Positions 1 to 64,000 of a stretch of 64,000 nt of DNA are shown one piece after another; position 1 is the first letter of the stretch, and every line of letters begins with the position of its first letter. The notes beneath the pieces are model-generated. The model did not search any database. It saw only the letters and a program-made list of their open reading frames with translations, and was not told the origin of the DNA. Location of the stretch: the NCBI GenBank assembly GCA_965637545.1, contig OZ281495.1:21080001-21144000 (forward strand). The letters are read 5' to 3'. Position numbers and translations under genes: made by a program. Source of the stretch: Phallusia mammillata. Taxonomy: Eukaryota.

Positions 1-1146
1 TATTGCTACTTAATTCAAGTTGACAAACCTAACCATGAGAAAAAACTTGCTTTAATTCCTAAAAAAAACATTGTTTTACTGGACAGTAAAATAATGGAAT
101 GAAATTATGGGTATAAGGATTTTACCACAACATTAAGTCAAAAACAACAGTTCATAACAAGTTCTGTTTTTAAAGAATGTTTTGTAGCAGCTATTTGTCG
201 AAAAAACGAAACTGAATGGGGAAAGTATGGTTTATATTTATCCCACCAATGCACCAAATACTTTGTTTGCTATATTTACTGCAAACGGTAGTAACGAGCT
301 TTACAAACACATTATTCCACTCCAAATACGACTAATAGGCTACACCACCACACAACAAGCGCATTTCTTTCTCGAAACAGTAAACTGAGCTGCTTAGTGC
401 TTTTGCCCTTTTGGCTTACTGTTTTGCATTGCGCTAAACCGAAAAAGTGGAAATGGCGGCGTGGCTTTATTTTCACATCTGTTGAAGAAATGTGCGTACT
501 GATGTCAAAGTCTACGGTGATTTTGACTCTGCTAGTGCACAAAAAATACTTATCTTTCGTAGATAAACCATATATCACTCACTAAGTTATTTATGATAAA
601 ACAAATCTACAAAAATGCCATAAAATCATAATTTTTTAAATGGATAGTTTTATCTTGGTCAAACTGGCAGACCTTTATTTTTCTTTAAAAATGTACTGAA
701 TCTCTGGTGGTTATTTCTCAGCACACCGGGTTTTTAAAAATGGTATTTGCAGTAAACACTGACTAAAAACATCACAAGGTTTCATGTATAAACAACTTCT
801 GCCGCTTTTTATTTCTAAATACGGTCTTGTTACTCAATCCATAAGCGTCCAGGATGCAAAAGTTACACAAATTGGTACTGTCGCCTTAACAAGACACATT
901 TTTAATTGCAATGTTATGTACAAAGTCCTGTCACACTTAATACAGACGCCATTGTTGGGTTATTGCACAAAAGATATTCTTGTCATATAACAATAACCAT
1001 TTCGATTGACCAGTAAGTATTGAAATACGACAATAAATAGAAAGTGGCACCATGGTGAAACTGGTTGGGTAGAGAAGTCCATACAATAAGACGCATATAT
1101 ATCTACATGTATTGGCTGATTATTGAAGCAACATACAAAATAAAGA

Positions 1147-4100
1147 TCAAACTATTTCATATTTTTCCACAAGAAGTGCTGTTTCGGTGGAGTATTTCAC
1201 AGGGGACCCATCACCAGCCATTTCAACATCCACTACCTAAAATGCATTTTGTGTTTAAGTAAGCTTTTACACAACATGTAACCAAAAATAAACACCAAGA
1301 AAATGAATACCTGCAGGTCTGTGTATGATCTTTTAGTAGCATGGAATGAAACATTAATTGGAAAGAAATCGTCAGGGGAACCAGCAATGCTAAATTCCAT
1401 TACACCAGAGCTGTTGTTTGCATCAATCACTGGCAACGACCTGTTTTACATAAATTTTACACATTATTTAAAATAATTACAATAACACTGCAGAACAATA
1501 AAGTTACAAACCATTCTAGAATGTTTTTCCTAGAGTCATGTTTGAAGTCTCCATCTACATCAGCTACATTGGGAGCGCCTACGCCAGATGGAACTGGGAT
1601 GCTAATTGTCACATCAATCAATTCCAACTCTTCTAACTGAAGCTCATATTCAATGTTTACATCGCAGCCACCATCAGCATTCTCATTAGGCCAGCAGTTA
1701 ACTACAAAAAGATACACCACAAATTAAAATAATAAAAGGATAATCAACATAAAGCTATAGTGATCCAGCATTTCCCAAATTTTCTACTGGCAATTCTTAT
1801 ACAGAATTATACAGCTTTCATGTACCACTTTTATGTGAAAACTTACGATAACTGAAATTCATTAACGATAGTTTTAGTGACACAGTAAATCAATTAAGCC
1901 ACACAATCTATGCTTGCACAACAGAAAAATAGTACAGGGTACTTGTAAGGGGCAGAAGACTTTCATCAGTTGTTTGCAATCTCCATTTCAGAACACCAAC
2001 ATCCTGTTTGAGTGGAAAAGGTTTGTCTGGACTCTTCAGACCAACAATGCCTTTTGCTTGAAATATTTTCTTGTCAACATTAGGATGGGTCTATGTATGA
2101 AAAAAAATAATAACTGTTTAAAGTGGTTCATTGTATGATTGTGTCTTTAATTTATGATTGATTTACCCGACCTTTCCTAAACATTGATCTGAAACTGATT
2201 TTTCATTTGTATAAATTCAATGCCCAGGGTTTTACAATCAACCATTTAAAAACTCTGTGCACAGTAAAAAAGTTAAAAACTTGATAACCTCCCTTTGGTT
2301 TTAGAAATCAAACTATATGCACATAACTAAACAATGTGTTTAATTTATATTTGTTTACAAATATTCCCCTTGAATTGACATTTGTTTTATAAATTCCCTG
2401 TTAACTTCCCTATTATGAATTCCCTATTAACAAGTTTATTGATATTAGTAACTAACCTGTACTTGGCAACCTCTGTTGTCATTGTTTTCTACTTTCATTC
2501 GAATGCAACCAAACTGGCCATCAGATATTCGTAGCAAGCACATGCCACCAAGAAGCATGTTTTGTAATCCACCATCTCTTCCAGCAGTCACACTTAACTT
2601 TTCCTCAACTCGGATGTGCACACTACAATTGTTTTAGAGGTTTAAATGTTTGGTCACAACATGTTCAGCAAGAATGCAGGTTAAACAACTACCTTTCAGT
2701 GAGAGGTACCGAAGTCTTCGCAACATCTGATTTTTTGGACTTCATATTTCCAGAACGCACTTGCTCACCCTCAGAAATAAGTTTATCCACAAATGAATCA
2801 ACATCCTTCGATTTTGCACCAAGTTTCATAGCTTTGCCATGTGACCTTTAACATTTAAAAACCAAAAAATATAGATTTGTTTGCATCCTTGCTGTATAAA
2901 ACAAGCCATACCTTGTTGGGATAGACTTTTTCTTTGCAGGCTCTGGTGCCAAAGTTTGAGTTGGTAAGTCAGATTTCATTCCATCCATACCAGCACCGAA
3001 TCCTCTGCTGCTGCCTACAAACATACAACAAAGGCACTGAATGTTTTTGGAGCTTGTCAGTCATATTCTTAAATGTAGGTAAAACATAAACATACCTGCA
3101 GTTTAAAATAATAGAGTAAACTAAAGTTGCATGCAATTCATACCTCCCATTCTAACATTGCCTCTCATCGCATCACGTCGCATCTGCTGTAGTTCTTTTG
3201 CTTTTCTTCGCATCGTAGCCTTGGTTTCATCCTCCTGGCTCTGTAAAAGTCAACAAAAGTTTGTTGTTGCAAGAATTTTGATTTGTGGGTTACGAAATAA
3301 ACGATACTGCATGTCAACTATTTTGACCAGTATATTTTTACTATTAAAAAAAAATATACATTTCAACTTCCTCGCAAGCTTTAAGCTAGCGAGTCAAAAA
3401 CGAGCTATTTTGATAAACAACTATTGCAAAGTTTGCACAAATTATGTTGCAATCACTACAAGTCATGAGTTAGATCAAGACTTCTTGACATTTTACCCCA
3501 ACGCTCACTTTTACTTGATTATTATTAAATCACAATTTTCCACCTATAAACATCATTAAATACTAGGGTTGGGCATTTGACCGGTCAAATAAAATCTGGT
3601 CAATTGATCGGTCAAATACTTGTCAAATAGGTCAAATATCGGTCAAATACTATTCACATTATTAAATTGCACTTTTAGTTTAAAGTTGAAGTTAAATCTT
3701 CTTCTAAACCATAAGTAGTGGAAATGGAGGTTTCAACTCATATAAATTTGTTTTGAAATGGGAAATGTTCAGTTTATATTATATTACAGACTACTCCGAC
3801 TGCATTGCGTGCTTCATTTCATCAATGGCCCCACCTGTGTGCCTGTAATTTTCATTCAGTAATCACATTTGTGAACTGGATTCTCATTATATTCTATATA
3901 CATCATATTAAAGTCTAATTTTGACTGAGATTTAACTGTAAAACTCGCTTATCCTACTTAAAGTCGTAATTTATGCTGTTATCACATCTCCATTCATGAC
4001 AAAAAAGGAATATACAAAAGCTTGATATGTACGTACTTTATCCCAATAAGTACTGACCTGTAACTTATCCAAAAAAATCTATTCAGGGCAACTATAAGCT

Positions 4101-7017
4101 AATAGCTACAAACAATTTTTGGATCAACTATAGAAAAAAAGGACTGTAGACCTACAAGTTTACACAGATGCTATAAATAACTTAGATTTTTTGATCTGTC
4201 AATAAAAATGTGCAACATTTACAAAAAATATCCAAGTAAACACTAATGAACTAACTTTCCCCCACGGACATATCACACTCGATTTTTATTAAAATAAAAC
4301 GGTTTTTATTAAATAAACTAGAAGTGATCCATGTTTTTTAATTGCATTGTAAACCTTGCAAAGTTTGCCATGACGTAAATCAGATCATAATTTCAAATCA
4401 AAATTATCTCCTAATTGTTTTGTTATTTATTTTAAATGAACAAAACACATCTATATTGGCTTTGAAAGCACTTATTAATACAAAAGTATGTCCTAAACTG
4501 TTCTATCTGAGGGTTATTAGAAATAATTTACCCTTTCCAACAACCAAAAAGCAAGTACAAACAAATTTAACACATTTGATTTTTAAAATTAAAAATAGTA
4601 TTTGACCGGTTAAATAAAGTGCTGTCAATTGACCGTATTTGACCGGTCAATTGACCGGCTTGCCAACCCTATTAAATACATTGTAAAACTTAATTTATAC
4701 TGCCCACCTAAATTTACACAATTTGCAAGAGTGGGCGATACCGCCCAAAATCAGAAGCACTGTAACATATCTAAATTTTTAGACAAACAAAATTATTTGC
4801 CGTATACATATAATGCTAAATAAAAGAAATATATAAAATACTTGGGGGTAATACGGTGGAAAATGGGTAAATCCAACAAAAACTAACAAAATGATTTTCA
4901 ACACTTTGCAATGTACAAACAAACAAGGCATATATAAAACTTCTGAGTCATGTACTTTCACAAGTACAGTTATTTTAACTTTACGGGGTTATGTGATTAT
5001 GTCTAAGAAACTCGTGTTAGAAAGAAGAAAACAATAGAGAATTTTTTTTCAAACCTTGCGAACTGCTTTGAAAACTTTTTCCTCATGGGAGTCCATTTCA
5101 GTAAATGTTCTTATTTGGGCAAGGTTCACACTTTCCCGGTACCCCAATGCAACAACTTCATCAAACGCAAAAATCAACTCAAATGCATGATCCTGAATGT
5201 CTGTTTCATCTATTACTCTACAATACTCAGGAATCTAAAAAAAACATTATGTTTAATCTATGCCACTGTTTTCTTTTACGATGTTACTATTAGTGATGGG
5301 ACGATACCAGGTTTTGAAGCGAGTACCGATACTGAGTACGAGTACCACATGTATATACCTTCGATATCGAGTACTTAAGTACATTGTTGTATATCACTGG
5401 CTAATTTATCTACCATGGTCGGGGTACAGGCGCACACATGCACATGCAGAAAAATGTGGTCTCCACACGATAGGGAAAAAAATATACGTAACCGGGTTGA
5501 ACTTTTTCCCGATTTTGTGCTGTCCGAAGCAAATATTGGTATAAAGTTGGCTGTATTCTAATGTTGTAAACTGACCTTCGGTATTCGCACGTTGGTATCG
5601 AAAACTGAGACAAAATATTTCAATACCGAGTACGAGTATCGATACCACTGAAATTGGTCGATACCATCGATACAGAGTACCAAGTACCCATCCCATCACT
5701 AGTTACTATACATGTCTACAACAATCTTTGGGCAGATATTTGTATGTATTAGTCTACTTACTACTCTTGAAAATAGTCTCAAAGTTTCAAGGTCTTCCAA
5801 AATGTTGCTATTTTTGGTAGTAATTAATACCATGTACATTTTTTCAAGGGGTTGGTAAACATAACGCACAGATTCTGTTTCAACAAATGTGTGTTGTTTT
5901 CCTGCAAAAGCAATAAAAAAACCACTGAATGATTGGCAACAGGGCAGAAAAAAAAAGTAGAGCATGTTTCATTATTAATTAAAGTACAAATTTTGTACCT
6001 GTGTTCATTAATTTGGGAAAAGCTGCCAGCAATCCTTCAATGCGGGAGCGAGTCATTTCAACAAACTGACGAGAAATTATGGCCCTTCCATTTTTTGTAC
6101 ACACAGCAGCTGCGAGCAAAACCTGCAAAAATGTTGAATATTACTATGCTCAATTATAACTTGTTGCTTAAGTTATTCAGTTTCATTCAAAACATAAATA
6201 TTTCAAAATTTCATACCATGACAAAAAGTTTGTAGTGTATTAGTCAGTCCAAAGTTCAAGATTTGTACCTAAATTGTTTTGTAAGACGAGATGTACACCT
6301 GGTAAAATAAAAAATATATACAGGAATAACCATAATCAATGTACCTGATTGATTGTTAAGCAATATTATATGGTATATATTAACGCTTAAATACTACTCA
6401 ACTCACATCTTACCTCAAAGTCGCGGTGGCCAAACTGAGGAGAAACAATATTTTTTTTAATCCTGTACGACAGTGTACTTTTAAATTGACGTGGATTTGG
6501 CAAAATAAACACTAAAGCAAAGAAAAACAGTTTGTACTACTCAACTGCAGCAGGATTCGTAATTTTTGACACAGAAAACTTTTAAAATAACCAAATACAC
6601 AGCAAAATTTGAAAGTAAATTATTAAAGATATTGGCGAGGAATGGATAAAAAAATACACCTGAAGTACATGCGACAGCCACGTCAGAAGCATATCGTTGC
6701 GAACTTTACGCAAGGAACTGATTATTTTTGTTACAACAGCAAGCACAAACGTTAAGTATTCAAAAGTTGGTAACTTTTGTCTGTGTTTTTGGCCAGCTGG
6801 GGAGCAATCATCGTTTAAAGTGAAGGATAATAAACTAAATCGAGTCACGTTTTGTTGCAAATCTTCCGAGGCCCGTAAATTTCATAGTTAGGAGCTTCTG
6901 GTGCCAACTTGCCCAAATGCAATTTTATTCGTTAAGATAAAGTTTATCAGGCCGTTATGTTTTATTTTCTGACCTACGGTCGGTGCATGGTTGAAGTATA
7001 ACAAACTAGCTTACCAT
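1147..7017 (-). CDS. ARCN1: Coatomer subunit delta (delta-COP), 12 coding exons, 507 aa
   Basis: Hand-spliced GT-AG exons 7015-7017 (ATG only), 5999-6122, 5762-5901, 5055-5234, 3144-3240, 2912-3014, 2693-2845, 2457-2622, 1943-2090, 1512-1701, 1311-1440, 1147-1236 give 1524 nt in frame. Translation: [39 protein letters not shown]...[16 protein letters not shown]...[35 protein letters not shown]...[16 protein letters not shown], typical of delta-COP. Confidence 0.97.
3564..4671. mobile_element. Non-autonomous hAT element (MITE), 1108 bp, in delta-COP intron
   Basis: Terminal inverted repeats TAGGGTTGG(G)CA / TGCCAACCCTA; perfect 8-bp TSD TTAAATAC (3556-3563, 4672-4679); many subterminal TTGACCGGTCAA-like motifs at both ends; no ORF. 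Confidence 0.9.
5291..5701. mobile_element. hAT MITE, 411 bp, in delta-COP intron
   Basis: TIR TAGTGATGGGA / TCCCATCACTA; perfect 8-bp TSD GTTACTAT (5283-5290, 5702-5709); subterminal GAGTAC/GATAC repeats. Confidence 0.9.
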
Positions 7018-7049
7018 ATTTCTTATTTCTGGGAAAAATACCGCTAGAC

Positions 7050-7276
7050 CAGTGGTTCTCAAACTATTTCATTATTTTTCAAAACGGTTCCGTTTGCGGT
7101 CCTTAAGCTTGAATGTGTATTTCAGAAAAACGAAAGTTGATAGCAGGATTTTAGCTAGTTGTGCATAATTGCGCATAACAATGCCCCAAAGACAGCATGT
7201 GACATCACAGACAAGACAAAAGCAGTACGATTGTGCGCAAACAAAAAGACCGCTGACCCCAGTTTGAGAACCTCTG
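7050..7276. mobile_element. hAT (Buster/Charlie-type) MITE, 227 bp
   Basis: TIR CAGTGGTTCTCAAACT / AGTTTGAGAACCTCTG; perfect 8-bp TSD CGCTAGAC; 33 bp upstream of the delta-COP ATG. Confidence 0.9.
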
Positions 7277-7424
7277 CGCTAGACGGAATCAGTTAGGCAA
7301 GCATTTGAAGACCACTCTTGTTCTTTGAAACACACACGCTGATATGAGAAACTATATTGCTGATCAGCGATTTCCAAATGCTGGGGAGATGGCTGGTTTG
7401 AACATTATCCAGTAATGAGTTAGC

Positions 7425-8011
7425 CATGGGCATCCGCAGCGGGGGGCAAGAGGGGGCGCGTGCCCCCCTGGAAAAAAGAAAATAGCAAACGGTCGGAAAA
7501 TTCGCATCTTAAAACAAAACACAATAAACATTCAAACAGTGTTATACAAAAACTTTTCCTGGGACGTAAATTGAAGACGCCGTGGGTCTCCACCTCGTTA
7601 ATATTGTAACTGAAGTAACAGAACAGGATGAGGTTTTACAACAAATTAAAAGAATCGAACATTATTACTTAACAATAGCTCTGTAACAAGCATATTATTA
7701 CGTCATTGATGGATGTGTCAAACAGTCATTATGTGATACCTTCACAGTGAAGTGAAGGCTTCACTATGTCTGTTGTTACATCTGATAAGGTTCGTGTATG
7801 TAAATCCTACTTCCGTTAAAAAAGTATTTGCCAACCTACCACATACTTCAGTGATAGTTAATATTCTGTTTATTGCACTACTTTGCTACATTGGGATTGG
7901 CAAGAATGAGTATCACTGTCAGATGATTTTTGTTCTGAAATACCGTTTATCGAACGGCGATGTGACGATGGTATTGCCCTCCCCTGTATTTTTTTCCTGC
8001 GGACGCCCATG
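7425..8011. mobile_element. hAT MITE, 587 bp
   Basis: TIR CATGGGCATCCGCAG / CTGCGGACGCCCATG; perfect 8-bp TSD GAGTTAGC (7417-7424, 8012-8019). Confidence 0.88.
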
Positions 8012-8953
8012 GAGTTAGCTTATGTTTGGCAATTTGGATTATTTACCGGTAGTTACAGATTGCTGTAATTCATCGACAGGACCGGTGGTTACCACCAAAC
8101 CTTTTATGCAACCAATATATTGTAGTGTTTCATAGGGGTGTTTACAGATACAATAATAATAAAAGAAGAATAGCTTAACTTTTTCACCGGTACGATCGAT
8201 TCAGTATTTATCAAACAATACCACATGGGGTATAAAATATAAATTGGACCTGTCCTTAAGACGCCTGTTAATTGTGACTCATTGTAAAAAAAATCAGACA
8301 GTATGAAAAAATTAGGCGACGATAGAGCTACGTTTGGAAACAATGGACCAATAACTATAGTTTATAATTAACTATAGTTGTGCAAGTTTAAACCGCATTC
8401 GCGATTCGAAAGACCGCGTGTGGGTTTTACAAATCTTTTCATCGTTTCTGGGTTGTCGCAAACCTACCGCGGTTTACAAAAACGTCTCTCCATCACGCTG
8501 ACAATTTGTCTGCCACCAGCCCACCACCTACTATCTTTATTCCATAATAATTTAATACCACATGTTGGAGTCGTGAGATTTAATTGCTTTACTTTAAAAA
8601 TACTCATGATAGTAAGATTTTGTAAGACACAAAGATAACCAACCAGTCAAAAAATAAAGTGTTCCACGATTCAATTATACTCTTTGCGCCATATCTCACT
8701 TTTCATTGCCGCGCGAATCGTTAAAACAATAACCATCATATAGCACAGGATATTGGGATTGCTCACGAATTTTAGAAGAGCAAAGTTGTGTTTAAAACTA
8801 ATTAATTCCGTCTGATCAGAATTCGAAAGTAGAAACGTGCGGTGTGAAATGTCAATTTAAAGTCCCCTTTCACGTATATTGTCGATTAATCAATGCAGTG
8901 ATGAACGGTTTTACACTCATCAATCTATTTTAAATGAATAGATTCATTTATGC

Positions 8954-9398
8954 CAGTGTGGTCCAACTTTATTCTGTTGCGGGCCATTAAAAAATCGTTG
9001 ACTTACTCCGCGGGCCAAGGTCTGAAAGTTTTGCAGGTAAAACTTTTTTCTGACACAAACATCAGGGTGACTGTACACCGTTTTCAATCAATAGATAATG
9101 TTATTTTGGTCTTTTGTAGTTAGCCTATACACCAAGTAGCAGCGGTTAAAAACTTTCAGTTTCTACTCTGGCGCAAAAAATGCCCGAACGATTTGTTGAC
9201 GCACAACCGTTCATTGCACATAACAATGCCTTGTCATGCGTCACAATATAGGATTTCGCAGCATTTTGTGTTGTTTAATTCTCACATTTTAAAACATTGA
9301 GAACTATAATATTATAGTTGTCATTAAAACGTTGGCGGGGCAACAAAATTATCTCGCGGGCCACAAAAGGCCTGCGCGCCTGCATTTGGACCAAGCTG
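8954..9398. mobile_element. hAT (Buster-type) MITE, 445 bp
   Basis: TIR CAGTGTGGTCCAA / TTGGACCAAGCTG; 8-bp TSD ATTTATGC / ATTTATAC (7 of 8 match); subterminal GCGGGCC motifs. Confidence 0.8.
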
Positions 9399-10038
9399 AT
9401 TTATACAATGGTTTTACCTGCAATTGGTGATTGTTGTTTAAACTAAAAAAAACACTTTTAGCTGGATGTTTCTTAAAACACATGTCAAACTTCACTCTTT
9501 TAAAACACATGTCAAACTTCACATGATTTCATACCATTTACAACCAACACAATATATAAAAAAGTGTGTCAAAAACAAACTTAATCACAAAAATAACAAA
9601 CTTTTTCTGTTCAGATATAAATGCTTAAAAAGTAAGATATGTTAGTACATAAAACAAACTTTGAAGTACACTAATTAATATCATAAGGTATATTTGTTCT
9701 AAAAGTATGTAAAAAAGAAGATTTACAATTTCCAAAACACATCCTGCATCTCTCTGCCCTTTTAACAGCTGCTACACAAATATTTTTAGGTAAAAAATAC
9801 CTATTGATTGTATACATGTAAAGGTACCATGTCCAAACTTGCAATAATAATAAAACTGCATGTACGGATTCTTCACAATTACTGTCAGACAAAAAAGGAA
9901 GAATAAAAACACTCCAATATCAAACAACAACATGATCTTATGTGTCATCATTTACTTTTTTGTGAATATTACTTTTTGTAATATGTACAGTGCCTTACAA
10001 GTAAAATGATGTCTATGAATAATGGATTATCTTTGTGA

Positions 10039-11082
10039 TCATGTGCATCCAAAAACCACACACTCTGCAGATGGGCCATCCACAGTTACACCTCCAATTA
10101 TGAAAAACTTCCCCTGATATAGTATCGACCCTGCTGTACTGCGTTCTTTGGGCATATCAGCAAGTCTTTTCCACTTTTTGCTTTCAGGGTCGAAAAGCTC
10201 AACAGAGCTTATAGGTTTTCCTCCATTTCCTAGTCCACCAACAACTAGAACTTGATTGTCCATAGTTGTGCATGAAAAATCACCTCTCTTGTTGGGCAGA
10301 GACATCTTCTTGTTGGTTTGCCACTCTCCTCTTTCTTGTTGATCTAGTGGGTACATTTCACATGTGTCACAGAATCCCTGTTGAGCAGTTGGCTTGAGTC
10401 CACCCAGAGTCATGACTTGCTTGTCAGTAATTGCATAACACAGAAACACTCTCTGGCTCAAAATGTCGGGATATTTAGTCCATGACCGTGAATCAAAGTC
10501 ATACACCTCAAAGTGAGTGACGGGGAATTTGCCTTGTCTGCCTCCAAGAACATATGCCTTGTTGTTTTTATGAAATGCTTGTGCAGCATATCGTGCAGAT
10601 GGCATTGGAGTAAACGCTTGCCATTTTTCACCAGAAGCACCAATGGCAAAACACTTGAAGTGGTCTCTTGGATTGGTGTCAACACCCATGCCACCAAATA
10701 TGTGTATCTTGTTATCCTTTGAAAAGCTAGCCATTCCCATCAAGGGTTCAGACAAAGCAGACATCTTTTTCCACTTGTTTTCAGCTATGTTGTACAGCTC
10801 CACATTGTCAACCGGTGCCTGTGAGGGACCCACACCACCAATTGCAACTATTTTTCCATCACAAGAAGCTACAGATGGGGCAGCACGCTTCGAAGGCATT
10901 GACTTAAGTTTGGTCCAAGTTTTGGTTGTCAAATCCAAAGCTTCCAGAAGATTGACAGGTTGTCCCAATTCATCACAGCCTCCAACGACATACAGTACAT
11001 TGTTGAAACATGTCAATGACATATAAACTCTTGGTGCTTCCATTGGTGGTAGCGAAGACCAGGTGTGTTCTGAGACTGCCAT
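10039..11082 (-). CDS. KLHDC8: Kelch domain-containing protein 8 (KLHDC8A/B-like), single coding exon, 347 aa
   Basis: Uninterrupted ORF MAVSEHTWSSLPPMEAPRVYMSL...; repeated kelch GG-x-Y/F-x-W motifs. PRVY, GGCD, MPSARYAA, YVLGGRQ and KRGDF segments match vertebrate KLHDC8. The real ATG is at 11082; the ORF track starts at an upstream TTG. Confidence 0.93.
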   Translation of the reverse strand: MAVSEHTWSSLPPMEAPRVYMSLTCFNNVLYVVGGCDELGQPVNLLEALDLTTKTWTKLKSMPSKRAAPSVASCDGKIVAIGGVGPSQAPVDNVELYNIAENKWKKMSALSEPLMGMASFSKDNKIHIFGGMGVDTNPRDHFKCFAIGASGEKWQAFTPMPSARYAAQAFHKNNKAYVLGGRQGKFPVTHFEVYDFDSRSWTKYPDILSQRVFLCYAITDKQVMTLGGLKPTAQQGFCDTCEMYPLDQQERGEWQTNKKMSLPNKRGDFSCTTMDNQVLVVGGLGNGGKPISSVELFDPESKKWKRLADMPKERSTAGSILYQGKFFIIGGVTVDGPSAECVVFGCT

Positions 11083-11839
11083 CTTCAACTTCAATATTTG
11101 GTTAAAATTAAAATAGTAAAACCATCAGCAAAAACTGGCCCTAAAGGTAGTTCAGGTCAGTTAAACATTGTGGAGTTGCACACTAGCCATTAAAGTATAC
11201 ATTTACTATTACATAAATACGCGTGAGAATGGTGAGATGCGTTCCGCAAAGTTTTCGGAATATACGTAGTATTGACACAGAGAACACTTTATTTACATGT
11301 CGCTATGACTCCACTACGTTTGCTTTTAACAAAGTGAAATTCACAATCCACTTCCCTAATCCTGCGCAACGCCTCCAGCCGAAAGTGCACTAAAATGCTA
11401 GAAGCTCGAAGCTGCAGTCATGGACCTAAAGGTAGATTTACTACGGTACGGTCTTAACCGTCTTACAAGTCTGCTCTGCACACTGATCTCTATTTAGAGA
11501 TCAGTGGCTCTGCATCATTGCATGGTGCATTTGCACCACGCACTATTTAGAGAAAAAAGGAAGGAAAAAAAGGCAAATTTTAATTGAAACTTCATTTTTC
11601 TGTGGGCATAGTTTGCGGCTTTGAGCCAATGTCCGGCGGATAGATTGTTAACTATACGTAAACTATTTAATATTCAATGCTTTTCTACGTAGAATAAAAC
11701 GTTGCGGTTGATTTACTATCGCTACGCATGGGTGGTTTTAACGTTCAGCGAAATACGATTTCTCGCGGCAACAAACAAATGGACATTTGAGTTTACCGAA
11801 ACTTGTGTATGTTTTTGGGCCAGCTACCTAAAACCCAAA
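11083..11839. promoter_or_regulatory. Putative bidirectional promoter KLHDC8 / SPICE1
   Basis: 757 bp between divergent ATGs; locally CpG-rich relative to both flanking gene bodies. Confidence 0.65.
11481..11506. mobile_element. 26-bp palindromic minimal hAT-like element
   Basis: CACTGATCTCTA-TT-TAGAGATCAGTG (12-bp perfect arms) flanked by a perfect 8-bp direct repeat GCTCTGCA (11473-11480, 11507-11514). Confidence 0.75.
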
Positions 11840-14800
11840 ATGTTTCATCGGACACACGGTCCAAGAAAGGGCATGCTGAAACAAAGGCGACCGAGACGAA
11901 AGCCGACATCTCTGCATCATCCAGAATGGGATGTGAGTATGTTTTTTGTTTTTATGTAGTGCATCATAAACAGTTTAAAATTATATTCAATAAACCTGTA
12001 ATGAAAAGGAAATGTGGTTAAGCAAACAACTCAAACTGTGAATGATTATTTTCATGTGTTTCATTTTTTTGTGAAAGTTGTGGTTTTAATTTGAAAGTTG
12101 TTGTTAAAATATGTTAGTGTGAATTAAGTTCAAATTGACTGCCAAGAAGCACAATGCTATATACTTGACAAGTTTTTTTCACACTTTCACACCGCAACGA
12201 TAATAAATGCTTTTGATAATAAATGCATTTGAAAACATTGGCATTAAACCAGTCTGCAGAATGTGGCAGCTGCACGCGCGATTTTTTTTTGAAAAAAAAA
12301 ACTTTTGCCAGCCAATTTTTGGGGTTTACACATGGAAATTTTGCACCAAAGGCATTTAATTGGCCTGTCTCACACAGGAACTTACAGGCCATTCATGACA
12401 TGTTGGTCCCCTGGACATGGTGTTAATATTTCCATTTATATAAATTACCTATGATATTTTATCAGAACACAGTTCAAGATTTGACGGTCCATGCAGCTAC
12501 CCCTGAAGAAATTGTAAGTTAACAGGGAAAATTTATTTTTGTTAAATTGGACATTAAAATCATTGCTGTGTTGTAGCTCCAAAAGAAAGTGAGGCGAAAA
12601 TCTAAAAATGCTGATGCAGCAAAGAGAGAATTACAAGCAAAAAAGCAAGGAATCCCTGTTGATCTGATGTTAAGTCCAGGGCAAGTGGAACTTGAAATGA
12701 GAAAGTTAGCAGTTCTAAGAGAGGTTTGTTTACTTTTCCAAATATGTTACTTGCATGAGTCCTCTTTTAAAGTTTTGACTTAAAATTGGACCTAAAATGG
12801 TTTAGATGGAGTGCAAATAAAGGGGTAGTACCAAATACAAGATGTTACCACATGATACTGCATATTGTACTTACGGTACCGCATGATGTGTATAATTTTT
12901 CGCAAAAGAATAATCATGTCCAAAACTGCCTACTTTGTAATCACATACGGTATCCTGCACTAACATGCAGTATGTGGTGTCAATAAAGAACACATTGTTG
13001 AAATGTGTCAAAGGCATATACACTCTTGGTATGTTTATTGGTGGTAGAGAAAATACAGTGTATTCTAACAATGAGACTGCCATATTCAAATGGTATAAAC
13101 AAAAACACATAAAAGTCATAGAAAACCATAAAGGAAGAAGTTCTCTTAGCTTTGTTGTGTTTGATTTCTTTGATGATCAAGACCTTTTTAAATAACTTTT
13201 TTTTAATTAATGTTTAGGTTTTGTATGACCATAATGACCTCAATGAAGTGTTGAGAAGATCTGATAAAACAATGCAATCTGTGAAAGATATATTTCATGA
13301 TACCACCTCTCGTAAAACAGGTAATGATAGCTTGTTAATAATCAAAGGCATTTTTATTTTAAAATCTGTTATAATAGCAAAAAGAAGTTGTGTTTTGTTA
13401 TTGTTACTTTGTCACAGGTCATCCAAACATAACTCTGGCACCTGGAAGGAAATCTTCACCTCCAGTTCAACTTGATGTGGAACAACCTTCAAAACTTGAT
13501 GCTCTGTCTGACTCTGTAATGGACAGTCAGGCATTAAATGAGGAGGTGAGTATCTCTTGTTTCATCCACTTTTTACCAACTTGCATACTGACTTTTTGTG
13601 CTTGAAGGAGTTTTCTGAAGACAGTGAATATGAAGATGATGTTCAGTTTGAGTCAAAAATTGACTGTGACCGATTTTTAAGCCTTTTGAAAGATTCAATG
13701 AACAAGGTTCCCAGAAGACAACCAGAACAAGGACAGGGTAGGCTTTAAATTAGTTCTTATTGTTGTTCTGTTTAGTCTGTTTACTACTCAATACCAAGTA
13801 CTACTGTTTTTCATATTTGTTAGTGTGTGCAATGATTATAATATAAGTTTGACATATACTGTAGAAAAGACTCCAGAAAAATCTAAAGAAGCTCATGAGC
13901 AGTTGCGTTCTGCTTTAAATTGTACTGAGGAGGTGAAAAGAACCTTGTCTAGAATTTCATCAATTCACAATGATGAAACAGCAACCAGTGATGTAGCAAG
14001 TGATGGTTCACAAAAACAGCAAATTAGGTTACTAAGTTTTTCTAGCCTTTTTGTTTCTTATTTTAATATTTAAAAGTATTTAAAAATATACAAATATTTG
14101 AACAATTGTTTAACATTTTTTAGTTTTTGACTATTACCTGAAGCTTTCTGGTCCCTGAGTGAACCCTTTTGCTTACCTCTAGCTGCCACAGAGGCAAAAA
14201 CTTTTGCAGAAAATAATAATCTTTATGTAGGCAATTTTGATTCAGAGCCACAAGAGGTCAATTTTACAAAAAAGATGGAAGCCCACTACTTTAAACTGAA
14301 TAAACATGTATATATAAATTAGGTTAAAATTAGGTATTCCACGGAACATCTTTTTTTTGCATTGGAATTAATAATAATTTGTTTTTTTTTTAAACCTGTC
14401 AAATGATTTATCCGTCTAGATCCAGGTTTCAGTTCTTTTTGGTTTAAAGCCACATTGCACTTATAAAATAAGTTACTAGAAATGGTACAACAGCTAATTA
14501 AATCAGTCTCCAAAAAACTTACATATTCACAGAAAAATTGATAAGACTATCATTGGAATTGGAAAAGATGCTTCAAAACTTCAAAGAAAACTTAACAATT
14601 CAACTGCCTCTACAATAGTTGCTGGTCAACCCAGAGCAAATATTTCAGCCTGCAACATGACATATGATGACCTAAAAGGTAAGTCTTAAAACAAGTATTT
14701 AAGCAGCGGATATTGTCTATTCCTCATCATGATTAAATAAGACTTGTTTTACACTGTATTCTTTTGGTCAAAACATTTTACTCAAACACAGCTTTGGTAC

Positions 14801-17800
14801 AACTTAATGGATTTGCTGCTATATTTGTGTGTAAATAACTTTTCTTGTACAATCTGTACTTGCATGTTAGGTGCAATGGTAAAAGTACAGAAGGGCATAC
14901 AGGAATTGGATGTGAGAAAAGGAAAACCCACAATAAACCAGGCACCACCTAGTGATGGGTTGGCTGGATTTACCGCAACATTAATTGATGCTGTCACACG
15001 ACTGACTGGATACGTCAATGAGGTAGTTTTGACTTCTGCCGTTGCTCAGTAAAATGTGTAAACAATTAAATGCCTATAAGATTGTTGAAGGACAAATTTT
15101 TGACATACATGCTTTAGCAGCATTTTTTTAAACATTGTTCAGTGCAGCTAATTGTATTTGTTATAATCTTTGCAGTTGTTGCATGAATCTTCTAATGTAC
15201 TAAAAAGGTTTTTAAGACAAAAAAATTAACACTGTTCAGGGTGAAGTGAAACTGCAAGGATTCGAGAAGGATGTTGGTGAATTGCAACAGAAATTAGATC
15301 ATCAAATTGCATTAACTGATGCTTTAACATTGGAATTAATGAACTCACAAAACCAGGTAAACCAAGTGTCGGGTTATTTTTATAACAACTAAAAAACATT
15401 TGTAAAGTGAATCCATGTTTTTGATCTAAATAGATGAATTTTGTTGCCAAACAAACAGTGCTGCTACAACATAATAGTTGTGTTGTTTATATCTTGATTC
15501 TGTGGGTTTAAAGCAGTGGTTCTCAAACTTTTTTATTGTCGGGGCCAAATGGTATTTTTGTAAGTGTGTAGGGAGCCGCAAAAAAAACGAAACCGTGAGA
15601 AAATCAATAAAGATTATTACTTTGAAAGCTAAAATAGCAATGTTTGGTGGTTTTCTGAGGTCTGGTGCGAGCCACAATATAAGTAGTTGGGAGCTGCATG
15701 CGGCCCGAAATCCCGAGTTTGAGAACCACTGGTTTAAAGGTTGCCTCGGCTCACATGTTAAGTTTAATTGTGGTATGGTAATGCTAGGCATCAGTTTTGC
15801 TGTAGTTTGAACGGTTGTTTGGTACAGAATTATATGGAAAAGATGTTTTGCACTTTACATGTGAACAACATTTGGCGTAAAGGTATTTTTAAAAAAATTC
15901 CTGGGCAATATTGGTTATGTTTTAGAGAAATAATTTTGTGTGCACCAAATGTTATGTTTTCTGAATTGTAATATACGATTCTACTCATCCCAAATCTCTA
16001 TTGAAATTGCTAGTCCGGCAGAAGAAATATGGCAAACTGAAGCTAGCTTATTCATTCTCCTAAAAACCATACACTATCTTTAGATCAAACTAAACAAACA
16101 AGAAAATGAAAACCTCAGACAAGAGCTTGTTCAGAACAAAGCAGAATCCAAGAAACATTTAGAAGGACATAGTTCACAACTGAATGAAAAAGTTAATGCG
16201 GCAATGGAAAGTGTAAAAGCAATGGAAAGCAAAATTGGTATAATATGTCTGTAAAATTTTATACCTTAGTTTTAATATTATTTTATTGCGTTTAGCTCAA
16301 TTAAACTCTGGAACTGACAAGCAGAGTGGACATGGTGAAGATCAAGAACTAGAGATTATGGAAGGATCTGTATGTTTGTAAAAACAACTGAAAAATCTGT
16401 AATATTAAAGCAGTATATTTTTTAGGCACAAACAAGCAAACAAGATGAAGAATCTGCACTAAAATCTGATATGCTTAAGTTGTTACATGCACTTAAGAGC
16501 AAGAATGACAAGGTTTGATTTATTGAGTGTTTACACAATTTAGACAAGACGAAGGTGGTCTGTGCAATCAATATCATGCGAATGTACAGTGCCTCTGGCT
16601 TCTCTGCTAACCCCAAATTAGAAAATCAATGTACTGTTTACATGCACCTTCAATGACATGTTTTTGTGCACCCAATGTGTCTCAAATGGGTCAGTTTAAT
16701 TATAACAATTGTGTCAAAAACCTTAGCTTAATTGTCTCAATGTTAAATACTTATATGTTGTAAGGTTGAAACAATGCCATTAGCTGCATTTAACACAATA
16801 AAGACACTTTATAATTTAAATGCAATTTACCTTTACGTAAAGGAAAACAGTTGTTGAACATACAGTTTTTTTAAATAGTAAACATCAAAATGACAAATGC
16901 TGACTTTTAAGTGATTTTTTATCGAAGTAGGTTCAATTATTTTCCACATCAAAGTACAGACAAAACTGGTTAATTGCATAAATGATTTGTAAAGTTGTTT
17001 TTTTTTCATTTGGCATGTTTCTGTTTAATTGTGATTTTATGTCATATTGTCCAATGTTTCACAGACACCAGATGTCACCAAGCAGTTACCTGCTGCAGTG
17101 AACCCAAAATCTCAGCCTTTGCCATCAGGCCTTCTCCCTGAGGAAACACAAGAGGCAGCAGAAACCATTGCTTCAGTGGAGAGTCATCTTCGCCATTTAA
17201 AACTTCAGCACTATGAAGCACAGCAGAGAATGAATGAACTGACTAAACAAGCACAAGTAAGAAACAAGCAGTACTTAGTAGAGCATGTAAAGTTTTGCCT
17301 TGAACATCTAACCTAAAAAATGGATTAGCTTTTAACAGTTGTAAGTGTGGGCAAGTTTCTGCTTTTTAGGCATTTTCCATGGAGGCAGCAAGTTCCTCCG
17401 AGCAGCCTTTACGAATGCCATCAGGAAACTATGCATCACCATCAGCTTCTGATTCAACCAGTTTAGCTTCACTTCCTATCAAACTTCCAGCCTCACGAGC
17501 AACTCGTCTTCAAACCAACCTGCCAGCATATGAGGTTCCTCAGCGTGACAGATCCAGGTCTCCAATATCAAATGGTTTTACTATCAAACAGACACATGTT
17601 GTGTCTCAGGATCAAGCCACTGAAAGTGATGAGACCGAAAGCTTTCATTTCCTTAATGCTTCAGACACTGCTAGTACATTGTCTGTGGATGAAAGTCTTT
17701 CGAGTTCACCTCATGTAGCTTTGCAACAGAAGGCTGTCATGGACAGGGTTCAAAAGACCCAGGTGGGTAATTTATTAGACAAAAGAGCTTTAAACACAAA

Positions 17801-18510
17801 ATCTTGCTTAAAATTGCATTACCTTCTGCAATGAAAATTTTTTGGTTTTTAAGTCCCACCAAATTTGTTTTAATCTTGTGCCAAGTGGTGTACCAACTAT
17901 TTTGATTTAAAATTAAGCTTGAACATTAAACATTGAAGTGCCGAGAAGATATTAGCACCATATACTTTCAATCAACTAAGCTTTTCTGGTTACAGGAAAT
18001 CTAATCTTTTTGTTTTAGGTCAGCCTCGAAGATAGAATATCAGAGCTTAATAAACAACACAGTGAAGCTCAGCAGAGACTACAGAATCTTGTGGCTCGCC
18101 GTCGCAATGGTAATGTATTAGTTAGAAGGTGTGCTTATTTTAAGTCCATACTTTGGTACTAAATATCTGGTTTTGTATGCTTGGATAAAGTGTTTCAAAA
18201 AATAGTGAAAACTTCAGTTAGATTTTTTTGTACTGCCGTAGCATGGAAGTTCAAACTCAATACTTTTGAGATTTATTACCAGCATATATTCATGTACTTT
18301 CCTTAGATTCCAGCAAGAAAGTGCAGATCAGTGTTCCAACTGCAGAGATGCTTCAGACTCCACAAATGTCAAAAGTGAGACCCAATGTTTCTCAGGTAAC
18401 AACAGAATATTTGATAACTTGAAGGTACAGTAAACTGAAAAATATTTATTTTACTGCAGATGCAAAATGGAGCAGCATGGTATTCCCTATCATCTCACAC
18501 AAGTACTTAG
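11840..18510 (+). CDS. SPICE1: Spindle and centriole-associated protein 1, multi-exon
   Basis: Exon 1 (11840-11932) plus exon 2 (12466-12513) give ...HPEWD|NTVQDLTVHAATPEEI, matching SPICE1 EWDNTVTDLTVHRATPEDL. Also GHPNITLAP...DSQALNE, GLAGFTATLIDAVTRLTGYVNE, SLEDRISELNKQHSEAQQRL, KKVQISVP, and last exon 18460-18510 MQNGAAWYSLSSHTST* (SPICE1 ends GWFALSTHVS). Not every internal exon boundary was checked. Confidence 0.9.
12992..13089 (-). pseudogene. Decayed copy of the KLHDC8 5' coding end inside a SPICE1 intron
   Basis: Aligns by eye to about 10997-11088 at roughly 75-80% identity with a 6-nt insertion. Translates MAVSLLEYTVFSLPPINIPRVYMPLTHFNNV versus MAVSEHTWSSLPPMEAPRVYMSLTCFNNV. Confidence 0.85.
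15514..15731. mobile_element. hAT (Buster/Charlie-type) MITE, 218 bp, in SPICE1 intron
   Basis: Perfect TIR CAGTGGTTCTCAAACT / AGTTTGAGAACCACTG; perfect TSD GTTTAAAG; same TIR as the 7050 element but a different interior. Confidence 0.92.
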
Positions 18511-18877
18511 TTTTAGAATTATTCCACTGTTATTGTTTTATGAATATTTTATCAGAATAAACTGTTTTTGCTGCTGTTGTCAAAATTGTTTGAAGCGTAT
18601 GGTCAAGTGATTACATATAGTTATTGTAAGCAGTCAGTACTTTTTATTGTAGTTTCTTAAATATTGGATGTTTTGCTAAAACTCTTAAAAACCAACAGGC
18701 AGATTACCTAAAATATGGGTTTACAGAGAACAAATTGCACATAAAGACATGTCAAGAATATTGAAAGATATGTTTAACATTTTAATCCAGACCATTTCCC
18801 AAACATTATTTGTTGTCTTTGTATTATCATTCAAGATATTTTTTATACATTTTTAAAACAAATAAAATTGGCTAAAC

Positions 18878-19366
18878 CAGTGGTTCCCAACCTTTTTTTG
18901 ATGCGACCCAAATACTTACCAAAATTTTGTTTAGTGGTTTCTCACGACCCATGGACATGCTACTTTGGTTGTATTTTTGTCTGTAAATTTGGAAAGCTTT
19001 TTAAAAATTACTACGCAAGTTTAGCAAATCAATAACCTTGTAACGAACAACCAGTGTTGTTTTTGTCGACCAAACATTTCCATTTAGCCAGGACTTGGAG
19101 CTGAATCGAAGAATTATTAGCCAGACAACGCTCAACTGTGAGCTAACACATCAGTTTATGACGTCACAAACAGTTTTAGGCATTATCACGACAAGTTGTG
19201 ATAAAATTATTGTTGGGCAACAATCTAAAGCCTTGGGATATATGTAAAAAAACGCTACAAGGCGAAATCAAAAAGTAGATGTTCTTATTGTCACTGAAAC
19301 AAGCGACCCAACAGAATGTTCAGGCGACCCAACTTTGGGTCGCGACCCATAGGTTGGGAAACACTG
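18878..19366. mobile_element. hAT (Buster/Charlie-type) MITE, 489 bp, between the SPICE1 and NOL12 3' ends
   Basis: TIR CAGTGGTTCCCAACCT / AGGTTGGGAAACACTG; perfect TSD GGCTAAAC; subterminal GCGACCC repeats. Confidence 0.92.
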
Positions 19367-20259
19367 GGCTAAACCACACATGTAAGGGCTTATAAATTAA
19401 ATGTTGTTTGGTTACATTTTTAGCTATAGAGAAAAAGTTCTGACAAGAAACATACAAGTCAGTATGTGTGAAATACATAATTTTTCGACCATCCTTTTGT
19501 CTTTTTCATATGAAGTGTAAAACCAAGTAACAAGCAAATCCAGTGAAGGTTTTCTGTGAAGCAGTTATATTGATTCAAATGTCAGGTAAAAAAAAACTGT
19601 TTCCAACTGCTAAATCACAGGACATGTTAATAAAAGTTAAGAACCATTATTAAGGGTTTTTTTCACATGATGAGTGTTAGGCAAAAATATGTTGGTCATA
19701 CTCCACCACAAAATAACTACTTTTATTACATGAAATATAAAATCTAGCTGATGGGAGCCCAGAGTATTATTCTGGCACCAGATAAATGCAACACATTTTT
19801 GGCAATTCTAAAAGCTATAAAACGGACCTGAAACATCCTTCTGGATTTACCACTGATTAAATACAAAACCACGAATGCCCCCTTTCCATTTTACTGCATT
19901 GCAAACAGGTTTAAATCAAAGTTGTACGCCAAGTTTATCATTCACCAAAAAAATGACTCCACAGTAAATTATTATGCAATTCATAACCACAATTGTGTAC
20001 ATAGCACAAACACTAAACAAACATTTTCAAAGATGTCTATCACATTGATGCACATACATGACCAGTTTATAAAAAAAACTCTTGTGTGACGCGTGGTATT
20101 TTAGTTATGTGATGACTTGGCCGTGAATTTAAATGATTCCACAAAATTGCAATATTTGCATGTCTTTCTTTGGGCAAATATATTTTGCTGTTTTGGGAAG
20201 TTACAAACATAAGTTTCACTTATTTTTGTTTGTTGATTGGAGAGTTGCCAACATAAGTT

Positions 20260-21669
20260 TCACTTATTTCTTCCTTTTTGACTTCGAGCTTTTCTCAGAA
20301 ACTTTTTCATCTTCTTGTTCGCCTTCTGCTGTGTTGATTTTTTATGCTTCTTTGAAGTTAACATTTGTTTCTTTTTTGCTAACTTTTCAACAGTTTTTGT
20401 TGTTTTTCTGCAAAACAAAAATACTGTACACAATCACTTAAAAATAAAAAGCAGGAAATATTTAACAGACAACTATTGCATCCTTTTTACTGACATGAAA
20501 ATACGAATCATGTCATATTGCATTAATGTGAGACACCAGTATCAGGTTTGACATATCTTAAAACAGGGAAAGTTTACTGGAACGATTGCCTCAATAGTCA
20601 TTGCTTTTTTATTTATAGATCAATTTTTTGAGGTACTGGTACAGTTAAAAATGAAACACTAATACTTGATCTAATTAGATTTACTTTATTTCCTCAGGAT
20701 TGGCTTCAGGTTTTTCTTCATCAGTTTCATTACTGCCAACAAATAAATTTTCAAGTGGATTAAACATACTAGTTTCCACAACTGTAACTTGATGGTTTGG
20801 TAGATCAATAACTGTTGGATCAACACACTCATTCTCAAGAAGAACTCCATCTGTGTTGCCATTTTCCTGAATTTGTGTACAAAATAAAAAAGTTTAGTTT
20901 TTTTCTAATTATGAAAATGACTTTGGACTAGCCTTTGTTCAACATATGTGTTGCTTTGTGCAAAAGTGACCCATTTATGTTGAAAATGTAGTCATAAATT
21001 ATGTTAATTTGTATTTTATCAAAAATTATTTGAATTTTAATTGAAAATCCATATTAGTCCCTAACTTTAGGCACTTTGTGCTGACAACTCTATAACACCT
21101 TACAAACTAAAAACCATCCATAAATTTATTGTGATTAAACAGTTATATAAAGCTAAAGGAAAAAGAAAAGTTTTCAAAAAACTAAAAAAATGTCACTCAA
21201 CTTGGGATCACACACTGTAGTAGATGACACATTATCTATAGATCCACCTGATCTAGCAGAATTTTAATTCTAAGCTTGTGAAATCAAATGCGTTGTGGTG
21301 ACATTTTTTGTGCGCATGATGTTACATGCACATTTGTTTGAATGAGTTATTGCCTTTAGGAAAGTATACCAAAAGGTAACAAATAAAACAGAGTGGGAAG
21401 TAATTTGTTACAAAATGTGGAAGTATGATGTCTTTAACAAACAAATTCGCCTGCCTTACCATTTTAATTTGATTAATTTCCTCTAGACGTTTTGATATTT
21501 CTTTCTGTTTTCCTTGTCGAATTGCACTGCGCTTTTCTCTTAGCTGTTTATCCATCTGTTGTCGAGCATGTTTTTTTCTTGCTTCTTTTCGCTTGTGAAA
21601 CCCTGTTAAAAAATCTTTCCGTTTTTCTTCATCAAACTTCAGACTAGTTTTTTGGTATGATTTTCCCAT
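20260..21669 (-). CDS. NOL12: Nucleolar protein 12 (Rrp17 family), 3 exons, 179 aa
   Basis: Exons 21460-21669, 20685-20866, 20260-20407 (540 nt). N-terminal motif LKFDEEKRKDFLTGFHKRKEARKK is the NOL12/Rrp17 signature; DLPNHQVTV and a basic C-terminus ...KARSQKGRNK*. Confidence 0.92.
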
Positions 21670-22659
21670 ATTTATGGTTCTTTTGAAAACACAAAACTAC
21701 AGTGCTGGCTTGCTTGTTCCAAAGTCTATATACTTTGGCTTGTTCGATTTCAAGTCATGCTAAGGTGTTTCCCCAAGATCATAACTATTTAAAATATCAT
21801 AGAGCACATATATAATTTGCCAGTGCTCTATGCCTCTGGTATAAAAAAAATGCTTACCGTAGTATAACTATAAAAAATAAGCTTTTAATATAAACCTGCT
21901 CAAGTTTTATGTGTCAATTCTAAAATGCATAGTTTTTGGCAACTAAACACGGTTTTAAGTTCTATAAAACGCATGTCGCACAGCAACTTGCACTTTTTGT
22001 ATGATAATGATAGTCAAAATTTTTCGTACATTAAAAAGGAGACACAGCTGATAAACAATAGACTGGCATCATGGATAGTTTGTGTCTGAATCATAGATAT
22101 ATTTACCGCGGGACGAAGTGACAGAGGCTACTATTGCGCCCTGTGTCGAAACGGTCAGAATAAACTCTATTTACGTAAACAAATCATTAATCTTACTCAG
22201 TAGTCAGTATTACTATCCATCTCGCGCAAAATGACACATTTTGTCAACGTCGTGTTTATGTGATATAACTGTCACTCAATTTATAACATCCGATAAAACA
22301 AATTAACATGTCAATTTATGTTGTTTGTGGTGTCAACAGTAACAGGGGTTTACGCAAATGAAGCCATCCAGGGGTCAAATAGTATCTAGCTAATAGTCAC
22401 AAGATCTTTGCGTTGTTTCTATTGCTTTTACACATGCTTCAGCATGATGTGACGATGGCGGACTGCAGCTTAATGATAAATAATGTCCACACAGAAAAGC
22501 CGTTAAACAGTAAAATTCGCCGCCTTCCGGAGCGCCCAAACGCACGTTGCAGCGCCTACTTCTCTTCTTTTCGTTTTGTTTAGTCGGTGGCGTTTTAAAA
22601 AACTCACAAGCATCCAAACGATTTTCGTACAATACAGAGAACACTTCGTAACCAAGTCT

Positions 22660-22985
22660 CGGCCATGCACGCACGCGCATTTGCGCACATGCACGCAACT
22701 CGCCAACTGAAGTGCGTTGCGCCATTGAAGAAACAGACCGAGAATAAAGAGCAAGATTGCGCCAGTGGAGGTCACGTGACTACGCCAGGCACGTATTCTC
22801 TGTCTGCGCGCTGGTCTCTGACGTCATGTCGGTCGTACCAATCACAAGCTTGGACTTCAGTCGTTTTGGTATGCAGCTGCGGATAGTTGTGTGATCGATT
22901 GCAACTTTGTCCTTGATGAAATCGACGCCTTTCTGCGGCAAAATCAAAAGTTTATCATACACATCGACTTCTTAACGAGGTATGT
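22660..22985. promoter_or_regulatory. Putative promoter and non-coding first exon of the ADAP-like gene (divergent from NOL12)
   Basis: CpG-rich island with palindromic GTCACGTGAC (22771-22780), CRE TGACGTCA (22819-22826), GCGCA-rich NRF1-like motifs (about 22665-22695), and a donor GAG|GTATGT near 22979. Confidence 0.55.
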
Positions 22986-24410
22986 GATCATTTGAGTTTA
23001 TTTTAAGTTTTTCAAATAGTTCCGCTTTTTGAATTTTGCCCTGTCATTTCAATCGCATAACTTTGCGCACTCAGCTCATCCGTTGGTCGCTTAAAATGGC
23101 GTCACGCCACATAGGTAGTTACACTGTTGCAGGGCAGGCTATGCAGCTTAGTTAGTTATCAGTTTAGGCCTACGAAACGATAGGAAGTGTATGTTTATAG
23201 TTGACACCTGTTAATGCCTGAAAAATATTATGAGGGAAATGTTGTTTTACTATTACGTAAATACAATGTTAATGTGAAGATATTTAGATGTGTAGTACAC
23301 ATTTTTTGTTTATAGGATTACGAAGAAATTTTGTTTAAAAAAAGAATTGTTAGTTTAAACAAATTTTTTTTATTTGTAATGCATAAAGATAGTTTACAAT
23401 TCAGAGAACTAATGACTAAAAATACATTGTATGTTTGTTTTAGCAAATTTGTGATTTGTTCACAAACTGTCTGTGCACTAAACCACTGGTGCAAGCAGTA
23501 GCGGTTGCTTTGAAAAGAAGCACATTTTGGTCTTCTGTCCGATTTCCAAAAGGTTCCATTTTTGAATGCTCATTGTGGTATTCAGCCAATCAGTTTCTTC
23601 ACCATCTTGAAAAATATCAGCCAAGGATTTCCATTTCAGGAATCCTTACGGACTGTGACAAACACTTGCACTTTTTCTGTCCAAGTGCTCTATCAGGGTC
23701 TCTTGGCTTGTCTGCATCTTGTGGGCAAGTTTGAACATTTAAAGTGTGTTTTACTCTAACCAGTTTTCCTTGTTTCTGGTATGTTTGCTTTTCATATTTC
23801 TGTATTTTAAGCTACCCTCTTATCTCAAACACTGTGGTCTCCATTGCTGCCAAGTTGTCTATTTGCTCGCTTACTTTTTGCTTGTCTGGGAAGTGCAGTG
23901 TTTAATCTAGTTTCATCTTCCCCAGCATATGTCAGTTGGTTGTGTTTGTCTCATTTTATTTTTATCTTATCATGCTGTCATAACTTTTGTGTACACCTTG
24001 TGAAAAATCCATAAGTTGATCAGAAAATACTGTTCTCAGGGTATAATATACCATTGCTTTAGTGTAGGTACTAAGTCCCTTGGGCAAGTTTGTGAAAACA
24101 CTGTTGTTGTAAAAGTAGCACATGCATAATATCCACATTGTTATTTTTTGTACTATATCGCCTTATTCGTCTGAACATGCAATGATCGAACTGTGTTAAA
24201 AATTGTGAGTGCATTGACAATTGCTTATCCAGTAGCTAGCTACATTGTGCAGACTCTTCAAAAGAAGGTACAAGCGTGAACATTGATCAAAGACAATTTG
24301 TCACGTCAAACCACAAACTCTATTCATTTGCTGAAGCTTGCCACTCTTTGCACTGTGTTTGCTTTTGGTGCTTGATATCTCACTTCAGTTGAAGACATTA
24401 TAAAATCAAC

Positions 24411-27400
24411 ATGATAAGGTCTGAATACCCACCCCGTCCCAATTTACCTATGCCTGCCGGGTCGCAAATGGATTCTTCAAAGGCACTCGCCATCTTGGAA
24501 TTGCTCAAAGAGCCTGGAAACGAAGTATGTGCAGACTGTGGTGCATCGCTGTCAATAGACTGTGCATGGGCTGTCCTATCATACGGAATCCTTGTATGTG
24601 ATGACTGCAAGTTGGTTCACATTGAACTTGAGAACCATTACAATTTACCGGATGCAGGTGGTGCTTCGGACAGCTCATTGAAAGGTGAGTTGATGTTTTA
24701 ACTTATACCTATACAAGTTTATATATTAGACTCATACAAGTATGTGTTAGTTTTGTGATCAATACAACTCTTAATTTTATTGTGATCTATTGTTTTTAGG
24801 CATACTTTCAACCAACATTACCCACTTATGGGAAGAAAAGGACATTGCACAAATACGTGCCAATGGAAATAACAGGTCCAACAGTCGTTTGCTGGTCAAT
24901 GCACCTGTTTGGCAGTATCAGCCATCTGGTAACGATGGTATAAAACTCAAAGTAAGAATGACAGTTTGTTAAAATTAAAAAGTTTAAAATATTCCAACAA
25001 ATTATTTGCATTTCAGGAGTATTGGATCAAATGCAAGTATAGCGGAAACATTCCAGATGCCGCAGAAAATCCAAAAATGGCTGCAAAAAAATCCTTTATT
25101 GGAATTCAATTCACCAGACCAATGCCAAAAGGTTTGCATTTAAACAAAAGCTAACAACATTTCAGTTATATGTCGGAAATGTGTTGCTATATTACCAATA
25201 GGATGCTAAATTTGTGTTGTGTATTGAACAGGAAATTATCCTTGCTGTGCTGTTTTGCAAAACGACACGCTGTATTTGACGTCAGACATCCGCAATGAAG
25301 AGGTGCCTGTAGAATGTGTTGAAACACTGGTTGTAAACTCAAAAAGAATCGGCCATGAAAATGGTGTTCAGATTACATACCGAATCAACGGCGTCAATGG
25401 TAGCTATAAATGTTGTTTAAACCTGCAGTAACCCCTGTGTGAGAGTAATTGAGTTGGCACTTATTAACCAATCCTGCCTACTGTTTTAGATGGCAACACC
25501 GTGGCATTTACCTACTTGCAACATGACAACATGGAGACGGTGATGGACTGGATTAGCCTTGTGCGGTACACAAAATACAACCTCCTCAAGAGGAAGTACC
25601 CTACAATGATTGACAAAAATGTGGCAAAAATACTGAATTGTGGTAAGCTTTAAAGTGACTAAAGTCATGCAAATTTTTCAAATGTAAACAAACAGAAAAA
25701 TGTTGTAATAAAATAAAGGGTAAATACTGTAAAGCTATCATCACCATGTATATTCAATTTTGCAGGTATGGTAAAGGAATCCTACATGCACGTGTCAGGC
25801 CGTGGTCTAATTTATTTGAGTTTAAGTGAGGCTAGGCTGTCCTGCTTTCAACACCATCTTGATGATAAGCCATTGTTCCAAATTGCAGTCAGCAATGTCA
25901 TGAACCTCACAGGTTGACAACAATGAAACATTTTTTTTACATAAAACGAATGCATATATGATGACTTACTTTTATATTTTTGTTTGTAGCAAGTCAATAT
26001 CTTGATGCAGTTGCTTGTTACTTTGACATTGATGCAGGAAAAATTCTCAGTTATGGTGATTGGCTTAATGCCTTGGAACAAGTGTTGAAAACTGATAAAA
26101 TTGCTGCCATGCCAGGTACAGTTTAGCAGTAAACAAATTGGAGAGTAATTTTTTGACAAATGTTATTTTGTTTTTAGATGACATTCCTAAACCAACATTT
26201 CCGTTTTCATTGCTAAAAAAGACTGAAAAGCCCCCACCGCCTGTGGAAAGAACTGAGCCCCAACCAACTGTCAATCATACTGCTCCAGTTGTAACCACTG
26301 CACCACAAACTATTCCAGAAACAAAGAATGTCCAACCTCCACCAACCCAAAGTAAAAAAATAGCTTTTGAGTTAAAACAAATAAGAGTTAAATAAAACCT
26401 GAATTATACATCCTGGCGTACTGTGAATTATACAGAGTATGGAGTCCGTTACTTTAAAAATATGTAATTTTAAATAGTATATATAATTTACCTTTTAATA
26501 ACAAATTATATAATTATTGTTGCAGTTGATGGCGAAAATGAAAATGAAAAAAAGCCAAGCAACTATGAATGCTACCCTCCAATTGGGCCAATGGGAGAAA
26601 TGGGCAAGGTCTTCAGAGGTTTGTAGCCAGTTAATAGATATAAATCTTACTAAACCAAATCTAATGACATAATTATTTATTATTATCACAGGGGAACTTC
26701 CTCCTGAGGCAATCAAGCCACCTCCCCCTAAAAATGAAATGTCCAGAATTGGGGTATTTGGTGAATTTGTTCCCCCTTTGGCAACACCAGTACAACTGCA
26801 GCAAATTAAAAGTAAGCATATTTGATTTTGCTGTTTGTTTGGTTTTGCAACCAATAACACAAAATACATTTTAGCTGCTGGAAACTTTGGAGACTTGGCC
26901 ACTGCTGGCTTGACATCGTTTGCTGCAACATTAAATTCAGCTCAAAGTGCCATCATTCCTGCTACTGGCAAGGAGCCTGGTTGTTATCCACCTATTGGTG
27001 GACCAGCACAGGCTGTGAAACTTCGCTATGACATGAACACATTGATGCAGGCACAGTTACGCAGAGGTAAGCAACACTGTGTCTCGGTATTTATGTGTTA
27101 AATTTTTCTACAAAAAACATCTGCTAAACTTTTCATACTTTGTTAGAGCAAGAGTTGGAAGCAATTCGCAACGGAGCAGCTGCTGAACTTCAGAGTCAGA
27201 ACTCAATGTTTCGAGCAACAATGGCTCAAAAACAGGTTGGTTTTAATTGAAGCTTGTCCAATTAGTGGATTGTTGTCTGTAACCTGTAATACATTACTGG
27301 TTTGCTTTGACATTTTATCAGCTCTATGAACAAAGCCGACTTCCAACAAGCCTGTCACATGTTGGCCGCTTCTCAGAAACAGATGCTGCTGCCTTTTCTC

Positions 27401-30400
27401 AAGCAGCAATATCACAACATTGTAAGTATACTGTGTGTTCAATGAAACATACAACACACACATCAAATGTCTATTGTTAATTGCAGACCAGGGATGGGGT
27501 GATAGTGCCTCAGACAACATCCTGACAGTTCCTTGGAAACCAACAATCAATGGTTATGAGCCTTCCCGTGGCTTTGGTGGTCTCAATACTCAATATCATG
27601 ACCAAATGGCTTGGAATGCTGTCAAACTTCAAGGTTAATATAACTTTTTACATGCAGCCCTGAAGTTTAGTCTTAAAGTTTTACAAAGTTGTTTTATTTT
27701 AGCTGCTGCAGCCATGGAAAGAAATGCTGCTGCAGCTGCACTTGAAAGAAAGATGCCCCAACAGGCTGCGAAAGGGCTCGGTCAGTTTGCTGCATGGGGA
27801 AGACCACCAACAGATATCACTCAACAAGCAGCAGCTTCACTTACAAGAAGTGCCAGCTGGGCAAATCCAAGTCCAGGTGCAGATTTCAACATTGCTATAT
27901 AGTTTTCCTGTGACTAAAGACTGTTCTTTTATGTGTGTAAATTATCAGGATAAACACTGACAAGTAGGGTAATTTATTGCTTTTTCAAAAACAGATAATT
28001 ATCTGATTATAATCAAACAAACTACAACATAATGGTGACAGACAAACAAAGTGTCTGTTTGTTCAACAAAATTTTATTTTTCAAAAAATTTCAAATTTTT
28101 TTTTTAAATTTTTAATTTTATTTAAATTATAAATTCTTAAATACTTTTTTCAGTTGGCATGGACCACTGGCCTGGAAAATCACCCACAAGTCCAGTGGAT
28201 ACATTTGGTTTGGCAGCTTCACGTGATGCAAGAGGATCAACTGACTTTAGTGCTAGTGCTGGGACTCGTGGATTTGGCATTAATGGAAAAGTCACACGAA
28301 GTGAGTCTACATCTGCATCCCCATCTGGTGTTAACAGGGAACAACAAATGATCATTGAAAATCTTCTTTGCCAATGGAAATCTGCTGAACAGAAACTGCT
28401 TAGCCTTATTCACAATGGTTATGTGCCAGCATCTGACATGACCCCAGCAGGCAAGTCTTTTTACCTATCATGCTCCTATTTTAATTCAATCATATTATTA
28501 GATCTTACTGCTGTGTCACAGGTTTAGACAAAGACAGTGCAGAACATGCCTACACATGTGTATCTGAACTATTTGAGCTCTTGTGGAAACAACGTTATGA
28601 TCTTGCGCTGTCATTCCTGCGTGGCTTCCGTGAAGTGTTTGCAAAATCAGTTCACTCAGAAATACGGAGTCTTTTCATTGGTGAGTGACATGTGCATGCA
28701 TATCGCGATTCTCTGTATGAATTCCATTAAGATACTACACTTTCCCTTTTAAGTGTGTGACTATGAAATTCTCCTAATCTTTGTAGCGTTGAATGTTTTG
28801 ACATCAGTTTTTATATTATCTTGATGCTTGTGGCAGGTGTGGGAGAATTAGACACCATGAAGCAGATATTCATCCAGCAAGGCAAAGAGAAGTTTCTGTC
28901 CGGCAACTCTGGTGGACCTGTCACTTGGAAACAGCCAACTCCACCACCTACACAACCTGAAACATCGTGGCCAACACCCAGTAAGACAAATGGTAACTTG
29001 GGTAAATTGATTCTGTTTAAATTTGTTACAGTATTTTCATGTACTTAATTTTTTTACAAAAACTTTGTGCGCATTTTATGAGAAAGTTTAATCATAAAAG
29101 TTTGGATAAATGTACAAATTTTAAAATTTCTTATCTGGTTGCACTTTGCTGTGTGAAAGAATACTGTCATATATATACATCTGAATAAACACTGCATGGT
29201 TGACATTAGTTTGTGGCACAGCAGCTAATTTAAGCTTATGGCAATATTTGTGTGGTGCAATGCACACATAACGTGACCTGTAATTGCTTAACAAAGCTGC
29301 TTCCGTTTCTGTCTGGCACAGTTTCAACTTCTCAACACAGGAAGTGACTCACTGTGTTTATAAGGCATTTTCAAAAAAGATTGTTTCTTCAAATCCAGGC
29401 ACTCTGCCCCTTCGAGAATCTCCAACTGACTTTTCACCCTGGGGCTACTTCTCAGCCACATCTTCAGAGTCTTCTTCATTGTGGGGTGCAACATCTACTA
29501 CATATTCATCAAGTCGAACTGCTTCACTCAGTTCTGACCCATGGAGCTCAAGTGGTGTGTTCTCTGGCTCAAGTAAGAACAGCTTTTTTGTTTTATTTGG
29601 GCCATGTAAAATCTTATTTGTGCCCAGTTTTGATTTAGTATTAAAAACCAAAGGTTCATTTTTTAAAAAAATAGCTGCTTTAATGTTTTTGGTGCTACAA
29701 AACCTTATGTGTACACCCAGGGCAATCACTGTAAACTAAAAGGTGTGCTTTTAGACTCGATTACACCAACTTCATCATTCAATCGAGCCCCATCTCGTCC
29801 AGTGGCTAGATCCAGCATCGGTGAAAACTCTCCACCGGAAGGTTCGTTTGGATCCAAAACCTCTTCAAAGTGAGTGCATTTTGTGTTACATACTCAATTG
29901 TGGCTGATCTCTGTTGCTGAGCTTTAAAAGCACTTATTTAGATGCTTGACATGATTTGAATTGTCATAGAGTACTTCCATTGATTTTCTATGTTTTTTTC
30001 TTTGACTTTAGGAGCCCATCGCCACGTGTTACTACACCAACAACAGGATTTGATGCAACTACACTCAGTGGCATCGAAACAACCCTTAAAAACATATTCT
30101 GTAAGTTGTGAATTTATTTATTTGGTAAACATTTTGCCATTGTGCAAATTAAATATTAGCTATGGATGGTGTAAGTAGCCCAAATTGTCTGATATTTGTT
30201 GGTTTGTACTTTTGACATGGACCATATTGATTAAGTGAATGCTTGGGAGAAATAAATATTGGTAATTGTTTTCGGATATCCTGGATTGTCGTTTTGCTGT
30301 TCGCTCACATAAGTTTGTTTCTCTATCAATAAGGGTCCATAAGTGTGCTTTGTAACCTAGCTACAGCAACTCATAGCTAACGATTAACCGTTTCGCTATC

Positions 30401-30487
30401 TGCTTCCATGCAATGTTTACATAACTTTTGTTGTCGGCAGTTTCTCTCACCAACTTACTTTTGATTGCAGTGAATTCCGCCGAGTAA
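24411..30487 (+). CDS. Divergent ADAP/centaurin-alpha-like protein: degenerate ArfGAP zinc finger, two PH domains, long Pro/Ser-rich tail with a helical domain; roughly 1050-1100 aa
   Basis: About 22 hand-spliced exons. LELLKEPGNEVCADCG...WA...GILVCDDC, LWEEKDI...NGN, LKEYWIKCKY, RIGHENGVQITY, VMDWISLVRYTKYNLL, VKESYM and DWLNALEQV align in order to ADAP1. The 3' end (last exon 30471-30487, LNSAE*) and the start codon choice are tentative. Confidence 0.8.
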
Positions 30488-33203
30488 GGCCCTCGGGCCA
30501 CGCTGCACAGCACCTGCAGCGGCAGCAGCAGCAGGAGCGACCAGTCGTTACCGTTTCCCACACAGTTCACTCGTCGCCCAGCCGAACGCAAGTAAACCCG
30601 TTTTGTTTCTTACATGTTTTCAAATGTTGCCTTTCTCGGCGTGCGACGGTTATCGTTGTTTCGCTTCCCCAACGCCAAAAAACCAAAGTTGCAGTGTTTA
30701 CTGTGTATATTCATGTTCTCGCCCAACCTTTACAGTAGCACTCTCTAGTACTAAGCTGTGCGCCGCGCCCCTGAAGCGCGCATTTTTCTGTGCTGTGTAT
30801 GTGCGCGTGTGCAGTGTTTTATTCTCTCTCGCCCCAGAATCGCGGCACAAGAAATACTCTGCTGTCTACTATAGGGTTTGAATTTTGAGATCTCCGACAA
30901 ATTTGTTCCATATACAAGTTTATGTGGCTTGCACTCCATTTTTTCTGTTCGCTCCATTTTTTGTTCATCGTCTTCACAGTTTCCTGCGTCTCCGCCCGCC
31001 CGCGGTGCGTTGTCAGCCCTCCCTTTGTTTATTCACACGTTTTTGGTTCTTTTGCACATATTTAGGGGCAATCGCGTCCTTACCTTAACCGCCGCGACCG
31101 TCGCGACGTCCAAAAACACGAAAAAAACTCCGTGTCGCAGCAGTCAGCGTAAATGTACCCGCACACGTTACCTATGTCAATGCAGGTCGAAAAAAATAAC
31201 CCATCGCGTCGTAATTTTGCGCTGATCGATTATTACACATCCTACTTCCAGTCGCCACAGCAACATCCCAGTATTCTCTTGGTCAATGGAAATATCTCTT
31301 TTTTTTACCATCCGTCCCTCGTCTGCCCAACATTCCTGTGCGCATTTACGAGCTCACGCGCGTGTGTGTTTCGTGTGCTGTGACCGCGATGGGCGCTCCT
31401 CGTCTCGCTGTTTGTTTGTGTGCGTGTTCGCGCGTGAGGCGCCTGCCTGGGCTTGTATCGCCCGCGCGCGTGCATGTGTGTATGTGCGTTCTGTTCGTTT
31501 TTTACGCCTACCTGCACGATGAGCAATTGTTTCCCCCCTGTGTGCTACCGCGTTGTTCCTTGCCACGTGCATAACCACCCCGTTGCAAATTGTTTCCTTA
31601 TGCTTTTTCTGTTCTTGCGTTTACAAGGTGAATTTGTCTCGCGCCAGACTCGACGCCTACTCCTGTGCGGCTTCCATATCGGATAAACAACAATATTTTC
31701 CCAATGCAAATACCTGGCAACTTCGCCGCAGTGTAAACCTGGCTATAGCGTCCAACAGTCATGATATAGTTAACACCGGAGTCGTTGTTTTGTGTTTTTT
31801 GTCTTTTAATTATGCGGAGTTTAAGTCATTTGACCTGATAATGATTGTGGACCAACGTCTTGGTGCCATATAGTACTGACTGTGATTTGCTTGTGCGACA
31901 AAGCACTTCAGCCCGCGATCAACAGCTGTAAAAGGAAAAACCTTAACAATGCTGAGCGTTTTTGTAAACTCGATACCGTCCGTTTCCAACCAGCTCAAAT
32001 TACCACGTAGGAAGCGTCGTCAATCAGTTTCGCGTGTTTGCCCGAAAGCGTCGACTGCCAATTTGGTTCCTCTCGCATACCACCGTTCTTCCATGTCGTG
32101 TCAACCCATATCAAAGCCGTTGAAAGCGTCCTAACCAGCCCTTTGCTAACAGGAGTGTGTGTCTTAATTTCTGCGCTATGCAAGACCTGCTATAATCCAA
32201 TTGCAATTGTTCTGTGCAAGTGTTCGCCATTATCCTTTTGTCAGGAAAGTAAAATGCAACAAAACGCCCACTATGATCCGATAAATGAACTTTGCTAGTA
32301 GATGCCACCCACGTGTCAACAAAAACAAAATCAGTGCGTAAAAAGTTCGACCCAGATAAAACCGCCAATTAAAATACAGTCGACGTCGATTTTCTAAAAA
32401 AAAGAGATTAACCTTTTGTCGCCATAGAAACTCGGCTGCAAAATTTGTTCTGTCCCTAAAATGGCAGCAATGACTTGTGACACGTGCATGTGCGCTGCTG
32501 CCCCAAAACGGTCCCAACTTGCGCAGTGTGGCGGGATCTTGTATCTTCCATAGGCGAAATAATAGGACGCAGGGTTCGAACTGGTGGCGGTCGTGTCTTT
32601 TTGCAGTTGGGTCAGTTAGTATGTGTCTATGCTGGGTGTGCTATTGATTTTGTAATACTCCCCGTCAAAGTGCAATAAATAGCCTTCACTTTCCGGTTTG
32701 CCGCCGCTTAAAAGTGTAGCTGGCCGTCGCGCCCCCAGGAGGCTCATTCGTATTCGATCAAAAGACTGAAAGTTATGGAGGCACAAACCACTAACCAAGC
32801 CCCGTCTTGTGTTTCAACCCCTTCGTGCGAACATTGTGTGGTATGTGCCTTAGTCTTCACTCATTTATTTCAGCAAAACTATAAAAAAAAACGAAAAAAA
32901 AACGCGTTTGTACAATATAATACTGTGAGCTCAAGCCGAGTGCGTGTGTTCTCTCTGTGTGTGTATGTGTATTAGTCCTTCTGTGTTCTCCCCCCGCAAC
33001 TGTTGCTGTCTTGTCATTTCTGTCGTTTATTATAGCTGTCACGCCATTTGATTGTATGGCGATACCGGTGTATTAGTCGTAGGGTAGCAACTAACGTTCT
33101 GTGCCTTGTTAGTGTAAAGAGATTTCTCAGTTCTTATCTTATATGGACGCCATCAGTATGGAACGGTATCCCAAAGTCGGTACTATAGCGCTTTGCAGTC
33201 TCG

Positions 33204-33892
33204 TTAAACAGGACTTTTTGCATTATAATTCCCACCCGAATGGTCGTTCTGGGTTTGGATATGAAACTTTTGGTGCATGCTGTTTAAAACCACCTTTTTT
33301 TCCAAAATCCGCTTGCTTTTTTCACCTAAAACTTACCTAATTCGCCCGATAAGCTTGACCATTTCTTTACTGAATAGATGTGTAATTGGTGTGCGACTTT
33401 TGTCTATTCCATGTGGTGTTAACACTCCAAACGCAGGGTCCACAGCCGTAATGAGCTTGTCGATATCTTTTGCGTCGTCTTTTTGGGACAATCGAAACAA
33501 ATGTTGCTTATTCGCTTGACAAAAGCTATGACAATAAATAAAGTAGGAGTCACCGATTTGCACAGCACAGTAAAAACAATGACCCGCCGCCGGTTCACAA
33601 GGTTTCAATTGCTAATCGCCTAAAACAGGGTAAAATTTTCTTAAAGGCCTTCTCCTCACTTAGAATATATCAAAACATGACGCTTAAATTTTGAAGCCGT
33701 TTTGTTTCGCAGCTTTTTCATCTTTTCTAGTGTCTTCACCAGGTCGCAAGAGAGATTAAAATGTCCTTCGTCCTATTGTCTAGCCACTAACGTGTATTCG
33801 TATATATTTGCTTCTCACCACAACAAAAGCATGAGCCAAATTGCCTTCCTTCGCGCCCCCAATTTCGCAAAATTGTCAGCCGTATATTGCAT
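33204..33892 (-). CDS. Tentative 3-exon orphan gene for a roughly 112-aa secreted protein
   Basis: Exons 33819-33892, 33337-33525 and 33204-33279 join in frame via GTGAGA/GTAAGT donors and AG acceptors. The N-terminus MQYTADNFAKLGARRKAIWLMLLLCFCQA looks like a signal peptide. No homology recognised. Confidence 0.3.
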
Positions 33893-36800
33893 TGTTTCCC
33901 TAGTTCTGCGATCACTGTTAAAATTTTCGTCGAAGGTGTTTTCAACATTATCAAATTCTGAGGCCTTTTCGAGTCTCACCCTCAATCTTATAGTTCTCCG
34001 CATTGAACATAGCAAAACCAGAAGCGCACGTTTTCGGGATAATTGTATGTGAACAATTTAACCCAATAAACAAATTAATTGGTTCTCTTCGCAAGCAGCA
34101 CTTGTTACATAGGCGGTCCATCTTAACTTGATTTTTTTGTGTTTTTTTCGCGTACTTCACACGGCGCCGGGTTGGGCCCAAAAAAAATCTTTAAAAAATG
34201 AACTTCATCAAAAAATCCGCCCGGCGCCGGCCCCAGTGCAATTGGCGTCGCCCCTTGTGTCCACGGCGCCCTCGCGTGTAGGTTTCGTTTGGCGATCCTG
34301 CGTCAATGGCAATCGCGCGAATCCCAAGATCTTTCTCTGAGTGCTTCCAAGTGCGAATATTATTGCAAAATCGACTGGAACTCGAAAGTGCCAAAAATGC
34401 TATGCACGCCTCTTTTCCTTTCATCCCTACTTGCCGTGCATTACCAGTATTTCGAACTCTCTCCTTATTTCCTACGTAGTAATGAGCCAATTAATGCGTA
34501 ATTAACAGACAGATAATCTCATGGGTCACGAAATCCTATTTGGTGTTAGCTAAAGGACACCTGTAGTAAAAAAACGAAGCAGCATTTCAATTTTCCAACG
34601 CAGCAACTGGCAACCAAATTCATTTTGTTCCGTACCCCCATCTTAACGTTTACTCATGTATAGGTTTGTGCACTGTGCGCCGCACCCAAGCAGTCTTGAA
34701 TCATATTGTTGAGATATTTCAGCTGTAACCACACTGTACAAGCACGCATTTCCACGTCTATAAATACGGCGCACATTGGCGCCATATCTTGCACATCCGC
34801 GCTATGACAGAAGCCATCTGATAATATCCTTCTACGTTAACATAAATTTTCTCCGTACCAGCTTTTTCCCACCCTTTCGGAAACGGCAATAACTATTTGA
34901 AAGGCCATTGCGTTCAGCGGTGACAAATGTCGGCAATATTGTCAGTTCCCTTTCCGCCGGGCTCCCTCTGTTAGTTCGTCCATATATATTTCGTGTCGCC
35001 TAGTTTTGTGTCACTACCAGCTGTTTTTAGAGTGTTCCTGTTCTCAATACGCTTCTGTCTGTATATTACCACTAAGCTGCTTCGATTTTCTGTATATTTT
35101 GCGACGCCAGATAGTAAATATTGCAAACCATGCAAAAGGTGACAAAAATTAATGGAATCGAGAAAAAACGAGAAAAAAATCCATCGTTTAAACACTAATC
35201 TCTTCACTAAGACTGGCTTTTTTAGTTTTCTTCAAAACAGTAATTTCGTGTTCAGGTGTTTTTAGCTTCGTGGGTGCGCGTAAACATCCCGGTACCATTA
35301 AGCCTTCAGTTAGTTCCCTGTTATTTTTTCTCACCATCAACACATGCATCGATATGGTTGCTAATCGCGGCGTCATGCACACATGGATCAAGTTGCCCAA
35401 AAAGTGAAGTGTTATTTGTAAGTTAACTACCGTATTTCGCCCTTTTTTTCGAAAGTGAACTAAACCGTAGTAACACGGCGGCTTCGTTGGACCAATGTGC
35501 TCAAACCAACCCCGCTACTTAACTGTGCACAGTAACCCGCAATCACACCAGTTCGTTTTCTACATTTACCTAACCACGTTTTTGCTCCACACTCCACACT
35601 CTACAATCTCGGCCAAAACTTTGGCTGCCGCTTCGTCCCATCACCCATAACATGTTACCGGGCGTGTCAATAATGCCGCAGTGAACGCTTGTACCGGGCG
35701 TGTCAAAACGCACTGTTGTGCATTCACCTCTAAAACCCGTCTTGCCTAATGCACTTCTCTGCGGATACACACATGTGCGTACAAAAATTACACAACTATC
35801 TCCGAATGCCGGTCATACAGAAAGCCGCTAAGTCTCTGTAGTTACTACACGTTTATAAATCATCCGGTGTTCCTTTATAGTTTATACCATATTTTGACGG
35901 ACAACATTTGTGACAGATTTGTTCTGGTAAACCGCAGTATTTTTTGTCATGTTATTGGCGCTTGATGGCACTGTTTTTCGATGACGTAATCATCGTAAAA
36001 ATACTAATCAACGTGTTACTAACACACAGCCCTTAGAGAAGAGCTTAATCCATTATGTTTCTACAACGTTAGTAATGTCGCGAGCCCTTTGCCTGCTTTT
36101 CTAACTACTACTACTATTATTATTATTACCACTTCGAATGCAAATCGCCTTTGTTACAAAAAAGCTACCTAAAAAAACTATTCAAAAAAATGTTCTCGAA
36201 AAAATTTAAAAAATCTTACAAAAAAATTTCTTATGCTATAGCGATTGTATCCAGTGTTTTCTTTTCCGCTCGCCTGTGTTTTTTTATCCGCTATGCATTG
36301 TTGACGCGTACTTGACACGTATTTTTTGTTTATTTGTGGTGGCGATCAAACCTGCTTTTGTCGATCCTGACCCGCTATAGTTCGGAGCTCGTCACTTCGT
36401 CCGTAGGCGAGTTGCGCTTATTGTTGTCTTACAAGGATTTTTACCGGTGATGCAGTTCCCCGTTTAGTAGATAAAACATACACCGAAAACATTCGACTTT
36501 CTTAACACTAATCGAATTTACCAGCATCGTCATGCTTTCCAACCATTTCAGTGCAAAGTATTTCTTACCCACCCCATTACATTGTAGCCATCGTTTTCTG
36601 ATTTAAGTTTAAACAGTCCAAGTTACTGCGCCATTCATATCAGTTTTGGTACTTGCCCGCGTTTTAGAGACGGTTTTTATTGTGTTTTTACCAGACAGCT
36701 CTTCTATAGGGGATTTTTTAATACCGGTTTAATACACACCTTCCCTCTGTTGCTGTTCAGCCCTTGACTCAAAGCGAGAGCATTCCAGCTGTAAAACTTG

Positions 36801-39133
36801 TGACTCTCTGGGCGCAGTGGTCTGCTGTGAATGTCAAATGTACGGAATTCCGAATGGTGCTTCTGTCGTTTTTGATCATATAAAAAAACGTCACTCACAT
36901 TCTAATCGTATGATGCGTTGCACAAAACGAGCCAGTGTTTCTAAGGCTATATGTGATATGTTATACCTTGCGTCTTCTCTTAACGGTGCCCGTCTTCAAC
37001 CTTCCCAACATTTCTAGATCTTAAATTTCTTCAAACGAGCATGCTCTTAAAAGTTGCGCCAGCGCCGGACAAACGCGGCCTCTGGGCGTAAGGCCAAAAG
37101 TATAGTCGTTCTTCTAATCGATACAACCACTGTTTTAGTATGATATGTGGTACACCACTATTCGGGGGCCTTTTTAGTTTTTTTTTACAGCGAGCAGTGC
37201 TTCTCAACAGTAACCACCGTATGACGTATCCACACAAACCAAGCCCCTTTCCATCCTTGCGCGTATGAAATGTTATAACAGATGCAATACCGACACTTTT
37301 TTGGCACATGCGAAAATCGGGCAAAACCCCTTCTTTTTGGGATGCGTCGTTATGTGCAGATAGTACAACCACTTTATGAGTCAAACGTAAGTGCAATACG
37401 ACTTGAAAAAAAGCTTTGTACTGCGCCCCGTACCCCATTCTCACTTTAGTTCTTGCTACTGTTATCAAACCAGCCCGCCCTTGTACATAGGCGTTCCACA
37501 TCCAAACCATGCTAATTGTGACCGTCACCTATGCTTTAACGTTAACATGATGTAGTTGTTGCTATACCGCATTACGGTGGCACGAAAACCGCGTCTCTGC
37601 TTGCCCAAGTGCTCCAAGTTGTAACCTTTTTATGCGCACAGGTCATGCAATAACATGTCGAAACCTTTCCTCGTCAAATAAGCCATAGGAATTGTGCGGA
37701 ATAACGTGGCGCACAGGACAGCGGTGCATAGGCACTGCCTCAGACCCCGTAAGCCCCACAATATTGTGCCGCGATTTGTATCCGAATGTTTGTGTTTCTT
37801 ATGCTCGTGTCATATCCCTGGATGTAAAAATTCAAACTCTTCCTAAGCATTTACATTTCAAGTTTGTTTTTTGTACTGTGCCGACTTTCCGCTATAATGA
37901 TGCAGTTCCAAGTACATAGTGACGAACCTAACGAGTCTCGCGCGCTTGTTCTGGCGTTTAGTATTATCAAACGTGCTTTACGTATTTATACCTTCTAGTC
38001 GCCCTCCACCACTTGTGTGGGCTACATTGTGTTCCCGGTTATATTCGTTTCAATGTGTTGTCGTGGTAGTGGTGGACCGGGGCTGGTCAATAATAATGAT
38101 ATCTTTGTATATAGCAATGGTGAAAGGCAATCACATTACACTCACCACCCCCATCTTATCGTTCTGTGTTTTTCGCGCTTCAACCGAATGACCATGTTGT
38201 TATTGGCTTTACTGTACAGTAGTGTTTTGCCTGTAGTTGTAATTGTTCGGTAGTTGCTTTAACAATAAATTGTACAGCAAACCACCAGCCTGATCTTATA
38301 CAGCCCATGTCAGTTATTTGAGTGATTGGAATAAAACTTCCACAATAGGAAGCTAATCTATCATGCCCTGCTGTGATGTCAATATGTTGCCGGTTAACCT
38401 CTAAAGTTGCTGCCAGCAAAAAAGCAGTTGAAATAACATCTTTCCTAAACGTTTTTTTTAACTTATGCCTCGAACCAAGTTGAAACTGTGGGTGAATAAA
38501 CGAGTAACTTTCAGTCGCGATCAGTACCTAAAATTAAGTAAAGGTACAATAACGTAATCCACGGTCATTCGTTTAATAAATCGTTTATGAAACGCTGCTA
38601 GTACAGTACAACGCAAAACTGACACAATCTATCACAGCGACAGGAGCGGTTTTCACACAACTGCCATGCAGCTCGAAAACTGGCGGGAAGTATGGATATG
38701 TTGCTGTTATGTATGGGAATGGATGACGGTAATGCCACCGTACGACAACTTCTCACAGTGTAGACAAATATCGCAGCCACTTTTCACAGCTGATGCATTC
38801 AGTGTTTTTCACAATAGAGGGAAGTATAGGCGTAATGTCAAAGCTCGCTGCTTGTGCTGTGTGAGCACTACGTGGAAATCCATGTTTGCTGTTGCTGGTG
38901 TGATACAATGGGCATGTATATAATGCAAACCAACAAAACAATGCAGATTGATTGTGTTTTGCCGATTGTAACCTGAGTCAACATCATACAGATCAAAACA
39001 GCACAATTGCACCACTCGGTATTACAAGACAACGCTGTAAGATATGGCAATTTTGTCGTTTTCGCTGAGCTTGGAGGCCGAGTCTCCGCCAATGCGCCTT
39101 GGCTGAATTCAAACAAAATTAATTTTTAGGTAT

Positions 39134-42100
39134 TTATACCACATTTTCTTGGTGTTCACAACGTGTCTTGCCGATGCCATTGGCCACATCCAAATTCGAT
39201 GACAGATTTGTACATGCTTCTTTAGCGCCATCCTGTGTTTGTTTTGTATCGTGTTCTAACAACAAAGCGATGCTGGTTTCATCAACCACCGACGGACAGT
39301 CATCAAAACCTTGGTCTGCGGTGTTGTCAATTTGCAACTTGTCTTCTTGAATAACATTGGACTCAGGTTCGACATCCACGACAACCACGGTTGGGACCAC
39401 TACGTCGTATTTAACGGTATCTTTCGTGCTGGCCTGGGTGGAGTTGGAAATGCTTTCTTTCGATTCTGCCACTGATAAGACGGTTTCGGCCGTTCCAACA
39501 TCGGTCACAATGTCTTCAGATGCAAATTCGAAGCTGTTACCTTTTTTCAGTGACTTGCTTTTTGGTCGTCGTCCAGGTATATGAAACGGCATAGTACGTT
39601 GGATTTTGGTCCTGAATGGGTGTGGACGCTTTGGTCGGTCTCCTGGGAAGACTTTATCCGAACAGGAAGAAAGACGCTTTCGTGGAAGAACTTTTTCAGC
39701 GTCCGATTTTAATTCATTGATTGTTGAGGAGCTGCCTTTATCAAAACCCTACATACAAAGCAATGAAATTGAAATTTCTTGTTTGTTTACTTTTTGTGGT
39801 TTAGTTTTGCAATGGTTTACCCGGAAAAGGAAGGAAGACTTGCGTTGTCTGATAGGTGTGTTGCTCGTGACAAAGTTGATATCAGCTCCTACAGATTTGC
39901 TGCAGCAAGTATGTACTGGTTAGAAATCATATACGGCAAAGAAAACAGTCAATGCAAAAAAATTCATAAGATTTCGTTCAATTGTTTTTACAGATTTCAA
40001 AATATTTAACCCAGCGCTTCACCTTTTAGTAATTCCCGAATCGTGGACTAATGTGTTTCCATGGTGAGTCTGTGGCTGACGCTTATACGTAGGCTTTTTC
40101 ACCTGGGAAAAAGCAAAAAATGAATGCCATAGTTTCAGTTTGCACATTACTATAGTGTCAAGGTATTCGAGATCCTTACGGAACTTGTTGGGCGTCTGTC
40201 ATGTTTCACAATTTCTTGTACAAGATCGTTTGATTCCGAGCACCAGTCGTTTGAGTTTTTTACTCTCTCTTCCAGTACTGTGTTGTGTTTACCTAAAAAT
40301 AAAGTTCGGTTGTACAATTGTCAATCTTGCCACTTTGCGAGCTGTTACAACAATATATTCTTCATTTAAATCAAGCAAACTGTCCTTTGCCTAAACTTCA
40401 TGCAGTTTACAATACGATTTTGACGTCCGAGTTTTGCTTTGGAATTTATCACTTGAATTTACCAGCATAAAAAATTGAACCTTGTAAAAATATGTATATT
40501 ACCAATGCTAGACAATCTGTCCGCAGCCACCCGTTCGAGGGTTTGTCGCATAACTGGATGCTCAGATAGCAAGTAGTTGAAATCGTCGACATGCAGGGAG
40601 TACGTCGCACAGAAACTAACGGCAATCACGGAGGCAACGCGTCTGTCGTTTATCAGCAAACAAATTTCTGCATAATGTATACCAATCTTATTAGCCTACT
40701 ATCTGTTTAAAGTGAACAATTGTTGAGCGCGCTTGCTGAAAAAGCAGCACAGAAAAGTCTGTATGCTTATGAGTGGTTGACGAAGAAGGGTTTGATTCAT
40801 AAATGATTTATATTGAAATAAGATGCGGTAAAATAATGATAAGATGAACACACAGCGCATGCTTGTAATACATTCTGAAATCGTCCTAAAAATATCGCTT
40901 TCTTGGTTACAGTTTGCAGCCTTGCAGAGAATATATTTGTCTCACCACCGAAATACGATCCGTCTGAAAGTTGTTTGATTGGATCTTGACGCTGACTGTT
41001 TCGAATTTCTACAACACCGTGTTGAATAAAATACATCTTCTTTCCCACTGCCCCTTCCCGTACGATAGTATCTTCAAAAAACAAATTGAAATATTTCTTA
41101 GCTTAAAATTTTTCTTTTTTATAGCTTTAACTTCGTATCCACAAATCCGCAGGTCATACTTCTCGAACTCAGGGTTGTTAACAAAGATACGAGTAGGTTA
41201 CCTTTTGGCTGAAAAAATTCGTATTTCAGTTTTTGTACGACCTCAGTCACAAAATCCGGTTCTGCATTACTGAAGAATGGAACAGACGCCACCAAGTGTC
41301 TACAGTTGTAGTTGACTATTTCCTAGCGAAAAAATACAACACCAGATAAGTAAAGGGAGGGGATGGATAATATAAAAATTGCATTGAACTCATGCAATTT
41401 TGTCACCTCTCTTAGATTATTGGAAAGCTCATCCAATATTCCCTGCTCGTCGAACATTTTCCCTTGAAATCGATTTTCGTAGTAACCGTAAACACGCGAA
41501 CGCAGCGGTTTGGGAAGCCGACGAAACCTCATGTATTCTTTAACTTGCATATACTACACAGTACACAAGGCGAAGTTGAATTATGGTCCATATGTTGTAT
41601 TTGTTTAAGGCAATTAACTCCACGTTTACGCATTCTACAAATCTACAAACCTTAATTATCAGTTCGGACACCTAATTATGTTTGCAAACTCTTACTTTTT
41701 CTTTGTATTGGCGTTTTGAAGAATCCATTGACTGGATGAGAGCTGTTGCATGACCAATAAACATCGCGAAACAAACAGCACCTGTTCAACAAACCTGAGG
41801 TTATCTAAATGGAAATTTGATTTCTGTTTTAAAATTTACCTGAAACCATTGACAGCATGGTCATCCATAAGTCCATGAGGTTTTGTGGCGGTTGTTGGCC
41901 GTATCCAATACACAACATGTGTGACATTGCTTTAAACATACACCACGAGTACTGTTCAGGCCATGGCTTACCCTGTAAATGGAGAATATGTTTTAAAAGT
42001 TGAATTTTGGCATCCGACGAAAGGATTTTTTAAATAAAGTAAGTTATTGTAATAATTCATGCCTTTAAAGTGGAATCGTTGGTTATATTTGTAAAAACAT

Positions 42101-45100
42101 TGTAAATTGATTGCTTTTTTAAGACGTCCGTAAAACTTTTGTGCCTGTACAGACATCATAGTTAATAGAATAAACTCTGAATATTCATGTGATGCCTCTT
42201 AGGCGAACTGTGACTTAATAGAATAATTCGTATTTAAATGAAGCAATTGCCTCTAAAATTATATTCCGTTGGCAGCTTAGAGAAACCTATGTTATTAATT
42301 ATGCATAACATAATGCTTGACTCGTCGAATGGTATATGCGACAGAATCTTCGACATGAAGAAATAACGTATTTTGTTTCGAATTGCAATGTTTTTTTATA
42401 AACCACGAAAAATGCTTTTGAAAAAAATCGTGTTTCATCGATAAGGCGTATCACGGTATACTAGTATTTTGTCTTTTCAAATTCCCAACGGCAAGCGTAG
42501 CACATTCTCGCGGTCAATTGGGTGCAGCACACCGCAGAAAAATGCAGTGGTCACGTATGCTACATGGCTTATCAGGCCGCAACTGTAATCAACTGTGTTC
42601 GTGGGATCGATGTCCAAAATGTGTTAATGTAGGCAAGGTGGCTAATTAAGCTGGACAGCGGAAGAAAAAAGGCCGCAGATCGATTGTAACCCGGCAAAAA
42701 TGATACGATCAATTGATTAGAAGATTGTAAGTAAGACAAGATTCGATTGCACATGTCGCATTTGCGAAACATATGCACTTATTATTTTGGTTTGCTGTAT
42801 AAGTTACCGACAAAAAGAGAATCATCAGAATATAACATAAGTATTGCAATTTATGTGATTTTAAGTTAAATGTGACAGATAAATAGCTTTATTTTGTGTG
42901 ACCAAATAAAGTTATTTTTCTTGAACATTGCCCGCCTGGTAATGGCTATACAAAGACCCAAATGGTTATAGAAAGCGTTAATATATTAAGTAGGTGTTTT
43001 TCTGTTTTTCCTAAAATAGATTTCTCAAACAACAGAATAGTATGTCTGTATACATTATTGTATGTTGTACGTGTGTTCAATGATTATTCTTATAACTGTC
43101 ATAACTTAGATATAAAAAAAAACTTTTAAGAATTACTTCTAAATTCTAAACAGATGGTAAATGGGTTGATAAAGGTTCAAAGGTCAAAACAAATGCAAAG
43201 ACGAATTAACAATAACAATAACCTATGCGACGCCGATATATCATAGCCTACCTGAAGGTTTCGAAACAATTATTTCCTATCCAAGTATAATCACACAGTA
43301 CACGTACAACATTTACTTAAAGCAGGTATAGCTATTTGATTCAAAGTTTCTTAATCCGTGATTTACTGGTAATTCTCACCACTAAATGATCGAGCACGAT
43401 CCAAGAGTTCTGGGGAAAATCGTGAAGCATTGGCACCAGAAACTGCAGACAACCGTTCCAATGTCCAATCAGCAACATTAAACAGACAAGATTAAAAATT
43501 CGCACCGCTGCCACTGCTAAGTCATATTGCATCCCAACAATCTGCAAAAAATGCTACATTTTGAGCCAAATGGAATACAAAGGCAAAGTTGAATCTATCC
43601 ATTAAACAGCACCTGATTTTCATTGTGACCCAATAAATAATTAATCTAAGGCAATGGTAATCTGAGGCAATGGACTGATTAATAAACCTAGCCGGTGAAA
43701 ATCGAGCAAAAGCAAATATTTTTTTTTCACGGGGTTTGTACCCAGGACGATCCCGAGGACGAATCCCGATCAGGTTTTTTATGTGTATGTATGGGTGAGG
43801 CGCCCTGGTCTATTCGGCCAAGTTTCTCAACGGATTAATTTCAACACCTCACCTGCTCCCACTGATGGACATATCTTATGAGGCGGCTGATGCGGAGAAG
43901 TCGCAACAAGCTGATGATTTTGGCGAAGCGGAAAAGCTTCATTGCCCGTGAAGCACTGGCACTTGCTGAACCCCCACTTGTAACCTGTAAAAATTCATAC
44001 GTTTTAAACAACGGGGCAAAAAACAGTTAATTACGCGTCGGAATTTGACGTAATAATGACATATAGTCGTGTGTTGACCACAAGCACCTCCTTTAGGAAT
44101 AATCTAATTCAATGACTAGGCTTGATGTTGTTTGTCTCTGTGCCCAAATAATGTATTTATGGTAAAATTAACGGTGTTTTGTTTGCAGTAAAAGTGGTGT
44201 TTTATTAAAACGAAAAACAATATGATTGTTTTAATGGTGTGAAGCTGTTCATTGTAGGGCATAATAAGCCTTAACATAAATACATTGCTAACAGAAGATA
44301 AACGACCTTCTTTCTAGTGCACTGCTGATCAGAGAAAAAAGGTCCAAGTTATTGTTTTTCAAACCGTGTGACAGGGTTGGAAAATGTAAAAACAGCTGTC
44401 ATGTGACGACAATGACAATAACATGCTTGACTGAACATTTTTATGCATGACTGATGAACGATAAGTATTTATTGGCCAACCGAGCAACAAATACCATATT
44501 TGTTACTAAACAAGGGTGGTTAGAGTTTGGCGTAATCCTATTAAGTCGAATATGAATGTCGATTATGTATCGATTGCTGTTAATTTTTTTACACGCCCAT
44601 CCGCTTAGTCAGTATTGTGCTCTGCCAGATCGTGTAAGACACTGAGGTTAAAATAGTTTCACACAAACCAACTTTTATAAGACAAGCTCATGAAACATAT
44701 ACAAAATCGTAGTTTCAAACTGTACATAAACAAAGCTTACACAAACTTAGTCAAACGTACAACTATATTGAAACAAAGTTTCCTCACGTGTTATCACCGA
44801 TGCGTTATAAACGTGTTTAAATGTGCTAAGAACTAACTTAATACCTATAAATGTTCACAACTTACTGAATTATCAATTTAGGGTAAAATTACGCTTACTT
44901 GTAGAATATAGTCCACTGGTAAAGTGGATATGAGGTCAATTGCAAACCACGATCGAAGGTAACGTGTTCGGATTGTGGTAAGGTCCAATATTACTTCGCT
45001 ATCGCCCGATTCCACAATAATTCCAGTGTGAAAGTTCATCACAATATCAGCCAAAAACCTAAACACTGTGAAATTATTGATCTAGAATATGACAAGTGGT

Positions 45101-46075
45101 TTCATCACATCGCGTTTCTGTGAATCCACAAAATGATGTAGATTTTTGAAATAGCCTACTTTGTCTGCGGAATAACGCCTATAGCTCAATACTTAATGTA
45201 CAATACCAGATTTTCTTGCTACTAAGTGTTTTGGGAAACGGCTGAAAAACTGTTTTTTTAATGTAATCTAAAACCAGAACTTGTTTTTAAAAAACTAAAA
45301 ACTGTATTACCAAAAATCCATGCATAGATTAAATGTTATCCATCCGGTGTCTGTGGTCATCTTTTCATTGAAAAATGTAATGGCAATTGGAATTATTAGC
45401 ATACTTATGATCAACAATATCAACGTTACGAAATCCCAATAAAATCTGCAACAAAGATGAGTGAACTGTAAATCATTTAAAGTAAAATGACAAAAAACGC
45501 AGATATCAGCTCTGGTAAAAAAGAATTTGTTTACCTGAAGTTTGAATACGGGTGAATTACAAAAAATCCCGCCTTTTCTTGCCTTTTTTGCTCTTGTTCC
45601 ACAGCCTTTTGACTTCCGTACATTCGCAATGAGAATTTCGTAATGGGCACCGACATCGAACCTCCGGAATACCTATACAAATTTAATGATAAGCGCTTGC
45701 AAATGGGTGCACCACGTTTTTCTGAAACAATGCAGAGATAACCGAACAATCTGAGAATCTACCCACTTTTTGTTACTGCACAAACACATATTTTTATATA
45801 AGCTATTGCTGCCAGGCATAGTATCAAGGTTAAAGAGCTCTTCTGGCAAATGTGATTTGAAAATCACATTTGCCAGAAGAGCTCTTTAACCTTGACATAT
45901 TTTTATGTCAACGTAAATTTAAAGCAAAAAATAATGTCGATAAAAATGTAACGTATTCGCATATTTTTTCTCTGTACAAACAAAAACTTAAGATTTTCGA
46001 CAAGAGCAGCTTCATTAGTATTAGGTTCTACCTTTTCGGAAATTGCGATTTTCGAGACGGGCCTTCGAGTTCCAT
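39134..46075 (-). CDS. HCN: Hyperpolarization-activated cyclic nucleotide-gated (HCN) channel, about 16 exons, roughly 810 aa
   Basis: Exons include 45535-45672 ([18 protein letters not shown]...IHPYSNFR), 45311-45445, 44899-45058, 43853-43984 (S4 [22 protein letters not shown]), 43380-43541, 41840-41972 (pore [12 protein letters not shown]), 41696-41781, 41407-41553, 41202-41322, 40946-41071, 40503-40667 (CNBD FG|EICLL...RRVASV), 40180-40292 and terminal 39134-39749. The first coding exon is uncertain (46032-46075 used). Confidence 0.96.
45824..45895. repeat. 72-bp perfect palindrome (35-bp arms, 2-nt loop)
   Basis: TCAAGGTTAAAGAGCTCTTCTGGCAAATGTGATTT-GA-AAATCACATTTGCCAGAAGAGCTCTTTAACCTTGA read directly. 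Confidence 0.95.
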
Positions 46076-49000
46076 CTTTTTACTCACTCCAGTAAGTTTA
46101 ATACAACAACTAACAGAAATATTTCTGTGTCTCTGGGAGCACCAGCCAATGTTTCGGCTGACGCTTTTTCTCGTATTCCCTGCCTGTCAACCTTCATATC
46201 ATACGACACGCGGAATTTTTTCCAATTATTGGGGCGCTAATCGACACAAGTAGAAATGATTAAAATCGATCACACTGATCAGTCGCTTGGTTTGACCGGT
46301 TATTGCTCTACGAGGGCATCAAAGCCGACGGAGCAAATTTTCATGTTCTCACGGCTTAACATGATGGCGCAGGAGACAAGTGACCTTTGACTTTTAAAAT
46401 AGAAATTTGAATCGAACGTAAATTCGGGTTATATATATTGGCAACATAAACCCAGTTAAAACTCCTATTTTTTTACTTTGTGCCTAATTCCACAATCACC
46501 AAAAATAAATAGTTAAATGAAATTGAAAAAGAAAATCGTTTTTATGCGACATGACAAAGTGTTCATGTTGCAGAAAGCTCTGATTTGAAGTCGACATACA
46601 TTATTATTCAAATAAGTCAGTAGTCCCAGCCACAGTACCGTGGCACCCCAAAGTTATCTTTGTAATTTTCTCGGGTACCAGTATTATTTTTCCCGTTGGA
46701 ACTTTTTTCCCCATCAATATCCAACTAACTGTGGCATCTTTCGAAAGTTTAAAAATGAATCTGAGAACAAAGGCATTATTACACCTTAAAGGAAATAAAA
46801 ATATATAAGTGCTGCGCTCTAATTTCACAAAATACAAACTAGAATAAGAAAGTTGTGATGCACCGTGATATTGACGTACATTGAACGCTTATGGGTTTGA
46901 CACTTGTTGTCGAAAAACCTTAAAATCAACTGAAAAATGCTGGAAGCTAAAGGAAGCTTTGAAAACACAGCGTGAAACACTTTTATAAAGTTAAGGGGGG
47001 ATTCAAATCATCATTTGCCGTCTTGTCTTTGAAATACCGCTACGACCTTTGCTCTTTTTTCGAAAGTTACTTACGTGTGCGCTCATCACTGATTATCCAT
47101 GTTCTCATGAATCTTTTACACCCACGCACGCTGCGTGAGACCGGGAATCATTAAATAATTTATTTACGCAAATGCTTATCCCGCCATACAGTCCCAGCCA
47201 ACGCCTGCGATGCTCATCAGCGAACATCCATTTACTGGTACTGTTTACACCTACCCTCATAAAGACTTAATGGAAAGATAATAGCTGCCTTTTTGATGAA
47301 TAACTCGAAATGTCGCTTGTTTGATTTTTACCCATTAACTTTTTTTGTTTGTTCTGAAATACTGACGCAACTTAAATTGCATAACTTCTGTTTACGCTCA
47401 TTTTGTCTGAAAAAATACACATTTTCTGACGTGAAACTTTTTCAACCTTAATAAAACAAGCGCAAATTTTGATATCTCACAGGTACACAGAGTCAAATCA
47501 TCAATCTTGTTGAAAAGTAAATTGCTGTAGTCAAAAAGCTCGGGGATGTTCAAAACGTATCTTTGACCCAAAGTCTGCTAAAGACAATCTGACATACATC
47601 GTCGACTAACTGCTTATCATGCGCGACATGCACTTTTTCTATTTATTATAGCAATTACTGATATTAAAGTGCATCAAAGGCAAGGATGAAATAATCTTTC
47701 CCCACGAGATTCAAAAATGAAAAGATCTCCTACTCACCAAGCCAGGGCTTGCAGAGCCGAGCCGCTTTTCTTTCTTCGGAAAGGCATTTTGACGTTAAAA
47801 CGATCGGTTAAATTCATGCACACTTTTCTGAGGCTGGACCCCAATCGTGGACAGCATGAAAATGTTCTGCCGTTCTCCAGTTTTGCGGAACTGATTACAA
47901 ACTGCTTTAAATATCTAACAACGCATAACAATCGCTACTAAGTAGTAAAATAAAGTTATAGTTTGGCTGCAAAGGCAATCTAACTGTAATGAGGTAACAG
48001 GACGAACAAGCCATATTGATTCCGATATAGATTTTTTGTTTCGTGGGTCAATAGCCATACAGGAGTCTGCTGAAACTTTTCACACTGAACTAACTTTGCC
48101 CACTTTGAAGTACAACATGGGATTTAAGCATCAGAAGCACTGCATCACAACATCTAAGAACTGCTAATTTCAAAAGAGAGCGACCAAGGAGATTCGCGAT
48201 GATTTACAATCGGTGTCTGTCGTCGCCGGCTAATATACGCCAATCACAGACCTTACAATGACTTCTGCCTCATGTTCTTCATTTAGAACTTAGTATCGTA
48301 CTCTCGCGGTCTGCTTAACGTTAAAACTGTAACGTGCGTTGATTGGAAAGTACAGCGATAACGGGCTTACGCGCAATTGTCACTAATATCTCACGTCTGC
48401 GAAAAGATGGATGGTGCGCGATCGGCAGAGTTCATGGTTTCTCTGAATCCCAGCGATCGATACTTGACGCACGGGGCAATTTTCTCATGAGGCCTGTGTC
48501 CTTGTTTTGAAGTGCAATTACCGGCTTTGCCTTTCTCTGTCGGCTTTATATCGTCGTTCGTCCTTCTCCGCGCGGTCACCGTTCTGCATTATGCAACCGA
48601 TATGCATGTCCAGCTCAAAAGACTAAGACTCATCATATGTAGCTCTTTGTTTAGCGCAATTGTTCTTTGAAGAATAGTAGTTGCAAAAGAAAATTTTCAA
48701 CATGGCTTGTTTTTTTAAGTTAGCCTATGAACCCAAAACGAAAAATTGATGACCATCTCTGGTACCAAAAAAATTGATGACCATCTCTGGTTTCAAAACT
48801 TTGAACACACATTTTCCGATACATTTTGTCGGTAACATTATTCCTGCCTGCCGAATTGCTGTTTGTTAATACTGAATCTTAAAAAACGACCCATTTTAGC
48901 AATTCAATAAGACTTTTACCTTAAAGTTCTAAAAACTGTGGATGTGCGACATATTGGACAAGTTTGTCTGTTTTGTGAGAAAACCCATTTCATTGCAAAC

Positions 49001-49891
49001 TGTTAAAACGAAGAAGTTATATTTAATTTCGTTCCTGTTTTCGACACAGAAAACACAGAACCAGTACTTTTTGATTTCATAGACCAACAAACGCGACAAA
49101 AACCTTTGTTAATTCTTTACGGCATTCTTGTGAGATTATTCTGAATCCATCATAGTTATACTTAAAATAAAAAGTCATGCTAACAATTTGATGTTTATAT
49201 TTGATTTTTTCTTTTCTAAAAGTTGCAACTTTTTAATCCCTACAACTAACATCTGGTTCAAAAGTATAATCGATCACGTCGATAAGCCAATTCCAATAGC
49301 CGAACTAATCATCATCTTTTCAAAATACTATATGACGCTCATATATGCCAATTTCTTTTCCAAAAAAACTATACCTGTGTTGTACATTACCTTTAAACTA
49401 TTTAGACAAAATAAATCCGAACTATAGAATACTTACCAGTTTTTGAGCTTCGTCATGTTTAGAAGAAAAGTCCTCTGCATTGATATCTCTTCCTACTTTG
49501 ACTCCAAACAACTCTTGATTCTTCCATTCTGTTTGTCCACACGGTTTCCTGAGCTTTTAAGCCAGTCGCATTGATTTATTTCGATGCTGTGATGCTTTTA
49601 GTATGAAAATGGGCGAAAGAGCGCCTTTTATCTTGTCGCGCCAAGATAAGATTTTTTTCTGGGGTAAATTTCGATCAAATTTCAACAAATGTCAAACACA
49701 CACATCCTTATTATTCTATTTCAATTAAAGAAAAACTGTTTAACTGAAATATTTTGTTTTGTGGTTTGATTCAGTGCCAGCTTTTTCAAAAATCTGGCAA
49801 GAAAATCATGGGTTCTCTTGCGACCTCTATCGTCAATAAGTTGTCTTGCCTCAAGCTGATGAAGTGCGTCATAAAGAATGTGTGCGAGATG

Positions 49892-49897
49892 TTTATT
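49892..49897 (-). promoter_or_regulatory. Candidate polyadenylation signal of the anoctamin gene
   Basis: AATAAA on the minus strand about 180 nt downstream of the anoctamin stop codon. Confidence 0.45.
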
Positions 49898-50078
49898 GAC
49901 AGTCGCAGTAACAAGTGATAAAATGCTATTGCACGAAGAACATTATTTACAACACCAAATGTTTTACCAAATGACTTTTAGATAAAGATAAAATTGCTAT
50001 ACATGGTGCATAAATGTTTTTTAATTTTTTTTCTTTTAAATTTAAAATCAAGACTTTCGAGACGACAAATAAATATCA

Positions 50079-53000
50079 CTATACCAGACAATTTTGATTT
50101 GAATTCGATTGTACTGAATTTTCATGGGACGTACTAGGACTGTTCCTAGTGTTCAGCAAACATGTTTGTTCATCATCTTCTGTAAAAATTAGTAAAAAAC
50201 AAATTGAAATAAGTTAAATTCTGGTTAAGGTCATCAACAATGTAGAAAACGAACTATATTCATAATCCGAACATTAGAGCTAAAAACATGGGCTTATGCT
50301 CGCCATTCCTTACCAAGTGTGTTGCAAGCACGTTGATCGTAAAACATCCGAGTTTCAAGAAGTCTCTGTCTTTGTGCTTGAATAACAAGGCTTTGTGATA
50401 CGTCGGGAATGATTACGTCTACGATGACTTTCAGCCCAAAAACTACGTGCTATCAATCACAAGAAAAAAATTAACAACATAAAAAAGGCTTATAATTAGT
50501 ACAGAATTGGTTTCATATGGCAATTAGTTTTTGTTGAAGCAGAATTAAAATGTGTTTTTTTTGTATGACTTGGAGGCCTTTCGAGTTACTGGCTTTTTTC
50601 AAATGCTTCACTGGTCAAACCAACTATGATCATAATTTTTGCACATGTGCATTGATCAGCTATTTTAAGACACTTGTGCTTCTCCAAAACCAATTGATCG
50701 TCACACGCACCAAAAGGTACTGTTAGATTTTGGTTTCCGATATGGCTGCATACTTTCCAATTCTCTTAAATGCAACTCTTTTACCTTGAAGGATTAGACC
50801 CTGTGTTACAGACAGGTTGAAAAACGTAATAAAATATAACAGTATCGGTCTTGAAAACGATGTCAAATTTAAGTTTTTAATTGCATCCGAGAGCTCACCT
50901 CAAAAACAAACATGAAAATAAATATCCCAGCATACACATGCCAATGATTCACGTCGTGTCCTGTGTGGTGAATGGAATCGTTGGGATCTACATTTTCATA
51001 CCTATAACATTCATAAAATTACATTATTAACATGTGTATACAATGTGTAGGTTTTCATACAAAACCGTAAACGTAGCCTTGAAGTCCAAGTTATTTTGCA
51101 AACGTGTTGTCTCATTATATGACCTACCAACAGGTTGAAGGCACGCCAGCAGCTGAGGAGTTGTATGGTGGGCGTTTGTCAATTAGTTCCACTGAAATAT
51201 TGGATAGGGTGCTCATAACGTAGCCCTCGAAACAACTGCAAAAATAGCAAACTTTATATCGTTGTTTACACACAGTTCATACCTTAGTATTCACCGAAGT
51301 GATTGCAGCATAAATTGGGGGGAAATACACACCATATAGTTTAATAAAAGCCTATAGTCGTTCTTGGCTACAAAGTATTGACGTTCAGCATTATAGGACC
51401 TTAGACGGTGGAAAATCTCATTCTTGTACTCCACCAACCGGGCCAAATGAGTGGGCTCGTTTACAACAGCGAGGGTTTAAACTTTAAATCATATTGCGGT
51501 AGGCTAAAATTTTAGGACCCAACCCCTTACCAATTCTATAACATAAATCAGAGTTGCAAGCGGGCCCGAAATCTGAACCCGAACCCGGCCCGAACCCGGC
51601 CCGAACCCGGCCCGAACCCGAAAGTATAAGCCCGAAGCCCGGCCCGAACCCGAAACGTTTTTGAAAAGCCCGTTTAGGCCCGAAATTTTGATTGACAGGC
51701 TTATCCACGAAAGCCTTGCGACAAAGTATGAGAAAGAAAAACAGAGAAAAGATAACAAACACAATGAACAATAGTAGACAATGGGGTAAACAATACGTTT
51801 TAGAGTAGGGTGGGCATTAGGTCAAAGCCAGAGAATTGTTACTAAAAAATGGCGGAAACGGAACGTAAAGTCAGGCCCGTTTTGCGCCCGTTTTCTGACA
51901 AATACCTAAGCCCGAACCCGGCCCGAACCCGAACCCGGCCCGAAAAACCCGGCCCGACTTGCAACTCTGACATGAATAAAATAAATTCTATGACATGAAA
52001 CAAATCGATTCCACTAACTTGTCAGAACGGTTTGGATTTATTGCACAAGGGCTGTAAAGTGCAATGTAGACCATCTTCTGTATGAAGTTAGATGTGATGC
52101 CGATGAGGAGACCGTTAGTTAACACTGCCACAATACTGATACCCTCTAGTATTGAGAACCACATTCCTACAAAAAATAATAAGTTAGTGATCAATCTATA
52201 CAACTAAATTTTATACGCAATATATTATCATGAAAATAAACATAGACATTAAAGAGGCTCACATGCGGAATACCGTGTGCTGTGAGGTAACGTTTACTAT
52301 TTAAAATGTGATTGAAAGTTTGGCGGTCACGGTGTACAAACAGACATAAAATCTTACCAATGTCCTTGCTGCGATCAGGTACAACTCGTCGATACTGGGT
52401 CACAAACTTGTAGGCGTCTAATCTGATCTCAATAACGTTGTTGAGCAAAGCAAAAAGTGGGCCAAGTGGGAAAGCAGTAACAAACAACGTTACAAAGCCA
52501 AACTGTATAACTGCAAAAGACGTAATGTGTTTGATATTGCCCCGTATTATATTAACCTACACCAAGATCAATATTGCTGCAATTAGTGACCTGTAATGCA
52601 ATCATTCGATGCCATGCGGTATGAGTTTTGTAATATATCCAATATTAGTGCATAATTCATGCCGAAGACTGATTCAAATTGGTTTACATAAGCTGCTGAC
52701 ATTTTTAACAAATTCGATTCAACTTGCCCATTTCAAGATATTCCGAGAAAAGTCCAAGTTCTTCAAATGGTTCCAACGAATAATCGCGAAATGTTGCTTG
52801 ATCGAGCAGCTTGTCCGACAGTTCGTCCTGTGAATTTTTTTGTGGTGATTCTGTTGAGTGTGAATAATGATAAGGTTAACGTTACATAGGAATAAATCAC
52901 AGTACGCCAGGCCCATTGAAGGCGCTATACCGAATCAGCCGGTCACCAAGCATTCACCACCATATGGCAAGGCGTAGGCTAGAAAAATCTAGCCTGCGGT

Positions 53001-56000
53001 GGGATTCGAACCCACGACAGGAGTCTTTCCGGGACTCGCGCTCTACCAACTGAGCTACACAGGCCCAGTGGAGAATCCGCCGAAAGTCGAATCACAAGCA
53101 CCGTTGCCTGCCTCGTATGCTGCACATGTCAGCTTCGTAGTAGGGGATCGCCAGATTGACCAGTATCAGTTAAGATGAACATAAATTCATAACTGGGATC
53201 AGCCCTGAAGCGTCTATGCAGACCAGCGATCACGGCACACTCATATATAAATCACAGTACGCCAGGCCCATTGAAGGCGCTTGTGATTCGACTTTCGGCG
53301 GATTCTCCACTGGGCCTGTGTAGCTCAGTTGGTAGTTCGGCGGATTCTCCACCGCAGGCTAGATTTTTCTAGCCTACGCCTTGCCATATGGTGGTGAATG
53401 CTTGGTGACCGGCTGATTCGGTATAGCGCCTTCAATGGGCCTGGCGTACTGTGATTTACATATGAGTGTGCCGTGATCGCTGGTCTGCATAGACGCTTCA
53501 GGGCTGATCCCAGTTATGAATTTATGTTCATCTTACATAGGAATAGGACTATAGTAAACAGGAGGTACAATGTGTCGTTGTAAGGTAACGTTATTTTTAG
53601 TATTTAATGTTATTCACGTTTTTCTGGAACTGTTTTGATTCCAAATACCTTTAATCCTTTTCTCCAAATCCTTTTTAAGTTTCATCGATTTTCTCTTTTT
53701 CCACCAGTTTGACAACACTCTGTGCAAACAATTCTATTTAGCCTCAAAATAGTGCACATTCAGGTCTAAAACTAGCAAATATCGCTTACGGAAAGAGTAT
53801 TTCTTTGATGTTGTTTAGTGCTTGCTTCAATACCATCACTAATCCAAGATTAATACAAACTTCGATCAAGCAACCAGCTGGATCACACTGAAAATACGGA
53901 TAGCGGTTTAACCCTTACAAATTCTATTCACCTTGTAGACAAAACGATTTCAAAGCCAAAAAACATCAAGTAGCTGCATGACTATGTTATGTGTTAAAAC
54001 CATGGTACTCTTGGTAATTGTTTAGAATCTGTTTAGGATTGTAAAAAATAAGTTTTTGAAATTTTACTGTATATACGGTCTAACTCTAACCTGTTCCTGG
54101 CGAAAACCTCCAATGCGGTTGTAGCTAAATGGTGTTCCAACAACCCTACCGCGGAAAAAAGCGGCATAAAAAGTAGAAGAATAATAGTTAACTGCTTGAA
54201 ACAGAAACATCTTAAGAGTGTAAGAATCCTCAAACTCATCCTGTGTTCGTGGAGCCTCTGCAACGTCACATATTTACAACAACATAAAGTCAAAAGGTCA
54301 GTCTTCATTAATGCAACCAACTTACCCATGTTGGTGAGTTTGATGGCCAGTTTCTGATATAACTTAAAAAAATCAAATATATGTTTGATATTGAATTGGA
54401 AGTTTGTTAAAGCAACCAAGCATCTACATTTTCAAGTTAATGGCTAGAACACATATGATATAATTATTTTGTTGATAATAATAATTACACGTATCGCCTG
54501 TAAACACAACTTTGGTCTATATAACTTATGTGTATATCTGCTCATAAGAAAAGTTATGACTGTAAATCATATACCACATCCATAATGGTAATGATGATAA
54601 AGTTAATGAAAGAGGCCGAGACCGAGATAAGAAGGCGGGAGTTTTGTCGCAGAAATACATCAGGTGTGCTGTAGTAAGCTACTTCAGTGAGAATTGTTCT
54701 GTATAGAATCACACCGAAAAGAGCAGCCAGTACCAGGAGTAACTGTGAAAAATAGCATTAAATATATCAAAGTTGTCGAAGTTTAAAACCATAAATTTTA
54801 CGACTGTTTGAGTAGCCTATATAACTTTTATGTATCTTTTTGTTATTTTCGAAACGCTTACCATGAACAAAAACGTTGTACATGATGCAGCGATTCTTTT
54901 TCCTTTGAGGTTAGATGACAAATATGGTTCTTGCTTTCCAGTCACCGGATTCAACTTTTGCTTGTTGGCCACAGTTTCAAATTCTGGTCGGACCAGGCCC
55001 TAAATAAGTCACAAGTCACTTACTAAACTTAGGAATGACAACAAATGATAACTTAAATTACACAATTTGTACCTCTTGCCGGTTGATGTCATTCGTATCC
55101 CACTTGTACGCCAGTTCTGCACGCCTTCGCTTCCAAAATTCCAGGAAAAATGTTGCTACACAATTTACAACAAGAGTTTGGTTTGTGAAAATGGTGTTAG
55201 GCAATAAATATCACCCACACAAGCAACATATCAATTTTATTGCGATCATAGGGCTATTGTCCTAAATTTAATACTTTTCTTTTATTGCAAGGTTCAAAAA
55301 ATAGGTTTAAAATGAACACAAACAGCAACGGTTAACGATTTACAAAACTGCTGGAAGTGTGTGTTGTTAAGATAAAGGTATCTCCTACACCCGGCACAGA
55401 CCCGATTGAAAGTTGCTGAAATTACAACACAAATAAGCCATAATGTGCGAATTAACACCTGAATCAAGTTCAGTTTATTTACACTCAAACCCAAACTTGA
55501 ATTCAACCCGCAGACCGCGCGAATTACAACAAAATGCAGTAACAGTCATGGGTTACCTACCCCATATCGCCATGATAAAGGAATAGATCACAGTGAACGT
55601 GTTGTCAAACACGTAGGTCACTTGACTGTACAGACACGAGTGGTTGAGTGGGACAAAAGTGCAGGTGTCGCAAAGCGGACAAATCTCCAAATTCGAACTG
55701 CAAACCTGTTGCCTGTATAAAAAGTTGGTTTGTGTATAAAAACGTTTTCGCAATTAATAACTTAAACACTTTACCAACACGACAGAACTTTTGTTCAAAA
55801 TACGTGAGGTAAAACGAGTGCGCCAAACTGAAAATATCGTGTTTCATTTCGCCTAAGTTTTCATGTTTTACCCAACTTACTGTATTTCGTCGCTCGCAAC
55901 AGTGCCGAGGCCGTACAAGAATGCAAGAACACCAAGGATCGCCGCAGGTATCAACATTTCTGTATAAAATCCCAACCAAGCAAAGTAAACTCCAATTTTC

Positions 56001-58643
56001 TCTCCAAAATACTGTCTGTAATGAATAAAAAAAATGTTTTTTTGTGATAAACCCATTGTTTGCATTAATGTAGATTCAGATTTCACAAAATCAGTGTAGA
56101 GAAACTTAACTTGAACGACTTTGGCTTTTTAGAATTACATGTTTTTAGAAACCCAAAGGCAAGAGTTTAGTATTAGCCTAAATATAAACACTTCACTGTT
56201 CCCCAAAATATATGTGTAGTAAATATAACCTATAATAACTTAATGGGGGCCAACAAAAGTATAATTATTGCTGCCCTTCCTTGTCGTTTTTCAGAAGAGG
56301 AAATGTTATTGAGGGAAAACCAGAAAGCATATAGGAAACAAGCAAAATTATACAAAAGTTTGCATCGCTGGGCGCTTTGTGTTCTTTGTACTCACCGAAT
56401 AAGTTCCAGTGGCTGGTACAACAACCAAGCTCCAGGTCGTGCCCAAGTCCAATACAAAGTTTGCCTTTCATTGAGTAATGAGCTGGTACCTAAAATAAAC
56501 GTATGCACGTCATATGAACTAGGCGGAAGGGTTATGGTTGACTATTTTAGCTGTCAATTAGACATTTATCGGATTCTAATTAGTCGAGAGTAGGTCATCG
56601 CCCGAACGGATCGGGCAGTACTTTATCATCGAATTGCCCTGCATGCCCCGAACCTGTTGACCACACACAGTAGACATTTCACGAATTTCCGGTTGCGTTT
56701 TCGATTTGATGAATTACAATCATCCCCTTCCGAACTGGAGGGCAAAAATACAATCTATCCTGTTCGTTTTTTAACTTTATGTTCGAATAACAAATTCACA
56801 AGTTTCTTGCTTTGCTGTAAAGATATTCAGGTGATACGAAAACAATTCAATAAGAACAATGTGTGCTCAAAGCACTTGTTATTATTAGTGTTATTATAAT
56901 AGTATATATACTGTTCTTTGGAATTTGAAATGTCGGGATTTTAACTAACATATAACTAACATACCAGGTGACTTATCTGGTAACTTCCAATTTCCATCAT
57001 GCAGCGGGTAATCAGCCAAGTAAACGCGTTGATTTCGCAATCTTTCAATTCCGACAGCGGTTTCACAGAATTTAGTGGTTTTTAGTATTCCACTCACCTG
57101 AAATAAGGTATAGTTTTACAATATCGAGAATTAACTAAAATGGGTGGCTAATTTAGTCTCATCTTAGCTACTTTCAAACCGACTCATTAACAGTATTTTA
57201 GGTTTTTGTACAATGTAGTCGCTTCAAACAACTTACAATCCGAAATCTTTCGGCGTGTGTGAAAAAAGTGTCCTTGTCCTCGATTAAAAACCTAAAAAAT
57301 GTTCAAACTTTAAAGCGTTATGACATACAATAAACAACAATCATATACGTACGAAGATATACGAGCCCGGTCGAACGGCGAGGTAAAATACTTTTGATCA
57401 GTTTCGTGTGTATCGAACTGATATCCGGGTTTAGTCAGCTTAGGAGAATCCATGGTAAACCTCTGCATCCACTGTACAAAAATAGTTCGCTTTCAGTAAA
57501 TATTTCGATAAATTATGCTCTTTATCCGCATGCAAAACATAGGGTAAGCCTAGTTATGGGTTTTTAGCCCACACCAAACACTCTACCCTACCAAACATAT
57601 TAGTATTGTTTCACAACAGGGAAAACTGTCCGTTGGAAATCCTATCGTTGATCTAATTTTGTAGGTCACAATTGGACTTGTTAACTTACGTTAGAACATC
57701 GATTTGGTTTTCCCGTTGAACTTTCCAAGATGTTGTTGACAGCGATAGGTTTTCTCATTCTCGTTAGTTCGGCCCACTTGCAAAGGGTGTCCCATGGCGC
57801 GTGAATTTTCACAAAAACCGACCCATGTTTTTCTTTATCGAGCTCATCTCTGCTGCCATTATCCTTTCGCTAATATTTCAAAAAACAAGGAAATCCACTT
57901 CGACAAAATAGCAAATCCATTGCCAACCCCAAGTATATAGCTTTATATATCGATTATAAATTGTTTTTGTCGCAAACCGCCGTTGGTCTCAACGCAGTTT
58001 TTTACCAAACACAATGTCATGTTGATTTAAAATCAAATTCAGTACAATTTAATACAATCGATTGCTACCCCACCTTTTTATATTAAGCTTATAACAAGGT
58101 TATAATAAGGACGTATATGCATCTGCAACAGTTTCGCTATTTAAACTTGATTCGTCTGAAAATATTATATCTTACCTTTCTATGCAAGGGAAAACGGAGT
58201 TTACCATCACAAGATCCGTCGTCTTCCAAAATTTCCGTTTCCAACACTAAACCCTCCGCTTGTAAGTTATTCTCGAATGTTTGCCTCCAATCATTCTTTT
58301 CTTTTCGCATAGATTGATCGTGTATTAGAATGTAATCAATCGGTGTTATTCCATCCCGAAAAAAGTTTTCTGAACTCGTCTGCAACAAGATGATTATCAA
58401 CTGAAGTCCTTCAAACTTTTATGTGAATAATGATCTTAAGAAAACATGATATCAGGTTGTCGTCTCACTATTCGTGCAGACTGTCCGCCATAAAAGGAAC
58501 CTAATCACACCTATCTGTTTAGATTTATACAAACATCCATTATTTTGTCTTCACAATTTTTTTAATTTTTACAGCCGCACCTTAATCTTTGTGTCTTTTG
58601 TTGTAGAATCTTGATCAGCGTTTTCAATTTCTCGTTCCGACAT
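50079..58643 (-). CDS. ANO: Anoctamin / TMEM16 family protein, multi-exon
   Basis: Exon 1 58581-58643 ([12 protein letters not shown]...), then [141 protein letters not shown], and last exon ...NQNCLV* ending at 50079. Ca2+-binding acidic residues of helices 6-8 are present. Confidence 0.95.
51549..51969. mobile_element. hAT MITE, 421 bp, in anoctamin intron
   Basis: TIR CAGAGTTGCAAG / CTTGCAACTCTG; TSD ACATAAAT / ACATGAAT (7 of 8 match); arrays of CCCGAA/CCCGG subterminal repeats at both ends. Confidence 0.88.
52893..53535. mobile_element. Composite repeat element carrying a tRNA-like cassette, with direct and nested inverted repeats
   Basis: Block order A-B-tRNA-C-D-E-A-C'-B'-A'-E' (primes = reverse complement), copies almost identical; 13-nt direct repeat TTACATAGGAATA at both boundaries (52882-52894, 53533-53545). 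Confidence 0.85.
52991..53064 (-). pseudogene. tRNA-like sequence (intact A and B boxes, atypical anticodon arm)
   Basis: Acceptor stem GCCTGTG/CGCAGGC, D-arm GCTC-AGTTGGTA-GAGC, T-arm GTGGG-TTCGAAT-CCCAC, followed by TTTTT. Anticodon loop CCGGAAA lacks U33, there is an extra nt before the anticodon stem, and the variable loop is short although GGA would read Ser (Ser tRNAs have a long arm). Probably not a functional tRNA. Confidence 0.8.
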
Positions 58644-61600
58644 TTTTTCCAGCAAATCAATAACAACTGCGGCGTCACATACACAGTAGACGTTGTAATC
58701 GTGAACTGATTTCCGTTTTTAGCAACAATTGTGAGAAAACACAACACACTGAGAAAAAATATGCATTGACTTACTATAGCTGAAACAACAAAAACTGACA
58801 CTCTGCTACGACGTGAGATAGAACCGGACGGGCTTGGTACGCACGACAAAACACGAGCACAAGTTTCATTAATCATCACTTTTCATCTTGACAAGCCTTA
58901 AATTAACGAACCTATTACCTACAGGTAAAAGTTATGCTGGTATTATAAGCATGTTAAACTAAATTGTCGTGCAACTAAGCAGAATACTAAACGTTCGAAT
59001 TTGAATGAATGAGTTTGAAAAACCCTAGAAAGTTACGTATACATATTTTTTAGCAAACGTTACTTTATTTTACTTGATTATTATTGGCCCTTACAAAGTT
59101 TTAATTATGTCCCTTTTTTCAAACATAAATGCCTGCTCCTGATAAGCCCCTAACAAACATAATCAGATGTACAGACTTTTATCGTTTGTTTAGGAACTAA
59201 GTATGCGTGTGTTTATGTTGTGAAATCTGTTTGCTGGTAAGTTCTTAACTTATGTGACAATAGCATGTCGTTATGGCAAATTGGTTGATGTTGACATGAA
59301 AACTACCGGGGCAATAAGTTGTGAAATAAATAATCGATTTTATTAAGGTCGTCAGTCATCTTATGATTACTCTGATTACAACAACCTGGATACATGCAGA
59401 AAAACTTTGTTAATGTCCTTCCAATGGTAACGAACTCTTGTTGATCGCTCGTGTAGGTCTTGTAAAACATAAGCCCCAGCACGCGTCATCATAAAGTTAA
59501 ATCAATAAACACGCGTAAACACAAGCACAGATTATGGCGGTAAATAATTGACAGATAAAAAGGAATTGAAAGTACTAACGTTGTTTTCGCCATTTTTTCG
59601 TCGTTGTCCTACATTCGCTGCACAAACATACTCGGTTGAAAATCGTTTGCAGAAACCCAACACCGACCAACGCCCAGTCCTCGCCCATTACGTTGTGGAT
59701 ACTGATGTGAGACCTGATCCGGGGTGAGGTATTCGCGCCTTGATGCTTTCAATCGGAAAGACGTCACGCGGCGAGTCGCCTTCATTCAGGTGGCTTGTAT
59801 TTTGCTGGGAACAATTGCGTGAGAGTGTTGTGGCGCAGGTATGAATATTGGCCGGGAAGGTTGTCTTTGTTGTCGCGGACAACAGGCTGGCAACTGTTTA
59901 CAGCTCCAGCAACCAGGTCAGCAGCCAATCACGAGCGAGGACGGTGACGCTTGCTGAGGGTTGGACCTTCCGTGTGGTTTCGCTCGACAAGTTACGGAGT
60001 GTTATCACAAAACATTGAGTTACAACTGACTTGCGCGATACGCTTTCGACCTCTCCGCGTTTGTGGTGGCCCGGGTTCGGATTCGCACGCATCGTTTGAA
60101 GGACAGTTGCGCTGCCATGAAATTCCGCTTAATGGTGTTTGTGGAACGCCAAGAATTTCGGAATGATCAGACAGTTCCGTTTCGATGAAGGTTTTTGTGA
60201 TCAGCATCCGTTTAATGGGCGTTGTATGTGGATTCAAAGTTCCACCCCCAATAGCTAGACAAAAAGATTAACGCATTTCGATGGTCATTGTCTTTCGAAT
60301 GTTTGACCACGCACTGTAAGCACCCAGTTCTTAATAAAGGTTTGGTTGTAAAAGCTTAAGTCAGCAAAAGGAGTTCCCGAGCTGGTTTTATGCTTATTTA
60401 TTTTGCGGTTACCAGAAATTTCAAAACAGAAGAGCTGTTTTATCAACCCGAGAACAGTTAGCTCAGAACAAATAAACCTTGTATTGTTGCTTCCCACCAT
60501 AGCGTGCGTGTTTTGTCGGTTTAATCAATATTTTTCACAAGGTCATGTATGCCTTTGGTCTTTTGTTTGCATAAACTGCTAGGTACGAGTCATAGGGATA
60601 CAAACATGTTTTGCTCGAAGGATAACAGTAAAATATTATTCAATGCTCATTTTCAATAAAAAGCCATTAAAAAAGAATAACAGTAAACTTGTTTTGAATC
60701 GGTATTTTGATAAAAATCTGATAGTTGCAAATGTACGACTTGACGGTGGGCGTGTCTGTGATTCAAGTCTGCAGCTTGGCTGTAACTAAAATATTTTCCC
60801 GAACTAACTTTTTTTACACAAACAGCAACAATAAATCTGTCCAAATTGTACACAGAAAATGGTAACATAAAATTTCTAGTATACGTTGTGTTTCTTTGAC
60901 CCAACATTTAGATATTTTGTCGTTGATTAAGGTTGCTGTTTTAAATCGTTTATTTGAAGCAGTTAGCTGTGTAAGTGGTGTTTTGATTTAACTTTACGTT
61001 TCGTGAAGATACTTGAGGAGTTAATTTATGGCCTGTCAAACGCAGTCACTTTCAAGTCTCAAGTGCTTGCTGTTGAATACAGGGGTTGATCGAAATGAAA
61101 ATTGTAGTGGCGCGATGTTTGGCCAAGCCGCATGAACAGTCCAGCAAGTTGTTTTTGCCTCTAATCTGCACCTGGCAACGACCCTTTTGTTGACAGAACT
61201 CGGGTTAAAACGGTATATATTTGCGTGGTTTAAAGTCGAAAGGAGTGGTACATATTGGGAAAGCGGTTTAAAATTCTAAATTTAACTTTTACGTGTGTAC
61301 GTTGTGGAAAAATGCATTATGTTTCATAGTAATTAGATCATAGTAAATTTCTATCATCTCCAATGTTTGTTTTTTTATTTTATCTTAACCACCAGTCAGT
61401 TATTTAATGAAACAACGATATGAAGACAAGCTGTTGACAGCGGTAGAAAAATTGTTTGTGTGTTCTGAAGAGGTGCGTCAGGGCTTGTAGAGATTTTACA
61501 ACAACGAGCACTTTCCTTTCTCAAGGTCACACTCTCGTGGGGGAATGCGACCCTTTGCTTTGTAGTGCTCTTTTTAACACTTGACATTAGTGGCTCATGT

Positions 61601-62214
61601 TGTTCCACATTAAACAGGTGGTAACTGAGGGTATTTTTGTTTTTGACTTTTCCGTAAAATTACGGAAAGCCTTGTTTACCGGTGCGGATAGCCTAATATT
61701 GAACCAGCTGTTTACTGGTGGCCGAACCTAACTTCTTGTATTTATGATTATTATGGAGTTTATTATTTCTCATGTTGTAAATAAGTTGTGCTTTAAGCCT
61801 TTTCTGCTGCTTTTTTGATTGTGTCACTTCAGGTGGTATGTATCTCCCACGAAGAAACTCGTTATTTATTTTGTTAGGCGAGTTAATTGTGTCTTCCGAA
61901 ACAGGAAGTTTAACAGACCTTATTCATTCAAGGTCACTGGCAATGTTGACACTATTTTCATAGGGCGCAGAGCACATAGCAAATAAACGCAAAAGCGATT
62001 TGTCCCGGAACCTGACAAAACATTGCCGCGAGACTGGAACAAAAGACCGACAAGAGGACACTAAAAGCAATTTGTCCCGCGCACGTCAAACGGTGACTGT
62101 CAAATAAACAAGGCACTCGACCCGAACCGGTGTGAGGACAAGCGACCTGTTTACGTTTTTCCGAGCGTGTGGAGTTCTCCTCACATGACGTCAGAGCCAG
62201 TAGGAACAATAGAC

Positions 62215-63564
62215 ATGGGAGAAGACTGCGACGCTTCGAAGAAGAATGGCTCGCGCGCTGCCGTCAGTGTAGTAAGCAAGTCGCCGAAGGAAGTCGCGTT
62301 GTCGAAATCTCCGCAACTAGCCGTCTTTTTGCTTCATAACGACAGCACAAGTGAGAATTCAGACAGTGCTTCATCAGACCTCGAGACAGACGCCAAAATG
62401 ACCAAGGATGTTTTAGGTGATCGACTGAAAGCAAGCACGCCTATAGCTATTCCGAAACTAAAGGTGAGTTCTCGTTTTCTTTGCAAAGCCGTAATGAGTT
62501 TTAGCGAATAGAAGCTATTGATAAACCACGTTCAATATCAAAACTCGGATTATGCGCATTGTGTAGGATGTTTAAAACTGAAGAAAAATATCGATTTTTT
62601 TGTAAAATGTTCACTCTTTTTGAGATTATATTGAAATAATCCTTCGACCAATTTTTTGTTTTTTTTCGCTAACAAACTGTTAACGTTATCAGAGTGTTAA
62701 TGTATTTTTATTATGTTTTTAATAGGTCACATCAGTGCAAACTGCCAATCACGATGCACCTTTCCGTTACACAAACAGACCTGAGAGCCCGATCAGCTCA
62801 GTAGGTGACACTGTATACGACTCGCCCACTTTACCGCGCCCATCGAAAGACTTTAATCACGTGATGATCAAGCTAAAGCGCAATGGCCCCATCCAGCGGG
62901 TACGAAGCTACGACAACGTTGGTATTGACGACAGCGACAGTGAATCAGGCAACAGTTCCATTAATATTCCCATTTCCTCATCGCTCCCCCCTACAACCCT
63001 GCGTAAAGGGAGACGGAGTGTAAGTTGATTTATAGGACTGTTTTTAAATCAAAGTAAAAAATCAGAATTTGTTTAGTAATTTTGTCACTTAAAGTTTTTG
63101 TTTTGCTGGTTATGTGTACTTAACTTTAAGACTGAAGTTGATATTCTGCTTAACTTTAAGTGAACTTTAACATGTTGATATTCTGCTAGTGTGATAGCAA
63201 AACAACATATTGATTCAAACCGTAAGAAGGCTTGTAGCAAGAAGGTCATCCGAGGCTGCAATAGCATTGTTGTTATCTGATGTCTTGTGTGAAAAAGTTG
63301 ATTTTCCTGCAGGTTCGCTTTGACGAGACAACAATTACCCTAACCGCTGACTTGGGAGAATCTGCTGCCAGGTTCCGATCTCAATGGCGCAGAAAGCGAG
63401 CTGCGGCAATGGGCAGCCCTTCGATGCGGTTCGGTGAAAGCAAAAACATCAGCGTTTGCCACACCGAGGATAACCCGATCGACTCACCTTTGTTGGAAAG
63501 GGCAAGCAATGGCAAATCTATCTTCGACGTTTGCAATTATTCCTCATACGGCCGATACACATAA
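62215..63564 (+). CDS. Unknown Ser-rich, probably disordered protein of about 264 aa with an RVxF-type motif
   Basis: Exons 62215-62463, 62726-63019 and 63313-63564, all phase 0 with GTGAGT/GTAAGT donors and good acceptors. An in-frame upstream ATG exists at 62185. The exon 2-3 junction creates LRKGRRS|VRFDE. No family recognised. Confidence 0.7.
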
Positions 63565-64000
63565 AAAGTCGTCAATGAGTTGTGAAAGACAAAACTTGTT
63601 TCCCTTCGTTTTCGCTTAAACTCGGCGTGACTAAAGGTCAAGATGCTGCCAGATAAAAACATTTTTGTACGGCCATGATGCGCTGCCAGGCACAGACAAT
63701 GTCTAATTCGTTTTAGACAGTATGTTCTCAATCTTTTTGCACCTGCACAGCAAAAGACTGTTTACTGTGAATTACTGTGCTTTATTTGTCGTTTGTTTTT
63801 AGTGCCATTCCAAGACTTTCAGAAATGATTATTTCTGGTGTAACCAAGTTCAGACATTAGAGTGCCTTGGTGACAATTGCAAACTTAGCACTTTAAAATT
63901 GTGCAATTATGCAGTATTTTAAGCGAAGGTCGAATTGTTTGTGTTTTATTTATGTTCTTGTCCTAATTAATAAACTTGTGTCTACAATTCGTTTTGAAAT

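What the first reader, a model, noticed from the sequence alone, without database searches (positions are those of the whole stretch)
28336..28680. Possible CARD/death-fold-like domain fused to the dead ArfGAP-PH-PH module
Within Ser/Pro-rich disorder lies an amphipathic-helical block of about 90 aa: REQQMIIENLLCQWKSAEQKLLSLIHNGYVPASDMTPAGLDKDSAEHAYTCVSELFELLWKQRYDLALSFLRGFREVFAKSVHSEIRSLF. The spacing LI-x-x-G-Y-V ... L-x-x-LL-x-K ... SF-L-x-x-F resembles CARDs such as Apaf-1 (MISDGFL ... LIKMILKK ... SFYNAL). An ArfGAP-PH-PH-CARD-like architecture is not one I know. It could be a lineage-specific membrane-trafficking/innate-immune or apoptosis adaptor, and is the best protein-level candidate for an undescribed system here. 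The fold assignment is by eye only.
Basis: inference. Interest (0 to 1): 0.72.

Follow-up and report, generated by a model that had tools for sequence, protein, structure and literature searches.

The report
Orphan five-helix domain, not a CARD
The helical block is a real, strongly conserved small domain in the tail of a sea-squirt ADAP-like "dead" ArfGAP protein, but its predicted fold has five helices, matches no death-fold or other known structure, and its function is still unknown.

Summary
Window 28336-28680 encodes the quoted helical block in two exons split by a 71-nt GC-AG intron. Spliced 11-12 kb contigs from runs provisionally classed as RNA join these exons to the ArfGAP exon in one reading frame, CDS 24411-30487. 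The product matches Phallusia mammillata "Zinc finger protein ArfGAP-1" (UniRef A0A6F9D6G4, 1080 aa) at all 1057 aligned residues.

The block is the best-conserved part of the C-terminal 640 residues: 0.67-0.81 identity against 0.2-0.3 in its flanks. It is also the only part AlphaFold2 folds confidently (pLDDT 87, pTM 0.78).

Relatives were found only in tunicates, in plankton metagenome fragments, and in one ArfGAP-less brachiopod protein (Lingula anatina LOC106152082). The domain actually runs on into the next exon, to about 28907.

The likeliest role, by inference only, is a partner-docking module in a membrane-traffic scaffold, flanked by conserved Trp-based and CYPPIG linear motifs. This is an undescribed, lineage-restricted domain of modest interest.

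The parts
24411..30487 (+). Whole coding region: 22 exons, 1076 aa in the window isoform. It equals Phallusia mammillata 'Zinc finger protein ArfGAP-1' (P0015, 1080 aa).
   Evidence: Spliced contigs of 11-12 kb with GT..AG joints. The exon model reproduces the contig coordinates. All 1057 aligned residues match P0015; the only differences are a 1-aa and a 3-aa indel.
24528..24623 (+). ArfGAP zinc finger with the catalytic arginine replaced: CX2CX19CX2CX4-Ile.
   Evidence: Pfam ArfGap 3e-11 on the exon and 1e-13 to 1e-16 on full-length orthologs. Ile stands at the Arg position, with a 19-residue spacer, in all six tunicate orthologs. The signature is taken from PMC2542466.
24800..26351 (+). Exons for the rest of the ArfGAP domain and the PH-like region.
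   Evidence: A precomputed Pfam hit PF26564 'pPH' follows ArfGap in orthologs. Identity across orthologs is 0.5-0.75. The local Pfam copy gives no PH hit.
26570..26732 (+). Nearly invariant linear motif CYPPIGPMGEMGKVxRGELPPxAIxPxPxK, split by an intron. A shorter repeat, CYPPIGGP, lies at 26982-27005.
   Evidence: Identity is 0.87 in the 30-aa window covering it; alignment. AlphaFold2 leaves it disordered, pLDDT 40-48.
28324..28450 (+). Domain part 1: long helix H1 (P0015 800-830) and the conserved loop NGYVPASDM..AG.
28451..28521 (+). GC-AG intron inside the domain (donor CAG|GCAAGT).
   Evidence: Read directly from the sequence. The contig length bookkeeping and the P0015 sequence TPAG-LDKDS both require this junction.
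28522..28680 (+). Domain part 2: helices H2 (848-863), H3 (867-881, ALSFLRGFREVF) and H4 (887-893). It carries the invariant residues H850, C854, E857, Y867, A870, L871, S872, R875, G876, F881 and S884.
   Evidence: The HMMER search run with this exon is.
28837..28907 (+). Domain part 3: helix H5 (898-918, GELDTMKQIF..), which lies outside the finding's coordinates.
   Evidence: Joint 28679/80 to 28836/7 in all four runs. Helix at pLDDT 91-93, conserved in orthologs and in Lingula.
28920..30099 (+). Disordered tail with conserved short motifs: VTWKQP, SW, TDFSPW, LWG, SDPW, SFNRAPSRP, and a C-terminal GIETTLKNIF helix.
   Evidence: The Trp positions are conserved among the full-length ascidian orthologs (P0015, P0014, P0004, P0013) while the surrounding sequence varies. 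pLDDT is below 40 except for the last helix at 51-60. Coordinates.

Best explanation
The block is an autonomously folding, roughly 120-residue five-helix domain with no described family. It sits in the otherwise disordered 640-residue tail of a tunicate ADAP-like protein. The N-terminal module of that protein is an ArfGAP zinc finger lacking the arginine finger, followed by PH-like domains. What is shown: the gene structure, the joining to the ArfGAP exon, the conservation, the confident fold, and the lack of any sequence or structural relative, including death folds. What is inferred: the protein acts as a membrane-traffic or signalling scaffold. In that picture the pseudo-ArfGAP/PH head provides membrane or Arf-family targeting without GTP hydrolysis. 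The conserved Trp-based and CYPPIG linear motifs in the disordered tail recruit other factors. The five-helix domain is a fixed docking (or self-association) surface for a specific partner. Its conserved face is built from helix 2 (H850, C854, E857) and the almost fully invariant helix 3 (Y867, ALSFLRGFR).
For: One spliced reading frame runs from the ArfGAP exon through the block, in contigs from four runs and in the UniRef protein. The block is as conserved as the ArfGAP/PH head (0.67-0.81) while its flanks are at 0.2-0.3. AlphaFold2 gives pLDDT 87.2 and pTM 0.78 with five helices. The same helices reappear when the whole tail is folded, and nothing else in the tail folds confidently. The domain recurs in a different context: Lingula anatina LOC106152082, 37% identity over 101 aa, BLASTP 1e-19, at the C-terminus, with no ArfGAP detected in the gene or the 10 kb upstream. 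That fits an independent module. Eleven invariant positions across 14 sequences include polar residues on one helical face. Trp motifs keep their positions across ascidian orders. All six orthologs have Ile in place of the catalytic Arg.
Against: No functional datum exists, and no partner, localisation or phenotype was found in the searchable literature. The docking role is inferred from architecture only. The alignment behind the model is shallow: 14 sequences, half of them fragments. Model coordinates could not be inspected, so the spatial clustering of the invariant residues is deduced from helical periodicity, not measured. An invariant His/Cys/Glu set would also fit a metal or ligand site.
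Confidence: 0.6

Rival explanations
1. It is a highly diverged CARD or other death-fold domain that mediates homotypic assembly in an innate-immune or apoptosis pathway.
Confidence: 0.03
2. It is a small ligand- or metal-binding domain, possibly catalytic. The invariant His850-x3-Cys854-x2-Glu857 face, together with Tyr867, Ser872 and Arg875, would form a zinc, phospho-ligand or lipid-headgroup site.
For: Invariant polar residues are spaced i, i+4, i+7 on helix 2, next to the invariant Tyr, Ser and Arg of helix 3, across tunicates, Lingula and plankton fragments. Purely structural helical bundles rarely keep His, Cys and Glu invariant.
Against: No match to any known metal-binding or enzymatic family. 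Only three potential ligands are conserved. The same face also carries Ala851 and Leu858, so these residues may simply be buried in the core.
Confidence: 0.15
3. It is mainly a self-association (dimerisation or oligomerisation) module that makes the flanking linear motifs multivalent.
For: It has a long amphipathic first helix, and helix 3 is conserved on all faces. Many scaffold proteins with disordered, motif-bearing tails carry such modules (general knowledge).
Against: The monomer model is already compact and confident (pTM 0.78). No multimer prediction could be run with these tools.
Confidence: 0.2

Closest known systems
ADAP1/ADAP2 (centaurin-alpha; ArfGAP with dual PH domains)
   Same: An N-terminal ArfGAP zinc finger followed by PH-type domains. 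The Atlas model of the Lingula relative has an ADAP2-like cluster as its nearest structural neighbour, at weak TM 0.39/0.45.
   Different: Human ADAPs are 374-381 aa and end after the second PH domain (PMC2542466). This protein has about 700 further residues containing the five-helix domain. Its zinc-finger spacer is 19 residues, not 16, and Ile replaces the catalytic Arg.
CARD / death-fold superfamily
   Same: A small all-alpha domain of roughly 100 residues embedded in a multidomain protein.
   Different: Five helices, not six, with one 31-residue helix. No sequence or structural match in any search.
GIT1/GIT2 C-terminal paxillin-binding (FAT-homology) helical bundle
   Same: An ArfGAP-family protein whose distal helical bundle serves as a protein-docking site. 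This is a functional analogy drawn from general knowledge of the GIT family.
   Different: The FAT-homology domain is a four-helix bundle. No GIT or FAT chain appeared among the 50 best structural matches, and no sequence similarity was found.
Endocytic and COPI accessory proteins with Trp-based linear motifs (DPW, WxxF, W-acidic motifs of ArfGAP1-type proteins)
   Same: A folded membrane-targeting head plus a long disordered tail with conserved Trp-centred motifs such as SDPW and TDFSPW.
   Different: Binding of these motifs to AP-2, COPI or any other receptor is untested. Known members have no folded helical domain of this kind in the tail.

Membership tests
CARD / death-fold | Six antiparallel helices in a Greek-key bundle of about 90 residues | tested here: not met
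   AlphaFold2 gives five helices (5-35, 53-68, 72-86, 92-98, 103-123) at pLDDT 87. The same result appears in the tail-wide model.
CARD / death-fold | Structural similarity to solved death-fold domains | tested here: not met
CARD / death-fold | Sequence match to the Pfam CARD, Death, DED or PYRIN models, or to solved death-fold chains | tested here: not met
   No such hit for the exon peptides, for 14 family members at E up to 10, or for the profile against PDB.
CARD / death-fold | Homotypic oligomer or filament formation | not testable with these tools
   Needs biochemistry or a multimer prediction.
[quoted passage not shown] | ArfGAP C4 zinc finger | tested here: met
   Pfam ArfGap 3e-11 on the exon, up to 1.2e-16 on orthologs. 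All four Cys are present.
[quoted passage not shown] | Catalytic arginine in the CX2CX16CX2CX4R signature | tested here: not met
   The pattern is CX2CX19CX2CX4I in all six tunicate orthologs. Signature from PMC2542466.
[quoted passage not shown] | Two PH domains after the ArfGAP domain | tested here: inconclusive
   A precomputed Pfam hit PF26564 'pPH' follows ArfGap, but the local Pfam copy finds no PH domain. This region was not folded here.

The most novel reading that the evidence does not exclude
The block founds a new, ancient (at least bilaterian) helical domain family. Its invariant His-Cys-Glu/Tyr-Ser-Arg cluster would be a metal- or phospho-ligand-binding site coupled to dual-PH membrane sensors. 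It would have been lost in vertebrates and kept in tunicates and brachiopods.
Probability: 0.12. Interest if true: 0.5.

Novelty: new variant of a known kind. Interest (0 to 1): 0.3.

Why it matters
This removes a false lead: there is no CARD and no hidden innate-immune or apoptosis adaptor here. What remains is a cleanly delimited, well-folding, strongly conserved domain with no family assignment, in a pseudo-ArfGAP kept across every tunicate sequence recovered here. Ascidian embryos are easy to inject and image, so the domain is a tractable target for structure determination and partner discovery. It could also show what ADAP-type proteins do once GAP catalysis is lost. The likely impact is limited to tunicate cell biology and domain cataloguing.

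Tried and rejected
- Pfam scans of the exon peptides, the full-length orthologs and all 14 alignment members found nothing on the block. The only hits were ArfGap and noise.
- PDB sequence searches with both halves and with a profile gave only chance rows, E at least 0.13.
- ESM Atlas feature searches with the exon and with the P0015 domain gave no usable hit. The Atlas shape search stayed at TM 0.40 or below.
- The word-index search with the Lingula protein, both whole and restricted to the domain region, found only the protein itself.
- I suspected PF26564 might be a Pfam model for the block. It is 'pPH' and lies after ArfGap, and it is absent from the Lingula protein, which does have the block.
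- I tested whether the CYPPIG motif or the Trp motifs dock onto the domain by folding the whole tail. They stay at pLDDT below 50. Inter-residue contacts are not reported by the tool, so this is weak negative evidence.
- Profile-profile comparison of the tunicate PH region with the Lingula N-terminus was not significant, E 0.12.
- Literature searches for the gene, the Pfam accession and 'pPH' found nothing specific.
- The spliced protein could not be given to tools by reference, so the identical database protein P0015 was used instead.

Full report
**1. What is in the sequence**

Window 28336-28449 translates to REQQMIIENLLCQWKSAEQKLLSLIHNGYVPASDMTPA. Window 28524-28679 translates to LDKDSAEHAYTCVSELFELLWKQRYDLALSFLRGFREVFAKSVHSEIRSLFI.

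A 71-nt intron at 28451-28521 joins them. Its donor is GC (CAG|GCAAGT) and its acceptor is AG. The nearby GT donor would run into a stop codon.

**2. Is it joined to the ArfGAP exon?**

Public runs of the same organism hold about 46% of the words of 24300-30200, which is about what the exons alone would give (3,325 of 5,901 bases). The tool only guesses that these runs are RNA.

Laid on the window, single contigs of 11,980 and 11,019 nt, plus shorter ones from two further runs, cover the ArfGAP exon, the PH-like exons, the disordered exons and the block, all with GT..AG joints.

From these joints I built a 22-exon model:
- It reproduces the contig coordinates exactly: 2519, 3221 and 3833 as expected.
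- It gives one open reading frame, CDS 24411-30487, 1076 aa.
- It matches P0015 at all 1057 aligned residues. P0015 is UniRef A0A6F9D6G4, "Zinc finger protein ArfGAP-1" of Phallusia mammillata, 1080 aa.
- It differs from P0015 in only two places. One is an extra Val, matching a GTT insertion seen in run X17 at 26287. The other is an extra NLG from a donor site 9 nt further downstream at exon 18.

**3. The head of the protein**

Pfam ArfGap matches the first coding exon at 3e-11 and the full-length orthologs at up to 1e-16.

The family signature is CX2CX16CX2CX4R, and the arginine is required for activity (PMC2542466). All six tunicate orthologs instead have CX2CX19CX2CX4I.

The precomputed Pfam hit PF26564 that these proteins carry is named "pPH". 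It lies after ArfGap, so it is not a model of the block.

**4. The block is a real domain**

Across six tunicate full-length proteins I scored mean identity to P0015 in 30-aa windows:

| Region | Mean identity |
|---|---|
| Residues 811-930 (the block) | 0.67-0.81 |
| ArfGAP/PH head | 0.5-0.75 |
| Flanking Ser/Pro/Trp-rich sequence | 0.2-0.3 |

AlphaFold2 on a 14-sequence alignment (A1) gives mean pLDDT 87.2 and pTM 0.78. It predicts five helices at model residues 5-35, 53-68, 72-86, 92-98 and 103-123. These correspond to P0015 800-830, 848-863, 867-881, 887-893 and 898-918.

Folding the entire tail (P0015 440-1080) returns the same helices at pLDDT 73-93. Almost everything else stays below 50.

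The last helix is encoded in the next exon (28837-28907). The domain is therefore about 120 residues and reaches beyond the finding's end coordinate.

**5. It is not a death fold**

- The model has five helices, one of them 31 residues long, rather than six short antiparallel ones.
- Foldseek against the PDB has no match better than E 0.93, and none of the 50 rows shown is a death fold.
- The ESM Atlas shape search stays at TM 0.40 or below.
- By sequence, neither the exon peptides, nor 14 family members at E up to 10, nor the profile match any death-fold model or any solved chain.
- The best partial matches are generic three-helix bundles over residues about 49-113.

**6. Distribution**

An exhaustive HMMER pass over 1.84 billion representative proteins, using the 52-aa central exon, found only 12 hits at E of 0.001 or better.

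| Source | Protein(s) | Identity in the block |
|---|---|---|
| Clavelina lepadiformis | P0014 | 88% |
| Styela clava and a close relative | P0013, P0004 | 72% and 68% |
| Logan-assembled transcripts | P0016, P0017 | 83% and 49% |
| Tara plankton metagenomes (checked for P0009) | P0005-P0010, exon-sized fragments | P0007 and P0009 differ from P0017 at 1 of 49 central-exon positions |
| Lingula anatina LOC106152082 | P0012, 433 aa | 37% over 101 aa, BLASTP 1e-19 |

Three further hits (P0001, P0003, P0011) match only short repeated stretches and look spurious.

The plankton fragments are presumably from pelagic tunicates, given that match to P0017.

In Lingula the domain sits at the C-terminus. 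No ArfGAP is detected in the gene or in the 10 kb upstream, where the neighbour is an ARMC6-like gene on the other strand. The Atlas's own low-confidence model of the Lingula protein has an ADAP2-like dual-PH cluster as its nearest structural neighbour (TM 0.39/0.45 over residues 4-268). This is a lead only. Profile-profile comparison was not significant.

The domain is thus a module older than tunicates, possibly associated with dual PH domains. It was not detected in vertebrates at this sensitivity.

**7. Conserved features that bear on mechanism**

Eleven positions are invariant in all 14 sequences: H850, C854, E857, Y867, A870, L871, S872, R875, G876, F881 and S884.

- H850, C854 and E857 are spaced i, i+4, i+7, so they share one face of helix 2.
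- Helix 3 (ALSFLRGFREVF) is conserved on every face.
- The loop NGYVPASDM is invariant in the ascidians and recognisable in Lingula (KGLVPGSSI).

Outside the domain, the disordered tail carries short conserved motifs:
- The near-invariant CYPPIGPMGEMGKVxRGELPPxAIxPxPxK (window 26570-26732), with a second CYPPIGGP at 26982-27005.
- After the domain, five Trp-centred motifs whose positions are kept among the ascidian orthologs: VTWKQP, SW, TDFSPW, LWG and SDPW.
- SFNRAPSRP and a C-terminal GIETTLKNIF helix.

**8. Most likely mechanism**

Shown: a pseudo-ArfGAP/PH head, a long disordered tail with conserved linear motifs, and a single compact helical domain within it.

Inferred: this is the layout of a membrane-associated scaffold.
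- The head targets membranes or Arf-family GTPases without catalysing hydrolysis.
- The linear motifs recruit other factors. DPW-type and Trp-based motifs are used this way by endocytic and COPI accessory proteins (general knowledge; not tested here).
- The five-helix domain is a dedicated docking or self-association surface.

I give about 0.6 to "orphan helical interaction module". Separately I give 0.15 to a ligand- or metal-binding site built on the His/Cys/Glu face, 0.2 to a mainly oligomerising role (which overlaps the first), and 0.03 to a diverged death fold.

**9. Novelty and score**

The gene and protein are already in public databases, as uncharacterised entries. The architecture is a variant of the ADAP class of ArfGAP proteins, with an undescribed tail domain of restricted distribution.

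What remains is a solid but ordinary kind of result: a lineage-restricted orphan domain. Interest is 0.3.

Noticed in passing
window 30471 to about 37100-38240: The spliced contigs continue 6.6-7.8 kb beyond the stop codon at 30487 (contig lengths 11,019 and 11,980 nt). That implies a very long 3' UTR or terminal exon. It coincides with a zone of raised G+C (0.42-0.46) and strong T-over-A skew. Only the first 255 nt past the last joint were seen directly.
   Followed up: partly
window 28992 / 29001: Two 5' splice sites 9 nt apart at the end of exon 18. The contigs use 28992. The UniRef protein P0015 uses the downstream site and gains Asn-Leu-Gly.
   Followed up: yes
window 26287: A 3-nt (GTT) insertion polymorphism seen in run X17 and in P0015. 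It adds one Val in the Pro/Thr-rich linker.
   Followed up: yes
window 26570-26732 and 26982-27005: A nearly invariant linear motif, CYPPIGPMGEMGKVxRGELPPxAIxPxPxK, with a shorter second copy. It is the single most conserved stretch of the protein (0.87) yet is predicted disordered. No known motif class was recognised.
   Followed up: partly
L005 10001-13986 (Lingula anatina LFEI02000309.1): LOC106152082 carries the same helical domain at its C-terminus with no ArfGAP domain. Its N-terminal 270 residues resemble ADAP2 dual PH domains only weakly by Atlas structure (TM 0.39/0.45). The introns appear to lie at different places in the domain than in Phallusia, judged from tblastn piece boundaries.
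   Followed up: partly
   Followed up: no
window 12577-17831 (+ strand): A run of open exons rich in Glu, Lys, Gln and Leu looks like a separate coiled-coil protein gene upstream of the ArfGAP gene.
   Followed up: no

What the first reader, a model, noticed from the sequence alone, without database searches (positions are those of the whole stretch)
52882..53545. Young tRNA-cassette element with circularly permuted unit and nested fold-back arms
Order: A(52893-52925) B tRNA-like(52991-53064) C(53043-53097) D E(53171-53246) A(53248-53280), then inverted C'(53281-53335), a 16-nt template-switch duplication TTCGGCGGATTCTCCA replacing the tRNA core, and B'A'E'(53352-53535). A recurs at a 355-bp period and the inverted copy reads E-A-B, so the unit behaves as a circle or tandem monomer entered at different points. 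The tRNA-like part is internal, has intact Pol III A/B boxes and an immediate TTTTT terminator in a small hairpin (AGGCTAG-ATTTTT-CTAGCCT), and its upstream flank is copied with it. An ordinary SINE made by reverse transcription of the Pol III transcript would not copy that flank. This points to a DNA-level (rolling-circle, recombinase or fold-back) mobile element carrying a Pol III gene with an altered anticodon arm. The near-identical arms (about 108, 110 and 55 bp) would form long, mutually exclusive dsRNA stems about 65 nt from an anoctamin splice acceptor. Best DNA-level candidate for an undescribed element.
Basis: partly seen in the sequence, partly recalled or inferred. Interest (0 to 1): 0.75.

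Follow-up and report, generated by a model that had tools for sequence, protein, structure and literature searches.

The report
Penelope-style tRNA-carrying retroposon, fold-back copy
This is one very young copy of an abundant 355-base non-coding jumping element of a sea-squirt genome; it carries a tRNA-like gene, and its tandem, inverted and permuted layout is the known insertion scar of Penelope-like retrotransposons, not a sign of a DNA-level circle or fold-back transposon.

Summary
Window 52893-53535 carries a 355-bp unit with an intact tRNA-like gene, a 355-bp direct period and perfect 110/111/60-nt inverted arms. A 13-bp target-site duplication (TTACATAGGAATA) flanks the whole structure.

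The DNA-level interpretation does not hold. The family has thousands of near-identical copies. In 41 independent insertions:
- The outer ends sit at two fixed sites (unit ~355 and ~77-84), and the inner ends are variable 5' truncations.
- 24 insertions are fold-backs.
- All 19 clean fold-backs pair one end of each type, so the ~80-nt "tail" sits on one side only.
- Multi-unit arrays lie inside a single 8-15-bp, AT-rich duplication.

This is the published footprint of Penelope-like elements (PLEs), whose enzyme nicks and extends both strands from two internal RNA sites. Active PLEs are abundant in this genome. One family shows an 83-nt tail and a 14-bp duplication.

The element has no hammerhead ribozyme, so it is a tRNA-bearing, ribozyme-free variant of animal non-LTR retrozymes. 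No helper was identified by sequence, and no RNA data could be obtained. Circle versus tandem template stays open.

Earlier agents of this scan reached the same reading on other copies of this family. I rate it a new variant of a known kind, of moderate interest.

The parts
52882..52894 (.). Left copy of the 13-bp target-site duplication TTACATAGGAATA. Its last 2 nt are ambiguous with the element end.
52893..53281 (-). Arm 1, tRNA-sense on the minus strand. Its outer end is at RT start site A (unit 355 = window 52893). It holds one full 355-nt unit (52893-53247) and then 34 nt of the next unit (unit 355-322, window 53248-53281). It has no tail.
   Evidence: 100% identity to the unit
52991..53064 (-). 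Intact tRNA-like gene (unit 184-257). A box at 53057-53046, B box at 53012-53002. The anticodon loop CCGGAAA has C at position 33.
   Evidence: Rfam RF00005, 55.3 bits, E 7e-11; ARAGORN
52976..52995 (-). Hairpin AGGCTAG-ATTTTT-CTAGCCT (read on the minus strand). The T5 Pol III terminator (52983-52987) starts 3 nt after the tRNA 3' end.
   Evidence: True tRNA genes of this genome show short T runs (T3-T4) just after the gene.
53276..53281 (.). Inner junction of the two arms, with the 6-nt microhomology GGCGCT.
   Evidence: the two alignments overlap
53276..53335 (+). Arm 2, innermost piece: unit 146-205. This is the flank upstream of the tRNA plus the first 22 nt of the tRNA, including the A box.
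53336..53352 (+). 17-nt re-copy of unit 164-180 (TTCGGCGGATTCTCCAC) standing where unit 206-245 (the tRNA core) should be. It joins the next piece through the 4-nt microhomology CCAC. Best read as two reverse-transcriptase template switches.
53349..53458 (+). Arm 2, unit 246-355: the tRNA 3' end, the T5 hairpin (T5 at 53364-53368) and the 3' body.
   Evidence: 100% identity
53459..53459 (+). Unit position 1, the hypervariable junction base. It is C here and T in arm 1 (complement at 53247).
   Evidence: T49 C8 A3 G1 over 61 junctions, against a 1.3% background
53460..53535 (+). Tail: unit 2-77, ending at RT start site B. It is present on this side of the insertion only.
53533..53545 (.). Right copy of the target-site duplication TTACATAGGAATA. 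Its first 3 nt are ambiguous with the tail end.
52729..52827 (-). Probable downstream anoctamin exon (...FSEYLEM). Its acceptor AG is at 52828-52829, 64 nt from the element.
   Evidence: Read from the sequence. This 33-aa piece gave no Pfam match on its own. Neighbouring minus-strand ORFs match PF04547.

Best explanation
Window 52893-53535 is a single, very recent insertion of a non-autonomous retroposon with a 355-nt unit. An RNA in tRNA-sense was copied into an AT-rich target by an enzyme of the Penelope-like (PLE) type.

Inferred steps:
1. The endonuclease makes staggered nicks on both strands, which gives the 13-bp duplication.
2. Each 3'-OH primes cDNA synthesis at one of two fixed internal sites of the RNA. 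Site A is at unit 355 (...GTGATTTA). Site B lies about 80 nt downstream (...CATCTTAAC).
3. Both cDNAs run towards the RNA 5' side across the unit boundary, so the template was longer than one unit or circular.
4. Each cDNA stops at an arbitrary point. In the right arm the enzyme switched template twice.
5. The two cDNAs are joined through microhomology.

The product is two inverted arms, a 355-bp direct period, apparent circular permutation, and a tail on one side only.

The internal tRNA-like gene, with its own T5 terminator, is cargo or a cis module. It may act in Pol III/TFIIIC binding or in RNase P/Z processing. It is not the promoter of the transposition template.

Shown here: the anatomy, the family statistics, and the presence of active PLEs in this genome. 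Inferred: the identity of the enzyme, the form of the template, and the role of the tRNA.
For: Family census of 41 independent insertions:
- 60 of 67 3'-type outer ends fall at unit 348-355 (34) or unit 73-88 (26).
- 5' ends are spread over the whole unit.
- 24 of 41 insertions are fold-backs.
- All 19 fold-backs with both ends at preferred sites pair A with B, never A+A or B+B. About 2e-6 is expected if each end chose independently with equal odds.
- Arrays of up to 3-4 units lie inside one duplication. L018 is 1131 bp with a 13-bp TSD; L006 is 968 bp with a 14-bp TSD.
- 28 of 41 have a TSD of at least 8 bp. Mean length is 12 bp and GC is 25%, against 38-40% background.
- Inner junctions show 0-6 nt of microhomology or 3-24 nt of filler.

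Agreement with the literature:
- PLE insertions are 5'-truncated partial tandems, often with an adjacent inverted 5'-truncated copy, and with a tail often at one end only (PMC8557442).
- A purified PLE protein nicks and extends both strands. It starts reverse transcription at two adjacent internal RNA sites, and the tail is the sequence between them. It prefers AT-rich targets and is predicted to be a dimer (PMC11167929).

PLEs in this genome:
- 434 GIY-YIG candidates.
- One family has a 973-aa ORF with RVT_1 plus a C-terminal GIY-YIG domain. Its copies are 98.6-99.8% identical. It has a 159-bp pseudo-LTR with a hammerhead core, two 3' ends 83 nt apart, and a 14-bp TSD.
- The tail of that family aligns in register with the element's tail (z = 3.15, p = 0.0035). 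A control using the 100 nt upstream gives z = 0.
Against: - No helper was identified by sequence. blastn and nhmmer of the unit against 48 PLE loci found nothing significant. The in-register tail similarity is weak and rests on the one PLE family I could delimit.
- The tail is about 80 nt, not the 30-40 nt quoted for PLEs, although the local 973-aa PLE family also has an 83-nt tail.
- The element lacks the hammerhead ribozyme typical of PLE pseudo-LTRs and retrozymes.
- How an RNA longer than one unit is made across a T5 Pol III terminator is unexplained.
- The 41 insertions were picked from the best-scoring, youngest copies, not from a full census.
Confidence: 0.8

Rival explanations
1. This is an ordinary LINE-mobilised SINE. 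A multimeric SINE RNA was inserted by a non-LTR (LINE) reverse transcriptase, and the inversion arose by L1-style twin priming.
For: Variable TSDs, 5' truncation, inverted 5' parts and microhomology junctions also occur with LINE target-primed reverse transcription. No PLE helper was identified by sequence.
Against: In twin priming, the second primer anneals at arbitrary internal positions. Here 19 of 24 fold-backs have both outer ends at the two fixed sites, and always one of each. From what is established for LINE-dependent SINEs, tandem multi-unit insertions inside one TSD and a one-sided tail are not their features. There is no A-tail or microsatellite tail. The fold-back frequency of 59% is far above what I recall for short LINE-dependent elements.
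Confidence: 0.1
2. The template is a unit-length circular RNA, as in retrozymes, copied by rolling-circle reverse transcription, rather than a transcript of a tandem genomic array. This concerns the form of the template only and is compatible with a PLE-type enzyme.
For: - Every arm that starts at site B crosses the 355|1 boundary, and arms reach 3-4 units.
- Units of one insertion usually share private variants, for example L018 145T, L024 156G and L030 268G.
- The unit folds into a rod that closes its ends, with a modest z of -2.1.
- The base at the boundary (position 1) varies in 20% of junctions, and varies within insertions. An error-prone passage over a ligation site would produce this.
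Against: - Genomic tandem arrays exist and could be transcribed as multimers, as is proposed for PLEs (PMC11167929).
- No self-cleaving ribozyme is present.
- RNase P/Z cuts would fall at unit 183|184 and 257|258, not at 355|1.
- Some arrays have units that differ: L006, L028, L062.
- The fold z-score is the same on the antisense strand.
- No RNA evidence was obtainable.
Confidence: 0.2
3. This is a DNA-level element: a Helitron-like rolling circle, re-integrated eccDNA, a recombinase cassette or a fold-back/MITE transposon carrying a Pol III gene.
For: The layout is permuted with a 355-bp period, and the inverted arms are near-perfect.
Against:
- The arms are unequal, and their inner ends differ in every copy.
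- The outer ends are one-sided 3'-type ends with 5' truncation.
- There are no conserved terminal inverted repeats, because the two outer ends (A and B) are different sequences.
Confidence: 0.02
4. The arrangement is an assembly artefact, with repeat copies collapsed or chimerically joined.
For: Published work notes that PLE tandem/inverted structures trouble short-read assemblies (PMC8557442).
Against: The same architecture recurs at 24 loci, each with its own junction and its own matching TSD. The window copy has a perfect 13-bp TSD and unique flanks.
Confidence: 0.02

Closest known systems
Penelope-like elements (canonical EN+ PLEs), and their non-autonomous derivatives such as MRC1 of Chlamydomonas
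   Same: - 5' truncation.
- Head-to-tail partial tandems inside one insertion (pseudo-LTR logic).
- An adjacent inverted 5'-truncated copy.
- A tail on one side only.
- Two fixed reverse-transcription start sites.
- AT-rich targets and variable TSDs.
- Autonomous PLEs in the same genome show the same 83-nt tail and a 14-bp TSD.
   Different: The element has no ORF. No significant sequence similarity to any sampled PLE was found. It carries a complete tRNA-like Pol III gene. It has no hammerhead.
Animal non-LTR retrozymes: tandem 150-450-bp repeats with a type I hammerhead, proposed to be non-autonomous PLE derivatives (PMC7229834; bioRxiv 10.64898/2026.07.22.740005)
   Same: Short non-coding unit of about 355 bp. 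Tandem copies. TSDs longer than 4 bp. Likely dependence on PLE enzymes.
   Different: There is no hammerhead or other Rfam ribozyme, and a tRNA-like gene stands in the unit instead. GC is 52%, against the under-50% reported for retrozymes. Circular RNA is not shown.
Canonical tRNA-derived SINEs
   Same: tRNA-like module with intact A and B boxes. Non-coding, abundant and retroposed.
   Different: The tRNA is internal (unit 184-257), and the sequence upstream of it is copied as well. A T5 terminator follows the tRNA at once. There is no LINE-type tail. Insertions are multi-unit and fold-back.
Small-RNA-gene-bearing non-autonomous LTR elements (Cassandra, Helenus, Ajax; PMC10886601, title and abstract only)
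   Same: A small-RNA gene is carried as a module inside a non-autonomous retroelement of a class other than LINE-dependent SINEs.
   Different: Those are LTR elements. This one has the PLE-type anatomy.

Membership tests
PLE-type (Penelope-like) insertion / non-autonomous PLE | Fixed 3' ends with variable 5' truncation | tested here: met
   60 of 67 3'-type outer ends fall at unit 348-355 or 73-88. The 72 5' ends are spread over the unit.
PLE-type (Penelope-like) insertion / non-autonomous PLE | Partial head-to-tail tandems formed within one insertion (pseudo-LTR) | tested here: met
   Multi-unit arrays lie inside a single TSD, for example L018, L006 and L015. The window's arm 1 is 1.1 units long.
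PLE-type (Penelope-like) insertion / non-autonomous PLE | Inverted 5'-truncated copy adjacent at the 5' side | tested here: met
   24 of 41 insertions, including the window copy.
PLE-type (Penelope-like) insertion / non-autonomous PLE | Tail extension between two RT start sites, present at one end only | tested here: met
   19 of 19 clean fold-backs pair A with B. The tail is about 77-84 nt, longer than the published 30-40 nt, but a local PLE family has an 83-nt tail.
PLE-type (Penelope-like) insertion / non-autonomous PLE | AT-rich target with a variable-length TSD | tested here: met
   TSDs of 8-15 bp in 28 of 41, with GC 25% against 38-40% background.
PLE-type (Penelope-like) insertion / non-autonomous PLE | Sequence shared with an autonomous PLE (3' end, pseudo-LTR or tail) | tested here: inconclusive
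   blastn and nhmmer found nothing across 48 PLE loci. The only signal is a weak in-register tail similarity to the 973-aa family, p = 0.0035.
PLE-type (Penelope-like) insertion / non-autonomous PLE | Mobilisation by a PLE RT/GIY-YIG protein | not testable with these tools
   Needs a biochemical or genetic assay. Candidate helpers exist: 434 GIY-YIG candidates and an intact 973-aa RVT_1+GIY-YIG ORF.
Non-LTR retrozyme | Type I hammerhead ribozyme in each unit | tested here: not met
   An Rfam scan at E<=1 of 52500-53900, both strands and covering the unit junctions, found only tRNA. No CUGAUGA core is visible by eye.
Non-LTR retrozyme | Expression as a unit-length circular RNA | not testable with these tools
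Canonical tRNA-derived SINE | tRNA-like head at the 5' end, driving a transcript that spans the element up to a LINE-type or A-rich tail | tested here: not met
   The tRNA sits at unit 184-257, and the upstream sequence is copied too. T5 lies 3 nt after the tRNA. There is no A-tail.
Helitron / rolling-circle DNA transposon | No TSD, insertion between A and T, 5'-TC...CTRR-3' ends with a 3' hairpin (features as I recall them) | tested here: not met
   TSDs of 8-15 bp. The ends are GTGATTTA and CATCTTAAC.
Fold-back / TIR (MITE) DNA transposon | Constant terminal inverted repeats and a TSD of fixed length (features as I recall them) | tested here: not met
   The two outer ends are different sequences (A and B). 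Arm lengths and inner junctions differ in every copy, and TSD length varies.

The most novel reading that the evidence does not exclude
The tRNA-like gene may be the functional stand-in for the hammerhead of retrozymes and PLE pseudo-LTRs. On this reading, host RNase P/Z or TFIIIC acts on it to shape or license the template. The enzyme, bound as a dimer over the ~80-nt tail, starts one cDNA at each side of the tail. It then re-copies a unit-length RNA, circular or with its ends held together, across an error-prone 355|1 junction.

If so, this family would be a natural, compact (355-nt) substrate. It would expose the cis rules of PLE reverse transcription and a ribozyme-free route to concatemeric cDNA.
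Probability: 0.15. Interest if true: 0.7.

Novelty: new variant of a known kind. Interest (0 to 1): 0.42.

Why it matters
PLE retrotransposition is poorly understood, and PLE-type enzymes are being studied in vitro (PMC11167929). This family offers thousands of near-identical, very young insertions of a 355-nt template.
- It shows in vivo that both target strands are extended.
- It shows that the two start sites are used in strict pairs, one of each per insertion. That points to a single complex spanning the tail.
- It shows that a small-RNA gene can ride in a PLE-dependent element in place of a hammerhead. This widens the definition of both SINEs and retrozymes.

For annotation, such copies are easily mistaken for MITEs, fold-back elements or satellites.

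Locally, the insertion puts perfect 110-nt inverted repeats 64 nt upstream of an anoctamin splice acceptor. That could affect splicing or draw RNA editing. This was not tested.

Tried and rejected
- **RNA evidence.** Nothing can be said about expression, RNA ends or circles.
- **Helper by sequence.** I compared the unit, and the tail with its flanks, against 30 GIY-YIG loci, an 8-kb full PLE copy and 18 further PLE 3' regions, using blastn (word size 7) and nhmmer --max. The only hits were chance or tRNA T-arm matches.
- **Internal duplication.** A possible duplication between the sequences upstream of sites A and B was not significant (p = 0.08).
- **RNA 5' ends at the tRNA.** 5' ends pile up only mildly at the tRNA 3' end: 8 observed against 3 expected, p = 0.011 on a window chosen after the fact. 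There is no pile-up at the tRNA 5' end, and none at unit position 1 (3 of 72). This gives no good support for RNase P/Z-cut or unit-length linear templates.
- **Rod-like fold.** z = -2.1 on both strands, so not discriminating.
- **Spliced leader.** No spliced-leader sequence sits at the element's 5' ends. One insertion (L079) merely landed in a leader-like target.
- **Empty-site allele.** None found elsewhere in the assembly.
- **Literature.** Six literature searches returned no paper describing a tRNA-bearing PLE-dependent element, and nothing on Cics-1 of Ciona.
- **Arms from different RNAs.** Only 3 fold-backs differ between arms at subfamily marker sites. That is too few to conclude anything.
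- **Limits.** N-masked stretches next to L016 and L030 were left alone, and those copies were excluded.

Full report
**Observation**

- A 35-nt block recurs at a 355-bp period (52892-52926 and 53247-53281, 100% identical).
- Three inverted pairs of 110, 111 and 60 nt are 98-100% complementary.
- A 17-mer, TTCGGCGGATTCTCCAC, is repeated 42 bp apart and stands where a tRNA core should be.
- On the minus strand at 52991-53064 lies a structurally intact tRNA-like gene. Rfam scores it at 55.3 bits, as high as the true tRNA genes of this genome, which score 46-58 bits. ARAGORN also calls it. Its A and B boxes are intact, and its anticodon loop is aberrant (C at position 33).
- A T5 run lies 3 nt after the tRNA's 3' end, in the loop of a small hairpin.

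The host gene is an anoctamin on the minus strand (PF04547). The element edge lies 64 nt upstream of the acceptor AG at 52828-52829. Both flanks are unique in the assembly.

**The family**

The genome is 240 Mb with eight large contigs. An earlier scan note calls it a sea squirt, and I found the 16-nt ascidian spliced leader in two loci. It holds thousands of copies: 5187 first-look candidates for the whole query and 2546 for an 86-nt piece, with at least 40 perfect 86-nt matches.

I defined the unit in tRNA-sense as the reverse complement of window 52893-53247.
- Position 1 begins TATATGAGTG.
- The tRNA occupies 184-257.
- The T5 occupies 261-265.
- Position 355 ends ...GTGATTTA.

I mapped this unit on 30 top-scoring loci, and on 19 loci chosen only because they hold the 86-nt 3' piece. 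After removing segmental duplicates and copies next to masked N runs, 41 independent insertions remained.

**What the copies show**

- *Outer ends.* Of the 67 outer ends that are 3'-type, 34 lie at unit 348-355 (site A) and 26 at unit 73-88 (site B). Only 7 lie elsewhere.
- *Inner or 5' ends.* These are scattered over the whole unit (72 ends).
- *Duplications.* 28 of 41 insertions have a flanking duplication of 8-15 bp. The mean is 12 bp and GC is 25%, against 38-40% background.
- *Arrays.* Arrays of up to 3-4 units lie inside a single duplication. Examples are L018 (1131 bp, 13-bp TSD) and L006 (968 bp, 14-bp TSD).
- *Fold-backs.* 24 of 41 are fold-backs, with two arms in opposite orientation meeting at their truncated 5' ends. 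The junctions show 0-6 nt of microhomology or 3-24 nt of filler.
- *Pairing.* In all 19 fold-backs whose two outer ends lie at preferred sites, one end is A and the other is B. None is A+A or B+B. So the ~80-nt stretch between the sites, the tail, is present on one side only.

These are marks of target-primed reverse transcription of a tRNA-sense RNA. They are not marks of a DNA-level transposon.

**The window copy**

The window copy is a typical member.
- Arm 1 (52893-53281, minus sense) starts at site A and runs 1.1 units.
- Arm 2 (53276-53535, plus sense) starts at site B. It copies the tail and unit 355-246, jumps to re-copy 180-164 (microhomology CCAC), then jumps to 205-146.
- Arm 2 meets arm 1 through the microhomology GGCGCT.

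Apart from the junction base, the arms are identical over 280 nt. The insertion is therefore very recent.

**Comparison with what is known**

The set of scars is the published anatomy of Penelope-like elements. Insertions are 5'-truncated and form partial tandems (pseudo-LTRs). An inverted 5'-truncated copy often lies next to the 5' end. A short tail is often present at only one end (PMC8557442; PMC8969392).

A purified PLE protein nicks and extends both target strands. It starts reverse transcription at two adjacent internal sites of the RNA, with no homology to the target. It prefers AT-rich DNA and is predicted to be a dimer. The tail is the sequence between the two start sites (PMC11167929).

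PLEs are abundant here: 434 GIY-YIG candidates, many with open frames of 700-970 aa. I delimited one family.
- Its copies are 98.6-99.8% identical.
- It has a 159-bp pseudo-LTR carrying a hammerhead core.
- It has two alternative 3' ends 83 nt apart.
- One copy has a 14-bp duplication.

So the tail length and duplication size of the short element match a PLE of the same genome.

An in-register alignment of the two tails with their flanks scores above shuffles (z = 3.15, p = 0.0035). The 100 nt upstream do not (z = 0). This is suggestive only. blastn and nhmmer found no significant similarity between the unit and any of 48 PLE loci, so the helper is not identified.

**Where it differs**

Animal non-LTR retrozymes are the closest described non-autonomous relatives. 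They are tandem units of 150-450 bp with TSDs longer than 4 bp, proposed to derive from PLE pseudo-LTRs (PMC7229834; bioRxiv 10.64898/2026.07.22.740005). They are defined by a type I hammerhead in each unit.

This unit has none. No other Rfam ribozyme matches at E<=1 on either strand, unit junctions included. It carries a complete, self-terminated tRNA-like gene instead.

It is also not a canonical SINE. The tRNA is internal, its upstream flank is copied, and a Pol III transcript would end at the T5 before reaching either start site. True tRNA genes of this genome show short T runs (T3-T4) just after the gene.

The six literature searches returned no paper describing a tRNA-bearing PLE-dependent element.

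**Open points**

*Form of the template.* Arms that start at site B always cross the 355|1 boundary, and arms can span several units. The template is therefore a multimer or a circle.
- Units of one insertion mostly share private variants. This fits either form.
- Some arrays are heterogeneous: L006, L028, L062.
- 5' ends do not pile up at position 1 (3 of 72). This argues against unit-length linear RNAs joined by end-to-end jumps.

*The junction base.* The base right after site A (unit position 1) is hypervariable: T49, C8, A3, G1 over 61 junctions, against a 1.3% background. Position 3 also varies (6 of 61). Nine of the 16 insertions with two or more junctions are heterogeneous there. In the window copy it is T in arm 1 and C in arm 2. 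I cannot explain this. Candidates are an error-prone passage of the enzyme at its own start site or over a ligation junction, or repeated endonuclease nicking of this AT-rich motif in resident copies.

*Transcription.* How transcription gets past the T5, and what the tRNA module does, are not known.

*RNA data.* None could be obtained.

**Verdict**

The DNA-level interpretation is rejected. The permuted or tandem-monomer idea survives, but at the RNA level.

The thing is a fold-back insertion of a PLE-type, ribozyme-free, tRNA-bearing non-autonomous retroposon. I rate it a new variant of a known kind.

Earlier agents of this scan reached the same Penelope-style reading on other copies of this family. 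I reached it independently, before reading those notes. New here:
- the strict A+B pairing statistic;
- the hypervariable junction base;
- the matched 83-nt tail and 14-bp duplication of a resident PLE family, with the weak in-register tail similarity;
- the base-by-base anatomy of this copy.

Noticed in passing
L061 (G000:C3:16092000-16100000), ORF 1808-4726; copies L039-L044, L050: A young autonomous Penelope-like family. It has a 973-aa ORF (RVT_1 plus C-terminal GIY-YIG), and its copies are 98.6-99.8% identical. Its 159-bp pseudo-LTR (1645-1803 = 4910-5068) carries a hammerhead core, CTGATGA...CGAAA. It has two alternative 3' ends 83 nt apart, and this copy has the 14-bp TSD ATATACGGAAATGA. 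A tandem repeat with a period of about 61 bp follows at 5700-6770.
   Followed up: partly
L079 (G000:C2:29288600-29290100), about 643-979: One insertion of the element landed in a genomic copy of the 16-nt ascidian spliced-leader sequence ATTCTATTTGAATAAG. Its 14-bp TSD is 14 of those 16 nt. L046 holds another genomic copy of the leader.
   Followed up: no
G000:C3, about 4.1-5.07 Mb (L008, L009, L065-L069): At least seven copies of the same insertion have identical flanks. The surrounding region has been segmentally duplicated several times since the insertion.
   Followed up: no
L062 (G000:C4:27430000-27437000), 2016-3577 and 4191-4310: This is the longest array seen, about 4.4 units with an inverted arm. 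It is older: two adjacent units share a 5-nt deletion at the tRNA 3' end. It lies about 600 bp from a GIY-YIG fragment on the opposite strand, 3' end to 3' end. These are probably independent neighbouring insertions.
   Followed up: partly
L036 (G000:C4:7520110-7523211), 2326-3099: A cluster of true tRNA genes (Leu-TAG, Met-CAT, Leu-AAG and a fragment) sits next to PLE copies. Their 3' flanks show only short T runs (T3-T4) close to the gene.
   Followed up: no
window 52729-52827 (minus strand): The anoctamin exon downstream of the insertion appears to end ...GAAATGG followed by GCAAGT. That would be a GC-AG intron rather than GT-AG. I read this by eye and did not check it against RNA.
   Followed up: no
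unit positions 183 and 322-323 (window 53065, 52926-52925): Positions 183 (G/A, 27 of 57) and 322 (A/G) are two-state markers, usually uniform within an insertion, so several source subfamilies are active. Position 183 is the base just before the tRNA 5' end.
   Followed up: partly
L016 and L030: Runs of N (masked or gaps) abut copies of the element. I left them untouched and excluded those copies from the counts.
   Followed up: no
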